A DNA stretch of 64,000 nucleotides from the NCBI GenBank assembly GCA_965204795.1, contig OZ242012.1, forward strand, positions 595,639 through 659,638, read 5' to 3'. Positions 1-64,000 of the stretch are shown here, piece by piece (the first letter of the stretch is position 1; the number at the start of each line of letters is the position of its first letter). The notes beneath the pieces were generated by a model. The model searched no databases and was not told the origin of the DNA. It was given only the letters and a program-made list of their open reading frames with translations. Source of the DNA: Thermodesulfobacteriota bacterium (GTDB taxonomy: Bacteria > Desulfobacterota_D > UBA1144 > Nemesobacterales > Nemesobacteraceae). The position numbers and the translations under genes were made by a program.

Positions 1-3000
1 TTCCTTGTCTCCGTTGAACTCGTTGCGGTAGAGGGTTCCCAGTGCTTCGGCTGTACTTCGGGGAGCTGAGTTCATGCGCATCAAAACGGCGTCTTCGGAC
101 CGGACGCCATGGTATACCATTGCCGGAAGAACATTGATCTTGAAACGCTCCTGCTCCGACATCTGGTCGAAATTTATCCCTGAAACCTGTCTTAACGCGG
201 ACAGGCCCCAAGTGCCGTTGTTGACGATCGCGCGATAGATCGCCATGCAGGTTTTTGTCAGAGCATCGGTGTCAAGCTGGTTTTCGCTTTGGGTGAAATA
301 TTCTTTCGCAATATCTCCCAGACGTTTTCCCTCCACCCAGTCAAGAGTAATCTCGGATATGCGCTTGTTACCGAATCCACTCCCGGCGATTTTTTCTAGG
401 GGTTGTCCAATTTGTTTTATGTTGAGCATTACGCCGAACAAGTCCGCGATCTTGCCGCCGTCGCCGAACAGTTTGTCCGGCATCCAGTCCGAGGACGAGA
501 GTCCCTTTTCAAGGTTGCCGAGATCTTTCATGGCCTGCCTGACGCTTTCCGGGGAAAATCCCGTTGAATCGGCAAGCTCTGCTACTCCGTGCGGCATTTT
601 CGCCAGTTCATGTACATATATTTTCGTTGCTTTCAGCAGGGCTTCCGCCTTTTCGATACGGGAGTCCCTGCGAAGACACCTATAGCCGTAAGTCTGGCGA
701 AGGATGTTTTCCGAGTCGGACAGAACAGCCTCAAGGTTTTTCTTTTCCGCCCAGAGATGGGCTATGTAGCAACGGAAGTCCTCCCATTGATCTTGCCAGA
801 AGACCTCAGACAGGTTGTCTAGAGAACCTTGCTCCGCGAGATTGTCGATCAGGGTTACGAGGCGCGAAACCAGCTCCCCGGTGTTGCGTTTCACAAACTC
901 TACGATTTCCTCCCGGCTGTTTCCTTGAGCTATTCCTACAACGCCGACGGTATCGTGGTCAATGCGCCCGGCTCTTCCCGCGAGGTTCCAGAACTCGCGC
1001 GGTTCCATGGGAACCGGACGACTGCGATTCTTGGGTATTAGATGAGATGCGAGAAAGACCGAAGAAACCGGAAAATTTATTCCTTGGGAAATCGTTGAAG
1101 TGGCGCAGAGAACCCTAATATCTCCCGACTCGGCGAGCCACTCGATCAGGGAACGTACTTCGTCGGAAAGTCCGGCGTGGTGAACTCCGACGCCATGACT
1201 CAGCATGGAAACCAGTTCAAAATCGGGACTGATTTCTGTTTTCAGGAAATCCTGAACGAGGCGCACGTTATCAGGGACCGTTTCATACTGGGGAAGAGCT
1301 TGCACCACGTCTCTGGCCATCTTCCAGGCCAGGTCGCGACGGTTGGTCACGGCGACGCTGGTTGCGTTGCTGGACTTGCGACCGGAAAGCACTGCCGCCA
1401 TTGCCGCCGTCTGCGTAGTAAAACCCTTCTGGTCTCCTTTTGCATCAATGACCTTACTGCGAGCGACAGACGGGATGGGACGAACATCTCCAACGAAATG
1501 GTTTCCGCATAGTGGCATGGCTTTTTCTGTGGCAGTGAGGGTTTCATATTCAAGACGCCAGCCTGCGCGCTCGTCGTCGTCCTTAACGGCTCTGTAAATT
1601 CCAATGATCCGCTCGTTGGGTTTCCAGGTCGTGGTGCCCAGGCTGATCGCCCTGCCTGCGTTGATGTCTTGGGCCAGCCAGCGGGCTATCGGTTCTATGT
1701 CGTCTACATAGGGCATCAGAAGCAGGAAGTTAGCCTGCGAGCAGTCTTGTTTAACAGTCGCCAATAGAAGTTCAATCCGAAGCCCGCGACCTTCCGCTTC
1801 AAGATTGTGCGCTTCGTCCATGACGACCAGTGCTAGCGTTCGCTCGACTTTTTTATTTCGTATTACCAGAGAGAGTTTTTCGGGCGTGGCGACAAGCACG
1901 TCGAAGGATTTCCCGTCGGTTAGGATTTGCTCTTCAAACGCATCCACTTCAACCGCGGCCGTAAGTTGTTCTACCTTGATGTTGATCGGTTCGAAATCGC
2001 GGCGCAGACGACGGGTGATCTGAGATGAGAGTGCGCGGGTGGGGGCGACGTAAGCCACCCATCCTCTGTCCGCGAACTGGTTCAGGGCCTGGAGGATGCG
2101 GAATTGCGCCAGAAGGGTTTTCCCTCCGGAAGTGGGAAGTTCTACCACGATGGCCGTCTTGGCCTGATCCAAGAGTCCCTGCTCGAGAAGGGCGGCGCGC
2201 TGTGGTGGCAGAAGTTCAAACAAAGACCGGTGGCTTTCCCGCTTTGTTAGGGATCTTACGAAGTCTGTCGTTCTTGAGTTGACTGTGCGGGTCGCCCACC
2301 AAAGCGAGTTGGTCACCATTATTCTGCTGGAGGCGTGCAACCAGCGAAGAACAATCTCGTGTTGGATATCTCCCGACTCCGCGGCTGCCCTGATGCCAGC
2401 CTCAAAGTGTTTTTCGACTTGGCTGAATATATCTGCCGGTTCTCCCTGCAACATGTAGTGTGCCAGTGTTTCCGATGCCTTGGCCCAGTGATACATCGCC
2501 ACAAGGCGCAAAGCTGTTGAGTGGGCACCGTTCTCGGAGCCATTTACTAGGCAAGACTTTTCGTAAGTTTTCTGATCGTTGCGCAGACCTGCGACAATCT
2601 CTCTGATGCGGTCGAGGTCGTCCCAGCCCTCTTTTCTGAACAGTCTTGTCCAGCAGTCGAACAGGCGATACAGAAGACGAAAGTCCCATGGTGCTTTCGC
2701 CGCACTAGGTACCTTCAGCGCTTCATGATTTTCGTTGTACCATCGGCGCAGGTCGGACCAGCGGTCGCCGCAATACGCGAGAGCCGAAAGCCGAAACACG
2801 AAGAACATGCGTTCGTGCGTTTCTTCAGGTACCTGAAGAGTACGATATATGTTAAAGGCTTTGTACGATGCGGCGACTGCCTGCTTGCGAAGTTGGTCGT
2901 CGCCGCCGGATGCGGTGCTGATTTCCTCAAGACCTTCGACCGCGGCCATCTCGTGGGCCAAAGCGACTCTTTCAAGCAGGGTATCGTCGCCTTCTGCCGG

Positions 3001-3150
3001 ACCGAAAGAAAACTCAATCTGATTTCCAACTGCTTTCTGCGCTAGACGTTGATTTACGAGGTCGTCGGCACGGCCCAAGTCTTCCTTCTTAATTGAGGAC
3101 ACGGCCCAGTGGGCGTTGAGAAGATTGAAGTCTTCTTGGGAAAGGCTCAT
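1..3150 (-). CDS. Large SF2 DExH-box helicase (HamB-like candidate). C-terminal part lies beyond the left window edge, with over 1045 aa in the window.
   Basis: Reverse-strand translation from ATG (plus-strand cat at 3148-3150) is open to position 1. Motifs seen: ELPTSGGKT (Walker A), VVMDEAHNLE (DEAH), ATSTISQGINFP, AGRAGR (motif VI). The ORF track lists no minus ORF here because no stop occurs inside the window. Start overlaps the upstream gene's stop (ATGA). Confidence 0.8.
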   Translation of the reverse strand, partial: MSLSQEDFNLLNAHWAVSSIKKEDLGRADDLVNQRLAQKAVGNQIEFSFGPAEGDDTLLERVALAHEMAAVEGLEEISTASGGDDQLRKQAVAASYKAFNIYRTLQVPEETHERMFFVFRLSALAYCGDRWSDLRRWYNENHEALKVPSAAKAPWDFRLLYRLFDCWTRLFRKEGWDDLDRIREIVAGLRNDQKTYEKSCLVNGSENGAHSTALRLVAMYHWAKASETLAHYMLQGEPADIFSQVEKHFEAGIRAAAESGDIQHEIVLRWLHASSRIMVTNSLWWATRTVNSRTTDFVRSLTKRESHRSLFELLPPQRAALLEQGLLDQAKTAIVVELPTSGGKTLLAQFRILQALNQFADRGWVAYVAPTRALSSQITRRLRRDFEPINIKVEQLTAAVEVDAFEEQILTDGKSFDVLVATPEKLSLVIRNKKVERTLALVVMDEAHNLEAEGRGLRIELLLATVKQDCSQANFLLLMPYVDDIEPIARWLAQDINAGRAISLGTTTWKPNERIIGIYRAVKDDDERAGWRLEYETLTATEKAMPLCGNHFVGDVRPIPSVARSKVIDAKGDQKGFTTQTAAMAAVLSGRKSSNATSVAVTNRRDLAWKMARDVVQALPQYETVPDNVRLVQDFLKTEISPDFELVSMLSHGVGVHHAGLSDEVRSLIEWLAESGDIRVLCATSTISQGINFPVSSVFLASHLIPKNRSRPVPMEPREFWNLAGRAGRIDHDTVGVVGIAQGNSREEIVEFVKRNTGELVSRLVTLIDNLAEQGSLDNLSEVFWQDQWEDFRCYIAHLWAEKKNLEAVLSDSENILRQTYGYRCLRRDSRIEKAEALLKATKIYVHELAKMPHGVAELADSTGFSPESVRQAMKDLGNLEKGLSSSDWMPDKLFGDGGKIADLFGVMLNIKQIGQPLEKIAGSGFGNKRISEITLDWVEGKRLGDIAKEYFTQSENQLDTDALTKTCMAIYRAIVNNGTWGLSALRQVSGINFDQMSEQERFKINVLPAMVYHGVRSEDAVLMRMNSAPRSTAEALGTLYRNEFNGDKE

Positions 3151-4034
3151 CGCTTACTCTCCGACCGTTGGGAAACCGTTTTGTTGCCAAGGTTAGCGAT
3201 CTCGCCACACGGTATATAGACCGCAAGAAATTCTATGCGGGTTTCCTCTGGACAGTCGTCCACCAGTTCGTCCACTCCCTTTTGTATATCCCTGACGTCG
3301 GGCTTAACATCGCGGACCAGAACACCGTAAATTTGTACATCGGAGTTGTTTTTTAGAAACCGTTTGCCTGCGGATTGGAATCTCGGTTTCCACTCGGCGT
3401 GCTTGGCCCGGACTCCCAGATACTTGAAAAGGTCTTTGCGTATGGAATCCCCGTCGCGCAGGTTTGTCAGTTGTCGATTCAAGCCGCCCGCGTCGTCGTA
3501 CATAACTTTTGGCGGATATCTTTTCTCGTTTGATGTCTTTACCTCGCCGAAAGCTAGACAATCGCCGTTGTCGTCAATTCCAAGACCCACGAGGTCCGTG
3601 CCCGGAAGGCTTGATCCGCTTTTTCTTTTGTCGCGGTCCGAAGGCCAAGGAAACGTGCAGGAGCGATAGTGTGTCAGATAAGTGTCGGCGATAGCTTCCC
3701 CGACTCTCCAGCCATCAACTTCGTTAGGGTCGCGGAGGGCATCTTCAATTCCAGCGGTTTCGAATTCGGTTTCACCGAGTGTTTCCCTGATGCCAGACTT
3801 GCCCTCTTCGTCAAACAGGATGGAGGCAACCGGTCCTTTGATGGCTTCATCAAGTTCTTCACGCGTCCAGACAACTCCTGTTCCGTGACAGGGTGGCCGC
3901 CCGTGAGTATAAACTTCTTTTCCGGCAGGCAAGCTCACGTCGGCGACTCCGTCCGGTTTCCCGCGTGCGCAGGATGGTTTTTGCCAGAGACAAATCCGGG
4001 TCTGGGTGAGTGCATGTTGTCCGTTGCGGCGCAA
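3147..4034 (-). CDS. HamA-like small protein (DUF1837-like by recollection), a putative PD-(D/E)xK nuclease-fold effector partner of the helicase.
   Basis: 295-aa ORF whose TGA overlaps the helicase ATG (ATGA coupling). Contains D...FGEVK (D-x(n)-ExK-like) and an AT-rich promoter region upstream at 4035-4448. The family call is from architecture (small ORF plus DExH helicase), not from alignment. Confidence 0.45.
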   Translation of the reverse strand: MRRNGQHALTQTRICLWQKPSCARGKPDGVADVSLPAGKEVYTHGRPPCHGTGVVWTREELDEAIKGPVASILFDEEGKSGIRETLGETEFETAGIEDALRDPNEVDGWRVGEAIADTYLTHYRSCTFPWPSDRDKRKSGSSLPGTDLVGLGIDDNGDCLAFGEVKTSNEKRYPPKVMYDDAGGLNRQLTNLRDGDSIRKDLFKYLGVRAKHAEWKPRFQSAGKRFLKNNSDVQIYGVLVRDVKPDVRDIQKGVDELVDDCPEETRIEFLAVYIPCGEIANLGNKTVSQRSESKR

Positions 4035-4448
4035 CGACTGACTTCGTGGACATCGGAGACGACAACTTTCGTCGTTATAAGCTCCGTATTCACGGAAAGT
4101 CGTGCAATGGACTCTGAAGCAATCCTAATTTTGTGGCAGTTCATCGTGTTCCGATTGCAAGCCTTCAGGCAAAGAAGCTGTTTCCCGCCCGGTTTTTATC
4201 GAAGGTATGTCAATATCCCGCTGGCTGTAGTGTTTGTGAAGGACGAAAGATTTTTCAGGTACAAAAGGTTGGATTCCTTTCATCAAGTTCTTGAAACTCT
4301 TTTTCGCTCTGGACAGTTTTTTAGATGCTTTCTTGATTGATCGAGGTTTTCTTTCTGCTTCCCTCTTTGCGAATCTATAAAATGATAATACCAATGTGCT
4401 TGGAATTCAAACGAGTATCTTCAAAGTCCCTTCCCCCATCGGATCAAC

Positions 4449-5987
4449 TCATTTCTCGTCTTCCTTTATTCTGGAAAAAAGATTTTCTCCCTTTTTTACT
4501 CCTGTACCGGCCTTGGTGTATCCCCAATCGGTACTCGCGGGACCCGCCTCCGAAGAAAGACCGAGCTTGGTACGGATTTCCCGGGAAGTCTCCGGAAGGA
4601 AGGGATAGATGAGAAGGGAGATTCCCCTTACGCTCTCGGCGAGCGTCCAGAGCACCGTCCCGAGCCGTTCGCGCTGTTTTTCCTCTTTTGCGAGTTTCCA
4701 CGGAGCGGCGTTGTCCACGTACCTGTTTACGAGCCCTATGAATTCCCATATAGCCGAAAGCGCCCTGCTGAACGCCAGTTCTTCGAGATGCCCGGCGACC
4801 CGCTCCGCCGTTTCGCCGTAAGCCTTCTCTATTTCCCTTTCGCCCTCCGACGGCTCTCCGGGTCTCGGAACGGCTCCCCCGAAGTATCTCTCTATCATTC
4901 CCAGGGAGCGGCTCACCAGGTTTCCGAGATCGTTCGCGAGATCTCCGTTTACCCTTCCCACGAGCGATTTCCTCGAGTAGTCCCCGTCCTGTCCGAAAGG
5001 TATTTCCCGAAACAGGAAGTAGCGGAATATCTCGGAACCGAATTCCTCCACCACCCTGTACGGGTCCACCACGTTTCCGAGCGACTTGGACATCTTCTCC
5101 CCCTCGACCGTCCACCATCCGTGGGCGAACACCGTTTTCGGAAGCGGGAGTCCCGCCGACATCAGAAAAGCTGGCCAGTAGACGGCGTGGAACCTCAGTA
5201 TGTCCTTTCCCACGAGGTGCATGTCCGCGGGCCAGAACTTCCCGAAGTTCCCGTCTTTTTCCGGAAAACCCAGGGACGTGAGGTAGTTTGTGAGGGCGTC
5301 GAACCACACGTAGATCACGTGATCTTCCGATCCCGGAACCGGGATCCCCCACGAGAAATCGGTCCGGCTCACGCTGAGGTCCCGAAGACCTCCCTCGACG
5401 AAGCTCACCACCTCGTTTCTCCTGTAGTCCGGCTTTACGAACTCGGGATGCTCCGCGTAGTGGCGGAGAAGCGGTTCCTGGTATCTTGAGAGGCGAAAGA
5501 AGTAGCTTTCCTCCTTTATCTTTTCGAGCTTCGGGCGGCTTTGCTCGGGAAGCTTCATCAGTTCTTCGACCTGGGTCTCGGTTACGAACGACTCGTTTCT
5601 GACGTCGTACCAGCCCTCGTATTCGTCGAGGTATATGTCCCCGCTTTTTTCCACCAGCCTCCATATTTCGCGGACCGCTTCCCTGTGGCGGGGCTCCGTG
5701 GTCCTTATGAAGTCGGTGTTCGATATTCCCAGGAGTTTCCAGAGGTCTTCAAACTTTCGAACGACCCTGTCGGCAAGCTCTGCGGGAGCCTCTCCGCTGG
5801 CTTCGGCGGTCTGCTCTATCTTTCTTCCGTGCTCGTCCGTCCCCGTCAGAAAATAGACTTCGTGTCCCGAGGCGGACCTGTGTCTCGCGATCGCGTCGGC
5901 CGCTATGGTGGTGTAGGCGTGGCCTATGTGCGGCACGTCGTTCACGTAGTATATGGGGGTCGTGACGTAGAAGCGTTTTTCATCCAT
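4449..5987 (-). CDS. metG: Methionyl-tRNA synthetase (short form, no C-terminal tRNA-binding extension)
   Basis: HIGH motif (PHIGHAYT), KMSKS, class I core; 512 aa. Confidence 0.95.
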   Translation of the reverse strand: MDEKRFYVTTPIYYVNDVPHIGHAYTTIAADAIARHRSASGHEVYFLTGTDEHGRKIEQTAEASGEAPAELADRVVRKFEDLWKLLGISNTDFIRTTEPRHREAVREIWRLVEKSGDIYLDEYEGWYDVRNESFVTETQVEELMKLPEQSRPKLEKIKEESYFFRLSRYQEPLLRHYAEHPEFVKPDYRRNEVVSFVEGGLRDLSVSRTDFSWGIPVPGSEDHVIYVWFDALTNYLTSLGFPEKDGNFGKFWPADMHLVGKDILRFHAVYWPAFLMSAGLPLPKTVFAHGWWTVEGEKMSKSLGNVVDPYRVVEEFGSEIFRYFLFREIPFGQDGDYSRKSLVGRVNGDLANDLGNLVSRSLGMIERYFGGAVPRPGEPSEGEREIEKAYGETAERVAGHLEELAFSRALSAIWEFIGLVNRYVDNAAPWKLAKEEKQRERLGTVLWTLAESVRGISLLIYPFLPETSREIRTKLGLSSEAGPASTDWGYTKAGTGVKKGENLFSRIKEDEK

Positions 5988-6145
5988 GGTTTCTCCCTTC
6001 TGGTCGGAAGGCCGCAGCTGCGATTAATAAAACACAATCGCCCCGTATTTCAATCACCGGCCGGTTCGGCTCCGAATGTACGTGCCTTTGATTTTTCAAC
6101 AATTAAAGCTATAATAATAACTGTTAAACAGGTAAAAATAAGATA

Positions 6146-6457
6146 ATGGATACTAAAATATCTTTTAATATGCTGTCGTCGCAGGAAATCCTGAAGGAGA
6201 TCTCTTCCCGCCTCAGAAGCCGCCGCCTCGCCCGCAACCTGACCCAGAAGGGGCTTGCGCGAAGAAGCGGGGTGGCGCTGGGCACTCTCAAGAAGTTTGA
6301 AAGCACCGGGCGCATCTCCCTGGCTTCCTTTGTCCGTCTGGCGGTCGCCCTGAAGGACGAAGCCGCCCTGGAAGGGCTTTTGCTCGAAGAAGAGTTCAGA
6401 ACTCTCGAAGACGTTATGAGGGCGGAAAGAAAACCCAGAAGGGGACGCATCACGTGA
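6146..6457 (+). CDS. hipB: HTH XRE-family regulator, HipB-like antitoxin
   Basis: 103 aa with helix-turn-helix (RNLTQKGLARRSGVALGTLKKFE). Its stop overlaps the downstream hipA start. Confidence 0.75.
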   Translation: MDTKISFNMLSSQEILKEISSRLRSRRLARNLTQKGLARRSGVALGTLKKFESTGRISLASFVRLAVALKDEAALEGLLLEEEFRTLEDVMRAERKPRRGRIT

Positions 6458-7698
6458 AAATCGCTCCGGGAACCCCGCTTGATGTATTCCTGCGCTGGGA
6501 CGCGGACGACGTTCAGCAGGTCGGCAGGCTCGCCTACAGGGACCGGGTCGCCTACCTTGAGTACGACGAGGATTTCATCAGGTCCGGACTTGAGATTTCG
6601 CCCGTCCGCCACGAACCCGAAGCGGGACTTTCGCGGCCGTACGTGGCGGACGTTTTCGAGGGTCTCCACGGAGCGTTCAACGACAGTCTTCCGGACGGCT
6701 GGGGGCGGCTGCTCGCGGACCGGCGGGCCCGCCAGCTCGGAACAGAACCGGAAACGCTCACGCCGCTTGACCGCCTCGCGTGCGTCGGAAGCGACGGAAT
6801 AGGGGCGTTGTGCTATTCGCCTTCCGTCGAGGCGTGGGAGGAGGGTGAAAACCTGGTTGACCTGGACCGGCTGGCCGCCGGTTCGAGACTGGTTCTCGAA
6901 GGGGAAGTCGGCGAAGTGCTCTCGGTTCTCGGGCGTGCCGGAGGTTCTCCCGCGGGGGCGCGCCCCAAGGCCCTTGTGGCTCTCGGAGACGACGGCCGCG
7001 CGGTCCACGGAACGGACGAAGCGCCCTTGTCGTACGAGCACTACCTGGTCAAGTTTCGGGGACGGGGAGACCCGTGGGACACGGCCGCGGTGGAAAAGGC
7101 GTACTCCGCGATGGCCGAATGTTCGGGAGTCGAGGTTCCCGAGACGAGACTGCTTGAGGGTCGCGACGGAAATCTTTTCTTCGCGAGTCGCCGGTTCGAC
7201 AGGGAAGGGAGCCGTCGCCTTCACGTTCATTCCGCGAGCGGGCTGCTGTATTCGGACATTCGATTTCCCGCGCTCGATTACGGGGACCTTGTTCTGCTTA
7301 CCCGAATCGTGACGGGCGACCATCGTGAATGCAGGAAAATGTTCGCGCTGGCCGTCTTCAACGTCCTGTCGCACAACCGCGACGACCACGCCCGGCAGTT
7401 CAGTTTCATTATGACGCGCGACGGCGCATGGAGACTCGCTCCGGCCTACGACCTTACGTGTTCGCCGGGTCCCGGCGGGCAGCACTCGACTTCCGTTCTC
7501 GGGCGTGGCGGGGACGTTACGCGACAGTGCCTCGTCGAGCTTGGACTGAAGGCGGATATGGAACGTGCGGAAGTCTCCCGGGTCATCAAGCGGGTTGAAT
7601 ACGGCGTTTCAAAATGGCCGGCGTTTGCCCGGGAGTGCGGGGTCGGCGGCGACTCGACGCGCGAAACAGCCCGCTTTCTCGACGAAGCGAGACTTTGA
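6454..7698 (+). CDS. hipA: HipA-family serine/threonine kinase toxin
   Basis: 414 aa. N-terminal HipA coupling domain with LPDGWGRLL. C-terminal kinase-like motif NVLSHNRDDHARQFSF. Four-nt overlap with hipB. Confidence 0.85.
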   Translation: MKIAPGTPLDVFLRWDADDVQQVGRLAYRDRVAYLEYDEDFIRSGLEISPVRHEPEAGLSRPYVADVFEGLHGAFNDSLPDGWGRLLADRRARQLGTEPETLTPLDRLACVGSDGIGALCYSPSVEAWEEGENLVDLDRLAAGSRLVLEGEVGEVLSVLGRAGGSPAGARPKALVALGDDGRAVHGTDEAPLSYEHYLVKFRGRGDPWDTAAVEKAYSAMAECSGVEVPETRLLEGRDGNLFFASRRFDREGSRRLHVHSASGLLYSDIRFPALDYGDLVLLTRIVTGDHRECRKMFALAVFNVLSHNRDDHARQFSFIMTRDGAWRLAPAYDLTCSPGPGGQHSTSVLGRGGDVTRQCLVELGLKADMERAEVSRVIKRVEYGVSKWPAFARECGVGGDSTRETARFLDEARL

Positions 7699-7748
7699 GG
7701 TGATTCCGGCCGCCCGGTTCGACCGGGAACCGGACCCGCCCGGGCTTT

Positions 7749-7922
7749 CTAGGAATTCGTCCCGCTTTCCCGTTTTTCGGTTTCTCTCTCGAACCATTCT
7801 ATCGCCCGAAGCACCTGTTCGGCTTCCTCGTGCTCGGAAGATTCGCGAAGCGCGCGGCGCTTTTCATGAAGAATGTCGTAAATCGTGTCGTAAATGTCCG
7901 CGGGGACGCTCTTTTTGCTCAT
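7749..7922 (-). CDS. Small hypothetical protein (57 aa)
   Basis: ORF MSKKSVPADIYDTIYDILHEKRRALRESSEHEEAEQVL... with GGAG Shine-Dalgarno 7 nt upstream. It falls below the ORF-track size cutoff. Confidence 0.3.
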   Translation of the reverse strand: MSKKSVPADIYDTIYDILHEKRRALRESSEHEEAEQVLRAIEWFERETEKRESGTNS

Positions 7923-7967
7923 GCCGTCTCTCCTTTAACCTGTTTTCAAGTTCCCATGCGTTTTATC

Positions 7968-8963
7968 CTAACGGGAAAACCGCAGAAGAAGATTCTCGAG
8001 GGAGACTTCGACGTTCGCGTTGTTGCCGGAAATCCTCTCCATGGTCTCCTCGAGGGCGCGGAACTTCTCGAGAAGCTCCCCCACGTCCCTTTTCTCCGCG
8101 TATTCCCCGATCTGCTCGAACATGTCGGCGTTCGTCATCTTCTCCCTGTCGCCGGAAGTCTTTAGAACTATCGAGTCCCGTATCCACGAGGAGAGAACGT
8201 CGAAAACGGTTCCGAGTTCCCCGGGACCTCCTCCCTTTATCTCCTTCCGGATTCTCTCCACCGAGTCGAAAAGCGTGAGCGGCTTTTTCGCGTCCACCCG
8301 CGCGGCGCAGCGAAGGTACTCGGTTCTTTTCCTCATGTAGTCCTCGTCCGTGCCCAGGGCCTTGCCGATGCTTCCTCCCGATATCCTGGAAACGAGGCCG
8401 GGATTTTCCTCTTCCGGTTTTTCGCTTTCGAGAAACTCCCTCACTTCTTCTTCCGCAAGCGGCTGGAACACGACCGCCTGGCATCTGGACCTTATGGTCG
8501 GGATGAGCGCGTCCGCCAGGGCGGTTATCAGGATTATCACGGAATTTTTCGGCGGTTCCTCGAGCGTTTTCAGAAAAGCGTTCTGGGCGTTGAAGTTCAT
8601 CCTCTCCGCGCCGTCCACTATGAAGACCTTGTACGGGTTCTCGTAGGGGGAGAGATGCACCACGTTCTCTATGTCTTCTCTCACGTGGCCTACCTTTATG
8701 GTCTTTTCGTCGGGATACTCGAAGAGGTGAACGTCGGGATTGAGTCCCCTTTCGGTTTTCGAGCAGGAAAGGCACCCGCAGTCTCCGCCTTTTCCGCCGG
8801 GCTCCGCGCAGTTCACAAGCTTCGCGAACCCGAGAGCCACGCGCTTTTTCCCCACCCCTTCCGGTCCGCAGAAAAGGTAGGCGTGAGCGACGCGGTTTTT
8901 CGCTACGCAGCTAGCGAGAAACTCCTTCTGGGAGTCGTGTCCTCTTACGGCGCAAAAGCCCAT
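7968..8963 (-). CDS. holB: DNA polymerase III delta-prime subunit
   Basis: AAA+ clamp-loader signature HAYLFCGPEGVGKK, zinc module CGCLSC, SRC-like TIRSRCQ. Confidence 0.85.
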   Translation of the reverse strand: MGFCAVRGHDSQKEFLASCVAKNRVAHAYLFCGPEGVGKKRVALGFAKLVNCAEPGGKGGDCGCLSCSKTERGLNPDVHLFEYPDEKTIKVGHVREDIENVVHLSPYENPYKVFIVDGAERMNFNAQNAFLKTLEEPPKNSVIILITALADALIPTIRSRCQAVVFQPLAEEEVREFLESEKPEEENPGLVSRISGGSIGKALGTDEDYMRKRTEYLRCAARVDAKKPLTLFDSVERIRKEIKGGGPGELGTVFDVLSSWIRDSIVLKTSGDREKMTNADMFEQIGEYAEKRDVGELLEKFRALEETMERISGNNANVEVSLENLLLRFSR

Positions 8964-9005
8964 GAACCTCTATCTTACCGGCAAGGCTTCAGGTTCTCCA
9001 CAGTT

Positions 9006-11867
9006 TTATTCCGCTTCGCCGTCCGCCAGGGATTCTTCTAGAAGCAGCGCCACGTGAACCGGGGTCCTCTCCGTGAAATGGGATACCTGCTCCATGCAGG
9101 AGACTCCCGTCACGCACACCCTCTGCCCTTCGTCCAGGTTTCTTATCCTCGGAAAAAGCCCCTTCTCTCCCATCGTTCTGGAAATCTCGTAGTGCTCCTT
9201 CTCGTAGCCGAACCCGCCGGCCATCCCGCAGCACCCCGCGTTGCTCTGCCTCGCGTCGTAGCCCAGGCGCCGAAGAAGCGAGAGGGTATGTCCGAAACCG
9301 CCCCCGGACCTCTCGTGGCAGTGCCCGTGAACGAGCAGTTTTTTCCCCTCGGGCGCCGCCGCGGCTTTTTCCGGCGCTTCCCCCGTCCGGGCGAGTACGA
9401 ATTCGCATACGGAACGGGCGTTCGAGACCACGGCTTCGAGGGCTTCGTCGCGGGGAAGCAGGTCTCTGTATTCGTCGCGAAACGCGGAAAGACAGCTCGG
9501 CTCGGAGAAAACCACCGGCACGCCTTTTTCGGCGTACTCCGAGAGAACGGCCACGTTGTGAGCCGCGTTTTCCCTGGCTTGTTCCACCATGCCGCGCGAG
9601 AGCATCGGCCGCCCGCAGCATTTCCTCCGGCTCTCCAGGGTCACCCGAAATCCCAGGCTCTCGAGCGTTCTCGTGACGGCCTCTCCGATCTCGGGGTAGA
9701 AAAACTCGGACCAGGTGTCGTGGAAATAGACCACTTCCTCTCCCCCCGCGGGCACGCCTCTTTTTGCGGACCACGCGCTGAAAGCCTCTTTCGCCATGCG
9801 GGGCAGGGGCCTTTTCGGCTCGATTCCCGCAAGCGACAGTATCCCGGACGAGAGAAACGTCTCGAACGCCCGGTTGACGACCCGGGGCAGGGCGCTTCGC
9901 CGCAGGCTCGCTTCGTGCACCCCGCCAAGCAGCCTGTCTCTCAGCGTGAATCCCCTGCGCGCCTTGTAGCCCGCAAGAAACTCCGTCTTCATCTTCGCCA
10001 CGTCCACTCCCGAGGGACATTCGCTGGCGCACGCCTTGCATCCGACGCAGAGGTCGAAAACGTCGTGGAAGTCTTTTTCGTACAGGGCGCCCGGCGCGAG
10101 GTTTCCCGCCAGGACCTCCCGCAGAACGTTCGCCCTGGCCCTCGTGGTGTCGCCCTCGTCGAGAGTCGCCCTGTAGGACGGGCACATGATTCCCTCGGCG
10201 GTCTTCCTGCACACTCCCTGTCCGTTGCACATGACCGCGGCCGCGGCGAGACCTCCCTCGCGCGACCAGTCGAGCGCCGCGGGAAAGTCCCCGGGAGCCT
10301 CCCTCAGCCTGAGGTTGGAGTCGGGGGGCGCGCCGTCCACCACCTTTTCGGGATTCAGGATTCCCGCGGGGTCGAACGCGTGCTTTAGCTTCTTCATCAC
10401 CGAGTAGACGTTTTCCCCGAAAAGCCTGCGGTTAAGGTGGCTTCTCTGCAGGCCGTCGCCGTGCTCCCCGCTCATCACCCCCGCGTGGCGAAGCGCGAGC
10501 TCCAGCGCGCCTTCGCAGAGAGCCGTCATCTCGCCCACTCCCCCCGGGGTCGCGAGGTCTATAAGCGGTCTTACGTGCACGCACCCGGCGCTCGCGTGTC
10601 CGTAAAAGGCCGCTCTCAGTCCGAACCCTTCGAGAAGCGAGGTCACGTCCCTGGAGTAGCTGGCCAGGTTCTCGGGGGGAACCGAAACGTCCTCTATGCA
10701 GGGAACGGGCTTTCGCCGCTCCTTTCCGCTCATCAGGATCCCGAGCCCCGCCCGCCTGGCGTCCCATACGTTTTTCTGATCGCCCGGCGAAGTCACCAGC
10801 AGCGCTCCCGCGCCGGGGAAACAGGACCGGGCCGACCGGAGAAATTCCTCCGCCTCGCGCGACGCCGCCCGCCCGTCGTCTCCCTGGAATTCCACCATCA
10901 GAACCGCCTCGGGGCTTCCCTCGACGAACGACACCAGGTGGGCGAATCCCCTGCTTTTTCTCGCGAGCTCGACGAGCGTTCCGTCCATGAGCTCGACGGC
11001 CGAGGGGCCACTGGAGAGAATTTCGGGAACCGCCTCCATCGCCTCGGGGATTTCCCGGAACTGAAGGACGCAGAGGGCGCTTGCGGCGGGCTTTTCGACG
11101 AGATCGAGCTCGAAGTCCGTCGAGACCGCCAGGGTTCCTTCCGAGGAGCCGAGAAGTCTCGCGGGATTGAAATCCTCGTCCAGGAAACGGTCGAGCGAGT
11201 ACCCCGAGGCCCTTCTCCAGTGCTTCGGAAACTCCGCGGCCACCGTCTCCCTGCTTTCTTCCACCAGCGCCGCGAGCTTTGCGAACAGTCCGCCCGCCTC
11301 TTTTCTCCGCCCCTCGTAGTCCTCGCGGGAGAGCCGAAGCGCCGTTCCGTCAGAAAGCGCGACTTTCGAGGAGACGACGTGGTCGCCCGCCATGCCGTAC
11401 AGTATGGAATGGGCCCCGGTGGCGTTGTTCGCGACGGCGCCTCCGACGGTCGCCACGTTCGCGCTTGACGGGTCGGGTCCGAACATGAGTCCGTAGGGCG
11501 AGAGTCTCCTGTTGAGGGCGTCGATGGATATTCCCGGTTCGACCCTGGCTCTTTTCGCCTCCCGGTCCACCTCTATCACCCCGTTCATGTACTTGGAGAG
11601 GTCGAGGATTATTCCTTCTCCCACGGCCTGGCCGGCGAGGCTGGTTCCCGCCCCGCGCGCCGTGACGGACACGCCCCGGGCGCGGGCCTGCGCCAGGGTG
11701 GCGGCCACGTCCCGTTCCGTTCTGGGGATTACCACGGCCTGGGGAAGGATTCTGTAGTTGCTGGCGTCGGTGCTGTAGATGGAGCGGTCGACCGGCGTGT
11801 TTCTTATCTCTCCGGCGATTTTCCCGCGAAGCGCGTCGACGAGGTCCTGTGCCGCGGATTTTTTCAT
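9006..11867 (-). CDS. FAD-linked oxidase fused to Fe-S (4Fe-4S ferredoxin plus CCG-type cysteine-rich) domain. GlcD/GlcF-like fusion, YdiJ/D-2-hydroxyacid dehydrogenase-like.
   Basis: 953 aa. FAD-binding PCMH-type N-terminus (RGAGTSLAGQAV), CVGCKACASECPSG ferredoxin motif, C-terminal KCCG cysteine-rich repeats. Confidence 0.85.
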   Translation of the reverse strand: MKKSAAQDLVDALRGKIAGEIRNTPVDRSIYSTDASNYRILPQAVVIPRTERDVAATLAQARARGVSVTARGAGTSLAGQAVGEGIILDLSKYMNGVIEVDREAKRARVEPGISIDALNRRLSPYGLMFGPDPSSANVATVGGAVANNATGAHSILYGMAGDHVVSSKVALSDGTALRLSREDYEGRRKEAGGLFAKLAALVEESRETVAAEFPKHWRRASGYSLDRFLDEDFNPARLLGSSEGTLAVSTDFELDLVEKPAASALCVLQFREIPEAMEAVPEILSSGPSAVELMDGTLVELARKSRGFAHLVSFVEGSPEAVLMVEFQGDDGRAASREAEEFLRSARSCFPGAGALLVTSPGDQKNVWDARRAGLGILMSGKERRKPVPCIEDVSVPPENLASYSRDVTSLLEGFGLRAAFYGHASAGCVHVRPLIDLATPGGVGEMTALCEGALELALRHAGVMSGEHGDGLQRSHLNRRLFGENVYSVMKKLKHAFDPAGILNPEKVVDGAPPDSNLRLREAPGDFPAALDWSREGGLAAAAVMCNGQGVCRKTAEGIMCPSYRATLDEGDTTRARANVLREVLAGNLAPGALYEKDFHDVFDLCVGCKACASECPSGVDVAKMKTEFLAGYKARRGFTLRDRLLGGVHEASLRRSALPRVVNRAFETFLSSGILSLAGIEPKRPLPRMAKEAFSAWSAKRGVPAGGEEVVYFHDTWSEFFYPEIGEAVTRTLESLGFRVTLESRRKCCGRPMLSRGMVEQARENAAHNVAVLSEYAEKGVPVVFSEPSCLSAFRDEYRDLLPRDEALEAVVSNARSVCEFVLARTGEAPEKAAAAPEGKKLLVHGHCHERSGGGFGHTLSLLRRLGYDARQSNAGCCGMAGGFGYEKEHYEISRTMGEKGLFPRIRNLDEGQRVCVTGVSCMEQVSHFTERTPVHVALLLEESLADGEAE

Positions 11868-11918
11868 CCGGATTCCCGTCCGCCCGAACGTTTCGGGGGA
11901 GAAGGCGAGGGCGGGACT

Positions 11919-13118
11919 TCAGGCTTCACCGTTTTCGAACGTCTTCAGGATTCCGTAGGTGGTGTCCCTCTCGGCGGGTATTCTGCCTATCTCACGTGTG
12001 AGCTTTCGGAATTCCTCGGGAGGAAAGTACTGCCCGTAGCTAGCCCCGGCGAAGCGGGATATCTGCTCCTCCATGAGAGTTCCCCCGAAGTCGTTGGCTC
12101 CCGCGGTGAGGGAGAACTGGGCGAACTCGGGGCCCTGCTTCACCCACGAGACCTGTATGTTGTTTATCCATCCCCGAAGCATCATGCGGGAGACGGCGTA
12201 CATCTTGAGCTGGTCGAGGTCGGTGGGACCCTTTCGCACCTTTCCCTTCGAGTGGGTGAAAAGCCTCGTGTTCCAGGGGATGAACCTGAGGGGAACGAAC
12301 TCCGTGAATCCACCCGTCTCCTTCTGTATGTCTCTCAGGATTCCCAGGTGTATGGCCCAGTGGTGGCGCTTGTCCAGGTGTCCGTACATTATGGTGGAGG
12401 TGGTTCTCATTCCCTCCCTGTGGGCCTTTTTCACCACCCTTATCCACACCTCGGTGGGAATCTTGCGGGGAGCGATGACCTTTCTCACCTCCTCGACCAG
12501 CACCTCGGCCGCGGTGCCGGGAAAGGTGTTGTGTCCCGCGTCTTTGAGCTTTCTTATGAACTCCTCCTCCTCGATTCCCAGGGTCTTGGCCCCGTAGTAG
12601 ATCTCGTAGGGGGAAAAGGCGTGGGTGTGCATGTCGGGAACGGCGCGCTTTACGGTCTTTATGAGCTCCACGTAGAAGTCGCCGTCGATTTCGGGATGCA
12701 TGCCTCCCTGCATGCACACCTCCGTGGCTCCTATCTCCCGCGCTTCCACTGTCCGCTCCGCCACCTCGTCCATGGAGAGAAAGTACGCGCGGTCGTCTCC
12801 CTCGTCGGCCATGAAGTTGCAGAACCCGCAGTACACGTCGCAGATGTTGGTGAAGTTGATGTTCCTGTTGACGACGTAGGTTACGACGTCGCCCACGTCC
12901 TGCTCTCTTATGCGGTCGGCGGCCAGCGCAAGGGCCGCTATCTCGTCGGTGTCCTCGAGGGAGAAAAGATGGACGCCGTCTTCGACCGAGATCTCCTCTC
13001 CGCGAAGCGCGTCGTCTATTATCCTTCCCGCGGCGCCGTTTATCCTGGACATCGCGCCGTCCAGACCGAGCGCCCGCCTCTCCTCTATCGAGTCGATTAT
13101 CCGTTCTATGTCTTCCAT
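11919..13118 (-). CDS. cofH: Radical SAM enzyme, CofH-like (FO synthase subunit 2). The MqnC/MqnE family is the alternative assignment.
   Basis: NRNINFTNICDVYCGFCNF (CxxxCxFC radical-SAM cluster motif); 399 aa. Adjacent to a CofG-like paralog. Confidence 0.55.
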   Translation of the reverse strand: MEDIERIIDSIEERRALGLDGAMSRINGAAGRIIDDALRGEEISVEDGVHLFSLEDTDEIAALALAADRIREQDVGDVVTYVVNRNINFTNICDVYCGFCNFMADEGDDRAYFLSMDEVAERTVEAREIGATEVCMQGGMHPEIDGDFYVELIKTVKRAVPDMHTHAFSPYEIYYGAKTLGIEEEEFIRKLKDAGHNTFPGTAAEVLVEEVRKVIAPRKIPTEVWIRVVKKAHREGMRTTSTIMYGHLDKRHHWAIHLGILRDIQKETGGFTEFVPLRFIPWNTRLFTHSKGKVRKGPTDLDQLKMYAVSRMMLRGWINNIQVSWVKQGPEFAQFSLTAGANDFGGTLMEEQISRFAGASYGQYFPPEEFRKLTREIGRIPAERDTTYGILKTFENGEA

Positions 13119-13126
13119 TCTCTCGG

Positions 13127-14386
13127 TCAGCCGAGGGCGACGTATCCGTCGCCGTCCGTTCTCTCCCTAGCCATGGCGAGCACGCCGGGGTCCATCCACT
13201 CCTCGTCCATGTACTCGGGATACACGGGAAGCCTTTCGCGAAGCTCGTAGCCGAGCGCCCCGACCTCCCTCTCCATTCTCTCCACCTGCGGCCACGGGGC
13301 CTCGGGGTTCACGTAGTCCACGGTGAGCGGCGACACTCCGCCGAGGTCGTTCACTCCCGCCAGCAGGTAGAAGGCGAAGTTCCTGTTGTTCAGGTTCGGG
13401 GGTATCTGCACGTTCATCTCCCCTCCGAACACGAGTCTCGATATCGCGACGGTCTTCATCATCTCGAAAAAGTCCGCCGGGGGATGTCCCTCCATCCTTA
13501 TTCCTTCCTTCGGACTGAAGTTCTGGATTATTATCTCCTGCAGGTGGCCGTACCTCCGCGAGAGCCCGCGCAGGGCGAAAAGCGAGTCTATCCTCTCCTC
13601 CCGCGTCTCGCCTATTCCGACCAGTATGCCGCTCGTCCAGGGAATGCGAAGCTCCCCGGCGCGCTCCATCGTCTCCATGCGGAGCCTCGGAACCTTGTCC
13701 GCGCAGCCGTGGTGGGCGTTTCCCTTCCGAAGAAGCCTGTCGCTTATGTTCTCGAGCATGAGTCCCATGCTGGGATTGCTTTCCCTGAATCCGCGAAGCT
13801 CCTCGGTGGTCGAAAGCCCGAGGTTGGTGTGGGGGAATATCCCGTGGCGAAGTCCCGCCTTTCCCATGTCCATCAGGTACTCGGCCGTGGTCCCGTAGCC
13901 GATTTCCCCGAGCGCGTCGCGGTAGACCCCGTAGACGAGCTCCGGCTTGTCGCCCGTGACGAAAAGAAGCTCCGTGCATCCCGCCCCGGCTCCCTTTCTC
14001 GCCACTTCCTCCACCTCGGCGGGGGTCATGAACAGCTTTCCCTCCCCGGGCTCCGTCTTGAAGGTGCAGTACCCGCAGCGGTCGCGGCAGAGCTGGGTCA
14101 GGGGGACGAACACGTTTTTCGAGTACGTGACCGTTTTTCCCTTCGAGCGGTTGCGCACGGCCGCCGCCGCGAGAAGCAGAAACGGTATTTCCCCGGGAGA
14201 CAGCCGCGCGAGGTACAGGGCGTCTTCGCGTTCGAGAGGCTCGCCGTCCATGGCGTTCGATATCGTCTCCCGGAGCCTCTGCCCGGCTTCGAGGCGCCGG
14301 AGGTCTCCCGCGCCGAAGCCTTCGGCCAGCAGGGCGGCTTCTGACCGCCCGAATGTTTCTTCCCATCTGTCGGAAAACGGCGCCAT
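13127..14386 (-). CDS. cofG: Radical SAM enzyme, CofG-like (FO synthase subunit 1)
   Basis: [24 protein letters not shown] (CxxxCxYC). 419 aa with an N-terminal extension of about 60 aa. Paired with the CofH-like gene. Confidence 0.55.
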
Positions 14387-14524
14387 GGCCCGAACTTACC
14401 CTCTGCGCGGAAAAACGCGGAACTTGAAGACAAAAATCTCTGGGTTAAGTATCTTATACGGGAAGCGTTCTTGTCAAGAGAAGCGCCCCCGCGCGGGCGC
14501 GGCGCGAACGGAGGAGACGACATC

Positions 14525-16477
14525 ATGGCGAAGCCCGAAGAAGGCGTTTTTCCGGTTCCCGAGGCCATGGCCCGGGAAGCCCTGGTCGACAGGGAGGGCT
14601 ACGAGCGCATGTACCGGGAGTCCGTCGACGACCCCGAGGCGTTCTGGGAAGCCCAGGGAAAGAGAATCGACTGGATCAAACCCTACGCGAAGGTAAAGGA
14701 CGTGAGCTTCGGTCCGGGGGACGTGCGAATAAGGTGGTTTTACGACGGCACGCTCAACGTGGCGGCGAACTGCGTCGACCGCCACGCGGAGGCGACTCCC
14801 GACAGGGTGGCGATCATCTGGGAGGGGGACGACCCCGCCGAGGACAGGAAGTTCACCTACGCGGAGCTAAGAACCGAGGTCTGCCGCATGGCCAACGTGC
14901 TTCGGTCGCTGGGAGTAAGAAAGGGCGACAGGGTGACGATCTACATGCCCATGATTCCCGAGGTGGCGTTCGCGATGCTCGCCTGCGCGCGCATAGGGGC
15001 GGTTCACTCGGTCGTGTTCGGCGGCTTTTCTCCCGAAGCCCTGGCGGGAAGGATAGAAGACTGCGGCTCGGCCGTCGTCGTGACGGCCGACGAGGGGCTT
15101 CGCGGCTCCCGGAAGGTTCCTCTCAAGCGAAACGCGGACGACGCCCTTTCGGCCGGGGCGGGGGAAATAGTGAAGAAGGTTCTGGTGGTCCGCCGCACCG
15201 GCGCCGAAGTGCCGTGGGACGCAGGGCGCGACGTTTGGTATCACGAGGCGGCCGCCGGGGTTTCGGACGACTGTCCGGCGGAAGAGATGGGAGCGGAGGA
15301 CCCGCTTTTCATTCTCTACACCTCGGGTTCCACGGGAAAGCCCAAGGGGGTTTTGCACACAAGCGGCGGATACCTCGTCTACGCGTCCATGACCCACCGG
15401 TACGTGTTCGACTACAGGGAAGGAGATGTCTACTGGTGCACGGCCGATGTGGGATGGGTCACCGGGCACAGCTACATAGTCTACGGGCCGCTCGCCAACG
15501 GAGCCACCACGGTGATGTTCGAGGGCGTGCCGAACTATCCCGACGTTTCGCGTTTCTGGCGGGTGTGCGACAAGCACGATGTCGCTGTGTTCTACACGGC
15601 GCCCACGGCCATACGGGCGATAATGAGGGAGGGAAACGAACCGGTCGAGCGTACCTCGCGGGCTTCGCTTCGCGTTCTGGGCACCGTCGGGGAGCCCATA
15701 AATCCCGAGGCGTGGACGTGGTACCACGAGGTGGTGGGGGATGGCCGCTGCCCGATAGTCGACACCTGGTGGCAGACGGAAACGGGGGGAATTCTCATAA
15801 CTCCCCTTCCCGGGGCCACCGACCTCAAGCCGGGTTCCGCCACGCTTCCCTTTTTCGGCGTCCGGCCGGAACTTGTCGATTCCGAAGGCCGGGTTCTCTC
15901 CGGCGCGGCGGAAGGGAACCTGTGTCTGGCCGATTCGTGGCCGGGGCAGATGCGGACGGTCTACGGGGACCACGAGCGTTTCGTCGAGACCTATTTCTCC
16001 GCGTACCCGGGAAAGTACTTCACCGGCGACGGCTGCCGTCGCGACGAGGACGGCTACTACTGGATCACGGGCAGGGTGGACGACGTGATAAACGTGTCGG
16101 GCCACCGCATGGGAACGGCGGAGGTGGAAAGCGCCCTCGTATCACACCCGGGCGTGGCCGAGGCCGCCGTGGTGGGCTACCCGCACGAGATAAAGGGCCA
16201 GGGCATCTACGCCTACGTCACCCTGAACGCCGGCCGGGAGCCTTCCGAGGAGCTTCGGGGCGAACTGGTGAAATGGGTCAGAAAGGAAATCGGGCCCATC
16301 GCGTCGCCCGACCTGATCCAGTGGGCCCCGGGACTTCCGAAAACGCGCTCGGGCAAGATCATGCGCCGCATACTGCGCAGGATCGCGGCCGACGAGTACT
16401 CCGACCTGGGAGATACCTCGACGCTCGCCGACCCGTCGGTGGTGGACGACCTCATAGACAACCGAATGAACAGGTGA
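14525..16477 (+). CDS. acs: Acetyl-CoA synthetase (AMP-forming)
   Basis: Typical ACS N-terminus ([15 protein letters not shown]), AMP-binding motifs [12 protein letters not shown]-terminal [11 protein letters not shown]. Start chosen at MAKPEEG. Confidence 0.95.
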
Positions 16478-16621
16478 GGTTTTGCCCGTTACTTCTCCGA
16501 TTCGCGAGTTCGAGCTTGCGGGCCGCTCCCGCGTCTTCATTTGCCTTGGTTGAACTTCCGCCTCGAGAAAGTCGGGGAAAACTTTACAAATTTGCATTTA
16601 TGTTCTATAATTGCAAACAAC

Positions 16622-17752
16622 ATGATAAAACGGACGGTTGAAAGCAGGCTTCTCCGCCTGGCGGGACAGTATCCCGTCGTTACGGTCACGGGGCCCAGGC
16701 AGTCGGGCAAGACGGTTTTATCCAGAAAATGCTTTCCGGAACATCTCTATCTCAATCTGGAGAAACCGGATACGCGCGAATACGCCAGGAAAGATCCCGT
16801 GGGCTTTCTCGCCCAGTCGGAGAAAATGGTTATAGACGAGGTTCAGCGCGTGCCCGACCTTGTTTCCTACGTTCAGGCCGCGGTCGATGAAAGCGGCGAA
16901 GCGGGACGGTTTATTCTGACCGGCAGTCATCAGTTCGGGCTGACCGAAGTGGTCTCCCAGTCGCTGGCGGGACGCACGGTGCTGATAACCCTGCTTCCGT
17001 TTTCACTGAGGGAGCTGGGAGATACATCTCCGTATGAAAACCTGATTTACAGGGGATTCTACCCTAGGATAATAGACAGGAAGCTGAACCCCACCGAGGC
17101 GCTTTCGTTCTACGTCGATACGTATGTCCGGAGAGATTTGAGAGAGATAAAGGAAATCAGGAACCTGAGCCGGTTCGAAGATTTTCTTCGGCTTTGCGCC
17201 GCCAGCGTGGGACAGATGCTCAACATGTCCCGCATGGCGAACGATGTCGGCGTCGCCGTAAATACCGTAAAGGCGTGGATTTCCGTTCTGGAAGCGAGCT
17301 ATGTTGTATATCTGCTCCGGCCGCATTACAGGAATTTCAGAAAAAGAATCGTGAAAACTCCCAAGCTTTACTTCTGCGACGTGGGACTTGCTTCTTATCT
17401 TCTGGACATAAAGAAGGTCGAGCACGTGAAGTCGCACCCGCTTCGGGGAATGCTTTTTGAAAATCTTGTCGTCGTGGAAAAAATCAAGCGGAAGTTCAAC
17501 AACGTCGAACGGCCTTCCCTGTATTTTTTCAGGGACAACACGGGCAACGAGGTCGATCTTCTGGAAGAAGAGGGAAGTCATGTTGTTTCCTACGAGATAA
17601 AAATGGCGAAGACCCTGGACTCGAACCAGTTCAGGGGGCTTAACTTCTACAGGAAGCTCAATCCCGAAAACAGCAGATCGGTTCTTGTTTACACGGGTTC
17701 CGAGAAGACAACCCGGTACGGGCACGAATGCCTGCCTTTCCGGCATGTCTGA
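16622..17752 (+). CDS. AAA+ ATPase of the COG1373 family (AAA_14 plus DUF4143-like C-terminus)
   Basis: Walker A TGPRQSGKT, Walker B MVIDEVQ, C-terminal YFFRDNTGNEVDLL motif. TATAAT-like element upstream. It sits on the left flank of a low-GC islet. Confidence 0.75.
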   Translation: MIKRTVESRLLRLAGQYPVVTVTGPRQSGKTVLSRKCFPEHLYLNLEKPDTREYARKDPVGFLAQSEKMVIDEVQRVPDLVSYVQAAVDESGEAGRFILTGSHQFGLTEVVSQSLAGRTVLITLLPFSLRELGDTSPYENLIYRGFYPRIIDRKLNPTEALSFYVDTYVRRDLREIKEIRNLSRFEDFLRLCAASVGQMLNMSRMANDVGVAVNTVKAWISVLEASYVVYLLRPHYRNFRKRIVKTPKLYFCDVGLASYLLDIKKVEHVKSHPLRGMLFENLVVVEKIKRKFNNVERPSLYFFRDNTGNEVDLLEEEGSHVVSYEIKMAKTLDSNQFRGLNFYRKLNPENSRSVLVYTGSEKTTRYGHECLPFRHV

Positions 17753-17909
17753 TATATACTAATCGGTTGAACCCAAGGTGCTTGAGACCCTGCTACGGTC
17801 TTTGTTTCTTGGCGGATCGCCCGCAGGCCCGGTATACGGGTTGTTCGGAAGAATAACGGCCTGAACGGTTTCTGGCCGAAGCCGTCGAGAATAACGAGGA
17901 GGATATGAG

Positions 17910-18281
17910 ATGGAAATGCCGGAGAAGTTTTCCTTTAGGGTTCTCGAAGAGAAAATTATCAGAAAGCTGTTTTACAAAAAGGATGTTATTAGGAAGCTGC
18001 TTTACAGGGAAGAAGGAGAATATGTAGCCCACTGCCTGGAGTTTGATCTGGTTAACACTTCAACGAGGTCGTTTGAAGAGGCTTCCGCGGAGTTGAATGA
18101 ATTGCTGGAAGACTATGTGAGTTACGCGTGCGAGTACAACGAGTTCCAAAATCTCTACAGGTTCGCTCCCGTTAAATACTGGATAATGCTTCAGTTCGGG
18201 ACGCGTCGCGAAGATTCCTCCGAACAAGAACATGTCAACGTCTGCGACATGACCTACAGAATTGAAACATCCGCCGTGTAG
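17910..18281 (+). CDS. HicB-like / UPF0150-like small protein (RNase H-like antitoxin-type fold); function uncertain
   Basis: 123 aa with EGEYVAHCLEFDLVNTSTRSFEEASAELNELLEDYV, resembling the HicB N-domain pattern. AGGAGGA SD 7 nt upstream. Low-GC DNA. Confidence 0.45.
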   Translation: MEMPEKFSFRVLEEKIIRKLFYKKDVIRKLLYREEGEYVAHCLEFDLVNTSTRSFEEASAELNELLEDYVSYACEYNEFQNLYRFAPVKYWIMLQFGTRREDSSEQEHVNVCDMTYRIETSAV

Positions 18282-18473
18282 ATGCGTCGGGCCGGAGGAC
18301 TCCGCCCGAAACGGAGTTTTCCGCATGTGTTGAGAGAAGCGGCGAGGCTCGGAAAAGATTTACTACGGGGGAAGGTAGAGTTAGAATAATCCAGAGTCTG
18401 TCTTTGCGGAACTTGACGGAACTGTCCAATTTCTGTCAGGGCTGCGGATTGCCGGAGAAGCGGCGGGGGAATT

Positions 18474-19625
18474 GTGAAAAAACACTTTTTCAGATCTCTT
18501 GAGATAGAGAATTTTCGCGGTATCAGAACCTCCAGAATCGACAACTTTGCGAGGGTCAATCTTTTTGTGGGCGAGAACAGCTGCGGAAAGACAACCATTC
18601 TGGAATCGCTGTTCCTTCTGGCGGCCATCCGGGACCCTAGCAGGATGGTTAACATTCAGAATTCCAGAGGAATATATCTTACGGAGCCCAGAGACTTGGC
18701 AGATTTCTTTTTCGAACAGAAGCATGAAAACAATCTGCGTTTAACCGGAACTCATGAATCCGGGAAGAGAGAACTGACAATCAACGCTTTATACAGAGAC
18801 TCGCGTGCTTCTCGAACAGACAGTCAGCAGGAAAATGGAAGCGGAAACAACCATATTCTCAAAGTAAACAACATGGATTCCAAAACGGATGACTGCCTGC
18901 TTGGATTGGGATACACATTCTCGGTTTCCTGCAACGGGGACGGGGGCCCCGACCAGCATAATTCCAAAGTTGTTGCGACTTGGAGCGGTTCTCCTGTCGA
19001 GAGGGCGAGATTCGAAACATATATTGACGAGAAATATAAAGAGAAATCTTTGAACAGCGTTGCCGTGATTAGAGGGTCAAAGGATTCATACGAACACCTT
19101 CCCGTTGACGGCATTGGTAAAATGCTTCAGGAAAAACGTAAAGATATTCTACTGGAAAGTCTTCAGAAGATTGATCCCAGAATCCAGGACATACAGGTCA
19201 GCACTGCAGGAGTTGTTCTCGCGGATATTGGAGTTAAAAGCTTCATTCCTTTGAATCTCCTGGGAGACGGATTGCTTCATATGGTCAATCTTGTTTCTCA
19301 TGTTGACGATACCAGGGGTGGAATTCTGATGATTGATGAATTCGGTTCGGGTTTTCATGTCTCCTGCGTTGAATACATCTGGAAAGTTCTCATAGAGCAG
19401 TCGGGAAAATACGACACACAGGTATTCATGACTACTCACAGCAAGGATGTGGTGGAAGGTCTGGCGGGCTTGCATGAACGGGAACCCGATCTTTTTTCCG
19501 AAGATGGGGACGACGTCGCGTGTTTTTATCTGGGGAAAAACAGCGAGGGTCGAGTGAAAGGATACAGATATTCTCCTGAGGATATAAAGCAAGTTCTGAA
19601 ATCAGACACAGATATTCGCCACTAA
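18474..19625 (+). CDS. OLD/PARIS-AriA-like ABC-type ATPase (AAA_15/AAA_21 family)
   Basis: GTG start. N-terminal LEIENFRGI, Walker A GENSCGKTT, Walker B ILMIDEFGSGFH, H-loop TTHS. 383 aa, low GC. Confidence 0.85.
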   Translation: MKKHFFRSLEIENFRGIRTSRIDNFARVNLFVGENSCGKTTILESLFLLAAIRDPSRMVNIQNSRGIYLTEPRDLADFFFEQKHENNLRLTGTHESGKRELTINALYRDSRASRTDSQQENGSGNNHILKVNNMDSKTDDCLLGLGYTFSVSCNGDGGPDQHNSKVVATWSGSPVERARFETYIDEKYKEKSLNSVAVIRGSKDSYEHLPVDGIGKMLQEKRKDILLESLQKIDPRIQDIQVSTAGVVLADIGVKSFIPLNLLGDGLLHMVNLVSHVDDTRGGILMIDEFGSGFHVSCVEYIWKVLIEQSGKYDTQVFMTTHSKDVVEGLAGLHEREPDLFSEDGDDVACFYLGKNSEGRVKGYRYSPEDIKQVLKSDTDIRH

Positions 19626-19626
19626 A

Positions 19627-20226
19627 ATGTCTCAGAAAGTGTGTATTTTTGTTGAAGGGAAGGAGGATTCTAATTTCCTGGAATCCTACGTTGGTTATCT
19701 GGGCTATGAACTGCCGGAAATAAGACCCATAGGCGGGAAAGACAATCTTAAAGGGAATCGTCTGGAGATTGCCAAAAAATTAGATGAAGAAGACGCAAGG
19801 GTGCTGATTGTATTTGACGCCGATGATGATTATGGGAAGACGAAAGATGAGGCAAAGAGAACTATCCAAGACAAGGTGCAGGTAAACGACGGAAATTCCC
19901 GTCTGGATTTTTTTCTTTTCCCCAACAATCAGGACTCGGGAAACCTGGAAGACCTGCTCGAAAAAATCATAAAGTCCGAACACAAGGGTATCTTTGATTG
20001 TTTTGAAGCCTACAAGGAATGTCTGACGGAGCGGGACCCTTCTTACCTCCATCCGGACAAGAAGGCTAAAATTTATACATACAAGCAATCTCTGGGAGCA
20101 GTGAGAGAAGGGAGAGAATATCATTTCAGTCCGAAATACTGGGAATTCGAGAACAGTTCTCTCGACCCGCTGAAAAGTTTTCTTTGCGAGAATTTTCGCA
20201 AGAGCGGTCTGGAAAAAGTACGATAG
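19627..20226 (+). CDS. Small Toprim-like protein (DUF4276/DUF4435-like by recollection), putative nuclease partner of the ATPase
   Basis: 199 aa. ATG is 1 nt after the ATPase TAA. Toprim-like acidic motifs CIFVEGKEDSNFL (conserved E) and LIVFDADDD (DxD). Confidence 0.6.
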   Translation: MSQKVCIFVEGKEDSNFLESYVGYLGYELPEIRPIGGKDNLKGNRLEIAKKLDEEDARVLIVFDADDDYGKTKDEAKRTIQDKVQVNDGNSRLDFFLFPNNQDSGNLEDLLEKIIKSEHKGIFDCFEAYKECLTERDPSYLHPDKKAKIYTYKQSLGAVREGREYHFSPKYWEFENSSLDPLKSFLCENFRKSGLEKVR

Positions 20227-20284
20227 AACTAAAAATTCATCTTCAAAGTCTCCGGCGGAGAGTCCCACTCTGCGAGGCGGGAAA

Positions 20285-20635
20285 ATGATACGGGTAACAG
20301 ACGAGATGCTTCGAGACATGGTGAAAGTCATAGTGGATGAAGTCGACCCCGAGCAGGTGATACTCTTCGGTTCACATGCCCGCGGCGACGCGTCCGCGGA
20401 CTCGGACGTGGATTTTGTCGTTATTGAATCGTCTCCGTTCGGAGCGGGCAGGGACCGGCGTCTTGAAGCTGCGCGTCTGTGGCGCGCGCTGGCGGATTTT
20501 GACGTTCCAAAGGACATTCTGCTGTACAGCGGCGACGAAGCTGAGTACTGGCGCGACTCTATCAACCATGTCCTCGCGCGCGCACTTCGCGAGGGGAAAA
20601 TTCTCTACGAGAGACCTTCAACCGATGAGGCTTAA
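20285..20635 (+). CDS. Nucleotidyltransferase (MNT/Pol-beta superfamily) domain protein
   Basis: GSHARGDASADSDVDFVVI motif, 116 aa. Its 3' end overlaps the rluB-like start by 12 nt. Confidence 0.8.
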   Translation: MIRVTDEMLRDMVKVIVDEVDPEQVILFGSHARGDASADSDVDFVVIESSPFGAGRDRRLEAARLWRALADFDVPKDILLYSGDEAEYWRDSINHVLARALREGKILYERPSTDEA

Positions 20636-21380
20636 CAGATTTCTTTCCGCCTGCGGCGTGACGTCGAGAAGAAAGGCCGACAACCTGATAAACGCGGGGC
20701 GGATTACCGTAAACGGCGAGGTAATCCGTACTCTGGGACATACCGTGGACGAGTCTTCGGACACCGTGCTTCTCGACGGAAAGCCCGTGCGTCCCGAAGA
20801 AAAAAGATACGTGATGCTGAACAAACCTCCCTTTTACCTCACTTCGCTGAAATCCATGGAAGACGGGAAGGAAACGATAACGTCTTTTCTCAAGGGCATA
20901 AGACAGAGGGTCTATCCGGTGGGCAGGCTGGACTACGACTCGGAAGGGCTTCTGCTTCTAACAAACGACGGCGAGCTCGCGAACAGGATACATCACCCGA
21001 AGTACATGGTCGTGAAAACCTACCTTGCGGAAGTCTCGGTAAAGCCCGCGGCCGGGCTTGAAGAAAAGCTGAAAAGGGGAACCGAGATCGAAGGCCGGTT
21101 CACCGAGCCCGACGCTCTTGAAATTCTCGACCGCTCCCCCCGGGGCGCGCGGATAAGCGTCTCCTTTCACGAGGGGAGAAAGCACCTCGTGAAGAAATAC
21201 TTCGAGGCGTTCGGTCTCAGGGTGACCAGACTCATGAGAATTTCCTGCGGCGACATAAGCCTGGGAGAGCTTCCGAAGGGAAAGTGGCGCGACCTCAGTC
21301 CCGCGGAACTTCGCGGGATACGGAAAATGACGGGACTTCTGTCCGTAACCGGAAACGGGACGCGGGAGGACGCGCCGTGA
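20624..21380 (+). CDS. rluB: RsuA/RluB-family pseudouridine synthase (S4 domain plus PseudoU_synth_2)
   Basis: MRLNRFLSACGVTSRRKADNLI S4 N-terminus, catalytic GRLDYDSEGLLLLTNDG. The longer listed ORF (from 20376) overlaps the MNT gene, so an internal start was chosen. Confidence 0.8.
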
Positions 21381-21991
21381 GATTCTTTACGCTGGAGGGC
21401 ATGGACGGGAGCGGCAAGTCGACCCAGGCGGAGCTTCTGGTGCGGTATCTTCGCGGAAAAGGACGCGGGGTGGTTCTCACTAGGGAACCCGGCTGCGGGA
21501 AGCTCGGAGAAGTCATAAGGGATGCGATTCTGGAGCGAAGGGACATCGAGCTTGAGCCCTACGCGGAGCTTTGCCTTTTCTGCGCCGACAGGGCACAGCA
21601 CGTGAGGGACTTCATAATGCCGAAGCTCGAAGAGGGCGTTACTGTCGTCTGCGACAGGTACTACGATTCGACCGTGGCTTACCAGGGATTCGGAAGGGGC
21701 CTCGATCTGGATCTCGTCTCCCGCATGGCCGAAGCCTCGACGCTCGGGATAAAACCCGACATGACGTTTTTTCTCTCGCTTCCGCCCGAAAAGGCGCTTT
21801 TGAGACTCAGGGAAAGGGAGAAGAATTCTGAAAAGAGCGACAAGATAGACGAGGAACCGCTCGAGGTTCACGGCAGGATAGCCGAGGGATACGCGAAAAT
21901 CTCCGAGCGGAACCCCTCCAGGATAAAGCTCATAGACGCGGCCGCCGCTCCCGAAGACGTCCACCGCCGGATAGTGAGCCACCTCGGCTGA
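21377..21991 (+). CDS. tmk: Thymidylate kinase
   Basis: GTG start overlapping the rluB TGA (GTGA). P-loop EGMDGSGKST, DRY motif, LID. Confidence 0.9.
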   Translation: MRFFTLEGMDGSGKSTQAELLVRYLRGKGRGVVLTREPGCGKLGEVIRDAILERRDIELEPYAELCLFCADRAQHVRDFIMPKLEEGVTVVCDRYYDSTVAYQGFGRGLDLDLVSRMAEASTLGIKPDMTFFLSLPPEKALLRLREREKNSEKSDKIDEEPLEVHGRIAEGYAKISERNPSRIKLIDAAAAPEDVHRRIVSHLG

Positions 21992-21998
21992 CCGCCGT

Positions 21999-22481
21999 TC
22001 AGTCGAAGTCCTTCGTTTTCTCCAGAAGCTCCTCCGCTCTTGGATACATGTAGACCTGCAGTATGACGCCGATTGCGGAAAACGGCGCTATCGCCCAGGG
22101 GTCCTTGCTTATGAACGCGAGCACGAACCCCAGCAGCAGCACGCATTCGTTCATTCCCCAGGGAACCACGTGGGGCAGAAGGAGGCCGTCGGAGAACTCC
22201 TCGAGTCTTTTTTCGGGCGAAAGTCCCCGGGTCGCGGCGAACTTCTTTCGAAGCGATTTTTCCGAAAGAGAAAACCTGTATACGAAAAGGGAGCCCGCGC
22301 CCAGCAGGATTCCGCCCGCGAGAAGGGCGGTTTTCACGGTTTCGCCGAGGGCGGGACGGTCCGCCTCGAACAGAAACACGGTCGCCGTGTACGCGAACAT
22401 GGCCAGCAGAAGCGCGAGCCAGACTATCACGAGGGCGCGCTGGTTTTTTTGCGCGAACGGCCTTCGGTTCTTGCGGTCCAT
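21999..22481 (-). CDS. Hypothetical integral membrane protein (4 predicted TM helices)
   Basis: 160 aa, hydrophobic segments; convergent with tmk. Confidence 0.5.
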   Translation of the reverse strand: MDRKNRRPFAQKNQRALVIVWLALLLAMFAYTATVFLFEADRPALGETVKTALLAGGILLGAGSLFVYRFSLSEKSLRKKFAATRGLSPEKRLEEFSDGLLLPHVVPWGMNECVLLLGFVLAFISKDPWAIAPFSAIGVILQVYMYPRAEELLEKTKDFD

Positions 22482-22510
22482 GGTCCGGGGCGGGGGGACG
22501 GGTACCGTTG

Positions 22511-22843
22511 TCAGGAAGTGATCTTCGCGAAAATAACGCTCAGCACTATGAGCGCCGCGAAAATCCCCATCATGTAGAAAGGAACGGTGGGGTCGTATCC
22601 TTTCTTTATGTTGGGAACCCTTTTCTGGGACCAGATCACGGGAGACTTTTCCGGTTCCCCGGGTGCTTCGGCCTCCCGCGAGGAGACCTGCTCCCGCGGC
22701 TGTTCCGCGGTTTCCGCCTCCCGGGCGGACGCTTCCTCCGCGACCGTCTCCTGCGTTTTCTCTTCTTCGGTCTCCGCCATCTCGGTGGTCTCCTCGGCGA
22801 TGCTTCGGTAGGAAATTATCACGCAGGGAGAGGAGAAAATCAA
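22511..22843 (-). CDS. Small acidic protein with C-terminal TM anchor; hypothetical (start uncertain)
   Basis: Glu/Ala-rich N-terminal region, C-terminal MMGIFAALIVLSVIFAKI. Confidence 0.4.
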   Translation of the reverse strand: MIFSSPCVIISYRSIAEETTEMAETEEEKTQETVAEEASAREAETAEQPREQVSSREAEAPGEPEKSPVIWSQKRVPNIKKGYDPTVPFYMMGIFAALIVLSVIFAKITS

Positions 22844-22881
22844 GCTTTCTCCGCGACCCGCACTTCGCGGGTCCGCGTTTC

Positions 22882-22910
22882 TTGAAAAGCCGGGGGCGTG
22901 TATTTATAAT
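22882..22910 (+). promoter_or_regulatory. Sigma70-like promoter for the rhodanese/Suf cluster
   Basis: TTGAAA, 17-nt spacer, TATAAT, located 57 nt upstream of the sseA-like ATG. Confidence 0.5.
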
Positions 22911-22966
22911 TACTCCACACTAAAGAGGCCGCCCGTGCATCGCGGCCGAACGGAGGTTTCATACCT

Positions 22967-23809
22967 ATGGCGGATTACGCTAACCCGGATGTTCTTGTGA
23001 GCACCGACTGGGTGGAGAAGCATATCGACGACCCCGGCGTCGTCATCGTCGAGTCCGACGAGGACATACTTCTCTACGAGATAGGACACATAAGGAATTC
23101 TGTGAAATTCGACTGGCAGACGGAACTTCAGGACCAGCTCGTTAGGGATTACGTGAGCAGGGAGAACTTCGAGGAGCTGCTTTCCGAAAAGGGAATATCC
23201 AACGACCACACCGTCGTCTTCTACGGGGACAGGAGCAACTGGTGGGCGTGCTACGCCTTCTGGACGTTCAAGGTCCTGGGACACGAAAAGTGCCTCGTAA
23301 TGAACGGAGGCAGGCAGAAATGGATCGACGAGGGAAGGGAGCTTGTGAAGGACGTTCCGAAAAGACCGAGAACCGATTACAGGGTCTCCGCGATCGACGA
23401 GTCCATAAGGGCGTTTCGCGACGACGTCATGGAGCACATGAAATCGAAAAGACCTCTCGTCGACGTGCGCTCCCCCAAGGAGTACTCGGGAGAGCTTCTC
23501 CACATGGAGGCCTATCCCCAGGAGGGCGCCCTCCGCGGGGGGCACATCCCGGGAGCGGTCAACGTTCCCTGGGCCACCGCGGCCAACGAGGACGGAACGT
23601 TCAAGTCCGCCGACGAGCTCTCCGAAATATACGAAAAGGGCCAGGGGCTCGGCAGAGACGACGACGTGATAGCCTACTGCAGGATAGGGGAGCGCTCTTC
23701 CCACACGTGGTTCGTTCTCACCTATCTTCTGGGATTCGAAAACGTCAGGAACTACGACGGTTCGTGGACGGAGTGGGGAAACATGGTGAGAGCTCCAGTG
23801 GAGAGGTAG
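22967..23809 (+). CDS. sseA: Thiosulfate/3-mercaptopyruvate sulfurtransferase (tandem rhodanese domains)
   Basis: Two rhodanese domains, active-site loop CRIGERS, 280 aa. Confidence 0.85.
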
Positions 23810-23845
23810 GGAGGAGGCGCGTTTTTCATGCGGAAAAGAAGGATG

Positions 23846-23874
23846 CGGTCTTTCGGGGCGCGTCCTTTTTTTTT
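23846..23874 (+). terminator. Possible intrinsic terminator after the rhodanese gene
   Basis: Imperfect 9-bp stem (aaggatgcg / cgcgtcctt) followed by T9. Confidence 0.35.
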
Positions 23875-23888
23875 GAGACCGGGGCGAC

Positions 23889-24317
23889 ATGACCAGGCTT
23901 GAGAAAATAGTCGGGGAATTTCGGGAAGCGGACCGCCAGGGGATGATCGAGCTTCTGCGGGACTACTCCGAGGACCTGCCCGAGGTTCCGGGGAGGATTC
24001 TCGAGCGGATGGACCGCGACTCGAGCAGGGTGCACGAGTGCGAGACTCCCGTTTTCATATGGGTCGAGACCGAAAACGGTGCCGTCCGGATATTCGCCGA
24101 CGTTCCCGGGCCAGATTTTCCCACCGTGAAGGGACTCGTTTCGATTCTCGTAAACGCGTTCGACGGTCTTTCTCCCGGGGAGATCGAGGCCGCCCCCGCC
24201 GACTTCATCTCCAGCATGGGGCTCGTCGAGCTGCTCGGAATGAGAAGGATATGGGGAATTTCCGCCGTCTACTCGAGGATAAGGGACGAGGTGAAGAGGA
24301 TAAGGAAAGAGCCGTGA
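23889..24317 (+). CDS. sufE: SufE-like sulfur acceptor protein
   Basis: 142 aa with VHECETPVFIW (conserved Cys loop of the SufE/CsdE family). Confidence 0.65.
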   Translation: MTRLEKIVGEFREADRQGMIELLRDYSEDLPEVPGRILERMDRDSSRVHECETPVFIWVETENGAVRIFADVPGPDFPTVKGLVSILVNAFDGLSPGEIEAAPADFISSMGLVELLGMRRIWGISAVYSRIRDEVKRIRKEP

Positions 24318-24331
24318 TCGAGGAAGAGAGG

Positions 24332-24700
24332 ATGAACGTGATCATGGACCACTACGACAACCCGAGGAACTTCGGGGCGATGGACGACCCCACGGTTACG
24401 CTTCGGGGAGGCAACCCCAACTGCGGCGACAGCATAAACATCTACATGAGGGTGGCGGGCGGCGTGATAGAAGACATAAGTTTCGACGGAAAGGGATGCA
24501 TCATAAGCCAGGCGACGACGTCGCTTCTCTCGGAGTTCGTCAAGGGAAAGACGGTGGAGCGCGTGGGGGAGCTCGATTCGGACTACCTGAGGGAGCTTGT
24601 GGGAAAGGAGGTTCTGGTCACGAGGCCCAGGTGCAGCCGCCTCGCGCTTGAAACGCTCCTGTCGTGGACAAGGGAATTTTTCGCGGGAAAACCCGTCTGA
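24332..24700 (+). CDS. NifU/IscU/SufU-family Fe-S scaffold protein
   Basis: HYDNPRNFG...NPNCGD...DGKGCIISQA, three conserved Cys. ATG start with GGAAGAGAGG SD. The longer listed ORF (from 24038) overlaps sufE. Confidence 0.7.
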   Translation: MNVIMDHYDNPRNFGAMDDPTVTLRGGNPNCGDSINIYMRVAGGVIEDISFDGKGCIISQATTSLLSEFVKGKTVERVGELDSDYLRELVGKEVLVTRPRCSRLALETLLSWTREFFAGKPV

Positions 24701-24751
24701 TTTTGGTTATACTTAAGGCATCTGTTTAACGAAGACAAAGGAGACTCAAGG

Positions 24752-26086
24752 ATGAAAAACGGCAGACCCGACGAACTGGTTCTCGGCGAAAGGCTCGAGG
24801 AAGCGCTCAAGTACCCTCTTTTCGATTCCATATTCAACAGGCGTTCGAGAAGATTCGGACTGGGAATGGAGCTCAAGGACAGCACCCTCGAATTCAAGTC
24901 GGACTACGACCCCGTGCCGCTGAGCGAAATCGAGGAAGCGCTTCTGGTGTGGGCGGGCACGGGACTCACCGGAATGTGCCTCGCCGACCTTCCTCCCGAA
25001 AACGGAATAGACCTTCTCTGCCAGTGGACGGGAAGAACGTGGCCGTCCGCGTGCAACAACCACGGCACGGAGCTTTTCTTCACGAACGACGAGGGTCTGT
25101 ACCACGTGGACGTTAAGAACATGCTTCCGAAGGAAAGCGAGCTCGACATGTTCTTCAGCCTCTCGCGCGAGGAGAAGATCGCCAGGGTCCTTGAGCTCTA
25201 CAGGGAGAGTCTCAACAAGCTCGAGGACGGAAGGGCGGACATGCCCGACAAGATGCCGGGACTTTTCGAGTTCAACCAGTGGAACACCAACAAGCCCGGA
25301 ACCACGCTTTTCGTTCCCGTCACGGACGTAACCGAGGAGTATCTTAACCTTCTCACCCTCTACTGCTCCCACAGCTACGGGTTCACGATCATAGACGACC
25401 TCACGGGCAAGCCCGCGGGAGTGGGGAAATGGGTGGAGAAGGGAAGGCTAAAGGACGAGATCAAGCTCTCGCTCTTCGACCTCGAGGTGAGAATACTCAC
25501 GGGACTGAACGTCGAGCAGGCGTTCATAACGCAGAACATGGCCCTGGCCCTCCAGCCCCTGGGACTGGCCGGATGGGCGTTTACGGGCTTCATACCGAGG
25601 TTCGCGATGGGAGCGGCCCCGAACCTTTTCAAGGGACTCGGATTCCGTTTCATCCAGCCGAAAAAGGGCAGCATAGATCCTCCCACCACGGTTCCCGTCG
25701 GCAAGGACGGGGTGTTCGAGGCGTACTGTCCTCCCTACTACGAGAACATGGACTCGGCCATCGACCATTTCCTGGCCCACAAGTGGAAGGCGTGGGAATC
25801 CGACAAGCCTTTTCCGTACACCGAGCCCGACAGGCATCTCATGAAGGCCCCGAGACCGACGGACACCACCATACAGATCGTGAAGGACGTGGCAAACTAC
25901 ATCTACGACACCTACGGCAGGTTCCCCGCCTTCGTGGACCCCATGTACATGAGGCTCGTGTTCCAGGCCATGCACATAGACCTCGACTTCTACGACAAGT
26001 ACTATCCGAAGGGTTCGTATTCGGACAGGCACGTGAGAACCTTTCTTGAGAATCACCCGGACCAGGCGGAGCGGTTCGGAGAATAG
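24752..26086 (+). CDS. Uncharacterised 444-aa protein with nitroreductase-superfamily-like N-terminal signature
   Basis: Strong AGGAG SD. FNRRSRRFGLG and LVWAGTGLTG resemble the nitroreductase/SagB-like RRSxRxF and dimer-helix motifs. No other recognisable domain. Confidence 0.5.
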   Translation: MKNGRPDELVLGERLEEALKYPLFDSIFNRRSRRFGLGMELKDSTLEFKSDYDPVPLSEIEEALLVWAGTGLTGMCLADLPPENGIDLLCQWTGRTWPSACNNHGTELFFTNDEGLYHVDVKNMLPKESELDMFFSLSREEKIARVLELYRESLNKLEDGRADMPDKMPGLFEFNQWNTNKPGTTLFVPVTDVTEEYLNLLTLYCSHSYGFTIIDDLTGKPAGVGKWVEKGRLKDEIKLSLFDLEVRILTGLNVEQAFITQNMALALQPLGLAGWAFTGFIPRFAMGAAPNLFKGLGFRFIQPKKGSIDPPTTVPVGKDGVFEAYCPPYYENMDSAIDHFLAHKWKAWESDKPFPYTEPDRHLMKAPRPTDTTIQIVKDVANYIYDTYGRFPAFVDPMYMRLVFQAMHIDLDFYDKYYPKGSYSDRHVRTFLENHPDQAERFGE

Positions 26087-26141
26087 AGACCCTCGGGACG
26101 GGAAACCGAAAGCGTCTTCCGCGGTCGGGGGCGGAACTGCC

Positions 26142-27416
26142 ATGCGGGTAGCGATCATAGGAAACGGCGTAACCGGGGTTTCGGCGGCCCTCGGCGTCCG
26201 CAGGCTGCGTCCCGACTGGGAAATCGTCATGATTTCCGGAGAATCCGCCTTCCACTACTCTCGCCCCGCGCTCATGTACATATTCATGGGCCACATGAGC
26301 TACCGCGACACCAAGCCCTACGAAGACGGTTTCTGGCGAAAGAACCGCATCGGCCTCGTGCGGGGATGGGTCGAGAGAATAGACGCGGCCGCGAAGAAAC
26401 TCGTCATGCATAAAGGCGAGCCCGTTTCCTTCGACAGGCTGCTCATCGCCACGGGCTCGAAGCCCAACATGTTCGGCTGGCCCGGCCAGGACCTGGGGGG
26501 CGTGCAGGGTTTCTACGGCCTGATGGACCTCAGGCTTCTTTACGAAAACGTGAAGGGCGCCCGAAGCGCAGTGGTGGTTGGCGGGGGACTGATAGGAATC
26601 GAGCTTGCCGAGATGCTGCATTCGCGAAACATCCGCGTCACGTTCCTGGTGAGGGAAAAGTCCTACTGGTCGAACGTCCTTCCTCCCGAGGAATCGCGGA
26701 TGATAAACAACGTGATACGGGAGCAGGGAATAGACCTCAGGCTCCAAACCGAGCTTTCCGAAATAGTCGACGACGGTTCGGGAAGGGCGAAGGGGGTGGT
26801 CACCGGCTCGGGCGAGTTTGTCGAATGCCAGGTGGTCGGACTCACCGCCGGGGTCAGTCCCAACGTGTCCCTGGCCAGGGACGCGGGCGTGGGAACCGCC
26901 AGGGGAATTCTGGTCGACCGGAGTTTCAGGACGGACGTTCCCGACGTGTTCGCCGCCGGGGACTGCGCGGAGATAGTCTCGGAAGGAGAGGGCGGAAATC
27001 TCATTCAGCAGGTGTGGTACACGGGAAAGGCCCAGGGCGCGGTCGCCGGAGAGGCGATCGCCGGAGAGAAGGTGGTCTACGACCCGGGCGTATGGTACAA
27101 CTCGGCCAAGTTTTTCGATCTCGAGTACCAGACCTACGGAACGGTCCCGAGCTCGCCCTCGGAAGGGGAAAGCGTCTTTTACTGGGAGCATCCCGACGGG
27201 CGGCGCTCTATAAGGATGGTGACCAGGGAAGGGGCTCTTTCGGGCGTAAACGTCATGGGTCTTCGCTACAGGCACAGGGTGTGCGAGAGCTGGGTGGCCG
27301 AGGGACGGTCCCTCGACTACGTGCTCGGCAATCTCTCGGAGGCCAATTTCGATCCCGAGTTCTACGAGAGATGCGAAGAGGAAATGGTAAGGGAGATAAG
27401 GAGACAGGCCGCGTGA
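26142..27416 (+). CDS. FAD/NAD(P)-dependent pyridine nucleotide-disulfide-family oxidoreductase
   Basis: N-terminal Rossmann fold VAIIGNGVTGVSAA and second dinucleotide fold AVVVGGGLIGIELAE; FAAGDCAE near the C-terminus. Confidence 0.8.
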   Translation: MRVAIIGNGVTGVSAALGVRRLRPDWEIVMISGESAFHYSRPALMYIFMGHMSYRDTKPYEDGFWRKNRIGLVRGWVERIDAAAKKLVMHKGEPVSFDRLLIATGSKPNMFGWPGQDLGGVQGFYGLMDLRLLYENVKGARSAVVVGGGLIGIELAEMLHSRNIRVTFLVREKSYWSNVLPPEESRMINNVIREQGIDLRLQTELSEIVDDGSGRAKGVVTGSGEFVECQVVGLTAGVSPNVSLARDAGVGTARGILVDRSFRTDVPDVFAAGDCAEIVSEGEGGNLIQQVWYTGKAQGAVAGEAIAGEKVVYDPGVWYNSAKFFDLEYQTYGTVPSSPSEGESVFYWEHPDGRRSIRMVTREGALSGVNVMGLRYRHRVCESWVAEGRSLDYVLGNLSEANFDPEFYERCEEEMVREIRRQAA

Positions 27417-28807
27417 TGGAAGCGGACGCGCCGACTTACGACTTCGACGAGGAAGGTCTTGGATTCGGCGAGCCCGAAAAGGCTCCCGCCCCCGCCCTGG
27501 GGACGGGCGAGAAGCTTTCCCTGGCGTTCGTGGGACTCGGGACGCTCATGTTCGCGCTTCAGACCCTGGGAGCCCCGATCGGGGGCTGGACGGGGTTTCT
27601 GGCGGTGGTGGTTCCGGTCTTTGCGGGCGCCTCGGCCTACTTCTACCTTAGCTTCAGGGACACCGTCCCCGGGATAAAGCACGACGGCGTGTATTTCAGG
27701 GGGATAACTTCGCGGGGAGCCCTAGGCTGGATCGTGGGCGTCGTGTTCACGGGCTTCTACATTGCCATCTACTGGTTTCCCGAGTACCTGGCGGGGGGCA
27801 TAGAGATGGTGAACCCGCTTTCCATGGCCCTTTCGGGCTCTCCGGCCACGAACTGGTTTTTCTACGGCTTTCTCTACACCGTCGCCGTGTTCGTCTTCGG
27901 CGTCAGGATGTTCATGAAGTACAGGCACAACGGGTACCAGAAGATAAGAACGGCTTCGGTGATGTTCTTCCAGCTGGGCTTCGCCTTTCTCATTCCCAAC
28001 GTCCTCATGATGTTCAACCAGCCGGAGTTCTACCTGAGCTACTTCTGGCCGCTCAAGTACGACTATCTTTTCCCCGGCACCTTCGGGTATTTCGTGAATC
28101 ATCCCGGCGGTCTCGGCGTGTTTCTCATCTTCTGGGGAGCCGTCATGTCTTTTGTGGGAACGCCGCTTCTCACCTATTATTTCGGCAAGAGGTGGTACTG
28201 CTCCTGGGTGTGCGGCTGCGGGGGCCTCGCGGAAACGATGGGGGACCCCTGGAGACATCTCTCGGACAAGTCGAAAAAGGCGTGGCGGGTCGAACGCTGG
28301 ATGGTGCACTCGGTGCTGGTTTTCGTGGTCGTCACGACCGTTCTTCTGTGGATCAATTCGGCCAGCTCGGGCGCGGTGTTCGGCGAGGCGTCCATGTCCC
28401 TCAAGAAATGGTACGGTTTCTACATCGGGGCGATTTTTTCGGGAGTCATAGGCGTCGGTTTCTACCCGATAATGGGAAGCAGGGTGTGGTGCCGGTTCGG
28501 CTGTCCGATGGCCGCCGTGCTGGGAATCTTCCAGAGGTATCTCTCGAGGTTTCGCATTACGACGAACGGCGGACAGTGCATGTCCTGCGGGAACTGCTCG
28601 ACCTACTGCGAGATGGGCATAGACGTGAGGGCCTACGCCCAGAAGGGGGAAAACATAATCCGCGCGTCCTGCGTGGGGTGCGGGGTCTGTTCGGCCGTGT
28701 GTCCTAGGGGAGTGCTCAAGCTTGAAAACGGGGGAACCTTCAAGGACAGGTTCGCGGGGTCGGACAGGCCGCTGGGCGCCCTGATAGAATCGTTAAGACA
28801 CGTTTAG
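27416..28807 (+). CDS. Integral membrane polyferredoxin (NapH/RdxA/FixG-like 4Fe-4S protein)
   Basis: ATGA overlap with the upstream gene. Multiple TM helices. CSWVCGCGG, CRFGCPMAAV, CMSCGNCSTYCE, CVGCGVCSAVCP ferredoxin-type motifs. Confidence 0.75.
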   Translation: MEADAPTYDFDEEGLGFGEPEKAPAPALGTGEKLSLAFVGLGTLMFALQTLGAPIGGWTGFLAVVVPVFAGASAYFYLSFRDTVPGIKHDGVYFRGITSRGALGWIVGVVFTGFYIAIYWFPEYLAGGIEMVNPLSMALSGSPATNWFFYGFLYTVAVFVFGVRMFMKYRHNGYQKIRTASVMFFQLGFAFLIPNVLMMFNQPEFYLSYFWPLKYDYLFPGTFGYFVNHPGGLGVFLIFWGAVMSFVGTPLLTYYFGKRWYCSWVCGCGGLAETMGDPWRHLSDKSKKAWRVERWMVHSVLVFVVVTTVLLWINSASSGAVFGEASMSLKKWYGFYIGAIFSGVIGVGFYPIMGSRVWCRFGCPMAAVLGIFQRYLSRFRITTNGGQCMSCGNCSTYCEMGIDVRAYAQKGENIIRASCVGCGVCSAVCPRGVLKLENGGTFKDRFAGSDRPLGALIESLRHV

Positions 28808-28859
28808 TTCAAAAACAGACGCTTTCCGCATTTTAACGTATGGAGCGACGCTGGAAACC

Positions 28860-29309
28860 TCAGATGTTCAAAAACTCCACGCACTCCAGGCTTTCTTTTT
28901 TCCCCTTGTCCGTTCTTTCGAGTATCTCTCCGTTTTTTATGTCGAAGATGAAGGCCGATATTCCCGAAATTATCTCGAGATTGAACTCCATGAAGTTGTT
29001 CACGTATATCCTGGAATCCTCGAGTACTTCCTTCGGGTCCGCGTCCTCGGGGTCCTTCACCAGTATGAAATAGGCGCAGAGAAAGTCGGGCAGGTCGGGA
29101 TTGTGGGCGAACACCGCCTTGGAGTCGTACTTGAGAATCACGTTCTGGTTGAAGTAGCGCTGGTATCCCGCTATGAGCGGCTGGTTGAGATGAGACAGCG
29201 CGTAGACGATCGCGCACGTTATCCTGTTCTGGTTCTCGAGCATGAAATCCAGGGCTTCCTTGTTGAACTGCTCAAGGCTCTTTTTCATTTCGTCGCTGCT
29301 TCGCGGCAT
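28860..29309 (-). CDS. Hypothetical protein (149 aa) in a local low-GC patch
   Basis: Perfect GAAGGAGG SD 6 nt upstream of the ATG. No recognisable motifs. Confidence 0.6.
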   Translation of the reverse strand: MPRSSDEMKKSLEQFNKEALDFMLENQNRITCAIVYALSHLNQPLIAGYQRYFNQNVILKYDSKAVFAHNPDLPDFLCAYFILVKDPEDADPKEVLEDSRIYVNNFMEFNLEIISGISAFIFDIKNGEILERTDKGKKESLECVEFLNI

Positions 29310-29400
29310 GACAATCCTCCTTCGTGAATTTTTCCGTTAGTCGGACAGCGCCCGCCCGGGATTCGGGATGTAATATACCACAACCCGCCCGCCGGGCGTC

Positions 29401-30948
29401 CTAGGACGCGTAGGCCGTAGCCCTGCTTTCCCTTATGACCATCACCTTTATCTGTCCGGGGTAGACGACTTCCTTCTCTATCTTCTTCGCTATTTCGTGC
29501 GAGAGAACCGCTCCCTCCTCGTCGCTTACCTGGTCGCTTTCCACTATCACCCTGACTTCCCTGCCGGCCTGGATGGCGTAGCATCTCTCGACGCCGGGAA
29601 AAGAGCTCGCGACGCCTTCTATGCTCTCGATTCTCTTGATGTAGTTTTCGTACGTCTCTCGCCTTGCCCCGGGCCTGGCGGCCGAGATGGCGTCGGATGC
29701 CTGCACGAGCAGCGGCAGCACTCCCTGGGGCTGCGGGTCGTGGGTCTTTTCCAGGGCGTCCACGACCTCCGGCGGCTCGCCGTATTTTTTCACGATGTTC
29801 GCCCCTATGTCCACATGGGAGCCTTCCACTTCGTGGTCCACGGCCTTTCCTATGTCGTGGAGAAGCCCGGCCCTCTTGGCCAGCTTTTCGTCGTAGCCGA
29901 TTTCCGCGGCCAGCATTCCGCAGATGAACCCGACCTCGATGGAGTGGTTGAGGATGTTCTGCGAGTAACTGGTCCTGTACTTCAGCATTCCGAGCATGTT
30001 CGTCAGTTCGGGGTGCATTCCTCCTATGCCCAGGTCGAAAAGGGCGTTTTCCCCCTCTTTCTGGATCTCCTTTTCTATCTCCTTCTCGACTTCGCCCACC
30101 ACTTCCTCTATCCTCGCGGGATGTATCCTGCCGTCGGCTATCAGCCTTTCTAGGGAGATTCTCGCCACCTCGCGCCTGATGGGGTTGAAGCACGAGATCA
30201 CCACCGTCTCGGGCGTGTCGTCTATGATGACGTCCACCCCGGTCCTGAGCTCTATGGACCTTATGTTCCTTCCCTCCCGCCCGATGATCCGCCCCTTCAC
30301 GTCGTCGCTCGGAAGGTTGACCACAGACACGGTCTTTTCGCTGGTGTAGCTGCCGGAGTATCTCTGTATGGCGAGAGAGATGATGTCCTTGGCCTTCTGC
30401 TCGGCCGAGGCGTTGCAGTCTTCCTCTATCTGCTTGAGCCTTCTGGCCGCCTCGTGCTTCGCCTCGTCCTCGACCAGGCTCACGAGCTCGGCTTTGGCCT
30501 GCTCCCTCGTGAGACCCGCCACGTTCTCTATCTTTCCCTTTATCTCCTCCACGCTTTCGTCGAGCTCCGCCCGCTTTTTCTCGAGAGCGGATTCCTTTTC
30601 CTCGAACGCGGCCTCCGTCTTCACGACCTCCGCCTCTTTTCTTTCGGCGGCCTCGACCTTTTTCCGAAGGGCGTCTTCCCTAGACTTGAGCTTCTGCTCC
30701 GCGGCGGAAAATTCTCTTTTCCTCTCGCTGGCCGTCTTCTGCATCTGGGAGTTTTTGTCCTTGACGAGCTTTCTCGCCTTCTGCTCGGCCCTGTTTCTTA
30801 TCTCTTCGGCCTTTTTCTCCGCCTCCTCCATTATGAGACGCGAGCGGCTCTCGCTCTTTCGGACGGCGTTTTTTTCCATGATCATCCTGTATGCCAGACA
30901 GGCCCCGAATCCCAGCACAAACAGCAGTATGAATAGAAGTATTTGCAT
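29401..30948 (-). CDS. rny: Ribonuclease Y
   Basis: N-terminal TM helix, long coiled-coil, KH domain (IIGREGRNIR), HD domain (HSIEV...LLHDIGK). AAGGAG SD. Start chosen at MQILLF. Confidence 0.9.
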   Translation of the reverse strand: MQILLFILLFVLGFGACLAYRMIMEKNAVRKSESRSRLIMEEAEKKAEEIRNRAEQKARKLVKDKNSQMQKTASERKREFSAAEQKLKSREDALRKKVEAAERKEAEVVKTEAAFEEKESALEKKRAELDESVEEIKGKIENVAGLTREQAKAELVSLVEDEAKHEAARRLKQIEEDCNASAEQKAKDIISLAIQRYSGSYTSEKTVSVVNLPSDDVKGRIIGREGRNIRSIELRTGVDVIIDDTPETVVISCFNPIRREVARISLERLIADGRIHPARIEEVVGEVEKEIEKEIQKEGENALFDLGIGGMHPELTNMLGMLKYRTSYSQNILNHSIEVGFICGMLAAEIGYDEKLAKRAGLLHDIGKAVDHEVEGSHVDIGANIVKKYGEPPEVVDALEKTHDPQPQGVLPLLVQASDAISAARPGARRETYENYIKRIESIEGVASSFPGVERCYAIQAGREVRVIVESDQVSDEEGAVLSHEIAKKIEKEVVYPGQIKVMVIRESRATAYAS

Positions 30949-30949
30949 G

Positions 30950-31711
30950 TCAGTCTCCTTGATTTTCAAAACAGTCCGTCACCCCGGTTTCGGTGACTAT
31001 GCTTCCTACCCTGACGTCCGTTTCGAGAGAAGGGACGCTTTCGAGCACCTGGAACCGGTAGGCCAGGGCAATACGGTCGCGCCTCGGAACGTCTTTGAGA
31101 AATCTGTCGTAGAAGCCTTTTCCGTAGCCGACCCTGTTTCCCGACGCGTCGAAGGCCACTCCCGGCACCAGCACGAGGTCCGGCCCCCGGGCGTCCGCGG
31201 GCTCGGCGTCCTCGGGAGGTTCGGGAATGCCGAACGCTCCGGGTATTAGTTCGTCCAGGCTTCGGGTTCTTAGGAAAACCAGCCCGGAGCCCTTCGTTCT
31301 GGGAAAGAAAACCCTTTTTCCCAGCTCGGCGCATTTTTCGAATATTTCGCGGGTATCGACTTCGCCGTTCGCGGGAAAGTACAGGGCGACGCTCGAAGAG
31401 CGCGCAAAATCCTCCCGGGAGAAAAGAAACTCGCAGGCGCGGCGCGACAGGGAGAGGCGAAGGGAGGGAGAGAGGTTTTTTCTTTTCTCCAGAAGTTCTT
31501 TTCTGACAAGCGCCTTTCGCTCCGTTGCGGAGCCGTTCCCTCGCGGTTTCGGAAACGCTTCGGCGGGACCCGCGGCGCGGGGGGCGTCAGATTCCGCTTT
31601 CTCTCGTCCCGAAAGGCTCCGGGGCGGGCGGGGTTTCGCTGCCGGCTCCGGGGGCCTCGAGCATCCTGACCATGTTTCTTGTCTTCTCGTCGGCGGTTCT
31701 TTTAAATTCAT
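30950..31711 (-). CDS. 5-formyltetrahydrofolate cyclo-ligase, with an unusual N-terminal extension/overlap
   Basis: GNRVGYGKGFYDRFL signature. The only canonical in-frame start is at 31711, which would overlap zapA by 125 nt. The conserved core begins near 31525. Confidence 0.7.
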   Translation of the reverse strand: MNLKEPPTRRQETWSGCSRPPEPAAKPRPPRSLSGREKAESDAPRAAGPAEAFPKPRGNGSATERKALVRKELLEKRKNLSPSLRLSLSRRACEFLFSREDFARSSSVALYFPANGEVDTREIFEKCAELGKRVFFPRTKGSGLVFLRTRSLDELIPGAFGIPEPPEDAEPADARGPDLVLVPGVAFDASGNRVGYGKGFYDRFLKDVPRRDRIALAYRFQVLESVPSLETDVRVGSIVTETGVTDCFENQGD

Positions 31712-31922
31712 CGAATTCCCTCTGCAAAGAGAAGAAATCGTCGATGATCTCGAGAGAAGCCATCAGAATGGGGGGCGAGATGGACACCGCGGCGTCGTCC
31801 GCTGTCACCTCTTTTACTTTCCGTTCAAGATAGTTCGCGACTTTCAGCACGTAACCTTCATCCGCGTCGGTGACAACCGAGTATTCCTTTCCGAAAAAAA
31901 CCACCTTCACCGTGTCTTTCAT
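31587..31922 (-). CDS. zapA: Cell division protein ZapA
   Basis: MKDTVKVVFFGKEYSVVTDADEGYVLKVANYLERKVKEV matches the ZapA pattern. Confidence 0.75.
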   Translation of the reverse strand: MKDTVKVVFFGKEYSVVTDADEGYVLKVANYLERKVKEVTADDAAVSISPPILMASLEIIDDFFSLQREFDEFKRTADEKTRNMVRMLEAPGAGSETPPAPEPFGTRESGI

Positions 31923-32128
31923 GCCGTTTCTTCGCCCAGATGCTGTTCGATCGTTCCTATCATGCCGTCGACGCGCTCCACGAGGCTCTCCTTCTCGCTC
32001 TCGAGCGCGGCCACCTTCTCCCTGAGAACCCTTACCTCCTCGAGAAGGGTGCGGTTCTGCTCGGCGGTCTTGGCGTTTTTGTCTACGTACTCTCTGATTC
32101 TTCTCTCAAGAATCTCCAGCGATTCCAT
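31919..32128 (-). CDS. zapB: ZapB-like coiled-coil protein
   Basis: 69-aa all-helical heptad pattern, immediately upstream of zapA and translationally coupled to it. Confidence 0.45.
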   Translation of the reverse strand: MESLEILERRIREYVDKNAKTAEQNRTLLEEVRVLREKVAALESEKESLVERVDGMIGTIEQHLGEETA

Positions 32129-32274
32129 GAATGAAATTGTATACCGTGGCGGGATTATTGCAAGGACTTCGGTTTCGGAGTGGCAAATCAGGTATTTTTT
32201 AACTGTCGGTTTCTAGTCTGCGTTTCAAAGCCGAAAACGCGACGGATAAGGACTGTTCGGATGTCCGTACTTGT

Positions 32275-33183
32275 ATGTGGCGATCTGGCGGGAAAATGGA
32301 ATTCGGAAAACTTAAGACATTGATTCGCAAAGAATCAAAAAGCGATGACAAGACCTTTGATGAATCTTCAGCCCGTATTCAGGAGAAGATATTTGCCTTG
32401 TCAAAGAAGCAGACAGTTCCGCTGTTGAAAAATATAGGAATTATTCCGGAATCGATTCATCATGATTCATCTGAGGAAAAATTGTTTGCCAAAGTTGCCG
32501 ATATTCTTTTAGCCAAGGCATTTCAGGAACTTGGACTTTCCGCGAATGTAAACGACGAACGTGCGAATTGCGCGGATGTGGTCGCGAAGAGTAAAATTCA
32601 TAAATATTCACTGGTCGCCGACGCCAAGGCGTTCCGCCTCAGCAGGACTGCGAAGAATCAGAAAGATTTTAAGGTTAAGTCTATGGTAGACTGGAAAGGC
32701 AGGCACGATTATTCGGTCTTGGTCTGTCCCTTCTATCAATATCCCAGGAATAGAAGCCAGATTTACGGTCAAGCCCTTGATGGAAACGTATGTCTTCTCA
32801 GCTGGGAACATCTGGTTCTTTTTCTGGAAAACAACATCAAAGAAACAAAAAGGCTCTCTCTTCGAAAATTGTGGAACATCAGCGACGAATTGTCGTCAAA
32901 AGTCACCGTGAAAAACAAGGACAGGAATACAAACTTTCATCAGGATGGTAACTTGCTGATACAAAAACATGTTGGATTAAAGGAAGATATTTTCGGCAGC
33001 GTGTTTGAATTATGTAGAAAAGTAACAGTTGCGCGAGGCAGGTCCGAGATTAAATTCTGGAAAAGCGAAATAGACAGAATAAATGGATTCACCAGGAAAC
33101 AAGCCATAACGGAACTATTGGACTCTATGAAAATCGGGAAAAAGATTTCCACTATTCAGAAATATATTGACTCACTAGCATAG
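32275..33183 (+). CDS. Candidate Type II restriction endonuclease (PD-(D/E)xK-like)
   Basis: 302 aa in a low-GC islet, immediately upstream of a DNA MTase. D-x(15)-VADAK arrangement (D...(D/E)xK). Confidence 0.5.
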   Translation: MWRSGGKMEFGKLKTLIRKESKSDDKTFDESSARIQEKIFALSKKQTVPLLKNIGIIPESIHHDSSEEKLFAKVADILLAKAFQELGLSANVNDERANCADVVAKSKIHKYSLVADAKAFRLSRTAKNQKDFKVKSMVDWKGRHDYSVLVCPFYQYPRNRSQIYGQALDGNVCLLSWEHLVLFLENNIKETKRLSLRKLWNISDELSSKVTVKNKDRNTNFHQDGNLLIQKHVGLKEDIFGSVFELCRKVTVARGRSEIKFWKSEIDRINGFTRKQAITELLDSMKIGKKISTIQKYIDSLA

Positions 33184-33192
33184 GAATCAAGC

Positions 33193-34149
33193 GTGAAATT
33201 CAAAGACAAGATAAACACCGTGATAAATGCCGACAGCATAGAAGAACTGGACTTGTTTCCCGATGAAAGCGTACACCTTATCCTGAGCGACATCCCCTAC
33301 GGTATTGGAGTTGATGAATGGGACGTGCTTCACGAAAACACAAATTCGGCATACCTGGGCAACAGTCCCGCCCAGCAGAAAGCGGGACCCGTATTCAAAA
33401 AGAGAGGCAAACCATTAAACGGATGGTCGGAAGCGGACAGACAGATACCGAGGCAATATTACGACTGGTGCATGAAATGGACGGCAAAATGGCTTCGCGT
33501 GCTGAAGCCCGGGGGCAGCGCGGTTGTATTTGCGGGAAGAAGGTTTGTCCATCGTTGCATCTGCGCTTTTGAGGACGCGGGTTTCACTTACAAAGACATG
33601 ATTGCGTGGCACAAGGAAAAAGCTCCGCACAGGGCACAGAGGATTTCCGTTGTTTACGAGAAAAGAGGCGACGAGTTTAACAGGGAAAGATGGGAAGGCT
33701 GGAGAGTCGGGAACCTGAGGCCGGTTTTCGAACCAATACTCTGGTTTTCCAAGCCGTACGCCATTGGCGGAACGATCGCTGATAACATGCTGGAACACGA
33801 AACAGGCGCGTTTAACGAAAAGGGTTTCCTGAAATATACGCATGCTCCCGACAACTGCATCTCCGTTGCCGCTGCAAAAAACGATACGGGTTTGCATCCA
33901 ACGCAGAAACCCCTGAAACTGATGAACGCGCTGATTGAGCTGACGACGAACGAAGACCACGTTGTACTCGACCCTTTCTGTGGAAGTGGTTCAACACTGG
34001 TTTCCGCTTACAATCTCGGGCGAAAGTTCATTGGAATTGAATCGGAGAAAACTTATTACGAGATTGCTTTTGAAAGAATTCGTTCAGTTGCCGACAACTT
34101 TGAACGCTCCCTCTTTAGCGAGATGCAGTTGCACGACCATGATTTCTGA
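33193..34149 (+). CDS. Beta-class DNA amino-methyltransferase (N6-adenine or N4-cytosine)
   Basis: Motif IV SDIPYG near the N-terminus and motif I VLDPFCGSGST near the C-terminus (circularly permuted beta order). 318 aa, low GC. Confidence 0.85.
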   Translation: MKFKDKINTVINADSIEELDLFPDESVHLILSDIPYGIGVDEWDVLHENTNSAYLGNSPAQQKAGPVFKKRGKPLNGWSEADRQIPRQYYDWCMKWTAKWLRVLKPGGSAVVFAGRRFVHRCICAFEDAGFTYKDMIAWHKEKAPHRAQRISVVYEKRGDEFNRERWEGWRVGNLRPVFEPILWFSKPYAIGGTIADNMLEHETGAFNEKGFLKYTHAPDNCISVAAAKNDTGLHPTQKPLKLMNALIELTTNEDHVVLDPFCGSGSTLVSAYNLGRKFIGIESEKTYYEIAFERIRSVADNFERSLFSEMQLHDHDF

Positions 34150-34235
34150 CCGGATCATATAAGATGAAGACCGGAGAAACGGTTTTGCATGTTTCGGCCG
34201 CGTTCTCGGTTTTTAAAACTTCGGAATTTCCTGCC

Positions 34236-35324
34236 ATGCCGCTTAACCCGATAGAAGACGAGGCCCTTTTCGAGAAGCTGGAGACGCTCGAGAAAAGGTT
34301 TTTCGAGCTCGAGGAAAACCTGGGCGACCCCGACATCTCTCCCGCGGACATAATCAGGTATTCGAAGGAGCGTTCGGAACTCGAGGACGTGACTTCGGTC
34401 TACGGGGAACTGAAGGACGTCGCCCGGGACGTGGAAGAGAACCGCGCCCTGCTTGACGACGGGGAACTCGCGCCGCTTGCGCGCGAGGAGATCGAGGGAC
34501 TCGAGCGGCGCAGGGGCGAACTCGAAGCGGAACTCAGGACTCTTCTTCTCCCGAGGGATCCGAACCTCGGAAAAAACGTCTTTCTCGAGATCCGCGCCGG
34601 GGCGGGAGGGGACGAGGCGGCTCTTTTCGCGGCCGACCTTCTCAGGATGTATTCGAGGTACTGCGAGAGCCGCCGCTGGAAGCTCGAGGTGATAACGGTC
34701 AGCGAAACGGGCATCGGGGGGATAAAGGAGCTCGTGGCGAAGATAGAGGGCGGAGAGGCCTACGGGGCCCTCCGGTACGAAAGCGGGGTTCACAGGGTGC
34801 AGCGCGTTCCTTCGACCGAGGCGGGCGGAAGGATACACACCTCGACCGCCACCGTGGCCGTGCTGCCCGAGGCCGACGAGGTGGACGTCGCGGTGGACGA
34901 AAAGGACCTCAAGGTCGACACGTTCCGCTCCTCGGGACCCGGCGGCCAGCACGTGAACAAGACCGACTCCGCCATAAGGATAACCCACGCTCCCACGGGC
35001 ATCGTCGTGCAGTGCCAGGACGACCGCTCGCAGCAGAAAAACAGGGCGCACGCCATGGCGATGCTTCGGGCGAAGCTCTACGAGATCGAGGAGCGCAGGA
35101 GGGCGAGCGAAATCTCCCGGGAGAGAAGGACCCAGGTGGGAAGCGGGGACAGAAGCGAGAAGATAAGGACCTACAATTTTCCCCAGGGAAGAATAACCGA
35201 CCACAGAATCGGACTTACCGTCCACAAGATGGAGGCCGTCTTGGGAGGGGGACTCGACTCCCTGCTCGAGCCTCTCGCGGCCCATTTCCAGGCCGAAAGC
35301 CTAAAAAACCCGCCCGGCGGCTGA
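34236..35324 (+). CDS. prfA: Peptide chain release factor 1
   Basis: GGQ motif (SSGPGGQHVNKTDSA), PxT-type RF1 domain architecture. Confidence 0.9.
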   Translation: MPLNPIEDEALFEKLETLEKRFFELEENLGDPDISPADIIRYSKERSELEDVTSVYGELKDVARDVEENRALLDDGELAPLAREEIEGLERRRGELEAELRTLLLPRDPNLGKNVFLEIRAGAGGDEAALFAADLLRMYSRYCESRRWKLEVITVSETGIGGIKELVAKIEGGEAYGALRYESGVHRVQRVPSTEAGGRIHTSTATVAVLPEADEVDVAVDEKDLKVDTFRSSGPGGQHVNKTDSAIRITHAPTGIVVQCQDDRSQQKNRAHAMAMLRAKLYEIEERRRASEISRERRTQVGSGDRSEKIRTYNFPQGRITDHRIGLTVHKMEAVLGGGLDSLLEPLAAHFQAESLKNPPGG

Positions 35325-35372
35325 CGCGCGGCGGATTTGTATTTGCCGGGCCACGAAATAGAATATACGGCG

Positions 35373-36176
35373 ATGAAGGTCATATACGCCATTTCCGCCC
35401 TTTACTTTCTCTCCTCCGTTCTCTACGGAACGTACCTGTGGTCGCAGAAGGCGAAAATCTCCAGGGCGGGACTCTGGCTCGCCGCGGCGGGCGCCCTCGC
35501 GCACACCGCCCTGCTGGCGGGTTTCCTCATGCGGGGAGAGGCGCTCGCCGGAAACACTTCGAGGCCACTTTTCATCTTCTCGTGGCTGATGGCGCTTGCG
35601 TTTCTCGCCTCGCAGACAAGGTTCAGAACCCCCGTGCTGGGGGCCTTCGCTCTCCCCGTGGCGTTCATAGGCACGGTTCCCTACCTTATCATTCCAAGCG
35701 GCGTCATCGCCGGGGACCCCACCCTAAGCAATCCCTGGATAGTCGCCCACATATTCTCCGTGTTCCTGGGGGAGGCGTTTTTCGCCATGTCCTTCATAGC
35801 GGGGCTGATCTACATGTTCCAGGAAAGCCGGCTCAAGTCCAAAAGGGTGGGAAGCCATCTCATGAAGCTTCCCTCGCTCACGACCCTCGACAGGATAAAC
35901 CACCTGAGTCTCCTGATCGGGTTTCCGCTTCTCACGGCGAGCCTCGTCATGGGATTTGTGCTCGCCAGGGAGATATGGAGCGACAGCTGGACGTGGGGGG
36001 CGAAGGAGACGTGGTCGACCGTCACCTGGATTCTCTACGCCTTTCTCATAAACGGCCGCCTTTCGCTGGGCTGGAGGGGAAGGAGGGCCGCGGCCTGGGC
36101 CGTGGCGGGATTCTGCATAGTCATGGTGACGTTCGCCGTGGGTTACGTGTTTCCCGGTCAGCACAGGTTCGGATAG
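35373..36176 (+). CDS. CcsA/HemX-like cytochrome c assembly family membrane protein
   Basis: Eight hydrophobic helices with Trp-rich segment; downstream of prfA as in hemA-hemX-type neighbourhoods. Confidence 0.55.
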   Translation: MKVIYAISALYFLSSVLYGTYLWSQKAKISRAGLWLAAAGALAHTALLAGFLMRGEALAGNTSRPLFIFSWLMALAFLASQTRFRTPVLGAFALPVAFIGTVPYLIIPSGVIAGDPTLSNPWIVAHIFSVFLGEAFFAMSFIAGLIYMFQESRLKSKRVGSHLMKLPSLTTLDRINHLSLLIGFPLLTASLVMGFVLAREIWSDSWTWGAKETWSTVTWILYAFLINGRLSLGWRGRRAAAWAVAGFCIVMVTFAVGYVFPGQHRFG

Positions 36177-36184
36177 CGGGGCGG

Positions 36185-36214
36185 TTTACAAAAAACGGCC
36201 GGTGAAGTTATAAT
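36185..36214 (+). promoter_or_regulatory. Sigma70-like promoter upstream of the dodecin gene
   Basis: TTTACA, 18-nt spacer, TATAAT, then an AGAGGAGG SD. Confidence 0.45.
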
Positions 36215-36259
36215 GTAGTGCCCCGAGCGGGACCAGAAACTGTTTAGAGGAGGAGTCAG

Positions 36260-36463
36260 ATGGCAGTAGCCAGAGTGACCGAAGTGGTAGGATCTTCGGA
36301 AAAGTCGTGGGACGACGCAGTGCAGGCGGCCCTGGATAGGGCGAACAAGACGATAAGGGGACTTACGGGAATCGAGGTTACGAAGATGAACGCTCACATA
36401 GAAGACGGGCGCATCGCCGAGTACAGGGCCCACGTGAGAATCACCTTCATTCTGGAGGACTAG
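36260..36463 (+). CDS. Dodecin-family flavin-binding protein
   Basis: 67 aa with VTEVVGSSEKSWDDAVQAALDRANKTIRGL...IAEYRAHVRITFILED matching the dodecin pattern. Confidence 0.75.
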   Translation: MAVARVTEVVGSSEKSWDDAVQAALDRANKTIRGLTGIEVTKMNAHIEDGRIAEYRAHVRITFILED

Positions 36464-36502
36464 GTCTCCGCGTCCGTCGGTTCTCCCGAAGGACAGGAAG
36501 CG

Positions 36503-37369
36503 ATGAACCGCTTTGTCAAGTCGCACGGGCTCGGGAACGACTACGTGGTTCTCGACGAGGCCGAAATAGACTTCGAGCTCGGCCCCGCCGCCGCGAGGCT
36601 CATATGCGACCGAAACTACGGCGTGGGCTCCGACGGGATACTTCTGCTGGTTCCTTCCGACGGGGGGGATTTCGGACTCAGGATACTGAACCCCGACGGA
36701 AGCGAGGCGGAGAAAAGCGGGAACGGGCTTCGGATTTTCGCGAAGTATCTCTACGAGAGGGGTCGCGCCTCCGGGAAGAAGTTTTCCATAGACACTCCGG
36801 GGGGACTCGTAGCGGCCGAAGTCGAGACCGAGGGCGGGAGCGTCCGCCGGGTCACGGTGGAAATGGGCCGCGCCACCTTCGCGTGCGCGGAGATACCCGT
36901 GGCCGTGGAAAAGAGCGAGGCCGTCGGGGAAAGGCTCGCCCTTTCCTCCGGCGAGATCGAGTTCACGGCGGTTTCCGTGGGCAATCCCCACTGCGTGGTA
37001 TTCACCGGGGAGCTCGAAGAGGAACTCGTGAGAAGGCTCGGTCCCGAGATAGAGAACCACCCGGTTTTTCCGAACAGGACTAACGTCCAGTTCGCCCGGG
37101 TGCTTTCGCCCGGGAGCGTGAGCATTCTCATCTGGGAGAGGGGGGCCGGCTACACGCTCGCCTCCGGAAGCAGCTCCTGCGCGGTGGCGGCCGCGTGCGT
37201 CAGGTCGGGTCTCACGGACAGAAGCGTCGGGGTCTCGATGCCGGGCGGACGGCTCGACATAACCGTCGGGGACGACTGGTCGATCGCCATGCGCGGCGAA
37301 GTGGAGGAGGTTTTCTCGGGGACTCTAAGCGGGGACGTTCTCCGAAGGATTGGGGAGCTTTCTTCGTAG
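36503..37369 (+). CDS. dapF: Diaminopimelate epimerase
   Basis: FVKSHGLGNDYVV, catalytic GNPHCVVF and second Cys SGSSSCAV. Confidence 0.9.
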   Translation: MNRFVKSHGLGNDYVVLDEAEIDFELGPAAARLICDRNYGVGSDGILLLVPSDGGDFGLRILNPDGSEAEKSGNGLRIFAKYLYERGRASGKKFSIDTPGGLVAAEVETEGGSVRRVTVEMGRATFACAEIPVAVEKSEAVGERLALSSGEIEFTAVSVGNPHCVVFTGELEEELVRRLGPEIENHPVFPNRTNVQFARVLSPGSVSILIWERGAGYTLASGSSSCAVAAACVRSGLTDRSVGVSMPGGRLDITVGDDWSIAMRGEVEEVFSGTLSGDVLRRIGELSS

Positions 37370-37411
37370 CGCCGCTGTGCGGGCGCGTCGCGCGTTTCCC
37401 GCGGGGCGGGT

Positions 37412-38674
37412 ATGGACCGACTTCTCATTAAAGCCGATGTCGTTTGTCCGGTAAGCTCCGAGCCCCTTCGGGGCGGCGCGGTGGCCGTTTCGGGCGGGCG
37501 CATAGCGGCCGTCGGGGACGCGCGGAGTCTCGAGACGGCCTACCCGGGTTTTCGGAAGATAGACGCGCCCGGTTCGGTGATCCTTCCCGGATTCGTAAAC
37601 GCCCACACACACCTGGAACTCGGCTGGACGGGAGACAGAATCGGGACCTTCGACGGTTTCACGGGGTGGCTTGAACGCATGATCGCCGTAAAGTCCGCCC
37701 CGCCGGACGACGGTCTGCTGCGGGAGTCAGTCGCGTCGGGGCTTCGCGAGACGATTTCGTGCGGAGTCACGACCGTCGGGGACATATGCACCCCCGGTTC
37801 CCCGGGCAAGGAGATTCTGAGAGACTCCGGCGTGAGGGCAGTGGCGTTCGTCGAGCTTTTCGACCGCCACTTGGGGGACGTGCCCTCCCTTGAGCTCGCA
37901 GCCGAAGACCTTTACGAGGAAAGGTTCTTTCCCCACGCTCCCTATTCCTGCAGTCCCGGGCTTTTCGATGCCGCGTTCGCTTACGCGGAGAGAACCGGAG
38001 TTCCCCTAGGCACGCACCTGGGCGAGAGCCCCGACGAGGCGCTCTTTATCAGAAACGCCCCCAACGGCTTCGAGCGCAGGATATTCCCCCTTATCGGAAA
38101 GGAAAGCTTCGCGCGGCCCGCCCGCCAGACGCCCGCGGGATACGCGGACGGATTGATGGGAGACCGCGAAGCGAAGCTCACGGCCGTCCACATGGTGCAG
38201 ACGGACCCGGCCGACGCCGAGACGATCCGCGGCAGGGACATGGGAGTGGTTCTTTGTCCAAGGAGCAACGTCTTCATCGGGGTGGGGGAACCCGACATGC
38301 GAATGATGGCGGACTTGGGGAGGGTGGGTCTTGGAACCGACGGGCTTTCCAGCAACGCCGACCTCGACTTTTTCGCGGAAATGAGAGCCGCCCGCGACAT
38401 GATGGAGAAGCAGGGAGTCGGGCGAAGCGAGCGACTGGCGGTCCGTTTCGCCACGCTGGGCGGAGCGGGGGCTCTTTTCATCGAGGAGAGGACGGGCAGT
38501 CTCGAGGTCGGAAAGGACGCGGACATCGTCTGCGTCGGGTGTGGCGAGGCCGCCGCTTCCGACCCGTACCGGGCGGTTTTGAACTCCGGGCCGCAAGACG
38601 TCGTTTTTTCCATGGTTAAGGGAAATTTTCTCCAAGGGGAGGAATCCGTCGGGGGCGGCCCGGGCCGGCCGTGA
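37412..38674 (+). CDS. Amidohydrolase-superfamily metal-dependent hydrolase (chlorohydrolase / MtaD / aminofutalosine-deaminase-like)
   Basis: PGFVNAHTHLELGW metal-binding HxH motif, 420 aa. Confidence 0.8.
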   Translation: MDRLLIKADVVCPVSSEPLRGGAVAVSGGRIAAVGDARSLETAYPGFRKIDAPGSVILPGFVNAHTHLELGWTGDRIGTFDGFTGWLERMIAVKSAPPDDGLLRESVASGLRETISCGVTTVGDICTPGSPGKEILRDSGVRAVAFVELFDRHLGDVPSLELAAEDLYEERFFPHAPYSCSPGLFDAAFAYAERTGVPLGTHLGESPDEALFIRNAPNGFERRIFPLIGKESFARPARQTPAGYADGLMGDREAKLTAVHMVQTDPADAETIRGRDMGVVLCPRSNVFIGVGEPDMRMMADLGRVGLGTDGLSSNADLDFFAEMRAARDMMEKQGVGRSERLAVRFATLGGAGALFIEERTGSLEVGKDADIVCVGCGEAAASDPYRAVLNSGPQDVVFSMVKGNFLQGEESVGGGPGRP

Positions 38675-39744
38675 GCGGGCCGCGGCCGAAAAAGCTTTTC
38701 GTCTACGGAACCCTTCGCAAGGGAGAGACGAGAAGCGGGTGCCTCAAGCCGTGCCGGCTTGCGAGGGTCGTGAAAATCTCGGGCGCTCTCTACCTCACCC
38801 GCTTCGGCTATCCGGCCTGCGTGCTGGGAGAACCTTCTTCCCCGGGAATCTGGGGAGAACTCTACGACCTTCCCGGGGATTCGGAGAGTTTCATGGAAGA
38901 GATCGACCGCGTCGAGGGCGTCGGCGAGGGGCTTTTTTCAAGGGCGTCGGCGCGCCACGGCGGGGATTTTTTCTACGTTTACGAGGCGGGTCCGAAGATC
39001 AGGGGGAAAATCCGCGGGGAAGATCTTCTGGAAAGCGGCAACTGGCTTTTCGGTCCGAGTCTTTCGAGAAAGGACCCTTTTTCCTTCGCCCTGGGTTTCG
39101 AGAGCGTTCACGAGCGCTACTACAGGATGGAGCCCGAAGGCGGCCGCGGGGAGACGGTTTATCTCGAGGGGGAATCCCCTGTTCTGGTCACCTGTCCGCA
39201 TTCCGCCGTCCACGTGAGAATGGGGAAACCGAAGCGTCACGAATTCTACACGGCGGCGCTCGGGACGATACTGCATTCCGCCCTGGGCTGCCACTGTCTT
39301 TACGCCGACAGGCGGCAGGAAACGGATCCGAACTACAGCGACGACTGCGGTTTCAAGGACGCCGTCGGGAAAATTCTTTCGGAAAGGAAAATAGAACTCG
39401 TCGTGGACCTCCACGGCACGGGCAACGAAAGGCCGGAGGATCTTTTTCCCGGTGCGGGCGGAGACGGAGAGTTTCTTCTGGGAAACGCGGGCATTCTCCG
39501 CGGGTTCTATTCGTGCGCGGAAAAGCGCGGGATCCCGGCCGGAAGCCCCGACGTGTTTCCGGCCGCGAGACAGATGACCGTGGCGAAGTTCGCCGCCAGG
39601 CGGTTTTCGGTTCCCTCAATACAGGTCGAGATAAGCGACAGGCTCAGAATGCCCAAGGTTCGGGAAGAGGAATTTCGAAACCTTGTAGGTTTTCTGCTGG
39701 AGTTCGTCGGGAATGCCTGCGGAGAAAGGATTCTCCGTCCATGA
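38671..39744 (+). CDS. Fusion protein: N-terminal gamma-glutamylcyclotransferase-like (AIG2/GGACT) domain plus C-terminal N-formylglutamate-amidohydrolase-like domain
   Basis: LFVYGTLRKGE (GGCT-like) at the N-terminus; VLVTCPHSAVH ... VVDLHGTG (FGase-like) in the C-terminal half. ATGA overlap with the upstream amidohydrolase. Confidence 0.5.
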   Translation: MSGPRPKKLFVYGTLRKGETRSGCLKPCRLARVVKISGALYLTRFGYPACVLGEPSSPGIWGELYDLPGDSESFMEEIDRVEGVGEGLFSRASARHGGDFFYVYEAGPKIRGKIRGEDLLESGNWLFGPSLSRKDPFSFALGFESVHERYYRMEPEGGRGETVYLEGESPVLVTCPHSAVHVRMGKPKRHEFYTAALGTILHSALGCHCLYADRRQETDPNYSDDCGFKDAVGKILSERKIELVVDLHGTGNERPEDLFPGAGGDGEFLLGNAGILRGFYSCAEKRGIPAGSPDVFPAARQMTVAKFAARRFSVPSIQVEISDRLRMPKVREEEFRNLVGFLLEFVGNACGERILRP

Positions 39745-39790
39745 AAAAAACCCCGAACCGGCGTTGCGGAAAACGCCGTTCGGGGTTTTG
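39744..39790. terminator. Bidirectional intrinsic terminator between convergent genes
   Basis: A7 - CCCCGAACCGGCGTT - loop - AACGCCGTTCGGGG - TTTT. Confidence 0.7.
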
Positions 39791-39825
39791 ATGTCGTGGG
39801 GCGGCGCGACGGCCGCTCCTTTGAT

Positions 39826-42396
39826 TCAGAAGTACATGCGCGTGACCAGACCGAACGTGCGAGGCTGGATCACACGGTACGAGAGCCGGGCCCGTCCGCC
39901 TCGCTCGCGGTCAAACGAAAGCCGCGCGTTTTTGTCCGTGAGATTTTTCACGTAGAGCATGAACTCCAGGTTCCTGTAAACCAGACCCGTGCTCAGGTTG
40001 ATCAGGTGATACGGGTCGAGTATCAGGTCCAGGGTCGTGGTCTCATCTCCCGTCAGGCCGCCGAATCCCGGCAACCTGTCGTTGGGGTCTGGAGTGCTGT
40101 GGTTGGGTCGGTGGAGGCTGTGTGTGAATGTTCCGGCGCCTTCCACCTGGTCGCCCGGCTGCGTGATCTGGCTGCCCACGTACTGCCAGGCGGCCGTCAG
40201 GTATCCCTCGTCGGCCTTCAGAATGCCAGGGAAGGTGTAAGTGGCGGAAGCCGAGAGCTGCCAGTCGGGCACCGAAGGCAGGCGGTTGCCCTTCTTGATT
40301 CCCAGCAGCGCGTTGTCTCCCGTGGTGTCTGTTATCGTTGAATCGAATCTCCCCCGCACGTAGCTTCCGGCGAACGTGAACAGAAGGGAATCGACTGGCT
40401 GCGTTGAAAGCTCAACCTCCGACCCCACCGTGTGAGCCTCGGGAACGCTGATGGTGACGCGCGAGGAACAGGAGCCCGCGTCCACGTTCACGCCCAGGTT
40501 CTTGATGTCGGTGTAGAAGACCGAGGCGTTGAGCGTTACCGGTTCGAACTGTGATTTGAAACCGAACTCGTAGTTCCAGAGGGTTTCGTCTTCAAACTCT
40601 TGGAACCTGCGGAAAGTGTCGTAGCTTTCTTGGCAGAGAAGCTGGTTCAGGGGATCGTTCACGCCGCCGAGACGAAATCCCCTTGAAACCTGTGCGTTTA
40701 CGGCGACCTGATCCGCGACCTTGTAGTTAGCCATGAAACGCGGCGCGAATCCGTTGGAACTCGTGGTGACCTCCTGATTCTGCGCGGCCGAATTCGAGAA
40801 TACTCCGCCGGACTTGAAAGTCTTGTCCTCCTTCCAGTCGTACCACCGAAGTCCCGCCGTCAGGTCCAGGCGGTCGAGAAGCGTAAGCGTCGACTCGCCG
40901 AACAGCGCGACCTGCCTCAGGTCGTACGTAAGGTCTGACACGTATGGAGAATCCGTGTCGGGAAAACCGTTTCGCGACCTGTCGTGCGCTTCTTTTCCCA
41001 CAAGAGGACTTGCGTCTACAAAAACATCGTACCCGGGCGTGGGAAGCCTCTGTCCGTAGTCTCGGTCCGTCTTCGAGTAGAACACGCCGCCCAGCCACTG
41101 AAGTATGCTTTCGTTGTTGGAGGCGAAGTGCACTTCGTGGGTCATCTGCTTGAGGTCTGTCGTGTCGCGCAGGTTGGAAGGCAGAAGTACCGCCTCGTCC
41201 GCAAACGCGAGAGGATTTACGCTTACGCTTCCAGAAAGCGCGCTCGCGTCGCGGCTGACCAGTATGTCGCGCTTGGTATAGCTGAACATGTATTTTACGC
41301 TGAGCAGGTTTTCCAGCGCCATTTCCGCCACGGTGTCCGTAATCAGGGTCTTGTCCTCGAATCCCTCGTCGCGCAGCAGGTACTGCTGGCGCTTGCCCAG
41401 AGTGACAGGGGTGCGGGTGGTCGTGTAGGGATTGGCGTAAAGGTTGAAGACCTCGTCTCGGTTAAAGCCGTTCATGTCTATGTTCTGGTAGACGATGCGC
41501 GGGGTGACGGAGATATTGTCCGTGGGCTGAAACAGCAGGGACAGGCGGCCGCCGAAGCGTCTGCCGTTGTTCACGTTCTCTTTCGTTCCTCCCGTTTCGC
41601 GAAGCGCGTCGATGAAGCCCGCGTATTTCGTCCCGTAGGCGACCATGCGCACGGCCGCCGTCTCTCCCAGGGGAACGTTGAAGGCCGTTTTGAGATGACC
41701 TCCAAACGAGTCTTTGCCGACGAGGTTCATGTCGACTTCGGACTTGGTTTCGACGACGCCCAGCTGCGGCTGGTTGGTTATGTAGCGCACGGTGCCGCCG
41801 ATGGAGCCGGAACCGAAAAGCGTGCCCTGAGGTCCTCTCAGGGTCTCGACGCGGTTCAGGTCGAACAGGTCGAGGTCGGGCGTGAAAAGCGAAAGCGAGA
41901 TCGGAGTTTCGTCCAGGTAGACTCCCACCTGCTCCTTCACTCCCGGCTGGTCGCGCACTATCTGTCCCGAGGAAACGCCGCGGATGTTCACGACGCTCTG
42001 TCCGGGTCCGAGATTCTGTATGGAAAGTCCCGCAACGTTGTTCGCAAGCTCTTCGATGTTGGCGGTGTTGAGGCGCTGAAGTTCTTCTTCGGACTGCACG
42101 TTAACGGAAAAACCGACGTCCTGCACGTCCGACTCCCTCCTGGTGGCAGTCACTATCATCTTCTCCAGGCCGTAGCCTCCGGACATCCGCGGGTCCGCGT
42201 CGTCGCTCGAATAATCTTGGCCGGTCGAAGAGCTCTGGCCGTCCGAGGCTTTTTCGGCCTGCGAAACGACGGTTGAATCCGCGTCGTCCATACCGCCGGC
42301 GACGGCGCTCGAAGTCATGGTAAGCAGAATAAAAAACGAAACGACCGCGAAAATCCCCGCGGCCGCGTAAAAGCGAGCGTGTTCCTTCATCTCCAA
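39826..42396 (-). CDS. TonB-dependent outer-membrane receptor
   Basis: Signal peptide, plug and 22-strand barrel-length protein (856 aa), C-terminal ...RMYF terminal Phe. An extended -10 TGTTATAAT lies upstream. Confidence 0.9.
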   Translation of the reverse strand: MEMKEHARFYAAAGIFAVVSFFILLTMTSSAVAGGMDDADSTVVSQAEKASDGQSSSTGQDYSSDDADPRMSGGYGLEKMIVTATRRESDVQDVGFSVNVQSEEELQRLNTANIEELANNVAGLSIQNLGPGQSVVNIRGVSSGQIVRDQPGVKEQVGVYLDETPISLSLFTPDLDLFDLNRVETLRGPQGTLFGSGSIGGTVRYITNQPQLGVVETKSEVDMNLVGKDSFGGHLKTAFNVPLGETAAVRMVAYGTKYAGFIDALRETGGTKENVNNGRRFGGRLSLLFQPTDNISVTPRIVYQNIDMNGFNRDEVFNLYANPYTTTRTPVTLGKRQQYLLRDEGFEDKTLITDTVAEMALENLLSVKYMFSYTKRDILVSRDASALSGSVSVNPLAFADEAVLLPSNLRDTTDLKQMTHEVHFASNNESILQWLGGVFYSKTDRDYGQRLPTPGYDVFVDASPLVGKEAHDRSRNGFPDTDSPYVSDLTYDLRQVALFGESTLTLLDRLDLTAGLRWYDWKEDKTFKSGGVFSNSAAQNQEVTTSSNGFAPRFMANYKVADQVAVNAQVSRGFRLGGVNDPLNQLLCQESYDTFRRFQEFEDETLWNYEFGFKSQFEPVTLNASVFYTDIKNLGVNVDAGSCSSRVTISVPEAHTVGSEVELSTQPVDSLLFTFAGSYVRGRFDSTITDTTGDNALLGIKKGNRLPSVPDWQLSASATYTFPGILKADEGYLTAAWQYVGSQITQPGDQVEGAGTFTHSLHRPNHSTPDPNDRLPGFGGLTGDETTTLDLILDPYHLINLSTGLVYRNLEFMLYVKNLTDKNARLSFDRERGGRARLSYRVIQPRTFGLVTRMYF

Positions 42397-42543
42397 TGTA
42401 CTCCTCCCTCGTAAATGTTTCCCGTCGGGACCTTCGGTAGTCGCGACGGCTCAACCTGAAAACCCATTATAACAGAAAAACTCCCCGTAATCCACAACGG
42501 AAATAGCGCCCTGCGGCGTCGGGGGGAAACGCGGGCGGAATTT

Positions 42544-43377
42544 TCAGTCCCGAAGAACGTCCAGTTTTCCTTTCTCCGGTATGACTCCCTTCTTCCACGC
42601 CTTCTCGAAAAGAAGCTCGAGAGCCGCGGTTCCGCTCTCTCCCATGTCCCTCGTCCATTCGTTGACGTACATGAGAACGAACTTCTCTCCGGTGTCCTCG
42701 GCCATCCCCCTTCCGAAGCGCATCGCGTAGCCCAGAGCCTCCTTCCTGTTTGAAAGCGCGTACTCTATGCTCTCCCTGTGAACGCACAGGACTTCGGAGT
42801 CGAGTCCGTCGCCTATGTCCCTTCGCAGTACGTTCAGTCCGAGCGGCATGGGAAGGTCGGTCTCTTTCGCCCACTCGGCCCCCAGGTCCAGCAGAAGCTC
42901 GAGACCGAGATCCCCGTACGTGAGCTGTCCCTCGTGTATCAAAAGCCCGGCGTCCGTCTCTCCCGCGAGCACCTTGTCCATGATCCGGTCGAAGGGAACC
43001 TCCACGGGAACGAAGCCGTCGGCGTGGAGCAGCAGCAGGAGGTAGGCTGTGGTGAGCTTTCCCGGCACCGCGACGGTCTTTCCCCGAAGACCTGTGAGCT
43101 TTTTCTTCGAGACCACCACGGGGCCGCAGCCGTCTCCCATGCTGGCTCCGCAGGAGAGAATCCTGTAGCGGTCCTGGACGCCCAGGTACGCGTGGGCGGA
43201 AATCGCCGTGACCTCGAGCTCTCCTCCGAGCGCCCTGCGGTTAAGCGACTGTATGTCCTCTATCACGTGTTCGAAATTGATTCTTTCGCAGGACACCTTC
43301 CCGCTGGCTATCGCGTAGAACATGAAGGCGTCGTCGGCGTCCGGGCTGTGTCCGAGCCTCATCTTTCGTTTTTCCAT
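42544..43377 (-). CDS. mqnD: 1,4-dihydroxy-6-naphthoate synthase-like (MqnD family)
   Basis: LGHSPDADDAFMFYA resembles the MqnD SPCPNDTF motif. GGGAGA SD. The longer listed ORF (to 43551) overlaps mqnA. Confidence 0.65.
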   Translation of the reverse strand: MEKRKMRLGHSPDADDAFMFYAIASGKVSCERINFEHVIEDIQSLNRRALGGELEVTAISAHAYLGVQDRYRILSCGASMGDGCGPVVVSKKKLTGLRGKTVAVPGKLTTAYLLLLLHADGFVPVEVPFDRIMDKVLAGETDAGLLIHEGQLTYGDLGLELLLDLGAEWAKETDLPMPLGLNVLRRDIGDGLDSEVLCVHRESIEYALSNRKEALGYAMRFGRGMAEDTGEKFVLMYVNEWTRDMGESGTAALELLFEKAWKKGVIPEKGKLDVLRD

Positions 43378-44213
43378 TCTCGTCTCCCTTGCGGTCGTTT
43401 CCGCGCTTCTGCGGGTTCGGAGTAGAAATCCACTCCGCCTCCGCCTTCCATCTCTCCGAGACGGGCGAGAAGTTCGCGGTACTTCGAAAGCCCCTCGATC
43501 TCGGGACCTCCGAGACCGTACCTTATCCTCCGCCCCAGGTAGGTCTCGCACTGCTCCCTCCGGAGTCCGAGTCTTTGCGCCTCCGCCCCGGCTATCTCGG
43601 ATACCATCTCCACTCCCCTGTCCCTAGCCTCGAGAAGGCGCCGGTCGACGTCTCCGAGGCGGGCTCCCTTTCTGGCGGCGAAGAGGGCGTACACGAAGGG
43701 AAGGCCAGTCTCCCTGGTCCATATCTCCCCGAGGTCGTAGGCGAGGGGAAAGCCCTCGCGGCCCAGGTGAAGGGCCCTGAGGCCCCGGTCGCCTATGAGC
43801 ATTCCGGCGTCCACCCCGTCGAGAAAGCCGTTTCCCGGGTCCCGCCTCGCGTACTCGGGCGAGACGCCGAGGAAAAGCTCGAAGACGATCCTGAGAAGCG
43901 CCGCCGAGCTTCTGGATCCCCCGTCCACCGAGACCTTTCTCACGGCGGTCATCTCCCTCTTGGAGACCAGCACGACGCTGTCGACCTTTCCGAAAGACGA
44001 TATGGAGATGCCGGGCATCGCCGCCAGGTCGTCGCTTCGCAGAAGCTCAACGGAGGGAACGAGCCCCACGTCCACCGCTCCCCCGGCGAGCTTTTCGGTG
44101 AGGACCGAAGGCTCGAAGCGCATCACGTTGAAGCCGCCCGCGCCGCCTTTTTCGAGAGCGCGGACGAGGGGCGCGGCGTTTAGAAACGGCACTGTTCCCA
44201 GGTTTATCTGCAA
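43359..44213 (-). CDS. mqnA: Chorismate dehydratase (MqnA family), futalosine pathway
   Basis: MQINLGTVPFLNAAPL N-terminal signature. Confidence 0.75.
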   Translation of the reverse strand: MQINLGTVPFLNAAPLVRALEKGGAGGFNVMRFEPSVLTEKLAGGAVDVGLVPSVELLRSDDLAAMPGISISSFGKVDSVVLVSKREMTAVRKVSVDGGSRSSAALLRIVFELFLGVSPEYARRDPGNGFLDGVDAGMLIGDRGLRALHLGREGFPLAYDLGEIWTRETGLPFVYALFAARKGARLGDVDRRLLEARDRGVEMVSEIAGAEAQRLGLRREQCETYLGRRIRYGLGGPEIEGLSKYRELLARLGEMEGGGGVDFYSEPAEARKRPQGRREWKNER

Positions 44214-44232
44214 GCCGGGTCCTCGGTTTCCT

Positions 44233-45225
44233 TCAGTTTCTGTTCCACGGGGAGGGAAGGAATATCCTTTCGTAGAGAGAAAGCGCGTAGAGGTCGCTCA
44301 TTCCCGCTATGAAGTCGCACACCGACCTCTCGAGCGTGTCCTCCTCCCTCGCGGGCATCCCGCAGGTCTCCCGAAACGCCTTTTCGTTCGCGCAGAAGTA
44401 CCCGTAAAGCTCCTGCACCACCTTTTTCGACCTCTCGTGAAGCTCGAGAAGCCTCTCGCTCGCGTAGACGTTCTCGTAGAGATACATGCGAAGTCCCGAG
44501 AGGGCCTCGAACACCCCGTCGCTCATCGCCACCCGCCTCTCTCCGCTCATCGCCGTGCGCTCCACTATGTCCCCGACCATCGTGTTCACCCTCTGCGAGG
44601 CCGTGTTCCCGAGAACCGACACGTACTGGCGCGGGACGTCGCCCGCGGCGATTATTCCCGAGCGGACGGCGTCGTCGAGATCGTGGTTGGCGTAGGCGAC
44701 CAGGTCGGCGATCTTGGTCACCTGGCCCTCCATCGTCCCCGGCCTGTTCTCCTCGGTGTCTATTCCCTCCTTTCCCCATCCCTTGGAGTGCTTGGCGATT
44801 CCCTCCCTCACCTCGAGCGTGAGGTTAAGGCCCGCCCCTCCGCGCTCTAGCACCTCCACGACCCGCATGCTCTGGCGGACGTGCCTGAATCCCCCGGGAA
44901 CCACCTCGTCGAGTCCCTCCTCGCCCGAGTGGCCGAAGGGGGTGTGTCCTATGTCGTGGCCGAGGGCGACGGCCTCGGTCAGGTCCTCGTTCAGCAGAAG
45001 CGCCCTAGAGATCGTCCTGGCTATCTGGGAGACCTCGATCACGTGCGTGAGCCTCGTGCGGTAGTGGTCGTTTGTGGGGGAGATGAACACCTGGGTCTTG
45101 TGCTTCAGCCTGCGAAACGCCTTGGAATGCACTATCCTGTCGCGGTCCCTCTGGAAGCACGTTCTTATGGAGCACTCCTTTTCCGCGACGGCCCTTCCCG
45201 CCGATTCGCGGCTGAGGATCGCCAT
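44233..45225 (-). CDS. dGTPase-like HD-domain phosphohydrolase
   Basis: HSKAFRRL...RLTHVIEVSQIAR...HDIGHTPFGH HD motifs. Start chosen at MAILSRE. Confidence 0.85.
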   Translation of the reverse strand: MAILSRESAGRAVAEKECSIRTCFQRDRDRIVHSKAFRRLKHKTQVFISPTNDHYRTRLTHVIEVSQIARTISRALLLNEDLTEAVALGHDIGHTPFGHSGEEGLDEVVPGGFRHVRQSMRVVEVLERGGAGLNLTLEVREGIAKHSKGWGKEGIDTEENRPGTMEGQVTKIADLVAYANHDLDDAVRSGIIAAGDVPRQYVSVLGNTASQRVNTMVGDIVERTAMSGERRVAMSDGVFEALSGLRMYLYENVYASERLLELHERSKKVVQELYGYFCANEKAFRETCGMPAREEDTLERSVCDFIAGMSDLYALSLYERIFLPSPWNRN

Positions 45226-45292
45226 GGGGGAAAGCGTCCTTCTTTCGTTCTCTTCTGTCCGTCGCCGTACGAGCAAGGTTTCCGTACCTCTC

Positions 45293-46051
45293 CTAGTCCG
45301 TTCTCACCGCCACTCCCGCGCGGGAGAGAAACTCCTTGGCCTCGCCTATGGAGTGCTTGCCGTAGTGGAAAATGGACGCGCAGAGCACGGCGTCGGCCTT
45401 TCCCTTCTCCACGGCCTCGAGCAGGTGCGGGAGACGCCCCGCCCCTCCGGAGGCTATGACCGGGACGCCCACGGCCGAGGACACCCCGGCGGTGAGCTCG
45501 AGATCGTACCCGTCCTCGGTGCCGTCGCGGTCCATGCTGGTGAGAAGTATCTCCCCCGCGCCGAAACTTTCCATCTTCCGTGCCCACCCGAGCGCGTCAA
45601 TGCCCGTGGGTTTTCTCCCGCCGTGGGTGAACACCTCCCATCCGTCCCCGCTTCGCCTGGCGTCTATGGCCACCACCACGCACTGGCTTCCGAACTTGGC
45701 CGAGACCCGCCCGACGAAATCCGGGTCGGCGACCGCCGCGGTGTTCACGGCCACCTTGTCCGCCCCCGCCAGCAGAAGGGCCCTCACGTCCTCCACCGTC
45801 CTTATTCCCCCTCCCACCGTGAGGGGCACGAACACCTCTCCCGCCGCGCGCTCCACCACGTCTATCATCGTCTTTCTGTTCTCGTGGGAGGCCGTGATGT
45901 CGAGAAACGTTATCTCGTCGGCTCCCTCCTCGCCGTACCTTCGGGCCGCCTCCACGGGGTCGCCCGCGTCCCTGAGGTCGACGAAGCGCACGCCCTTCAC
46001 CACCCTTCCGTCCTTCACGTCGAGACACGGTATTATTCTCTTGCAGACCAT
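45293..46051 (-). CDS. hisF: Imidazole glycerol phosphate synthase cyclase subunit
   Basis: [17 protein letters not shown], canonical HisF (beta/alpha)8 motifs. Confidence 0.95.
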
Positions 46052-46774
46052 CTACCCGAACCTTCGTATGCTCTCGGCGAGATCTATCGAACCCGAGTAG
46101 AGGGATTTTCCGAGTATCGCGCCCGCGAGCCTCCCGCCGCCGATGGACGCCATCTCCTCGAGGTCCGAAACCGAGGCCACGCCGCCCGACGCGATCACCG
46201 GCAGGGGGCACTCGTCGAGAAAGCTCCTTATCGAATCCGCGTCCACTCCCTCCATCGTTCCGTCGCGGTCCACGTCGGTGCGTACGACGAGCGAGACGCC
46301 CATGTCGGCGAACTCGCGGGTAGTTTCCGCGACTCCCGCGTCGGTCACTTCCTTCCATCCGCGAAGGGCTATCTTTCCCCCCCTGGTGTCCACTCCCACC
46401 GCTATCTTTCCGGGAAACCTCCGGCACGCCTCCCTGAGAAACTTCCCGTCGGTAAACGCCGAGGTGCCCAGTATCACCCTCCGCGCGCCGGCCTCGAGGT
46501 ACCTTTCCACCGATGCCATGTTCCTTATTCCCCCTCCCACCTGGACGCTCGAGGAAACGGAGCGGACTATCTCCTCCACCGCGGCGGAATTGACGGGACT
46601 TCCGCGAAACGCACCGTCGAGGTCAACGACGTGAATCCACTCGGCCCCGCACGCCTCCCACCGCTTCGCCGTCCGGGGCGGGTCGTCGGAAAACACCGTC
46701 TCGGTGCCTTCCAGCCCCCTGACCAGCCGCACGCAGTTTCCGTCCTTTAGGTCTATGGCGGGTATGATCGTCAA
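46052..46774 (-). CDS. hisA: ProFAR isomerase
   Basis: IIPAIDLKDGNCVRL, GGGIR, SGGVAS motifs. Confidence 0.95.
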   Translation of the reverse strand: MTIIPAIDLKDGNCVRLVRGLEGTETVFSDDPPRTAKRWEACGAEWIHVVDLDGAFRGSPVNSAAVEEIVRSVSSSVQVGGGIRNMASVERYLEAGARRVILGTSAFTDGKFLREACRRFPGKIAVGVDTRGGKIALRGWKEVTDAGVAETTREFADMGVSLVVRTDVDRDGTMEGVDADSIRSFLDECPLPVIASGGVASVSDLEEMASIGGGRLAGAILGKSLYSGSIDLAESIRRFG

Positions 46775-46899
46775 CGCTGGGTCTCCTCGGGCGCCGGGGC
46801 CGCCTGCGGAACGCGGCCGGCAAGGGGTCTAAAATACCTGACCGCGCCGCCCGGTAAAACACGGCTTCGGGGAAATTTCCGCCCCGCCCGGCTCTGGCA

Positions 46900-47346
46900 A
46901 TGGTCCCGCGCGCCGTCTATAATTACGGGGCGGTGAACCACTGGCTCGTGAAATCCGAACCCTTCAAGTACTCGTGGGACGAGTTTCTGCGCGACGGGTG
47001 GACGTACTGGGACGGGGTGAGAAACTACCAGGCGAGAAACAACCTCATGAGCATGAGGAAGGGGGACCTCGTTCTTTTCTATCACAGCAACGAGGGACTG
47101 GAAGTCGTGGGAATATCGAGGGTGAGAAGGGAGCACTACCAGGACCCCACGACCGAAGATCCCAGGTGGGTCGTGGTGGACCTCGAGCCCGTGGAGACCC
47201 TGGCCGCCCCGGTGACGCTCGCGAGAATAAAGGCCGAGCCGGGGCTCGGCGACGTCGCCCTCGTCAGGCAGAGCAGGCTTTCGGTGATGCGGCTCGAAAA
47301 GGAGCATTACGACGCCATAGTGGAGATGGGAAGGCGGGGGGAATGA
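46900..47346 (+). CDS. EVE (PUA-like) domain protein
   Basis: NHWLVKSEPFKYSWDEF...GDLVLFYHS pattern typical of EVE domains. True start may be the GTG at VNHW. Confidence 0.65.
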   Translation: MVPRAVYNYGAVNHWLVKSEPFKYSWDEFLRDGWTYWDGVRNYQARNNLMSMRKGDLVLFYHSNEGLEVVGISRVRREHYQDPTTEDPRWVVVDLEPVETLAAPVTLARIKAEPGLGDVALVRQSRLSVMRLEKEHYDAIVEMGRRGE

Positions 47347-47452
47347 CCGCCCCCGCCGCCCGCTTCGCCTCCGCCCCCCGCGCCCGGCGTTTCCCGCCCC
47401 GCCCCGTTTGCGTTATACTTACGGCGGCGCGCGGTTTCCCGCCCTTCGCTCC

Positions 47453-48943
47453 ATGAACACTCAACTCGTAATCAATTCCCTCTCCGGCGAGACCAGGATA
47501 GCGGTGCTCGAAAAAAGCAGGCTCAGCGAGCTTTTCATCGAGAGAAAGTCCGGCTCCTCCATGTCGGGAAACATCTACAAGGGGAAGGTGGAGAAGATAG
47601 TTCCCGGCGTTCAGGCGGCGTTTGTGGACATAGGTACGGCGAAGTCGGGGTTTCTCTCCGCCGAGGACGTGTACGAGGAGTCTCCTAGCGAGCTTTTTCT
47701 CGAAGAGGGGGAAGGGGCCGGAACTTCGCGAAAAAACCGCCAGCCCATACAGGAGGCGCTTCGCGAGGGCCAGGAGGTCATGGTGCAGGCGGTCAAGGAG
47801 CCCACGGGAACCAAGGGACCCAAGCTCACCTGCCGCGTGGGAATACCGGGCAAGTATCTCGTTCTGCTTCCCGCGTCGGACGCGGTGAGCGTCTCGCGCA
47901 AGATAACCGACGCGGGGCAGAGAAAGAGGCTTTCCGGGATAATGGAGAAAAGGCCCCGCAACATGGGCGTCATACTCAGAACCGCTTGCGCCGGGGCGGA
48001 GGAGGGGGAGATAAGGGCCGAGATGAAGTCGCTAGCCGCCAAGTGGAGGAGGATAAGGAAAAAGTACGAGTCCTCCAGGTCCCCGCGCAGGCTTTACGAG
48101 GAATCGAGCGTCTCGGTGAGGGTCGTGCGGGACGTCATGGGAAACGGCCTGAAGAAGATCGTCGTGGATTCCCCCAGGACCCACGCCGAGATATCGAAGT
48201 ACTTTTCCGACGGGATAGAGAAGGGGAATTTCAGGGTCGACCTATACGGAAAGAGCGAGCCGATATTCGAGAGATACGGAATCGAAAGCCAGATAGAGAA
48301 GATGTACCGCAGGCAGGTGTGGATGAAGTCCGGCGGGTACCTGATCATAGACGAGGCCGAGGGGCTTACCGTGGTGGACGTGAATTCCGGCAGGTTCGTC
48401 GGCGAGGAGGCTCACGAGCAGACCATACTGAAGACCAACAGGGAAGCCGCCGTGGAGACCGCCAGGCAGATAAGGCTCAGAAACCTCGTGGGGATAATAG
48501 TGATCGACTTCATAGACATGCGGTCCCAGAAGTCTAGAAGGAAGATAGAGTCGCTTTTCTTCGAGGAGATGGCGAAGGACAAGGCGCGAAGCACCATCCA
48601 GAAGATGTCCTCTTTCGGCGTCGTGCAGCTCACCAGGCGCAGGGTGAGGGAAAGCGTGCTGTCGGACCTTACCGAACCCTGCGGGGAGTGCGGGGGAAGC
48701 GGCAGGGTGAAGTCCGTGATCACGCTCTGCTACGAGATACTCAGGGACATTGACCGCCGCGCGGGGGCGGGGGGCGCGGCGGAGCTTGCCGTGCGCGCCG
48801 ACGGCAAGGTGATAGACGCGCTCAGGAAAACGGAGGGAAAGGCGCTGAGGAAAATTCAGAAGGAAAGGAGCGTCAGGATAAGGTTCGTGGAGACGGAGGA
48901 TTCTCCCGAGGAGTTCAGCGTGACGGAGGAGCGGGTTTCCTGA
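47453..48943 (+). CDS. rng: Rne/Rng-family ribonuclease (RNase G-like)
   Basis: S1 domain plus RNase E/G catalytic core (DVNSGRFVG, C-terminal CGECGGSG zinc-link motif). Confidence 0.85.
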   Translation: MNTQLVINSLSGETRIAVLEKSRLSELFIERKSGSSMSGNIYKGKVEKIVPGVQAAFVDIGTAKSGFLSAEDVYEESPSELFLEEGEGAGTSRKNRQPIQEALREGQEVMVQAVKEPTGTKGPKLTCRVGIPGKYLVLLPASDAVSVSRKITDAGQRKRLSGIMEKRPRNMGVILRTACAGAEEGEIRAEMKSLAAKWRRIRKKYESSRSPRRLYEESSVSVRVVRDVMGNGLKKIVVDSPRTHAEISKYFSDGIEKGNFRVDLYGKSEPIFERYGIESQIEKMYRRQVWMKSGGYLIIDEAEGLTVVDVNSGRFVGEEAHEQTILKTNREAAVETARQIRLRNLVGIIVIDFIDMRSQKSRRKIESLFFEEMAKDKARSTIQKMSSFGVVQLTRRRVRESVLSDLTEPCGECGGSGRVKSVITLCYEILRDIDRRAGAGGAAELAVRADGKVIDALRKTEGKALRKIQKERSVRIRFVETEDSPEEFSVTEERVS

Positions 48944-48971
48944 CCGGTTCGGGGGAGCGCGGAGAGCGGAA

Positions 48972-49397
48972 ATGGAAAAAAACGGTTCTCTTCATCACGT
49001 GGCCTTGGCGGTGAGGGACATCGCCGCGGCCGAGGAGCTTTACTCGGAACTGCTGGGTCTTCGGGTCGCGCACAGGGAGGTCGTGGCCGACCAGGGGGTC
49101 AGGACGTCCATGCTTCTTCCCCCGGGCGGCGAGGGCGCGGCGGTGGAGCTTCTCGAACCTCTGGACGAAAACTCCCCGGTTTCGAAATTCCTGGAGAAAA
49201 GGGGAGAGGGAATTCACCACGTGTGCTTTCTGACCGAAGACGTCGAGGCGTCGCTTAGAAGGCTGGAAAAAAAGGGAGTCAAACTCATAGACGAGCATCC
49301 GAGACCCGGGTCCTGCGGCACGGAAGTCGCCTTCATACACCCGAGGTCGATGAACGGAGTGCTCGTGGAACTCGCGCGGAAGACGGAGGGGCGGTAG
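48972..49397 (+). CDS. mce: Methylmalonyl-CoA epimerase (VOC/glyoxalase family)
   Basis: LHHVALAVRDI ... GEGIHHVCF paired VOC modules, 141 aa. Confidence 0.8.
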   Translation: MEKNGSLHHVALAVRDIAAAEELYSELLGLRVAHREVVADQGVRTSMLLPPGGEGAAVELLEPLDENSPVSKFLEKRGEGIHHVCFLTEDVEASLRRLEKKGVKLIDEHPRPGSCGTEVAFIHPRSMNGVLVELARKTEGR

Positions 49398-49431
49398 GTC
49401 CGCGCCAGCTTTTGCCGTCGGCCCCGCTTTT
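49386..49431. repeat. Left copy of an imperfect 45-58 bp direct repeat flanking the inserted cassette (contains mce stop codon plus a degenerate tatA 3' end)
   Basis: ggcggtaggtccgcgcCagcttttgccgtcggccccgctttt. Identical to 51776-51818 except one C/T; upstream of both copies there is a weaker gaag(a/g)... similarity. Confidence 0.8.
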
Positions 49432-49546
49432 CCCGAGTTCGGCGGTCTGGAAAAGTAACATACCGACATCACGCGATTTCATTTTTCGCGAGACGCTGCG
49501 AAACGCCGTTTCCGGATTTTTCAGGCGGTCTAATCCGCCGAACTCG
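49431..49546. repeat. 14-bp perfect inverted repeat enclosing about 88 bp at the left inner end of the cassette
   Basis: cccgagttcggcgg (49431-49444) and ccgccgaactcggg (49533-49546). Confidence 0.6.
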
Positions 49547-49579
49547 GGAGACGAGTAAAGCGCGGCATTGCCAAGGTCT

Positions 49580-50089
49580 TTACGCCAGCTTCAGTCTGCC
49601 TCCGCATTTGATCAATCTGATGGCTTCGGCTTTCCCGTGAAAACCCACCTTGCCGATACTCTTCAGTCTTGTCCTTTCCGCCTTGTTCGGCGACCTGCCG
49701 AAAACCAGGACGGGAAGGAATCTCGCTTTTATGTTCTCCGAAACGATCGTTTCCGCGAAACGGGCCCCGGCTTCAAGCTGCTTGACGACCTCGCCGGCTT
49801 TGTACCTGCCGCTTTTCAGTTCCAACGGCACTATCCAGCCCTTGTTCCCGGCACGGCCCGCCACGAAAAGATAATCGCAGCGGGGCCGGCCCTCGGGAAG
49901 CGGCGAACCCCGCTTGTCGAAATCGATAATCAATTGCGGGGTCGGCGTACTTTCGATCAGCAAACCGCAACCGTCTTTTTCGCACTTTCCACGCCTGCGC
50001 TCGATACACTTGCCGTCGACCTGCCGGCGAAACATCTCCGCGAGTTCCGTCACCGTTTTTGCTCCATTCCGCTGGAGATGTCGGCCCAC
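49580..50089 (-). CDS. Small Cys-rich protein, possible PD-(D/E)xK-like nuclease effector (second gene of cassette)
   Basis: 169 aa. Cys cluster (C-x7-C-x4-C), D(CDYLF) ... IVPLELKSG (D...ExK-like). Overlaps or immediately follows the ATPase gene. Confidence 0.45.
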   Translation of the reverse strand: MGRHLQRNGAKTVTELAEMFRRQVDGKCIERRRGKCEKDGCGLLIESTPTPQLIIDFDKRGSPLPEGRPRCDYLFVAGRAGNKGWIVPLELKSGRYKAGEVVKQLEAGARFAETIVSENIKARFLPVLVFGRSPNKAERTRLKSIGKVGFHGKAEAIRLIKCGGRLKLA

Positions 50090-51552
50090 TTGTTGTGCAG
50101 GGCGACGGCAACGTCGTCAAAATCCGTCGGAAACAGGCCGGATTCTTCGTCGAGAGGAATTTCCTTCACGACCGACCCTTTGGGCCGGCGCTTCCGCTCA
50201 AACAGCCACGCGCCCACCTGGTCGGGTCGCAGTGCTACGTCGTCCTTGTCTATTTTCTTTCTGGCAGACTTGGAAAGTTTGGACAAACGCACCAGGTTGG
50301 CGAGCTCTTCGAGCAGCCATTCGCTGTGAGTGGTGATCATTACCCTGACGCCGGAATTCACCACCGCCGCGATCTGCCGGGCGAACTCCACCTGCATGGC
50401 GGGGTGCAGGTGAGATTCCGGTTCTTCGACGATCAGGACATTTCCCGGAAGGACGATATGCCGAAGGTACAGCGCCACCGGGGCGAGTTCCGATACCATG
50501 GACGAGGCGTTCGTCAGAGGCATGTCCGCCTTCCATCCTTCCGGTCTGTAGGTGAAAACCGGAAAACCGGCCGCCGACCTGCCGACGCGCACCGACCCTC
50601 CGAGAACTCGGTTCTCGATCCGCTCGACCAGGTCGCTTCGGGATGCGCCCCGCCGCTTGCCGTTGGGTTCAATGCTGAAAAGCTGTCGAAGAAAATCCGT
50701 TATGACGCCCGAGGTCACCGGGTCCGGCCGCTGTCCCGTCGACGCGGAACTGATCAGTCCTTGTATGAAAGCCTTGTGCGTGGACATCACGCCGCCGCGG
50801 TCCGCCGGGAGATAGAACGCGGGAAGGTGCAAGGGACCGAATACTTCGGGCAGGTGGACGGCCGCCAGGTCAATGACAAGTTTCAAACACTCTTTCTCGC
50901 TCAGGTCGGTCATTGAAGACGCGGGGAACATCGCCAGGTCGGGCAGCTTTCCGACGCTGCCTGAATCGAGCCGCATCGGAGCGTTCTCGTCCAGGTCGAC
51001 GTCAAGTCCGGTTCCCCGCGAATCGATCGTCAGGACATGCGAAAGCTTTTCCGAATCGTCGGGAAGAGGCTTTCGGAAGACGACGCGCGCTTCGCCGCTC
51101 CCTTTACGGACCAGTTTTCCGGTCTCGCCGCCAAGTTCAAAACACCTGTCAAGTTCGTTGCCAATAGAGTCGCCGAGCTTGTTAAATCCTCTGAATACGG
51201 AACGGACCGTATCCGCGACCCGGGAGGGGACCGAAACATTCCGTTCGTCCGGCGAGCCCGGTCCTCCCGCAGCTATCAGTTCCGCCCATTTGACAAGATC
51301 GTCCCTAGCCTCCCCGCTTAACTTCGATGTTACTCCCTCCGTCGACGACAGAGCGGCGCCCTGAATCGCAGTGTGCGCGTCCAGGCCGAAAAACCTGTGC
51401 AACGCGTAGAGCAGAATCGCCAGATACGACTTGCCCGTGTTGCTCGGTCCCACGAATACGGTCAGGGGACGAAGGTCTATCTTCGCCCTGACAATGGGCC
51501 CGAAATCGTTCACTTCGAGCTCGGAGAAACTTTGGGGTGACGAGTTCTTCAT
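50050..51552 (-). CDS. AAA_15/AAA_21-type ABC ATPase (first gene of cassette)
   Basis: LEVNDFGPI N-terminus, Walker A GPSNTGKSY, Walker B LIVEEPESHLHP, H-loop TTHS. 500 aa from the internal ATG with GAGGAAG SD. The listed ORF extends to 51624. Confidence 0.8.
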   Translation of the reverse strand: MKNSSPQSFSELEVNDFGPIVRAKIDLRPLTVFVGPSNTGKSYLAILLYALHRFFGLDAHTAIQGAALSSTEGVTSKLSGEARDDLVKWAELIAAGGPGSPDERNVSVPSRVADTVRSVFRGFNKLGDSIGNELDRCFELGGETGKLVRKGSGEARVVFRKPLPDDSEKLSHVLTIDSRGTGLDVDLDENAPMRLDSGSVGKLPDLAMFPASSMTDLSEKECLKLVIDLAAVHLPEVFGPLHLPAFYLPADRGGVMSTHKAFIQGLISSASTGQRPDPVTSGVITDFLRQLFSIEPNGKRRGASRSDLVERIENRVLGGSVRVGRSAAGFPVFTYRPEGWKADMPLTNASSMVSELAPVALYLRHIVLPGNVLIVEEPESHLHPAMQVEFARQIAAVVNSGVRVMITTHSEWLLEELANLVRLSKLSKSARKKIDKDDVALRPDQVGAWLFERKRRPKGSVVKEIPLDEESGLFPTDFDDVAVALHNKWADISSGMEQKR

Positions 51553-51775
51553 GTCTTCACTTCCTCGTCCCGACATGCGTCGACCGGACCGACAACGACA
51601 CGAGTCGTTGGGCACTCTCGGCAAACGACGTCAATAGTTTAAACGGCTTCGCCTGATTACCAACAGTCTGCCGTTCCGGCCATGACGTTTCCTTGTTGCC
51701 CCGCGCTTCGCTCGCACTTTGCCATGACTGCTTGCTCCCGGCCTTCCGGCGAGCGGGCGAACCGAAGAAGGAAGA

Positions 51776-51818
51776 AGGCGGTAGGTCCGCGCTAGCTTTT
51801 GCCGTCGGCCCCGCTTTT
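51776..51818. repeat. Right copy of the direct repeat (contains the intact tatA 3' end on the minus strand plus a degenerate mce 3' end)
   Basis: ggcggtaggtccgcgcTagcttttgccgtcggccccgctttt. The reverse strand encodes ...GADGKS-stop of tatA. Confidence 0.8.
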
Positions 51819-51983
51819 TTCCCCGGCGCTCTCGGCCGGGTCGTCTTCCCTGAGAGACTTCCTGAATCCCCTTATTCCCCTGCCGAGGGAGGAGCCGATG
51901 TCCCCGAGCCTGCTGGGGCCGAAGATGACCAGCAGGATGGCCAGTATTATGGCCAGTTCCCATATGCCGAATTGTCCGAACAT
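51792..51983 (-). CDS. tatA: Sec-independent protein translocase TatA
   Basis: MFGQFGIWELAIILAILLVIFGPSRL, 63 aa. Confidence 0.85.
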   Translation of the reverse strand: MFGQFGIWELAIILAILLVIFGPSRLGDIGSSLGRGIRGFRKSLREDDPAESAGEKSGADGKS

Positions 51984-52038
51984 GATCGGACAATACGATA
52001 CCCTAACCGGGGCTTATCTCAAATCCCGCCCGCGCCGG

Positions 52039-54126
52039 TCATATCTTCGAGAAGTCGGCCACGGAGAAAAACAGGTCCTTTACGTCGCCCAGAAGGGCGA
52101 GGCGGTTGTTCCTGGTCCTTTCGTTTTCGTCCATGACCATCACCGCGTCGAAAAAACGGTCTATGGGACCGGAAAGCGTCCCCAGGTGCCCGAGGCAGGC
52201 GAGGTAGTCCCTCTCGCCGGGAGTCTTCGAGGGAGCGGAGAGCCTCGCGTCGACGGCCTTACGGGCCCTCTCAAGGGCTTTCGCGAGATCCTTTTCCTCC
52301 TTCTCGACCAGGAGCCCTCGGCTGAGCTTCGCCGGGGGTCTTTTCTTCGCTATGTTGAAAACCCTCTTGAAGCCCGTGGAGAGTTTTCCGAAGTCCCCGC
52401 CGCCGGCGAATTTCGAAAGCGCCGCGGTTCTCCTGTACGCGTCCAGCGGACTGTCGAAGCCGGCCGAGACCACCGCTTCCACGACGTTTCTGCCGAAGCC
52501 CGATTCCGTCATCAGGTTCCTGAACCTCTCGGAGAAAAATCCTAGGACGTCCTTTTGGAGGTCGGCCACCGCCGCGCCCTTCGGTTTCTTTTTCCCGTTC
52601 ATGGAGCCGGCGACCAGGCGCATGCTTTTCGCGAAGGCGTCGGAGAGGGAGAGGTCGAGCTTTTTCTCGACGCATATTCTTATTATTCCCAGGGCGCTTC
52701 GCCTGACCGCGTAGGGGTCGGAAGATCCCGTGGGCGCGAGCCCCGCGGCGAAGCAGGAGGATACGTTGTCGATCTTGTCGACCAGGCCCAGAAGCGCTCC
52801 GGTTTTCGTTCTAGGAAGCGGACCGTTTCTCGAAAGGGGCATGTACTGCTCCTCTATCGCGGCCGCCACGGCTTTTTTCTCCCCGCCGCGCAGGGCGTAG
52901 TGCCTGCCCATCACTCCCTGGAGTTCGGGAAACTCGAACACCATCTGGGTGGCGAGATCGCATTTCGAAAGTTCCGCGGCGCGCTGCAGGTCGGGGTCCG
53001 CGAACAGCGCGCGCGCAAGCGCCTTCATGCGCCCGACCTTGGCCCCGTAGCTTCCCACGTCGGAGAGAAACACCATGGCGTCGAGGTCTTTGGAGTAGCT
53101 TGCGAGATCTTTTCCCGCGTCTTCGGAGAAAAAGAATTCCGCGTCGCTGAGCCTTGCCCTTATCACCCTCTCGTTTCCCCTAACGACCGTCTTTTTGTTC
53201 CTGACCGGGGTTCCGCAGACGAACACGAAGTTCGAAAGCAGCTTGCCGGTTTTCTCCGAGCGTACGGGAAAGTACTTCTGGTGGGTCTTCATGACGCTTT
53301 CGAGCACCTCTTCGGGAAGGCGAAGGTACTTCTTCTCGAATTCTCCGACGAGCACCGTGGGATGCTCGACCAGGTTCACCACGGTTTCGAGCAGCCCGGG
53401 ATCCTCCTCCACCGTTCCCCCGATTCTTTTCGCCGCCGTCGCCGTGCGCCTCGTCACGATCCGCTTTCTTTTCCGCGGGTCGAGCATCACGTCGTTTTTC
53501 CCGAGGGTCTCGACGTACTCCGTCCAGCTTCTCACGCGAAACGGCCCGGGGGAGGTGAACCTGTGTCCGAAACTCACGTCGGAACTGCCGACGTCCCCGA
53601 CGGCGAACCTCACCGTCTTTCCCTCGTAGACGGCCGCTATCCACCTCACGGGTCTGGCGAAGACGGTCTTGCCGCCGCCCCATCTCATGGATTTTCTGAA
53701 GGGAATCGACGAAACGGCCCGGGGAAGGATCTCCCTGAGCGCGGACGAGGTCTTTTTCCCCCTGGAGGTTTTTCTCACGCAGAGAAACTCCCCGTTGTCC
53801 CTCCTGGCGACGACGAGGTCGTCGACGCCGACTTTGCGGGACCTCGCGAATCCCAGGGCCGCCGCCGTGGGTTTTCCGTCCTCGTCGAAGGCCGCCCGCA
53901 CGGGCGGTCCGAAGCTCTCGGAGACGCGGTCCTTCTGCTTTCTCTCGAGGCCGCTTACCCGCGCCGCGAGTCTTCTAGGGGTGTAGAGCACCTCTATCTC
54001 CCCGAACTCGATGCCGTTGTCCCGAAACTCCCCCCCGAGCAGGGAGCGCAGGTCCGCGCCCGCCTTTTCGAGAAACAGCGCGGGTATCTCCTCCGTTCCG
54101 ATTTCCAGTATCAGCTCTTTTTCCAT
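52039..54126 (-). CDS. glyS: Glycyl-tRNA synthetase beta subunit
   Basis: Start at [15 protein letters not shown]. The longer listed ORF (to 54612) has an arginine-rich nonsense N-terminus and overlaps glyQ. Confidence 0.9.
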
Positions 54127-54998
54127 GGGTTGTTCCCGAGAAGGGGAAATCCCAGGCTCTCCCTCGTGCGCAGGTAGGCCGACGCGCAGAGATTGGCAAG
54201 CGCCCTCACGCGGGCTATGTACGACGCCCTCTCGGCCACCCCGATGGCTCCTCTCGCGTCCAGGAGGTTGAACGTGTGGGAGGTCTTCAGGCAGTACTCG
54301 TAGGCGGGAAGGGGAAGGTCCTTTTCCACCAGCGAGCGGCATTCCTTTTCGTACATGCCGAAAAGCTCCATGAGCATCGCGGGGTCGGACTCCTCGAAGT
54401 TGTACCTCGAGGACTGCACCTCGTTCTGGTGATGCATCTCTCCGTAGGTTATCCCCCTGGTCCACTCGAGGTCGTAGACGCTTTCGGCCTCCTGGAGGTA
54501 CATCGCTATTCTTTCCGTTCCGTAGGTGATCTCCGCCGACACCGGGTCGAGGTCTATTCCGCCCGCCTGCTGGAAGTATGTGAACTGGGTTATCTCCATG
54601 CCGTCGAGCCACACCTCCCAGCCGAGTCCCCAGGCTCCCAGGGTGGGAGACTCCCAGTCGTCCTCAACGAACCTTATGTCGTGCTCCAGCGGGTCTATTC
54701 CGAACGATTTCAGGCTGTCGAGATAGAGCTGCTGTATGTCGTCGGGAGAAGGTTTTATGAGCACCTGGAACTGGTAGTAGTGCTGGAGCCTGTTGGGATT
54801 GTCCCCGTATCTTCCGTCCGCGGGTCTTCTGGAAGGCTCAACGTACGCCGCGTGCCAGGGCTCGGGGCCGAGGCACCTGAGAAAGGTGGCGGGATGAAAG
54901 GTTCCGGCTCCTTTCTCCGTGTCGTAGGGCTGCACCACGAGGCAGCCCCTGGATGACCAGTAGTCCTGGAGGGCCAGGATGAGTTCCTGATAGGTCAT
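54111..54998 (-). CDS. glyQ: Glycyl-tRNA synthetase alpha subunit
   Basis: [19 protein letters not shown] canonical N-terminus. Confidence 0.9.
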
Positions 54999-55032
54999 GA
55001 CGGGCAAAGATACTACCATCAAAACGCGATAA

Positions 55033-56373
55033 TCAAACACCGCCGGGGGCGCGCGCCGCGCGGGCGTATTCGCGTATGCCCTCAAGCGACCTGCGCGCCA
55101 CCAGTTCGCGTCGCCGCCGCCTGGACATCTTCCCCCCGACCCTCGGAAAGAGGCCGAAGTTTATGTTCATCGGCTGAAATTCCGCCCCGCCGCCCGAGCG
55201 GACGTATTCCAGCAGGGAGCCTATGGCGGTTTCCCTGGCGGGAAAGACGGGCGGAAGCCCCAGGGCCTTTCTCGCGGCGTTCGTTCCGCACACGATCCCC
55301 GTCGCCGCCGACTCCGCGTAGCCTTCGACCCCCGTTATCTGTCCCGCGAAAAACACGTTCCTTCGGGAGCGAAGCGAAAGATCCCCCTCGAGCAGCCGCG
55401 GGGAGTCCATGTAGGTGTTTCTGTGCACGCTTCCGTACCTGAGAAACTCCGCCTCCTCCAGTCCCGGAATCTTTCTGAACGCCTCTCTCTGGTGGGGATA
55501 GCGAAGCCTGGTCTGGAAACCGACCATGTTGTACATGGTTCCCGCGGCGTTTTCCGTCCGCAGCTGGACCGCCGCGAAGGGAATCTTTCCCGTCTTCGGG
55601 TCGACGAGCCCGACTGGCCTTAGGGGACCGAAGCGAAGCGTCTCCCGCCCGCGCTCGCACATGGTCTCCACGGGCATGCAGCCCTCGAAGTAGACGGCCT
55701 TCTCGAAATCCCTCGGCTCGACCTTCTCTGCCCGCAGCAGGTCGTCGACGAGCCCGTGGTACCCCTCCCGCGAAAGCGGGCAGTTCAGATAGTCTCCCTC
55801 TCCCGCCTCGCCGTACCTCGATCCCCGAAAGACCTTCGAGGTGTCTATGCTCTCGGCGTCGATTATCGGGGAGATGGCGTCGTAGAAATACAGGCGCCGG
55901 GCCCCGGCGAGCGAGGAGATCTCCCCGCAGAGCGCCTCGGAGGTGAGCGGGCCCGTGGCCACTATCGCGATTTCCCGCCCTTCGGCGGGCAGGCTGTCGG
56001 CCTCCCGCCTTATCACGTCCACGAGCGGGTTTCGCTCCGTTTCGCGCGTCACGTAGTCGGAAAACGCCTTCCTGTCCACCGCGAGCGCCTTTCCCGCCGG
56101 AACCCTCGACGCCTCGGCCGCCTCGATCACCAGGGATCCGAGCTCCCTCATCTCCCTTTTCAGTATTCCCGAGGCGTTCTCCACGGAGGACGACTTGAGC
56201 GAATTGCTGCACACAAGCTCGGCGAGTCCCGGGGTCGTGTGCGCCGCGGTGGTCTTCGCGGGCCTCATCTCGTAGAGCCTCGCGCGGATTCCGAACCCGG
56301 CGATCCGACGCGCCGCCTCGACTCCCGCGAGTCCCCCGCCGATTACCGTTATGGAAAGGTTTCTGGCGTTCAT
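55033..56373 (-). CDS. trmFO: Methylenetetrahydrofolate--tRNA-(uracil54-C5)-methyltransferase
   Basis: [17 protein letters not shown] fold, GidA-like small-form architecture (446 aa). Confidence 0.9.
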
Positions 56374-56523
56374 GGCGAAAACCCCGAATCCCGGGTCCTC
56401 CGCCCCGGCTCCGGCGGGGCGACGTCCAAGATTCTACCCGTTTTCGGAGCGCGGGGTTTTCGCCGGGAGCGGGGGATAATTGTTTTCTTTTTTCATATTG
56501 GTTATTTAATTCTGCTTGGGACG

Positions 56524-57177
56524 ATGAGCTACGGAGCGGTTGTATTCGATCTTGACGGAACCCTGATAGACTCTCTCGACGACCTTGCCGACGCCGTCAA
56601 CCGCGCGCTCGGCATGAACGGTTTTCCCGCGCGCGGCGTCGGGTGCTTTCGCTACTTCATAGGCGGGGGCACGGAGAACATGGTGCGCAGGGCGCTTCCG
56701 GAGAGCGGAAGGGACGAGAAGACGGTAAGGAAGTGCCTAGGCGACTTCAACCGCGTCTACGGCGAGAGGTTCAACGTGAAGACCAGGCTCTACGAGGGCA
56801 TACCGGAACTTCTGGACGAGATTTCGGCCAGGGGAATGAAAAAGGCCATTCTCACCAACAAGCCCCACGGGTTCGCCGAAAAGTACGTGGAGGCGCTGCT
56901 TTCGGACTGGAGCTTCGAGGCGGTCGTGGGCCAGAGGGAGGAGCTGCCGAGAAAGCCCGACCCTTCGGGAGCCCTGGGCATATCGAGGGAACTCGGAGTG
57001 AGCTCCTCGGAGACGGTCTACCTCGGCGATTCCGGCGTGGACATGATGACGGCCGTGGGGGCGGGGATGCTTCCCGTGGGCGTTCTCTGGGGATTTCGCA
57101 CGGGGGAGGAGCTTCGGGAAAACGGGGCGAAGCACCTCATAGAGAGTCCCATGGAGCTTTTTTCCGTGATCGGCTGA
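56524..57177 (+). CDS. gph: HAD-superfamily hydrolase (phosphoglycolate phosphatase-like)
   Basis: VVFDLDGTLIDS motif I, TNKP motif II, GDSGVDM motif III/IV. Confidence 0.8.
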   Translation: MSYGAVVFDLDGTLIDSLDDLADAVNRALGMNGFPARGVGCFRYFIGGGTENMVRRALPESGRDEKTVRKCLGDFNRVYGERFNVKTRLYEGIPELLDEISARGMKKAILTNKPHGFAEKYVEALLSDWSFEAVVGQREELPRKPDPSGALGISRELGVSSSETVYLGDSGVDMMTAVGAGMLPVGVLWGFRTGEELRENGAKHLIESPMELFSVIG

Positions 57178-57193
57178 AAGGACGGACGACGCT

Positions 57194-58345
57194 ATGGCTT
57201 GCGACCTTGGAGAGGTGAGACTCGGGATTCTGGGAGGAGGGCAGCTGGGAAAGATGCTCTGCCTCGAGGCGAGCAGGTGGAACCTTCGCACCCACGTGCT
57301 CGACCCTTCCCCCGACTGTCCCGCGGCGACCGTCTGCACGAGGTTTTTCCGGGGCGATTTCAGGGACTTCGAGGACGTCTGCGCTTTCGGCGAAAACGTC
57401 GACGTCCTGACCATAGAGATAGAGAACGTGAACCTCGAGGCGCTTTTCCGGCTGCGGGAGCGGGGAGTGGCCGTGAGGCCCGAACCCGGCGCCGTGGAAC
57501 TCATACAGGACAAGGCGAAGCAGAAAGGGTTCTACGTCTCCCGGGGTCTTCCGACGGCGGATTTTTCGGTTTTTCCGGGAAGGGACGAGATAGCCGCGGC
57601 CGCGGCGCGGGGAGAGGTTAAGGTTCCCTTCGTCCAGAAGCTATCGAGAACCGGCTACGACGGAAGGGGAGTGCGGGTGGTGAGGGACGAGGCCGACCTG
57701 GGGGACCTTCTCGACGGGGAGTCTGTCGTCGAGGACCTGGTCGACGTGGAGAAGGAGATTTCCGTTATAGCGTCGCGAAATCCGGCTGGGCGGACCATGT
57801 GCTTTCCCCCGGTCGAGATGATGTTCGACGGCCGCGCGAACATAGTGGAGTTTCTGGTGAGTCCCTGCGATATTTCCCCGCGGCTCGGCGAGGAGGCCCG
57901 CCGTCTCGCCGAGCGCGCGATAGAGGCGTTCGACATGTGCGGCCTGCTGGCCGTCGAGATGTTTCTCCGCGCCGACGGGAAGCTGCTGATAAACGAGTCC
58001 GCCCCCAGGCCGCACAACAGCGGCCACCATACGATCGACGCGTCGCGCACCTCGCAGTACGAGCAGTGCCTTCGGGCGGTTCTCGATCTTCCTCCCGGAA
58101 GCACCGAGACCGGAACCCCCGCGGTCATGATAAACATACTGGGCCAGCCGGGTTTCGAGGGAGACGTCAGGTACGAGGGTCTTTGCGACTGCATGGAGAT
58201 CGAGGGAGCGAAGTTTCACATCTACGGCAAGACCCGCACGAAACCCTACAGGAAGATGGGACACGTGACTGTGCTTGAAAGCGACGTCTCGCAAGCTCTG
58301 GAGAAGGCGAGGTTCATAAAGAAAAACCTGAGGGCGATAGCGTGA
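57194..58345 (+). CDS. purK: N5-carboxyaminoimidazole ribonucleotide synthase
   Basis: ATP-grasp fold, [14 protein letters not shown]-terminus. Confidence 0.9.
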
Positions 58346-58872
58346 AGCCTCCCGAAGTGAGCGTCATCATGGGTTCGGATTCCGACCTCGAGGTCATGGC
58401 CCAAGCGTGCGAGGCGCTCGAGGAGTTCGGCGTGGGCTACGAGGTGACGGTGGTCTCCGCCCACAGGACCCCCGGGCGGCTTTTCGATTTTTCCTCAAAC
58501 GCCCACCTGCGGGGAATCAGGGTGATAATAGCCGGGGCGGGAGGAGCCGCCCACCTGCCCGGGATGGTGGCTTCCGTCTCTCCCCTTCCGGTGATAGGAG
58601 TTCCGATAAGGTCCTCCAACTCGATCGACGGGTGGGATTCGGTGCTCTCCATACTGCAGATGCCGGACGGCGTTCCCGTTGCCACGGTCGCTCTGGGCGG
58701 CGCGAAAAACGCGGGAATCCTCGCCGTCGAGATTCTCTCCGCTGGCGACCCGACGCTTCTCGAAAAGCTGCTCGAGCGCAAAAAGAGGCTTTCTTCGGAA
58801 GTCGGAACAAAGGCCGCGGAGCTCGAACGTCTGGGCGCGCGTGCCTACCTCGAAAGAAAAAAGGCGGACTGA
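58342..58872 (+). CDS. purE: N5-CAIR mutase
   Basis: GTG start overlapping the purK stop; [14 protein letters not shown] ... [12 protein letters not shown]. Confidence 0.9.
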
Positions 58873-58937
58873 CCGGACGGTCTTCACTGCGGTCCCGCGT
58901 ACCCGTTTTCCGGCCCGCGGCGGGCTGCCACGCCGGC

Positions 58938-58967
58938 TTGCCAACATCCCACGAACAGAGTTATAAT
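58938..58967 (+). promoter_or_regulatory. Candidate sigma70-like promoter of the giant adhesin gene
   Basis: TTGCCA, 18-nt spacer, TATAAT, about 100 nt upstream of the ATG. Confidence 0.35.
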
Positions 58968-59027
58968 AAAAGCAGGTAGTTGGAGAGAGATTGTGGTTGT
59001 GGCTGAGGAAAGTTTTGCGGTTGCGGC

Positions 59028-59044
59028 GGGGGTAACCCCCCCCC
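59028..59044 (+). repeat. G5-TAA-C9 homopolymer tract in the leader of the adhesin gene (candidate slipped-strand phase-variation site)
   Basis: gggggtaaccccccccc ending 25 nt upstream of the ATG at 59070. Confidence 0.6.
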
Positions 59045-59069
59045 TTGTATGTTCCGCGGGAGTCGCCGG

Positions 59070-62000
59070 ATGAAATCCCGGCTCTCCCGCGTCGTTGCGA
59101 GCGTTCTGGTTGCGGCTCTCGCGCTTTTCTCGGTCGTCCTCGGTCCGGGCAGCCACGTCGCGGCCGCCGCCCAGCCGACCGTATCCATGTCGTCCCCCGC
59201 GGTCAGCGTGGGGGAGAGCGCGGGGACTGCGTCTGTCTCCGTTTCCCTTTCGGCGGCAAGCGGGCAGGCCGTGACGGTTCCCTACACGGTGTCTTCGGTC
59301 TCGGGCGACACTGCGACGGCTACCGACGACTACACCTCCGTGTCCGGCGGGAGTCTCACGATATCGGCGGGGGACACGGGCGGGACGATAACCGTGACGA
59401 TAGCCTCCGACCTGACCGACGAGCACGATGAAACGTTCACGGTGACGCTGGGCTCTTCTCCGACCAACGCGGCTCTGCACGCCACGGCGACCAAGACCGT
59501 CGTCACAATTACCGACGACGATGCCGCGCCTCGCATAACTTCAAACAGACCGGCCGTCAGGGAGGGGGCGTCGGGCACCACGACCACCATGACGTTCAAG
59601 GTGGGGCTCTCTCGTGCCAGCGGCAAGACGGTGACGATGAACTACTCCGATATTTCTGGGGGTGGTGGGTACGATTACACGCCGGTAACGGCCGGCACGC
59701 TTACTTTCAGACCGGGAGAAACCTCGAAGGACATAAATGTTTCCGTAATTGGCGACGGAACCGCCGAGACCGATGAGGATGTACTTCTCCTCTTGGATTC
59801 CCTGCAAAACGTCTTCTCACCCACCTTCAGAAGAGTCCTTGCTGGGAAGATATACGACGACGATAATGTGGGGAGAGTGCATTCAATCGAAATAGACCCT
59901 GATTCAGGAACACTAGGGGTAGAGACTACTCCAACCAGCGCTGAATTCACCCGTGCCGAAGACATTGATGTCGTTGTGAAATTCCGGGACGCTATCTCTA
60001 CTTCCTTCGATCAGATTATGACTGTCACCGGCAGGCCACAGTTGGCGCTGACCATCGGCAACGTCACCCGCTACGCAACGTATTCGGGTGTAGTGGATGG
60101 GGCAGCTTATAACGGAATTAGGTTTCGCTACACTGTGCAGGCCGCGGACAAGGACACCGACGGCATCTCCATTCCGGCCAACGCCATTAGGCTAAACGGC
60201 GGCACCATCCGTCTTCGCGACAGTACGTATGGCTCCGTCCAGCTGAACTCCCGCGCCGTTTCCTCCCGGCATACAGTGTCGGGCAGCACCCACAGTCAGG
60301 CCAGAATCTCCAGACTAGTGATTCTTTCTAATTCGTCGGGGCAGTATCGCCTCATCACTAGGCCGTCAGCTGCATTAGATGCAGAACCGTACTCTGAACA
60401 TATCATCCGTGTGATAGTCCATTTCAGCAAGAGAGTGCGATTGACCGTCGGCGCGAGTATAGCGCTGAACTTCGGCACTCACGGACAGAGGGGGCAGCGC
60501 AGGATGCGGGCGGGCGCCTCAAGTACATTTGTTAGATATATCATATTCTCATACAGGGTGACTGCGAGGGACCATTCCCCCGACGGCTTCGCCATCGGCG
60601 GCTCTCTGTACCTCGACCCGGGCGCCACCCTGCGCGACGCAAGCGGCGCGGACGCGTTGCTGCATTCTAGCGTATGGGCCCGAAAAAGTTCAAAAGTGAA
60701 CGCTGGTATCGGATTATTATGGAGGACTCTAGACTCCAACTGGCAGGATAATCAGGTCTACGTAAAAGACTCCCGAATTAGGCCTCTCGTTCTTCCCGGA
60801 GCGGGCGGCCACACCGGCACGCTGACCTACGAGCTGACGGGGCCGGGGGTACCGGGGGTACCGTGGGTAACCACCACGCTGACGCTGCCCGACGGTCTGA
60901 CCTACGACGCGAGCACCAACACCCTGTCCGGTACGCCCACCGAGACGGCGGCCCGGCAGCTCTACAAGTTGGAAGCTACAGATACCAGAGATGACGGTAC
61001 TACACCCGACATACCATACTACTTCACGATAGAGGTGAAAGACGACTCCACTCCGACCTTCGGCTCCGGCAGCATTCCGGCTCAGGAGTACACTCAGAAT
61101 TCTTCCCTCGGCACGTCCGCCGTTCCGGCGGTCATCTTCCCGGCGGCCACCGGCGGCGACGGCAGGCTGACCTACAAGCTGACGGGGCCGGGGACTACGG
61201 CCACCACGCTGACGCTGCCGTCCGGGATCACCTACACTCCTCCATTATCCACGAACACGACCAGCGGCGGCGCGCTCACCGGCGCGCCGACCACGTCCGC
61301 GTCGCAGGCGACCTACAAGCTGACCGCCACCGATGTCAACGGGTCCACGGCGACGCTTACGTTTACCATGGTCGTGGCGGAGGATTTTATGCCGTCGTTC
61401 GGCACCGCGACCATTGACGACCGGTCCTGGACACACCGCGTTGAAATCAGCCCGTTCACGCTGCCGGCAGCCACCGGCGGCAACGGGACCCTGACCTACT
61501 CCCTGTCGCCGAACCTGCCCGCCGGCGTAGTACGTAGCGCCGGCACCAGCAGGGTGAGCGGCACCCCGACCGGGGTCATGGCCGCCACGACCTACAAGTG
61601 GACGGCCACCGATGCGGACGGCGACAAGGCAGAGCTGACCTTTTCCGCCGGCGTGCTGCCCGTGGTGTCGCTGGCGTCCGGGACGGCGAGCGTGGGAGAA
61701 AGCGACGGGACCAAGGACGTGACGGTGTCTCTTTCCGCCGCGAGCGCCAGGGACGTGACGGTACCCTACACGGTGTCGTCCGAATCCACGGACACCGCGG
61801 GGACCGACGACTACACATCGGTTTCCGACGGGAGTCTCACGATATCGGCGGGAGACACGAGCGGGACGATAACGGTGACGGTGGCCTCCGACACCGCGGA
61901 CGAGACGGACGAGACCTTCACGGTGACCCTGGGATCTTCTCCGACAAACGCCGCACTCGGAACCACGACCAAGACGGTGGTGACGATAACCGACGACGAC

Positions 62001-64000
62001 GACCCTCCGACGGTGTCCATGTCGGCGGCCACGGCGAGCGTGGGGGAGAGCGCGGGCACCAAGGACGTGACGGTATCTCTGAGCGCCGCCAGCGGCAAGA
62101 CCGTGACGGTTCCCTACACGGTGTCGTCCGAATCCACGGACACCGCGGGGACCGACGACTACACTTCGGTTTCCAGCGGGAGTCTCCAGATAGCCGCGGG
62201 CAACGCGAGCGGGACGATAACGGTGACGGTGGCCTCCGACACCGTGGACGAGCCGGACGAGACGTTCACGGTGACCCTGGGATCTTCTCCGACAAACGCG
62301 GTTCTGCACGCCACGGCGACCAAGACGGTGGTAACGATAACGGACGACGACGCGGCTCCGACGGTGACGCTCTCCCTGGCCTCGAGCTCCATTTCGGAGA
62401 ACGGGGGCTCCACCACGGTCACGGCCGCTCTGAGCCACGCCTCCAGTCAGGACACCACGATAACGCTCCAGGCGGTTTCCGGTTTCTACACGCTGGGCTC
62501 GGACAAGACCATAGCGATTTCCGCGGGGCAGACGACCAACTCCTCCGACACGGCGACGATAAACGCCGTGGACGACAGCATAGACAACGTGACGGCGCGC
62601 ACGACGACGGTAACGGCCAGGGCGGCCAACTCCCAGGGAGCGGGGGCGGTGACGGGAGCCTCTCTCACGCTCACCGACGACGAGGCGACTCCGACGGTGA
62701 CGCTTTCGCTTTCCGATTCCTCGATTTCTGAGAACGGAGGCAGCGCGACGGTAACGGCCTCTCTTAGCGGAGAGTCGAGCGAGAAGGTTACGCTTACGGT
62801 GTCCGCGGCCGCGGTCTCTCCCGCCGTGGCGGGAGATTTTTCCCTGAGTTCGAACAAGACTCTCACCATAGCCGCGGGCGGCACTTCGAGTTCCGGGGCG
62901 GTGACGATAACGGCCAACGACAACACCACCGACGCCGCGGACAAGTCGGTCAGGGTATCGGCTTCGGTGAGCGGGGCGAGCGGGGCGGCGAATCCCTCGA
63001 ACGTCACTCTTACGATAACGGACGACGACGCGGCTCCGACCCTGTCGATTTCCTCGCCCAGCGTGACGGAGGGAGACAGCGGTTCGACCACCCTTACGTT
63101 CAAGGCGACGCTTTCGGCCGCCAGCGGCAAGACGGTAAAGGTGAACTACGCCGACGCCGGGACGGGGACGGCGACTTCGGGAACCGACTACACCGCCTTC
63201 ACTTCCGGAACTCTCACGTTCTCCGCGGGGGACACGTCGAAGGACATAGACGTCACTGTGACGGGGGACTCTCTCGACGAACCCGACGAGACTGTGGTCG
63301 TGACCTTGAGCTCGGCGACCAACGCGTCAATATCGGCCGCCACCGGAACGGGGACGATAACCGACGACGACTCCCCGCCCACGGTATCGATGTCGGCGGC
63401 CGCGGCGAGCGTGGGGGAGAGCGCGGGGACCAAGAACCTTACGGTGTCTCTTTCCGCCGCCAGCGGCAAGGCCGTGACGGTTCCCTACACGGTGTCTTCG
63501 GAGTCGGGCGACACGGCGACGGCGGGGACGGACTACACTTCGGTTTCCACAGGGAGTCTCCAGATAGCTGCGGGGAACACCAGCGGGACGATAACGGTGA
63601 CGGTGACATCAGACACCGTGGACGAAGACGACGAGACGTTCACGGTGACCCTGGGAACCCCGACGAACGCCGCCCTGGGAACCACGACCAAGACGGCGGT
63701 GACGATAACGGACGACGACGCGGCTCCGACGCTTTCCATCTCCTCTCCGAGCGTGACGGAGGGAGACAGCGGTTCGACCACCCTTACGTTCAAGGCGACT
63801 TTGAGCGCCGCCAGCGGCAAGACGGTGAAGGTGAACTACGCCGACGCCTCGACGGGGACGGCGACCTCCGGGACGGACTACGAGGCGATAACGGCCGGGA
63901 CTCTCACGTTCTCCGCGGGGGACACGTCGAAGGACGTAGCCGTGACGGTAAAGGGCGACGCTCTCGACGAACCCGACGAGACGGTCGCGGTGAAGCTGAG
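59070..64000 (+). CDS. Giant secreted repeat protein with Calx-beta and cadherin-like/putative-Ig (He_PIG-type) domains; adhesin-like. Runs past the right window edge, with over 1640 aa in the window.
   Basis: Signal peptide MKSRLSRVVASVLVAALALFSVVLGPGSHVAAAA. Many Calx-beta repeats (DDYTSVSGGSLTISAGDT..GTITVTIASD...DETFTVTLG). Three LTLP(D/S)G(L/I)TY...SGTPT Ig-like repeats around 60760-61650. By-eye translation found no stop to the window end; frame continuity not verified computationally. The ORF track lists none because no stop occurs. Confidence 0.8.
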   Translation, partial: MKSRLSRVVASVLVAALALFSVVLGPGSHVAAAAQPTVSMSSPAVSVGESAGTASVSVSLSAASGQAVTVPYTVSSVSGDTATATDDYTSVSGGSLTISAGDTGGTITVTIASDLTDEHDETFTVTLGSSPTNAALHATATKTVVTITDDDAAPRITSNRPAVREGASGTTTTMTFKVGLSRASGKTVTMNYSDISGGGGYDYTPVTAGTLTFRPGETSKDINVSVIGDGTAETDEDVLLLLDSLQNVFSPTFRRVLAGKIYDDDNVGRVHSIEIDPDSGTLGVETTPTSAEFTRAEDIDVVVKFRDAISTSFDQIMTVTGRPQLALTIGNVTRYATYSGVVDGAAYNGIRFRYTVQAADKDTDGISIPANAIRLNGGTIRLRDSTYGSVQLNSRAVSSRHTVSGSTHSQARISRLVILSNSSGQYRLITRPSAALDAEPYSEHIIRVIVHFSKRVRLTVGASIALNFGTHGQRGQRRMRAGASSTFVRYIIFSYRVTARDHSPDGFAIGGSLYLDPGATLRDASGADALLHSSVWARKSSKVNAGIGLLWRTLDSNWQDNQVYVKDSRIRPLVLPGAGGHTGTLTYELTGPGVPGVPWVTTTLTLPDGLTYDASTNTLSGTPTETAARQLYKLEATDTRDDGTTPDIPYYFTIEVKDDSTPTFGSGSIPAQEYTQNSSLGTSAVPAVIFPAATGGDGRLTYKLTGPGTTATTLTLPSGITYTPPLSTNTTSGGALTGAPTTSASQATYKLTATDVNGSTATLTFTMVVAEDFMPSFGTATIDDRSWTHRVEISPFTLPAATGGNGTLTYSLSPNLPAGVVRSAGTSRVSGTPTGVMAATTYKWTATDADGDKAELTFSAGVLPVVSLASGTASVGESDGTKDVTVSLSAASARDVTVPYTVSSESTDTAGTDDYTSVSDGSLTISAGDTSGTITVTVASDTADETDETFTVTLGSSPTNAALGTTTKTVVTITDDDDPPTVSMSAATASVGESAGTKDVTVSLSAASGKTVTVPYTVSSESTDTAGTDDYTSVSSGSLQIAAGNASGTITVTVASDTVDEPDETFTVTLGSSPTNAVLHATATKTVVTITDDDAAPTVTLSLASSSISENGGSTTVTAALSHASSQDTTITLQAVSGFYTLGSDKTIAISAGQTTNSSDTATINAVDDSIDNVTARTTTVTARAANSQGAGAVTGASLTLTDDEATPTVTLSLSDSSISENGGSATVTASLSGESSEKVTLTVSAAAVSPAVAGDFSLSSNKTLTIAAGGTSSSGAVTITANDNTTDAADKSVRVSASVSGASGAANPSNVTLTITDDDAAPTLSISSPSVTEGDSGSTTLTFKATLSAASGKTVKVNYADAGTGTATSGTDYTAFTSGTLTFSAGDTSKDIDVTVTGDSLDEPDETVVVTLSSATNASISAATGTGTITDDDSPPTVSMSAAAASVGESAGTKNLTVSLSAASGKAVTVPYTVSSESGDTATAGTDYTSVSTGSLQIAAGNTSGTITVTVTSDTVDEDDETFTVTLGTPTNAALGTTTKTAVTITDDDAAPTLSISSPSVTEGDSGSTTLTFKATLSAASGKTVKVNYADASTGTATSGTDYEAITAGTLTFSAGDTSKDVAVTVKGDALDEPDETVAVKL
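61650..64000 (+). repeat. Intragenic units of about 300-340 bp, up to about 90% identical to one another (Calx-beta modules) inside the adhesin gene
   Basis: For example, 63036-63330 versus 63708-64000 are nearly identical; 61650-61990, 61990-62330 and 63370-63700 are related. Confidence 0.75.

What the first reader, a model, noticed from the sequence alone, without database searches (positions are those of the whole stretch)
49386..51818. 2.3-kb two-gene cassette inserted exactly at the convergent mce/tatA junction, flanked by 45-58 bp direct repeats that regenerate both gene ends
A 42-nt stretch (ggcggtaggtccgcgc[C/T]agcttttgccgtcggccccgctttt) occurs at 49389-49431 and 51776-51818 with one mismatch, and weaker similarity continues about 15 nt further upstream in both copies. 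Copy 1 carries the intact stop of mce (plus strand) and a decayed copy of the tatA 3' end (tag changed to tgg on the other strand). Copy 2 carries the intact tatA C-terminus (...GADGKS-stop) and a decayed mce 3' end. This is the signature of a target-site duplication created when a mobile cassette integrated between two tail-to-tail genes whose stop codons originally overlapped. The payload (49440-51775) is only an ATPase gene, a small nuclease-like gene and a promoter region. No integrase or transposase is present, so the mobilising enzyme acts in trans or has been lost. Compact defence cassettes with att-like duplications and no recombinase are poorly described.
Basis: seen in the sequence. 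Interest (0 to 1): 0.85.

Follow-up and report, generated by a model that had tools for sequence, protein, structure and literature searches.

The report
Defence operon inserted with 42-bp target duplication
A two-gene anti-phage operon was inserted long ago between two tail-to-tail housekeeping genes of an uncultivated marine bacterium, duplicating 42 bp of the target so that both genes kept their ends; this kind of recombinase-free insertion has been described for restriction-modification genes since 2000.

Summary
A 42-nt direct repeat (49390-49431 and 51777-51818, 41/42 identical, only two copies in the window) brackets a 2,345-bp insert between convergent mce and tatA.

A sister lineage about 95% identical (L105) has the predicted empty site: one copy of the 42-mer, with the mce stop, 7 nt, then the tatA stop. 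More than 20 other Candidatus Dadabacteria species also have mce directly abutting tatA.

The cargo is an AAA_15/AAA_21 ATPase (PADLOC PD-T4-4_A, 3.6e-41) plus a 157-aa PD-(D/E)xK-like nuclease (PDC-M47B family). No recombinase is present in about 28 occupied contigs.

The cassette diverges in step with the flanking core genes across three lineages. That indicates one old insertion, inherited vertically.

- The repeats decay: four mismatches in lineage X, and partial deletions of the left copy in the S and T forms.
- One strain (L104) has lost the cassette exactly across the repeat.
- The same cassette family elsewhere has no flanking repeats.
- No other element uses this site.

The locus fits "insertion with long target duplication" (Nobusato 2000; Furuta 2010), here with non-R-M cargo. 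A decayed att-flanked element (CIME-like) remains a rival. The similarity claimed beyond 42 nt is not significant, and the ancestral stop codons did not overlap. This is a new member of a known kind, of moderate interest.

The parts
48972..49397 (+). mce (methylmalonyl-CoA epimerase, glyoxalase fold), left flanking core gene. Its last 8 nt, including the stop TAG (49395-49397), lie inside repeat copy 1.
   Evidence: Pfam Glyoxalase_4 at 2.6e-28. Homologues are named methylmalonyl-CoA epimerase by their sources. The RNase G-mce-tatA-glyS order is conserved in more than 20 Dadabacteria species.
49390..49431 (.). Direct repeat copy 1 (left junction). It comprises the mce end and stop, a 7-nt spacer, and a non-functional copy of the last 27 nt of tatA whose stop CTA has mutated to CCA.
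   Evidence: It aligns to the single copy in the empty site of L105. Sister lineages S and T have partly deleted it.
49431..49549 (.). 119-nt element bounded by a perfect 15-bp inverted repeat (arms 49431-49445 and 49535-49549). It starts exactly at the end of copy 1 and lies downstream of the nuclease gene.
   Evidence: I6. The region folds at -77 kcal/mol, z = -3.5. There is no Rfam match and no other copy in the window. The left arm and loop are absent in the S and T forms, and arm mismatches in L001, L003 and L110 are not compensated. It is therefore dispensable, and its role is unknown.
49580..50053 (-). 157-aa Cys-rich PD-(D/E)xK-like nuclease gene (PDC-M47B family). Its GTG start overlaps the ATPase stop (GTGA).
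50050..51552 (-). 500-aa ABC-type ATPase (AAA_15/AAA_21), the NTPase partner of the nuclease.
   Evidence: Pfam AAA_15 at 1.5e-19 and AAA_21 at 1e-10. PADLOC PD-T4-4_A at 3.6e-41 and PDC-M47A at 1.1e-31. More than 6000 homologues, and the ATPase-plus-small-protein pairing recurs in L093 and L094.
51553..51776 (-). Non-coding right end of the insert. It contains an orphan RBS plus ATGGCC (51673-51695) that matches the start of a GmrSD-family gene present here in some strains.
   Evidence: L002, L007 and L008 carry a 1.9-kb, 49-50% GC GmrSD_N gene whose ATG GCC start and upstream RBS are retained in the window. No consensus promoter was found.
51777..51818 (.). Direct repeat copy 2 (right junction). 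It comprises an exact copy of the last 8 nt of mce including TAG, the 7-nt spacer, and the functional last 27 nt of tatA with its stop.
51792..51983 (-). tatA (63 aa), right flanking core gene, on the same strand as the cassette.
   Evidence: Pfam TatA_B_E at 2.8e-16. The exact protein occurs on 21 contigs read.

Best explanation
This is the scar of one old insertion, not an active mobile element.

In an ancestor of a small clade of Candidatus Dadabacteria (lineages W, X and S, about 95-99% identical), a foreign nuclease-plus-ATPase anti-phage operon of the PD-T4-4 / PDC-M47 type landed between the convergent genes mce and tatA. It was probably accompanied at first by a GmrSD-type gene. These two genes were separated by only about 7 nt.

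The insertion duplicated 42 bp of the target: the last 8 nt of mce with its stop, the 7-nt spacer, and the last 27 nt of tatA with its stop. One complete copy therefore sits on each side, and both essential genes keep their native 3' ends. This is the pattern called 'insertion with long target duplication', first described for restriction-modification genes.

The biochemical step is inferred, not shown. I favour duplicative repair of a break: two nicks about 42 nt apart, or a replication template switch, with fill-in of both overhangs around the incoming DNA. I do not favour an integrase.

Since then the cassette has been inherited vertically. The repeats have no maintained function. They accumulate mismatches and deletions, but while similar they allow exact loss of the cassette by recombination or slippage across them. 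This happened at least once (L104).

The operon lies on the same strand as tatA and directly downstream of it, so it may be transcribed by read-through. It presumably acts as a nuclease-NTPase defence system.
For: - **Repeat.** It is real, unique and sharply bounded.
- **Empty sites.** L105 has exactly one 42-mer, and mce abuts tatA in more than 20 other species.
- **No mobility genes.** The payload ORFs are only the ATPase and the nuclease, and no recombinase domain is present. The same holds in about 28 occupied contigs.
- **Vertical descent.** Cassette identity tracks flanking-gene identity between lineages. W-X is about 96-97%, W-S about 95.3-95.6%, and the core genes 94-98.6%.
- **Repeat decay.** There are four mismatches in L110, five in the GmrSD haplotype, and an 11-nt plus roughly 113-nt deletion in the left copy in S and T.
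- **Precise loss.** L104 is 99.8% identical to occupied L103 on the left flank. Its junction equals the left part of the S left junction joined to the right-junction sequence.
- **Not a property of the cassette family.** Homologous cassettes at other loci have no flanking repeats. The 42-mer core is absent from IMG/VR and JGI contigs.
- **Literature match.** Insert under 20 kb, duplication over 30 bp, no mobility genes, unique repeats of 45-47 bp overlapping gene 3' ends in H. influenzae (PMC2853133).
- **Cargo.** PD-T4-4 is classed as a PD-(D/E)xK nuclease plus P-loop NTPase system (bioRxiv 10.1101/2025.07.10.664194).
Against: - The step that creates a 42-bp duplication is not known for any member of this class, so the mechanism is an inference.
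- A 42-bp identity block at the 3' end of a gene, together with an exact loss, is also what att sites of a tyrosine-recombinase element would give.
- The quartet analysis does not resolve whether empty lineage E (L105) is ancestral or itself a precise loss: 53, 63 and 26 sites support the three topologies.
- Only a 64-kb window and roughly 12-kb loci were available, so a trans-acting recombinase elsewhere in the 2.1-Mb genome cannot be excluded.
- The cargo is not an R-M system, so it fails the literal criterion used by Furuta et al. (2010).
Confidence: 0.58

Rival explanations
1. The cassette is a decayed site-specific integrative element, like a CIME or pseudo-SCC. On this reading the two 42-mers are attL and attR, left by a tyrosine-recombinase element that targeted the 3' end of tatA. 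The integrase module was later deleted, and excision such as that in L104 is catalysed in trans by a recombinase encoded elsewhere.
For: - The repeat length and its position over a gene's 3' end are typical of att identity blocks.
- The empty site has one copy.
- The loss in L104 is exact.
- The island was once larger, since it carries a relic of the GmrSD gene start, so further genes could also have been lost.
- CIMEs are defined as att-flanked elements that have lost their integration and transfer genes (PMC5704250).
Against: - No integrase gene was called in any of about 28 occupied contigs from three to four lineages, nor in the GmrSD-bearing variant.
- The site is empty in more than 20 other species and is never occupied by another element or cargo.
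- The core is absent from IMG/VR viral contigs.
- The repeats are not conserved as functional sites.
- Relatives of the cassette elsewhere have no repeats.
Confidence: 0.25
2. Campbell-type integration by general homologous recombination. A circular DNA carrying the cargo plus a copy of an mce/tatA junction, for example excised from a relative, recombined by a single RecA-dependent crossover with the chromosomal junction. That would duplicate the shared 42 bp.
For: - The geometry (junction copy, cargo, junction copy) is what a single crossover gives.
- 42 bp is, from general knowledge of E. coli RecA, near the minimal efficient pairing length.
- Marginal extra similarity appears beyond the 42-mer when the empty-site sequence is used (p = 0.05 and 0.085).
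- The GmrSD haplotype shows that recombination imports divergent segments at this locus.
Against: - It presupposes an earlier repeat-flanked copy in another lineage, so it only moves the origin problem elsewhere.
- The repeat boundaries are sharp, and the flanking similarity is not significant.
- The cassette co-diverges with the core genes, so no later transfer is needed.
Confidence: 0.1
3. The repeat is a chance match, a dispersed REP-like repeat or an assembly artefact, and the genes are simply native neighbours.
For: None beyond the a priori possibility.
Against: - Zero matches are expected by chance, and only two copies occur in 64 kb.
- No other long repeat of this kind is in the window.
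- The same structure appears in independent short-read and long-read assemblies from many samples.
- Empty sites exist in close and distant relatives.
Confidence: 0.01

Closest known systems
Insertion with long target duplication of restriction-modification gene complexes (Nobusato et al. 2000, from the reference list and my own knowledge; Furuta, Abe & Kobayashi 2010, PMC2853133)
   Same: A small nuclease-containing defence gene unit is inserted with no transposase or integrase. It is flanked by unique direct repeats longer than 30 bp that match a single copy in an empty-site relative. The published H. influenzae cases have 46-bp repeats overlapping the 3' end of a flanking gene. Here the repeat is 42 bp, overlaps two gene ends, and the insert is 2.3 kb.
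   Different: The cargo is a nuclease-NTPase system (PD-T4-4 / PDC-M47-like), not an R-M pair, although a GmrSD (Type IV-like) gene accompanies it in one haplotype. The host is an uncultivated Dadabacteria lineage. This locus also documents what happened afterwards: vertical descent, repeat decay and one precise loss.
CIME (cis-mobilizable element) and pseudo-SCC-type cassettes: att-flanked elements that have lost their recombinase (PMC5704250; SCC from my own knowledge)
   Same: Cargo bounded by direct repeats that include the 3' end of the target gene, with no recombinase inside and a single site in empty genomes.
   Different: No related intact ICE, IME or other element uses this site in any relative. 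No accretion or tandem arrays were seen, and no integrase remnant. The repeats are not conserved.
PD-T4-4 (Vassallo et al. 2022, PMC9519451) and the PADLOC candidate system PDC-M47
   Same: A two-gene operon of an AAA_15/21 ABC-type ATPase plus a small PD-(D/E)xK nuclease.
   Different: In E. coli, PD-T4-4 sits in a defence-enriched locus of an ICE-like element. Here it is a solitary islet between core genes. The nuclease matches PDC-M47B models and no PD-T4-4_B model. Anti-phage activity is untested.
Classical transposon target-site duplication
   Same: Direct duplication of the target flanks the insert.
   Different: Transposon duplications are typically under 10 bp, and the longest noted by Furuta et al. 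are 19-26 bp for IS1630. Here it is 42 bp, with no terminal inverted repeats spanning the two ends and no transposase.

Membership tests
Insertion with long target duplication (Furuta et al. 2010 criteria) | Both flanking repeats align to one copy at an empty site in a related genome | tested here: met
   L105 (about 95% identical) has a single GGCGGTAGGTCCGCGCTAGCTTTTGCCGTCGGCCCCGCT(C)TTT between mce and tatA. Homologous junctions occur in L012, L100 and more than 20 species.
Insertion with long target duplication (Furuta et al. 2010 criteria) | Target duplication longer than 30 bp | tested here: met
   42 bp, 41/42 identical.
Insertion with long target duplication (Furuta et al. 2010 criteria) | Insert shorter than 20 kb with no mobility genes | tested here: met
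   The insert is 2,345 bp. Its only real ORFs are the ATPase and the nuclease, and Pfam and PADLOC show no integrase or transposase. The 4.2-kb variant adds only GmrSD_N.
Insertion with long target duplication (Furuta et al. 2010 criteria) | Repeat sequence unique in the genome | tested here: inconclusive
   There are only two copies in the 64-kb window, and none in the JGI metagenome or IMG/VR contigs. The rest of the roughly 2.1-Mb genome could not be read.
Insertion with long target duplication (Furuta et al. 2010 criteria) | Inserted unit contains both R and M gene homologues | tested here: not met
   The cargo is an ATPase plus a PD-(D/E)xK nuclease, with no methyltransferase. This locus behaves like the class but lies outside its literal R-M definition.
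CIME / decayed site-specific integrative element | attL and attR direct repeats with a single attB in empty genomes | tested here: met
CIME / decayed site-specific integrative element | A related intact element (integrase, transfer genes) or other cargo at the same att site in relatives, or tandem accretion | tested here: not met
   About 28 occupied contigs carry the same cargo only. Two close empty alleles, the L100 lineage and more than 20 other species are empty.
CIME / decayed site-specific integrative element | A cognate recombinase acting on the repeats | not testable with these tools
   The whole genome is not available. Ten selected ORFs of the window showed no recombinase.
PD-T4-4 / PDC-M47 nuclease-NTPase defence system | ABC-type AAA_15/21 ATPase matching the system's A-component model | tested here: met
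   PD-T4-4_A at 3.6e-41 and PDC-M47A at 1.1e-31.
PD-T4-4 / PDC-M47 nuclease-NTPase defence system | Adjacent PD-(D/E)xK nuclease partner | tested here: met
PD-T4-4 / PDC-M47 nuclease-NTPase defence system | Protects against phage | not testable with these tools
   Requires experiment.
DNA transposon | Terminal inverted repeats at both ends, a transposase and a short target duplication | tested here: not met
   No inverted repeat links the two ends, there is no transposase, and the duplication is 42 bp.
Dispersed REP-like repeat | Many copies scattered in the genome | tested here: not met
   Two copies only.

The most novel reading that the evidence does not exclude
The nuclease-ATPase pair, or a host enzyme that recognises the tatA 3'-end core, actively makes the long target duplication and the precise excision. 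On this reading, non-R-M defence systems of the nuclease-NTPase type are themselves selfish, recombinase-free mobile units. That would extend Kobayashi's 'virus-like life cycle' idea for R-M systems to the newly discovered defence systems. The occupied (L103) and empty (L104) alleles within one sub-lineage would then be ongoing excision rather than a rare deletion.
Probability: 0.12. Interest if true: 0.7.

Novelty: new member of a known kind. Interest (0 to 1): 0.4.

Why it matters
How small defence islets with no recombinase get into and out of genomes is still not understood mechanistically. This locus is a clean natural example outside the R-M world and outside cultivated bacteria.

- The target, both junctions and an empty site are all known to the base.
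- The insertion is dated to one branch.
- Its aftermath is visible: repeat decay, hairpin-associated deletions, loss of an accompanying GmrSD gene, and one exact loss.

It shows that a 42-bp duplication can let foreign DNA enter between two tightly packed convergent essential genes without harming either. It also gives precise sequences for testing break-repair against site-specific models. It does not reveal a new kind of element.

Tried and rejected
- **Similarity beyond the 42-mer.** Apparent mce-like 'RTEEGRRR*' and tatA-like 'AELGKS' remnants are not significant.
- **Third repeat copy.** I looked for one between GmrSD and the ATPase in L002, L007 and L008, which would indicate tandem integration. 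None exists. GmrSD is a simple indel bounded by AAACTGTTG microhomology.
- **Integron attC reading of the 15-bp inverted repeat.** The GTTCGGC and GCCGAAC boxes are in the wrong order relative to R''/R', each mismatches the consensus at one position, and there is no intI. Rejected by inspection.
- **MITE reading of the 119-nt inverted-repeat element.** No other copy is in the window.
- **Structured RNA.** No Rfam match.
- **Terminator or promoter roles.** No consensus site lies in the non-coding ends.
- **dif/Xer (IMEX) site.** The 42-mer lacks the 11-6-11 dyad. Rejected by inspection and my own knowledge.
- **A tRNA target nearby.** None is present in relatives.
- **Junction duplication as a general habit of this genome.** The other small defence cassettes in the window have no flanking repeat of 24 nt or more.
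- **Junction duplication as a property of the cassette family.** L092-L094 and L113-L116 show none, apart from two diverged paralogous genes around the lone ATPase in L092.
- **Carriage on plasmids or phages.** No tblastn match at 1e-30 or 1e-20 respectively.
- **Searches for the core in JGI metagenomes and IMG/VR.** Nothing found.
- **Is empty lineage E ancestral or a secondary loss?** The quartet counts conflict: 53, 63 and 26.
Full report
**1. The observation**

The window carries a 42-nt direct repeat, GGCGGTAGGTCCGCGC[C/T]AGCTTTTGCCGTCGGCCCCGCTTTT, at 49390-49431 and 51777-51818. These are the only two matches in 64 kb even at three mismatches. None is expected in dinucleotide-preserving shuffles.

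- Copy 1 contains the true stop of a glyoxalase-fold gene (mce, 48972-49397, +).
- Copy 2 contains the true end of tatA (51792-51983, -).
- The single mismatch turns the tatA stop into TGG in copy 1.

Local alignment of the 30-nt flanks scores no better than random pairs (p about 0.16-0.28). It is only marginal when the empty-site sequence is used (p = 0.05 and 0.085). The duplication is therefore 42 bp with sharp edges.

**2. What lies between the copies (49432-51776, 2,345 bp, all on the minus strand, the same strand as tatA)**

- **ATPase.** A 500-aa ABC-type ATPase at 50050-51552. It matches Pfam AAA_15 and AAA_21, PADLOC PD-T4-4_A at 3.6e-41 and PDC-M47A at 1.1e-31.
- **Nuclease.** A 157-aa gene at 49580-50053 whose GTG start overlaps the ATPase stop.
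  - It has no Pfam or NCBIfam match.
  - Fifteen homologues share invariant D38/D40, D54, E72-x-K74 and Q86.
  - Twelve of the 15 family members hit PADLOC PDC-M47B.
- **System type.** PD-T4-4 is described as a PD-(D/E)xK nuclease plus P-loop NTPase system.
- **No recombinase.** No integrase or transposase ORF is present.
- **Left non-coding end.** It holds a 119-nt element bounded by a perfect 15-bp inverted repeat that starts exactly where copy 1 ends. It has no Rfam match and no other copy in the window.
- **Right non-coding end.** It has no consensus promoter. It does retain an orphan RBS plus ATGGCC (51673-51695).

**3. Organism and empty sites**

RNase G, upstream of mce, finds its closest relatives among Candidatus Dadabacteria / Thermodesulfobacteriota MAGs. 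In 22 of the 24 Dadabacteria species loci the order is RNase G, mce, then convergent tatA. In 18 of them the two stops were located 6-22 nt apart, and none has an insert.

Look-ups by exact protein found many contigs of the window's own population and its sisters. I distinguish these lineages:

| Lineage | Loci | Relation to the window | State |
|---|---|---|---|
| W | window, L001-L011 | same population | occupied |
| X | L106-L112 | about 97% identical | occupied |
| S | L095-L099, L103, L104 | about 95-96% | occupied, except L104 |
| E | L105 | about 95% | empty |
| L100 lineage | L100-L102 | about 84-87% (most genes) | empty |

L105 has precisely the predicted empty site...GGGGCGGTAGGTCCGCGCTAGCTTTTGCCGTCGGCCCCGCTCTTTTCCCC... 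This is one copy of the 42-mer, with the mce stop, 7 nt, then the tatA stop. The ancestral stops were adjacent, not overlapping. Overlapping stops (GCTAGC) occur in other alleles, L100 and L104.

**4. History of the insert**

Between lineages, the cassette genes are as diverged as the flanking core genes:

| Comparison | ATPase | Nuclease | Core genes |
|---|---|---|---|
| W-X | 96.8-97.1% | 96.3-96.5% | 93.8-98.6% |
| W-S | 95.3% | 95.6% | 93.8-96.8% |

This is what one ancestral insertion followed by vertical descent predicts.

The repeats are not conserved as functional sites.
- In L110 the two copies differ at four positions.
- In the GmrSD haplotype the right copy differs from the left at five.
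- In S and in the T form of X, the left copy has lost 11 nt. That loss fuses the mce frame to the palindromic stop of the tatA remnant.
- In the same forms, the left arm and loop of the inverted-repeat element are also gone.
- Arm mismatches in L001, L003 and L110 are uncompensated.

L002, L007 and L008 carry a 1.9-kb, 49-50% GC GmrSD_N gene between the right repeat and the ATPase. The window keeps that gene's RBS and first two codons. The indel is bounded by AAACTGTTG microhomology, so the original island probably included GmrSD, which was later deleted. In those three contigs the surrounding non-coding DNA is only 85-91% identical to W, while their ATPase is 98.6-99.2% identical (identity matrix). 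This indicates import by recombination from a more divergent lineage.

**5. Evidence for exact loss**

L104 (lineage S) is empty, yet it is 98.8% identical to occupied L095. It is 99.8% identical to occupied L103 over the 1-kb left flank, including an identical Mce protein.

Its junction is GGGGAGCTAGCTTTTGCCGT|CGGTGCCGCTTTTTCCCCC. That is the S-specific left junction joined to right-junction sequence within the 15 nt the two copies still share. The simplest reading is deletion across the repeats.

Whether lineage E is ancestrally empty or a second such loss is unresolved. Quartet counts with L100 as outgroup are 53 (W+S), 63 (S+E) and 26 (W+E).

**6. Is the duplication a property of the cassette or of the site?**

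The ATPase family is very large, with more than 6000 hits.
- Close relatives at other loci (L093, L094) keep the ATPase-nuclease pairing but have no flanking repeats.
- Four JGI loci have none either.
- A second, 54%/52% identical copy of the system sits in another island of the same 2.1-Mb genome, without repeats.
- No other cargo and no recombinase-bearing element occupies the mce/tatA site in any relative.
- The 42-mer core is absent from IMG/VR and JGI contigs.
- Plasmid and phage collections give no strong match to the ATPase.
- Other small defence cassettes in the window have no comparable repeats. These are AAA_14/DUF4143, AAA_15+DUF3226 and a HindIII-type R-M pair.

**7. Interpretation**

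The pattern meets the published description of 'insertion with long target duplication'. That description is a small nuclease-containing defence unit with no mobility gene, flanked by unique direct repeats over 30 bp that match a single copy in an empty-site relative. Published examples include 46-bp repeats overlapping a flanking gene's 3' end in H. influenzae (PMC2853133). The difference here is the cargo, a nuclease-NTPase system rather than R-M.

The authors of that work proposed that double-strand breakage is involved, and the mechanism remains unknown. I therefore commit to duplicative break repair, either staggered nicks about 42 nt apart or a template switch, as the most likely origin. 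This step is inferred.

The main rival is a decayed att-flanked element acting through a recombinase in trans (CIME-like; PMC5704250). It explains the position over the tatA 3' end and the exact loss. It is weakened by the complete absence of any related element, alternative cargo or recombinase remnant at this site, and by the unconstrained decay of the repeats. A Campbell-type homologous crossover only pushes the origin elsewhere. Chance, a REP-like repeat and an assembly artefact are excluded.

**8. Verdict**

The finding is real and its core inference is right: an insertion with a target duplication that regenerates both gene ends, and an empty site that exists. However, it is an old, fixed and decaying insertion of a kind described since 2000, not a newly recognised type of mobile cassette.

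Novelty: new member of a known kind, with non-R-M cargo and a candidate-phylum host. Interest: 0.4.

Noticed in passing
L002:6294-7997, also L007 and L008 (between the right repeat and the ATPase; window equivalent about 51673-51695): Some strains carry a 567-aa GmrSD_N (DUF262) gene at 49-50% GC inside the island. The window retains its RBS and ATGGCC start, and the indel is bounded by AAACTGTTG. The surrounding non-coding DNA in these strains is only 85-91% identical to the window, although the ATPase is 98.6-99.2% identical. This suggests recombinational import from a more divergent lineage.
   Followed up: partly
Nuclease gene in L001-L003, L006 and L008 (1-nt insertion at nt 45) and in L006, L007 and L009 (internal deletions or rearrangements from about nt 280): Within the window's own population the small nuclease gene carries lesions in several contigs, while the ATPase stays intact. 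This may reflect decay of the effector or tolerated N-terminal variation. Assembly error is not excluded for the 1-nt indel.
   Followed up: partly
L094:7001-9036 (contig ctg22184_139x_c, 2.1 Mb, the same genome that holds the window's ATPase cluster): A second, paralogous ATPase-plus-nuclease pair (54% and 52% identity) lies in another island, next to a reverse transcriptase (RVT_1) and a DEAD/ResIII helicase. It has no flanking repeats.
   Followed up: partly
window 16541-17752, 18474-20226, 32275-34149: Three further small defence-like cassettes lie among the core genes: AAA_14+DUF4143, AAA_15/21 ATPase + DUF3226, and a HindIII-type endonuclease with an N6/N4 methylase. Several have lower third-position GC. 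None has flanking direct repeats of 24 nt or more. An 18-nt GC-rich pair (31616 and 34594, 16/18) around the R-M pair is probably chance.
   Followed up: partly
L013:12133-18539 and L031:12131-16472, with similar intervals in L014, L018-L022, L025, L027, L028 and L049: In other Dadabacteria species the tatA-glyS interval, which is 55 nt in the window, is variable at 1-6.4 kb. It holds a subtilase, an epimerase and a steroid 5-alpha-reductase-like gene. L031 has a DruA-like/DDE transposase fusion. L013 and L014 have a stray glyS fragment (aa 111-183, 62-64% identical).
   Followed up: partly
L092:6318-9142: The closest non-Dadabacteria ATPase homologue with a long contig (69% identity) stands alone without the nuclease. 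It lies between two diverged paralogous genes of 150 and 161 aa on the opposite strand (72-76% nt identity over about 250 nt). Their spacing is 2369 nt, close to the 2387 nt seen here.
   Followed up: no
window 59147-64000: There are arrays of diverged tandem coding repeats of 340-350 nt (60-86% identity). They look like repeated domains of a large surface-type protein.
   Followed up: no
window 49431-49549: The perfect 15-bp inverted repeat with an 89-nt spacer begins at the exact end of repeat copy 1. Its left arm and loop are missing in two sister forms, with different deletion end-points. This is consistent with hairpin-stimulated deletion. Its origin and function are unknown.
   Followed up: partly

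Follow-up and report, generated by a model that had tools for sequence, protein, structure and literature searches.

PD-T4-4 originates from E. coli and was selected for defence against T4 (Vassallo, 2022; PMC9519451). The system is a pair of an ABC ATPase and a PD-(D/E)xK nuclease (PMC10952713; bioRxiv 10.1101/2025.07.10.664194). In vitro, no activity of its complex was seen on any DNA substrate (bioRxiv 10.1101/2025.07.10.664194), which leaves DNA cutting by the nuclease a presumption even for this reference system. WonAB, encoded on the WASA-1 prophage of Vibrio cholerae, combines an OLD-type ABC ATPase and a nuclease with a PD-(D/E)xK variant. It works by lysis-independent abortive infection, for which neither gene can be spared and the motifs of the ATPase as well as K71 of WonB are essential, and WonB is predicted to dock on the C-terminal extensions of WonA (PMC12137116). 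The same study places WonAB in a larger family, not yet characterised, whose inserts vary and whose nuclease is at times a different one, and cites an operon denoted as 'OLD-ABC ATPase + novel REase' (Krishnan et al., 2020, as cited in PMC12137116). In addition, the PADLOC library (PADLOC-DB v2) harbors PDC-x systems, which are unpublished candidates (PMC11811056). No mention of one of these, PDC-M47, was found in the literature searched.

A gene pair of similar design is located in the window, the stretch of 64,000 nt analysed here, which comes from a Dadabacteria genome. It consists of two co-oriented genes on the minus strand, encoding an ABC ATPase of 500 aa and a small protein (Table 1), and sits on a 2345-bp insert. 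We read it as an anti-phage system of two components that belongs to the 'OLD-type ABC ATPase + small PD-(D/E)xK nuclease' kind and assign this function a probability of about 0.7. By appearance, an ABC ATPase plus a small PD-(D/E)xK protein in an insertion is indeed the two-gene defence module proposed in an earlier note on this DNA. That note had further regarded the partner type as undescribed for this ATPase class, a view that falls with the PD-T4-4, WonAB, and 'OLD-ABC ATPase + novel REase' pairs; the pair is a divergent branch of an already described kind and no new class.

Table 1. Features of the gene pair and of the insert carrying it (nucleotide positions refer to the window, aa to the ATPase).
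Feature	Position	Strand	Remarks
Left copy of 42-nt direct repeat	49390..49431	.	includes glyoxalase/epimerase stop (49395-49397); TGG at the position of the tatA stop in the other copy
119-nt hairpin, perfect 15-bp stem	49431..49549	.	abuts left repeat; terminator or recombination-site candidate
Small PD-(D/E)xK (restriction-endonuclease-fold) protein, predicted	49580..50053	-	157 aa; proposed effector
Motif KQLEAG, small protein	49766-49783	-	
Motif PLELKSG, small protein	49808-49828	-	
Motif RCDYLF, small protein	49865-49882	-	
Motif IDFDK, small protein	49913-49927	-	
ABC ATPase, OLD-like AAA_15/AAA_21 type	50050..51552	-	500 aa from ATG; proposed sensor/regulator subunit
Walker A GPSNTGKS	aa 35-42 (51427-51450)	-	
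YLPADRGG	aa 247-254		Q-loop position
ASSMVSEL	aa 349-356		signature-like
Walker B/D-loop VLIVEEPESHLHP	aa 372-384 (50401-50439)	-	
H-loop TTHS	aa 407-410		
Leader upstream of ATPase, about 100 nt	51553..51651	-	conserved at DNA level
Insert-specific right-end segment	51652..51776	-	unrelated in sequence to the pair's other copies
Right copy of 42-nt direct repeat	51777..51818	.	final 27 nt of tatA with its TAG stop and 15 further nt

The ATPase starts with MKNSSPQSFSELEVNDFGPI, and its set of ABC nucleotide-binding motifs is complete. Its earlier assignment to the OLD-like AAA_15/AAA_21 type is borne out by Pfam (AAA_15, 1.5e-19; AAA_21, 1e-10) and by the located Walker A, Walker B, and TTHS motifs. 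The ATG start agrees with the homologue consensus MxDxxxQxxLELEVxNFGPI; a longer version from TTG at 51624 is off this consensus. A PDB sequence search with the single ATPase sequence gave no match, and a search with the ATPase profile gave matches in the Walker-B region only. The NCBIfam PtuA model reaches the pair with 0.0028, far under the model cut-off. The leader in front of the ATPase shows 74-76% nucleotide identity to the corresponding upstream regions of loci L005 and L104, including the block GAAGCCGTnnAAA, and is probably a promoter or a 5' UTR. It contains neither a sigma-70 consensus match nor an Rfam match, and Rfam gave no match on the whole insert either. A promoter and terminator scan yielded no promoter-like site and a single terminator-like match, which lies inside the small gene and below shuffle expectation.

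The TGA stop of the ATPase gene and the GTG start of the small-protein gene overlap by 4 nt, read as GTGA, and the two genes are translationally coupled via this overlap. Whereas the earlier note let the small ORF begin at 50089 (169 aa), it is better read as 157 aa from the GTG at 50053, since homologues comprise 155-160 aa and this start creates the GTGA overlap; gene callers set the identical 4-nt-overlap start in L001, L103, L104, and L100. In every relative examined (L001, L005, L100/L101, L102, L103, and L104), the two genes adjoin on the same strand in the order ATPase, small protein, and in metagenome loci the ATPase gene is immediately 5' of its partner in 9/9 testable cases. The small ORF is a real, conserved gene, as had been presumed: an exhaustive profile search gave 1380 representative clusters, and purifying selection acts strongly across the family.

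Neither Pfam nor NCBIfam matches the small protein, in line with the earlier statement that it lacks Toprim and HNH signatures. Searches with Pfam, NCBIfam, and PADLOC gave no match to Toprim, DUF4435, or DUF3226 in either protein, and those with Pfam and PADLOC no match to HNH in the pair. The restriction-endonuclease-like fold suspected from the D...ELK arrangement is recovered in the predicted structure (pLDDT 89.7). The model displays a PD-(D/E)xK fold with the core order alpha-beta-beta-beta-alpha-beta, in which strand 2 opens with an Asp and strand 3 carries (D/E)xK. The partner is thereby predicted to possess a restriction-endonuclease fold with an intact D...ExK site, whose residues are near-invariant in an alignment of 96 relatives (D60 in 94/96, E78 in 95/96, and K80 in 91/96); D44, D46, and Q92 are conserved as strongly. 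The C-x7-C-x4-C cluster described before is present (C16, C24, and C29), but C24 is kept in only 56/96 relatives and the conserved set is another one, namely C16 (91/96), C29 (96/96), C59 (91/96), and C150 (94/96). These four cysteines are probably ligands of a structural metal (Zn or Fe-S) that would staple together the N- and C-terminal parts of an unusually small nuclease. A PDB sequence search with the small-protein profile gave no match. A Foldseek comparison with viral structures gave nothing significant (best E 0.03).

PD-T4-4 resembles the pair in being a two-gene operon on mobile DNA, with an AAA_15-type ABC ATPase followed by a small PD-(D/E)xK protein, and the B proteins share the series D...(K/R)xCD...(D/E)xK(S)...Q(L/I)E in register. 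The best PADLOC models for the ATPase are PD-T4-4_A (3.6e-41, 139.8 bits) and PDC-M47A (1.1e-31). The match to PD-T4-4_A is made up of two aligned stretches (the best at 286-496), the ends alone being aligned, whereas true members score 304-772 bits end to end. The ATPase is also longer (500 aa vs 462-474 aa) and carries another middle insert; conversely, the B protein is shorter (157 aa vs 198-210 aa), and three of its four conserved cysteines are absent from PD-T4-4_B. PD-T4-4 is hosted by enterobacterial plasmids, ICEs, and P2-like phages, while the family studied here is found in Dadabacteria, Acidobacteriota, and Nitrospinota. Moreover, PD-T4-4 occurs in phage and plasmid collections, whereas small-protein relatives were found neither in plasmids or phages (tblastn) nor in IMG/VR (family pattern).

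For the small subunit, the PADLOC models of PD-T4-4_B gave no match at E<=1 to the window protein or to 24 relatives. PDC-M47 is the only library family that it touches, with weak and partial matches: 24/25 family members match PDC-M47B weakly (best 1.3e-5), and the window protein does so with an E of 0.002 over residues 58-97 only. Genuine PD-T4-4_B proteins, encoded by pKPN6, pSCU-105-5, and a P2-like phage of Vibrio, likewise match these PDC-M47B models (1e-4 to 1e-7). A profile comparison by hhalign of 96 family members with 17 PD-T4-4_B proteins aligns 110 columns at an E of 0.0028 and a probability of 11%, with the motifs IDxD/TLDF, RCDYLF/KSCDLVI, ELKxG/DQKSK, and QLxAG/LQLENS (family/PD-T4-4_B) in register. 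Given these values, homology of the effectors is likely, not proven. Assignment of both proteins to one named system, which the earlier note had listed as the outcome speaking against novelty, is thus seen for half of the pair: the ATPase lies near PD-T4-4_A and PDC-M47A, but the B protein reaches no named model significantly, and the pair is therefore regarded as an unnamed sister branch and not as an already named system. The likeness to WonAB concerns the pairing of an OLD-type ABC ATPase with a PD-(D/E)xK protein and is drawn from the published description; WonAB is prophage-borne in Gammaproteobacteria, while the window pair occupies a small chromosomal insert of an uncultured lineage. 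OLD, Gabija, and PARIS differ by their Toprim effector, and Septu and retron-PtuAB by their HNH effector, from the separate small protein with a predicted REase fold.

The insert is bordered by two copies of a 42-nt direct repeat (41/42 identity, spacing 2387), with two matches seen vs 0 expected in 100 shuffles. In 21/23 related Dadabacteria loci examined the site is empty, i.e. the glyoxalase gene and tatA converge directly and do not enclose the pair, and the empty site of L006 shows one homologous copy of the repeat. The 'freshly integrated cassette' of the earlier note is hence a true insertion, but 'freshly' is overstated because three genomes of ~99% identity share it. Homology of its right side to L005 and L104 ends at 51651/51650, and the right-end segment beyond has no further copy among the sequences searched, the sister genomes excepted. 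At the left end, the hairpin arms are 100% complementary, with a single-stranded DNA fold of -31.2 kcal/mol (z -3.0) and an arm sequence unique in the window; neither L104 nor L005 shares this hairpin. At other copies of the pair no flanking repeats were found, apart from two paralogous genes without Pfam match around L098.

The insert carries no mobility gene, and an integrase is absent among the called genes within +-8 kb (identical locus L003). An integron gene cassette was considered and rejected in view of this lack of an integrase, the perfect 15-bp stem, an R-box one base off, and the 42-nt target duplication. The insert is not compositionally foreign, with an overall GC of 0.587 vs 0.590 in the window; only its GC3 lies below that of neighbouring core genes. 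A scan of the window for tRNA genes came back empty, which rules out a tRNA-targeted island. In relatives, the gap between tatA and glyS varies but is filled largely by metabolic or membrane genes and does not qualify as a defence hotspot. A bolder reading takes the 157-aa Cys4 protein as the founder of its own widespread family of effectors (~1400 clusters, formed at 50% identity) missed by current defence-finder models, a minimal metal-stapled REase-fold nuclease with a target and trigger unlike those of PD-T4-4/WonAB that can also travel as a recombinase-free 2.3-kb mini-cassette with a 42-bp target duplication and a terminal 119-nt hairpin. We consider this combination doubtful; if true, such a mini-cassette might hint at a mode of defence-gene transfer not described so far.

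The pair moves between unrelated genomic sites, often beside other defence or mobile-element genes. Its neighbours are a reverse transcriptase and a helicase in L005; AAA_15/DUF3226, DUF1156/DUF499, and HEPN genes in L102; RelE and Mrr fragments in L100; and transposases and resolvases in L001. The genome from which the window comes holds a second, paralogous copy adjoining a reverse transcriptase.

By analogy with WonAB, the ATPase would dimerise head to head around ATP, and its C-terminal part would hold the nuclease. Once phage replication has begun, a cue from the phage may then alter the ATPase cycle and license the nuclease, whose cutting of nucleic acid would stop phage production and sacrifice the infected cell. 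Either DNA or RNA/tRNA could be the target. An effector acting as an RNA/tRNA nuclease, as in PARIS AriB, PrrC/RloC, and a recent OLD tRNase, and thus defending via translation shutdown and not as a DNase, is possible, though we lean away from it: most of the top structural neighbours of the small protein are DNA endonucleases, and its sequence holds nothing separating RNA from DNA specificity. These neighbours include NucS and a Holliday junction resolvase, and those of the ATPase the heads of SMC, Rad50, and RecF, as would suit a housekeeping role in DNA repair or recombination by a RecF- or SbcCD-like ABC ATPase with a resolvase-like nuclease. Such a role is highly improbable, as the pair is absent at the orthologous site, was not found within the 15-kb loci of 23 related species, occupies unrelated sites in different genomes, exists as a paralogous copy beside a reverse transcriptase, decays readily, and has a GC3 of 0.70-0.71 vs 0.78-0.85 in neighbouring core genes.

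This decay bears on two further explanations. The nuclease gene is broken by independent lesions in 3/6 nearest lineages, a pattern expected of a costly, toxic effector. Three genomes of ~99% identity share a frameshifting 47-bp deletion (window equivalent 49728-49774), two of them with an additional 1-nt insertion, and the pair is also damaged in the next clade (L098 and L099). In L002-L004 and L098, the nuclease is lost while the ATPase ORF is still open, which fits a toxic nuclease. The ATPase might restrain this nuclease within an addiction (toxin-antitoxin-like) module that stabilises a small mobile cassette and persists through the killing of cells that lose the ATPase, not through defence against phage. 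Several neighbourhoods of the pair are mobile elements, the loss of WonB when WonA is inactive indicates tight coupling, and Pfam describes AAA_21 as 'putative AbiEii toxin, Type IV TA system'. We nevertheless hold an addiction module to be unlikely, since PD-T4-4 and WonAB, the relatives put to the test, were both recovered and confirmed as defences against phage and the window insert offers no mobility gene to stabilise; the two readings are not exclusive, because abortive-infection systems and TA modules overlap in behaviour. The same lesions could mark the window copy as a non-functional remnant heading for loss, its intact ORFs reflecting recent ancestry and not selection. This is, in our estimate, quite unlikely: neither window ORF is truncated, every catalytic and ATP-binding residue is in place, intact pairs also exist in L103 (96%-identical contig) and L104 (70% homologue), and the family is under strong purifying selection. 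A two-component anti-phage module is kept as the preferred reading.

As such a module, the pair extends the class of ABC ATPases with a small REase, typified by PD-T4-4 and WonAB, well beyond Proteobacteria to uncultured lineages such as Dadabacteria, Acidobacteriota, and Nitrospinota. Current HMM-based defence annotation overlooks a large branch of this class because its effector has diverged past the existing B-subunit models. Together with the family alignment and the confident model, the D/E/K/Q and Cys positions that are conserved offer concrete targets for mutagenesis in work on the mechanism of this class and its type systems. Finally, the clean insertion site with its 42-nt duplication and the recurrent breakage of the nuclease gene among nearly identical genomes constitute a record of the gain of a module, followed by its disarming.

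By sequence comparison, the ABC ATPase and the small co-oriented protein encoded beside it appear to form a divergent, unnamed branch of the PD-T4-4/WonAB/PDC-M47 class, with a putative role in defence. The small protein is the product of a genuine gene and is predicted to adopt a PD-(D/E)xK fold. The earlier note had read its ORF as 169 aa. It is taken here as 157 aa, since homologues are 155-160 aa long, the GTG overlaps the ATPase stop as GTGA, and in four independent relatives the gene callers begin this ORF at the corresponding site, with a 4-nt overlap. A word-indexed search yielded 24 homologues; when 1.84 billion representatives were searched exhaustively with a profile, 1380 matched (E<=1e-3), 853 of them at 1e-10 or below and 245 at 1e-30 or below. 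The two genes are coupled: wherever the arrangement can be judged, an ATPase gene directly precedes that of the small protein in the same orientation (loci L001, with a 45% identical small protein, L005, L100/L101, L102, L103, L104, and 9/9 testable metagenome loci).

Features of the window discussed here (nucleotide positions, or residues of the ATPase where marked aa)
Feature	Position	Strand	Remark
AAA_14 + DUF4143 ATPase, 403 aa	16541-17752	+	PADLOC candidate PDC-S01, 6e-99
AAA_15/AAA_21/AAA_23 protein, 383 aa	18474-19625	+	PADLOC AbiLi, 6e-53
DUF3226 protein, 199 aa	19627-20226	+	AbiLii, 7.8e-11
HindIII-family restriction endonuclease	32275-33183	+	Pfam, 1.8e-65
N6/N4 DNA methylase	33193-34149	+	3.8e-46
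Glyoxalase/methylmalonyl-CoA-epimerase-like gene	48972-49397	+	flanks pair
42-nt repeat, left copy	49390-49431
Small nuclease-like protein, 157 aa	49580-50053	-	GTG start at 50053
ABC ATPase, 500 aa	50050-51552	-
Walker A, GPSNTGKS	aa 35-42
Q-loop position, YLPADRGG
Signature position, ASSMVSEL
Walker B/D-loop, VLIVEEPESHLHP	aa 372-384
H-loop, TTHS	aa 407-410
ATPase leader, ~100 nt	51553-51651	-	5' of ATPase start
42-nt repeat, right copy	51777-51818
tatA	51792-51983	-	flanks pair

Among 96 diverse members of the small-protein family, the acidic, Lys and Gln residues D44 (90), D46 (95), D60 (94), E78 (95), K80 (91), and Q92 (95) are conserved, as are C16 (91), C29 (96), C59 (91), and C150 (94). 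The D...ExK arrangement proposed earlier is thus intact and set in strands of a confident model (pLDDT 89.7, pTM 0.88), with D60 at a strand start, E78-x-K80 in the next strand, and Q92 on the long helix that follows. The proposed Cys cluster survives in its outer members, but the middle one, C24, is retained in only 56/96; the four conserved Cys are predicted probably to bind a structural metal. No Toprim or HNH signal was found in the pair with Pfam, PADLOC, and NCBIfam models, as the earlier note had supposed for the small protein. The ATPase contains AAA_15 (1.5e-19) and AAA_21 (1e-10) domains (Pfam); its motifs, checked at codon level, are intact, with residues invariant across 54 full-length homologues, and the top PDB match of the family profile is an OLD nuclease (6p74, 2.9e-5).

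Domain models assign the pair to a named system in part only: the nearest PADLOC models of the ATPase are PD-T4-4_A (3.6e-41) and PDC-M47A (1.1e-31), followed by NsnB, AriA, GajA, and Old, but the small protein matches PDC-M47B alone (0.002), a model matched by 24/25 family members (best 1.3e-5). True PD-T4-4 pairs of the plasmids pKPN6 and pSCU-105-5 and of a P2-like Vibrio phage, used as positive controls, reached 4.5e-233 (A subunits) and 3.6e-93 (B subunits). The control B subunits also match the same PDC-M47B models (1e-4 to 1e-7), which makes PD-T4-4_B and PDC-M47B relatives of each other; the window family appears to lie further out. An hhalign comparison of 96 family members with 17 PD-T4-4_B sequences aligned 110 columns with all four motifs in register, at a support of only E 0.0028 (probability 11%). 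PD-T4-4_B has only one of the four conserved Cys, next to the catalytic Asp. The phage control (Vibrio phage 1.202.O, NC_048066.1:4187-6218; A 6.4e-185, B 6.5e-18) lies between the phage repressor and integrase genes and is annotated merely as 'AAA family ATPase' and 'hypothetical protein'.

PD-T4-4 combines an ABC ATPase with a PD-(D/E)xK protein (PMC10952713; bioRxiv 10.1101/2025.07.10.664194; bioRxiv 10.1101/2024.01.29.577857); its complex forms higher-order assemblies and cut no DNA substrate in vitro (bioRxiv 10.1101/2025.07.10.664194). WonAB consists of an OLD-type ABC ATPase and a variant PD-(D/E)xK nuclease, requires both active sites, and acts by lysis-independent abortive infection; its authors see a relationship with PD-T4-4 and with the 'OLD-ABC ATPase + novel REase' operon, present in ~1% of genomes as cited there (PMC12137116). 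Because such partners are described, the premise that this ATPase class pairs only with Toprim or HNH proteins is outdated, and the partner type is not new. The observation of the earlier note is borne out with small corrections, and its interpretation in part: the two genes are an ATPase-nuclease pair of defence type, the insert that carries them is real, and the kind of system has been described before.

The window, L005, and L104 are homologous at the DNA level from a point ~100 nt before the ATPase start codon to near the nuclease stop, a stretch that includes no conserved third gene; the evolutionary unit is therefore the leader plus two genes. The leader, 74-76% identical to those of L005 and L104, contains the block GAAGCCGTnnAAA near -95 and gave no Rfam or sigma-70 consensus match. 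Around other copies, the gene content is of the kind usual for defence islands or mobile DNA: an RVT_1 reverse transcriptase, a large DEAD/ResIII helicase (1057 aa), and an HTH protein at L005; AAA_15/DUF3226, NOV_C, DUF1156/DUF499, and HEPN genes at L102; RelE and Mrr fragments at L100; transposases and resolvases at L001. L005 (6001-8036) is a second, paralogous pair (ATPase 54% identical, intact 155-aa nuclease) in the 2.13-Mb genome that also carries L003, a sister of the window locus.

The pair is mobile. In this Candidatus Dadabacteria/Thermodesulfobacteriota MAG lineage, the flanking genes converge directly across a gap of 10-50 nt that holds neither cassette gene in 21/23 related Dadabacteria loci (L026 and L028, where RNase G alone matched, are the two uninformative ones), and the closest species (L006) has a single copy of the repeat-homologous sequence; the cassette is therefore a true 2345-bp insertion that duplicated its target. 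The 42-nt direct repeat (41/42 identical, spacing 2387, no match expected by chance) takes in the terminal 27 nt of tatA, stop codon included, and, on the other strand, the glyoxalase-gene stop. The left copy is directly adjoined by a 119-nt hairpin whose 15-bp stem is perfectly paired. The insertion is real, but the earlier note overstated its freshness, and it is not confined to the window strain: three ~99% identical genomes share the insert and the repeat mismatch. Overall GC is not deviant (0.587 vs 0.590 for the window); the pair has a lower GC3 (0.70-0.71) than the core genes around it (0.78-0.85). No recombinase is encoded in the insert or called within 8 kb at L003, and no other copies of the two insert ends occur among the sequences searched, apart from the sister genomes. 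Candidate routes are a trans-acting integrase, a decayed larger island, or a RecA-mediated single crossover of a circle bearing the 42 bp; an integron-like insertion was rejected. Beside this site, the tatA-glyS gap is variable too: it measures 57 nt in the window and L006, and 1-4.3 kb in other Dadabacteria (L007, L012, L013, L015, L016, L025, L043), where it holds genes for an NAD-epimerase-like protein, a 265-aa membrane protein, an 873-aa lipoprotein, and a 407-aa ATPase.

The window also carries an AbiL-like system, so assigned from its AbiLi and AbiLii matches, in a low-GC patch (~17000-21000; 0.44-0.53 vs 0.59), directly downstream of the PDC-S01-like gene; the AAA_15 + DUF3226 combination also adjoins a homologue of the studied pair at L102. 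A Type II R-M pair occupies another low-GC patch (32000-34000; 0.44-0.48).

The pair is intact in the window, L103 (96% nt identity), and L104. The sister genomes (L002, L003, L004) retain an intact ATPase ORF, and all three have lost 47 bp of the nuclease gene (window equivalent 49728-49774); a further 1-nt insertion (~50011) is present in two. The gene caller calls nothing there. In the next clade, ~20 nuclease codons remain behind an intact ATPase at L098, and at L099 the ExK segment is lost and the ATPase frameshifted. These three independent disabling events among six near lineages fit a costly, potentially self-toxic effector. At L098, paralogous uncharacterised genes (4318-4803 and 6690-7142; 161 and 150 aa; 72-76% nt identity; no Pfam match for either) flank the 69%-identical ATPase, spaced 2369 nt apart, near the repeat spacing of the window.

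If the pair works like WonAB and PD-T4-4, the nuclease would be held by a dimer of the ATP-bound ATPase until a phage cue arising once replication has begun releases or activates it; cleavage of nucleic acid, possibly RNA, would then abort infection. The interest of the pair lies mainly in the size of its unannotated family, its Cys4 minimal nuclease, the recombinase-free insertion between 42-nt repeats, and an effector that has been disarmed more than once.
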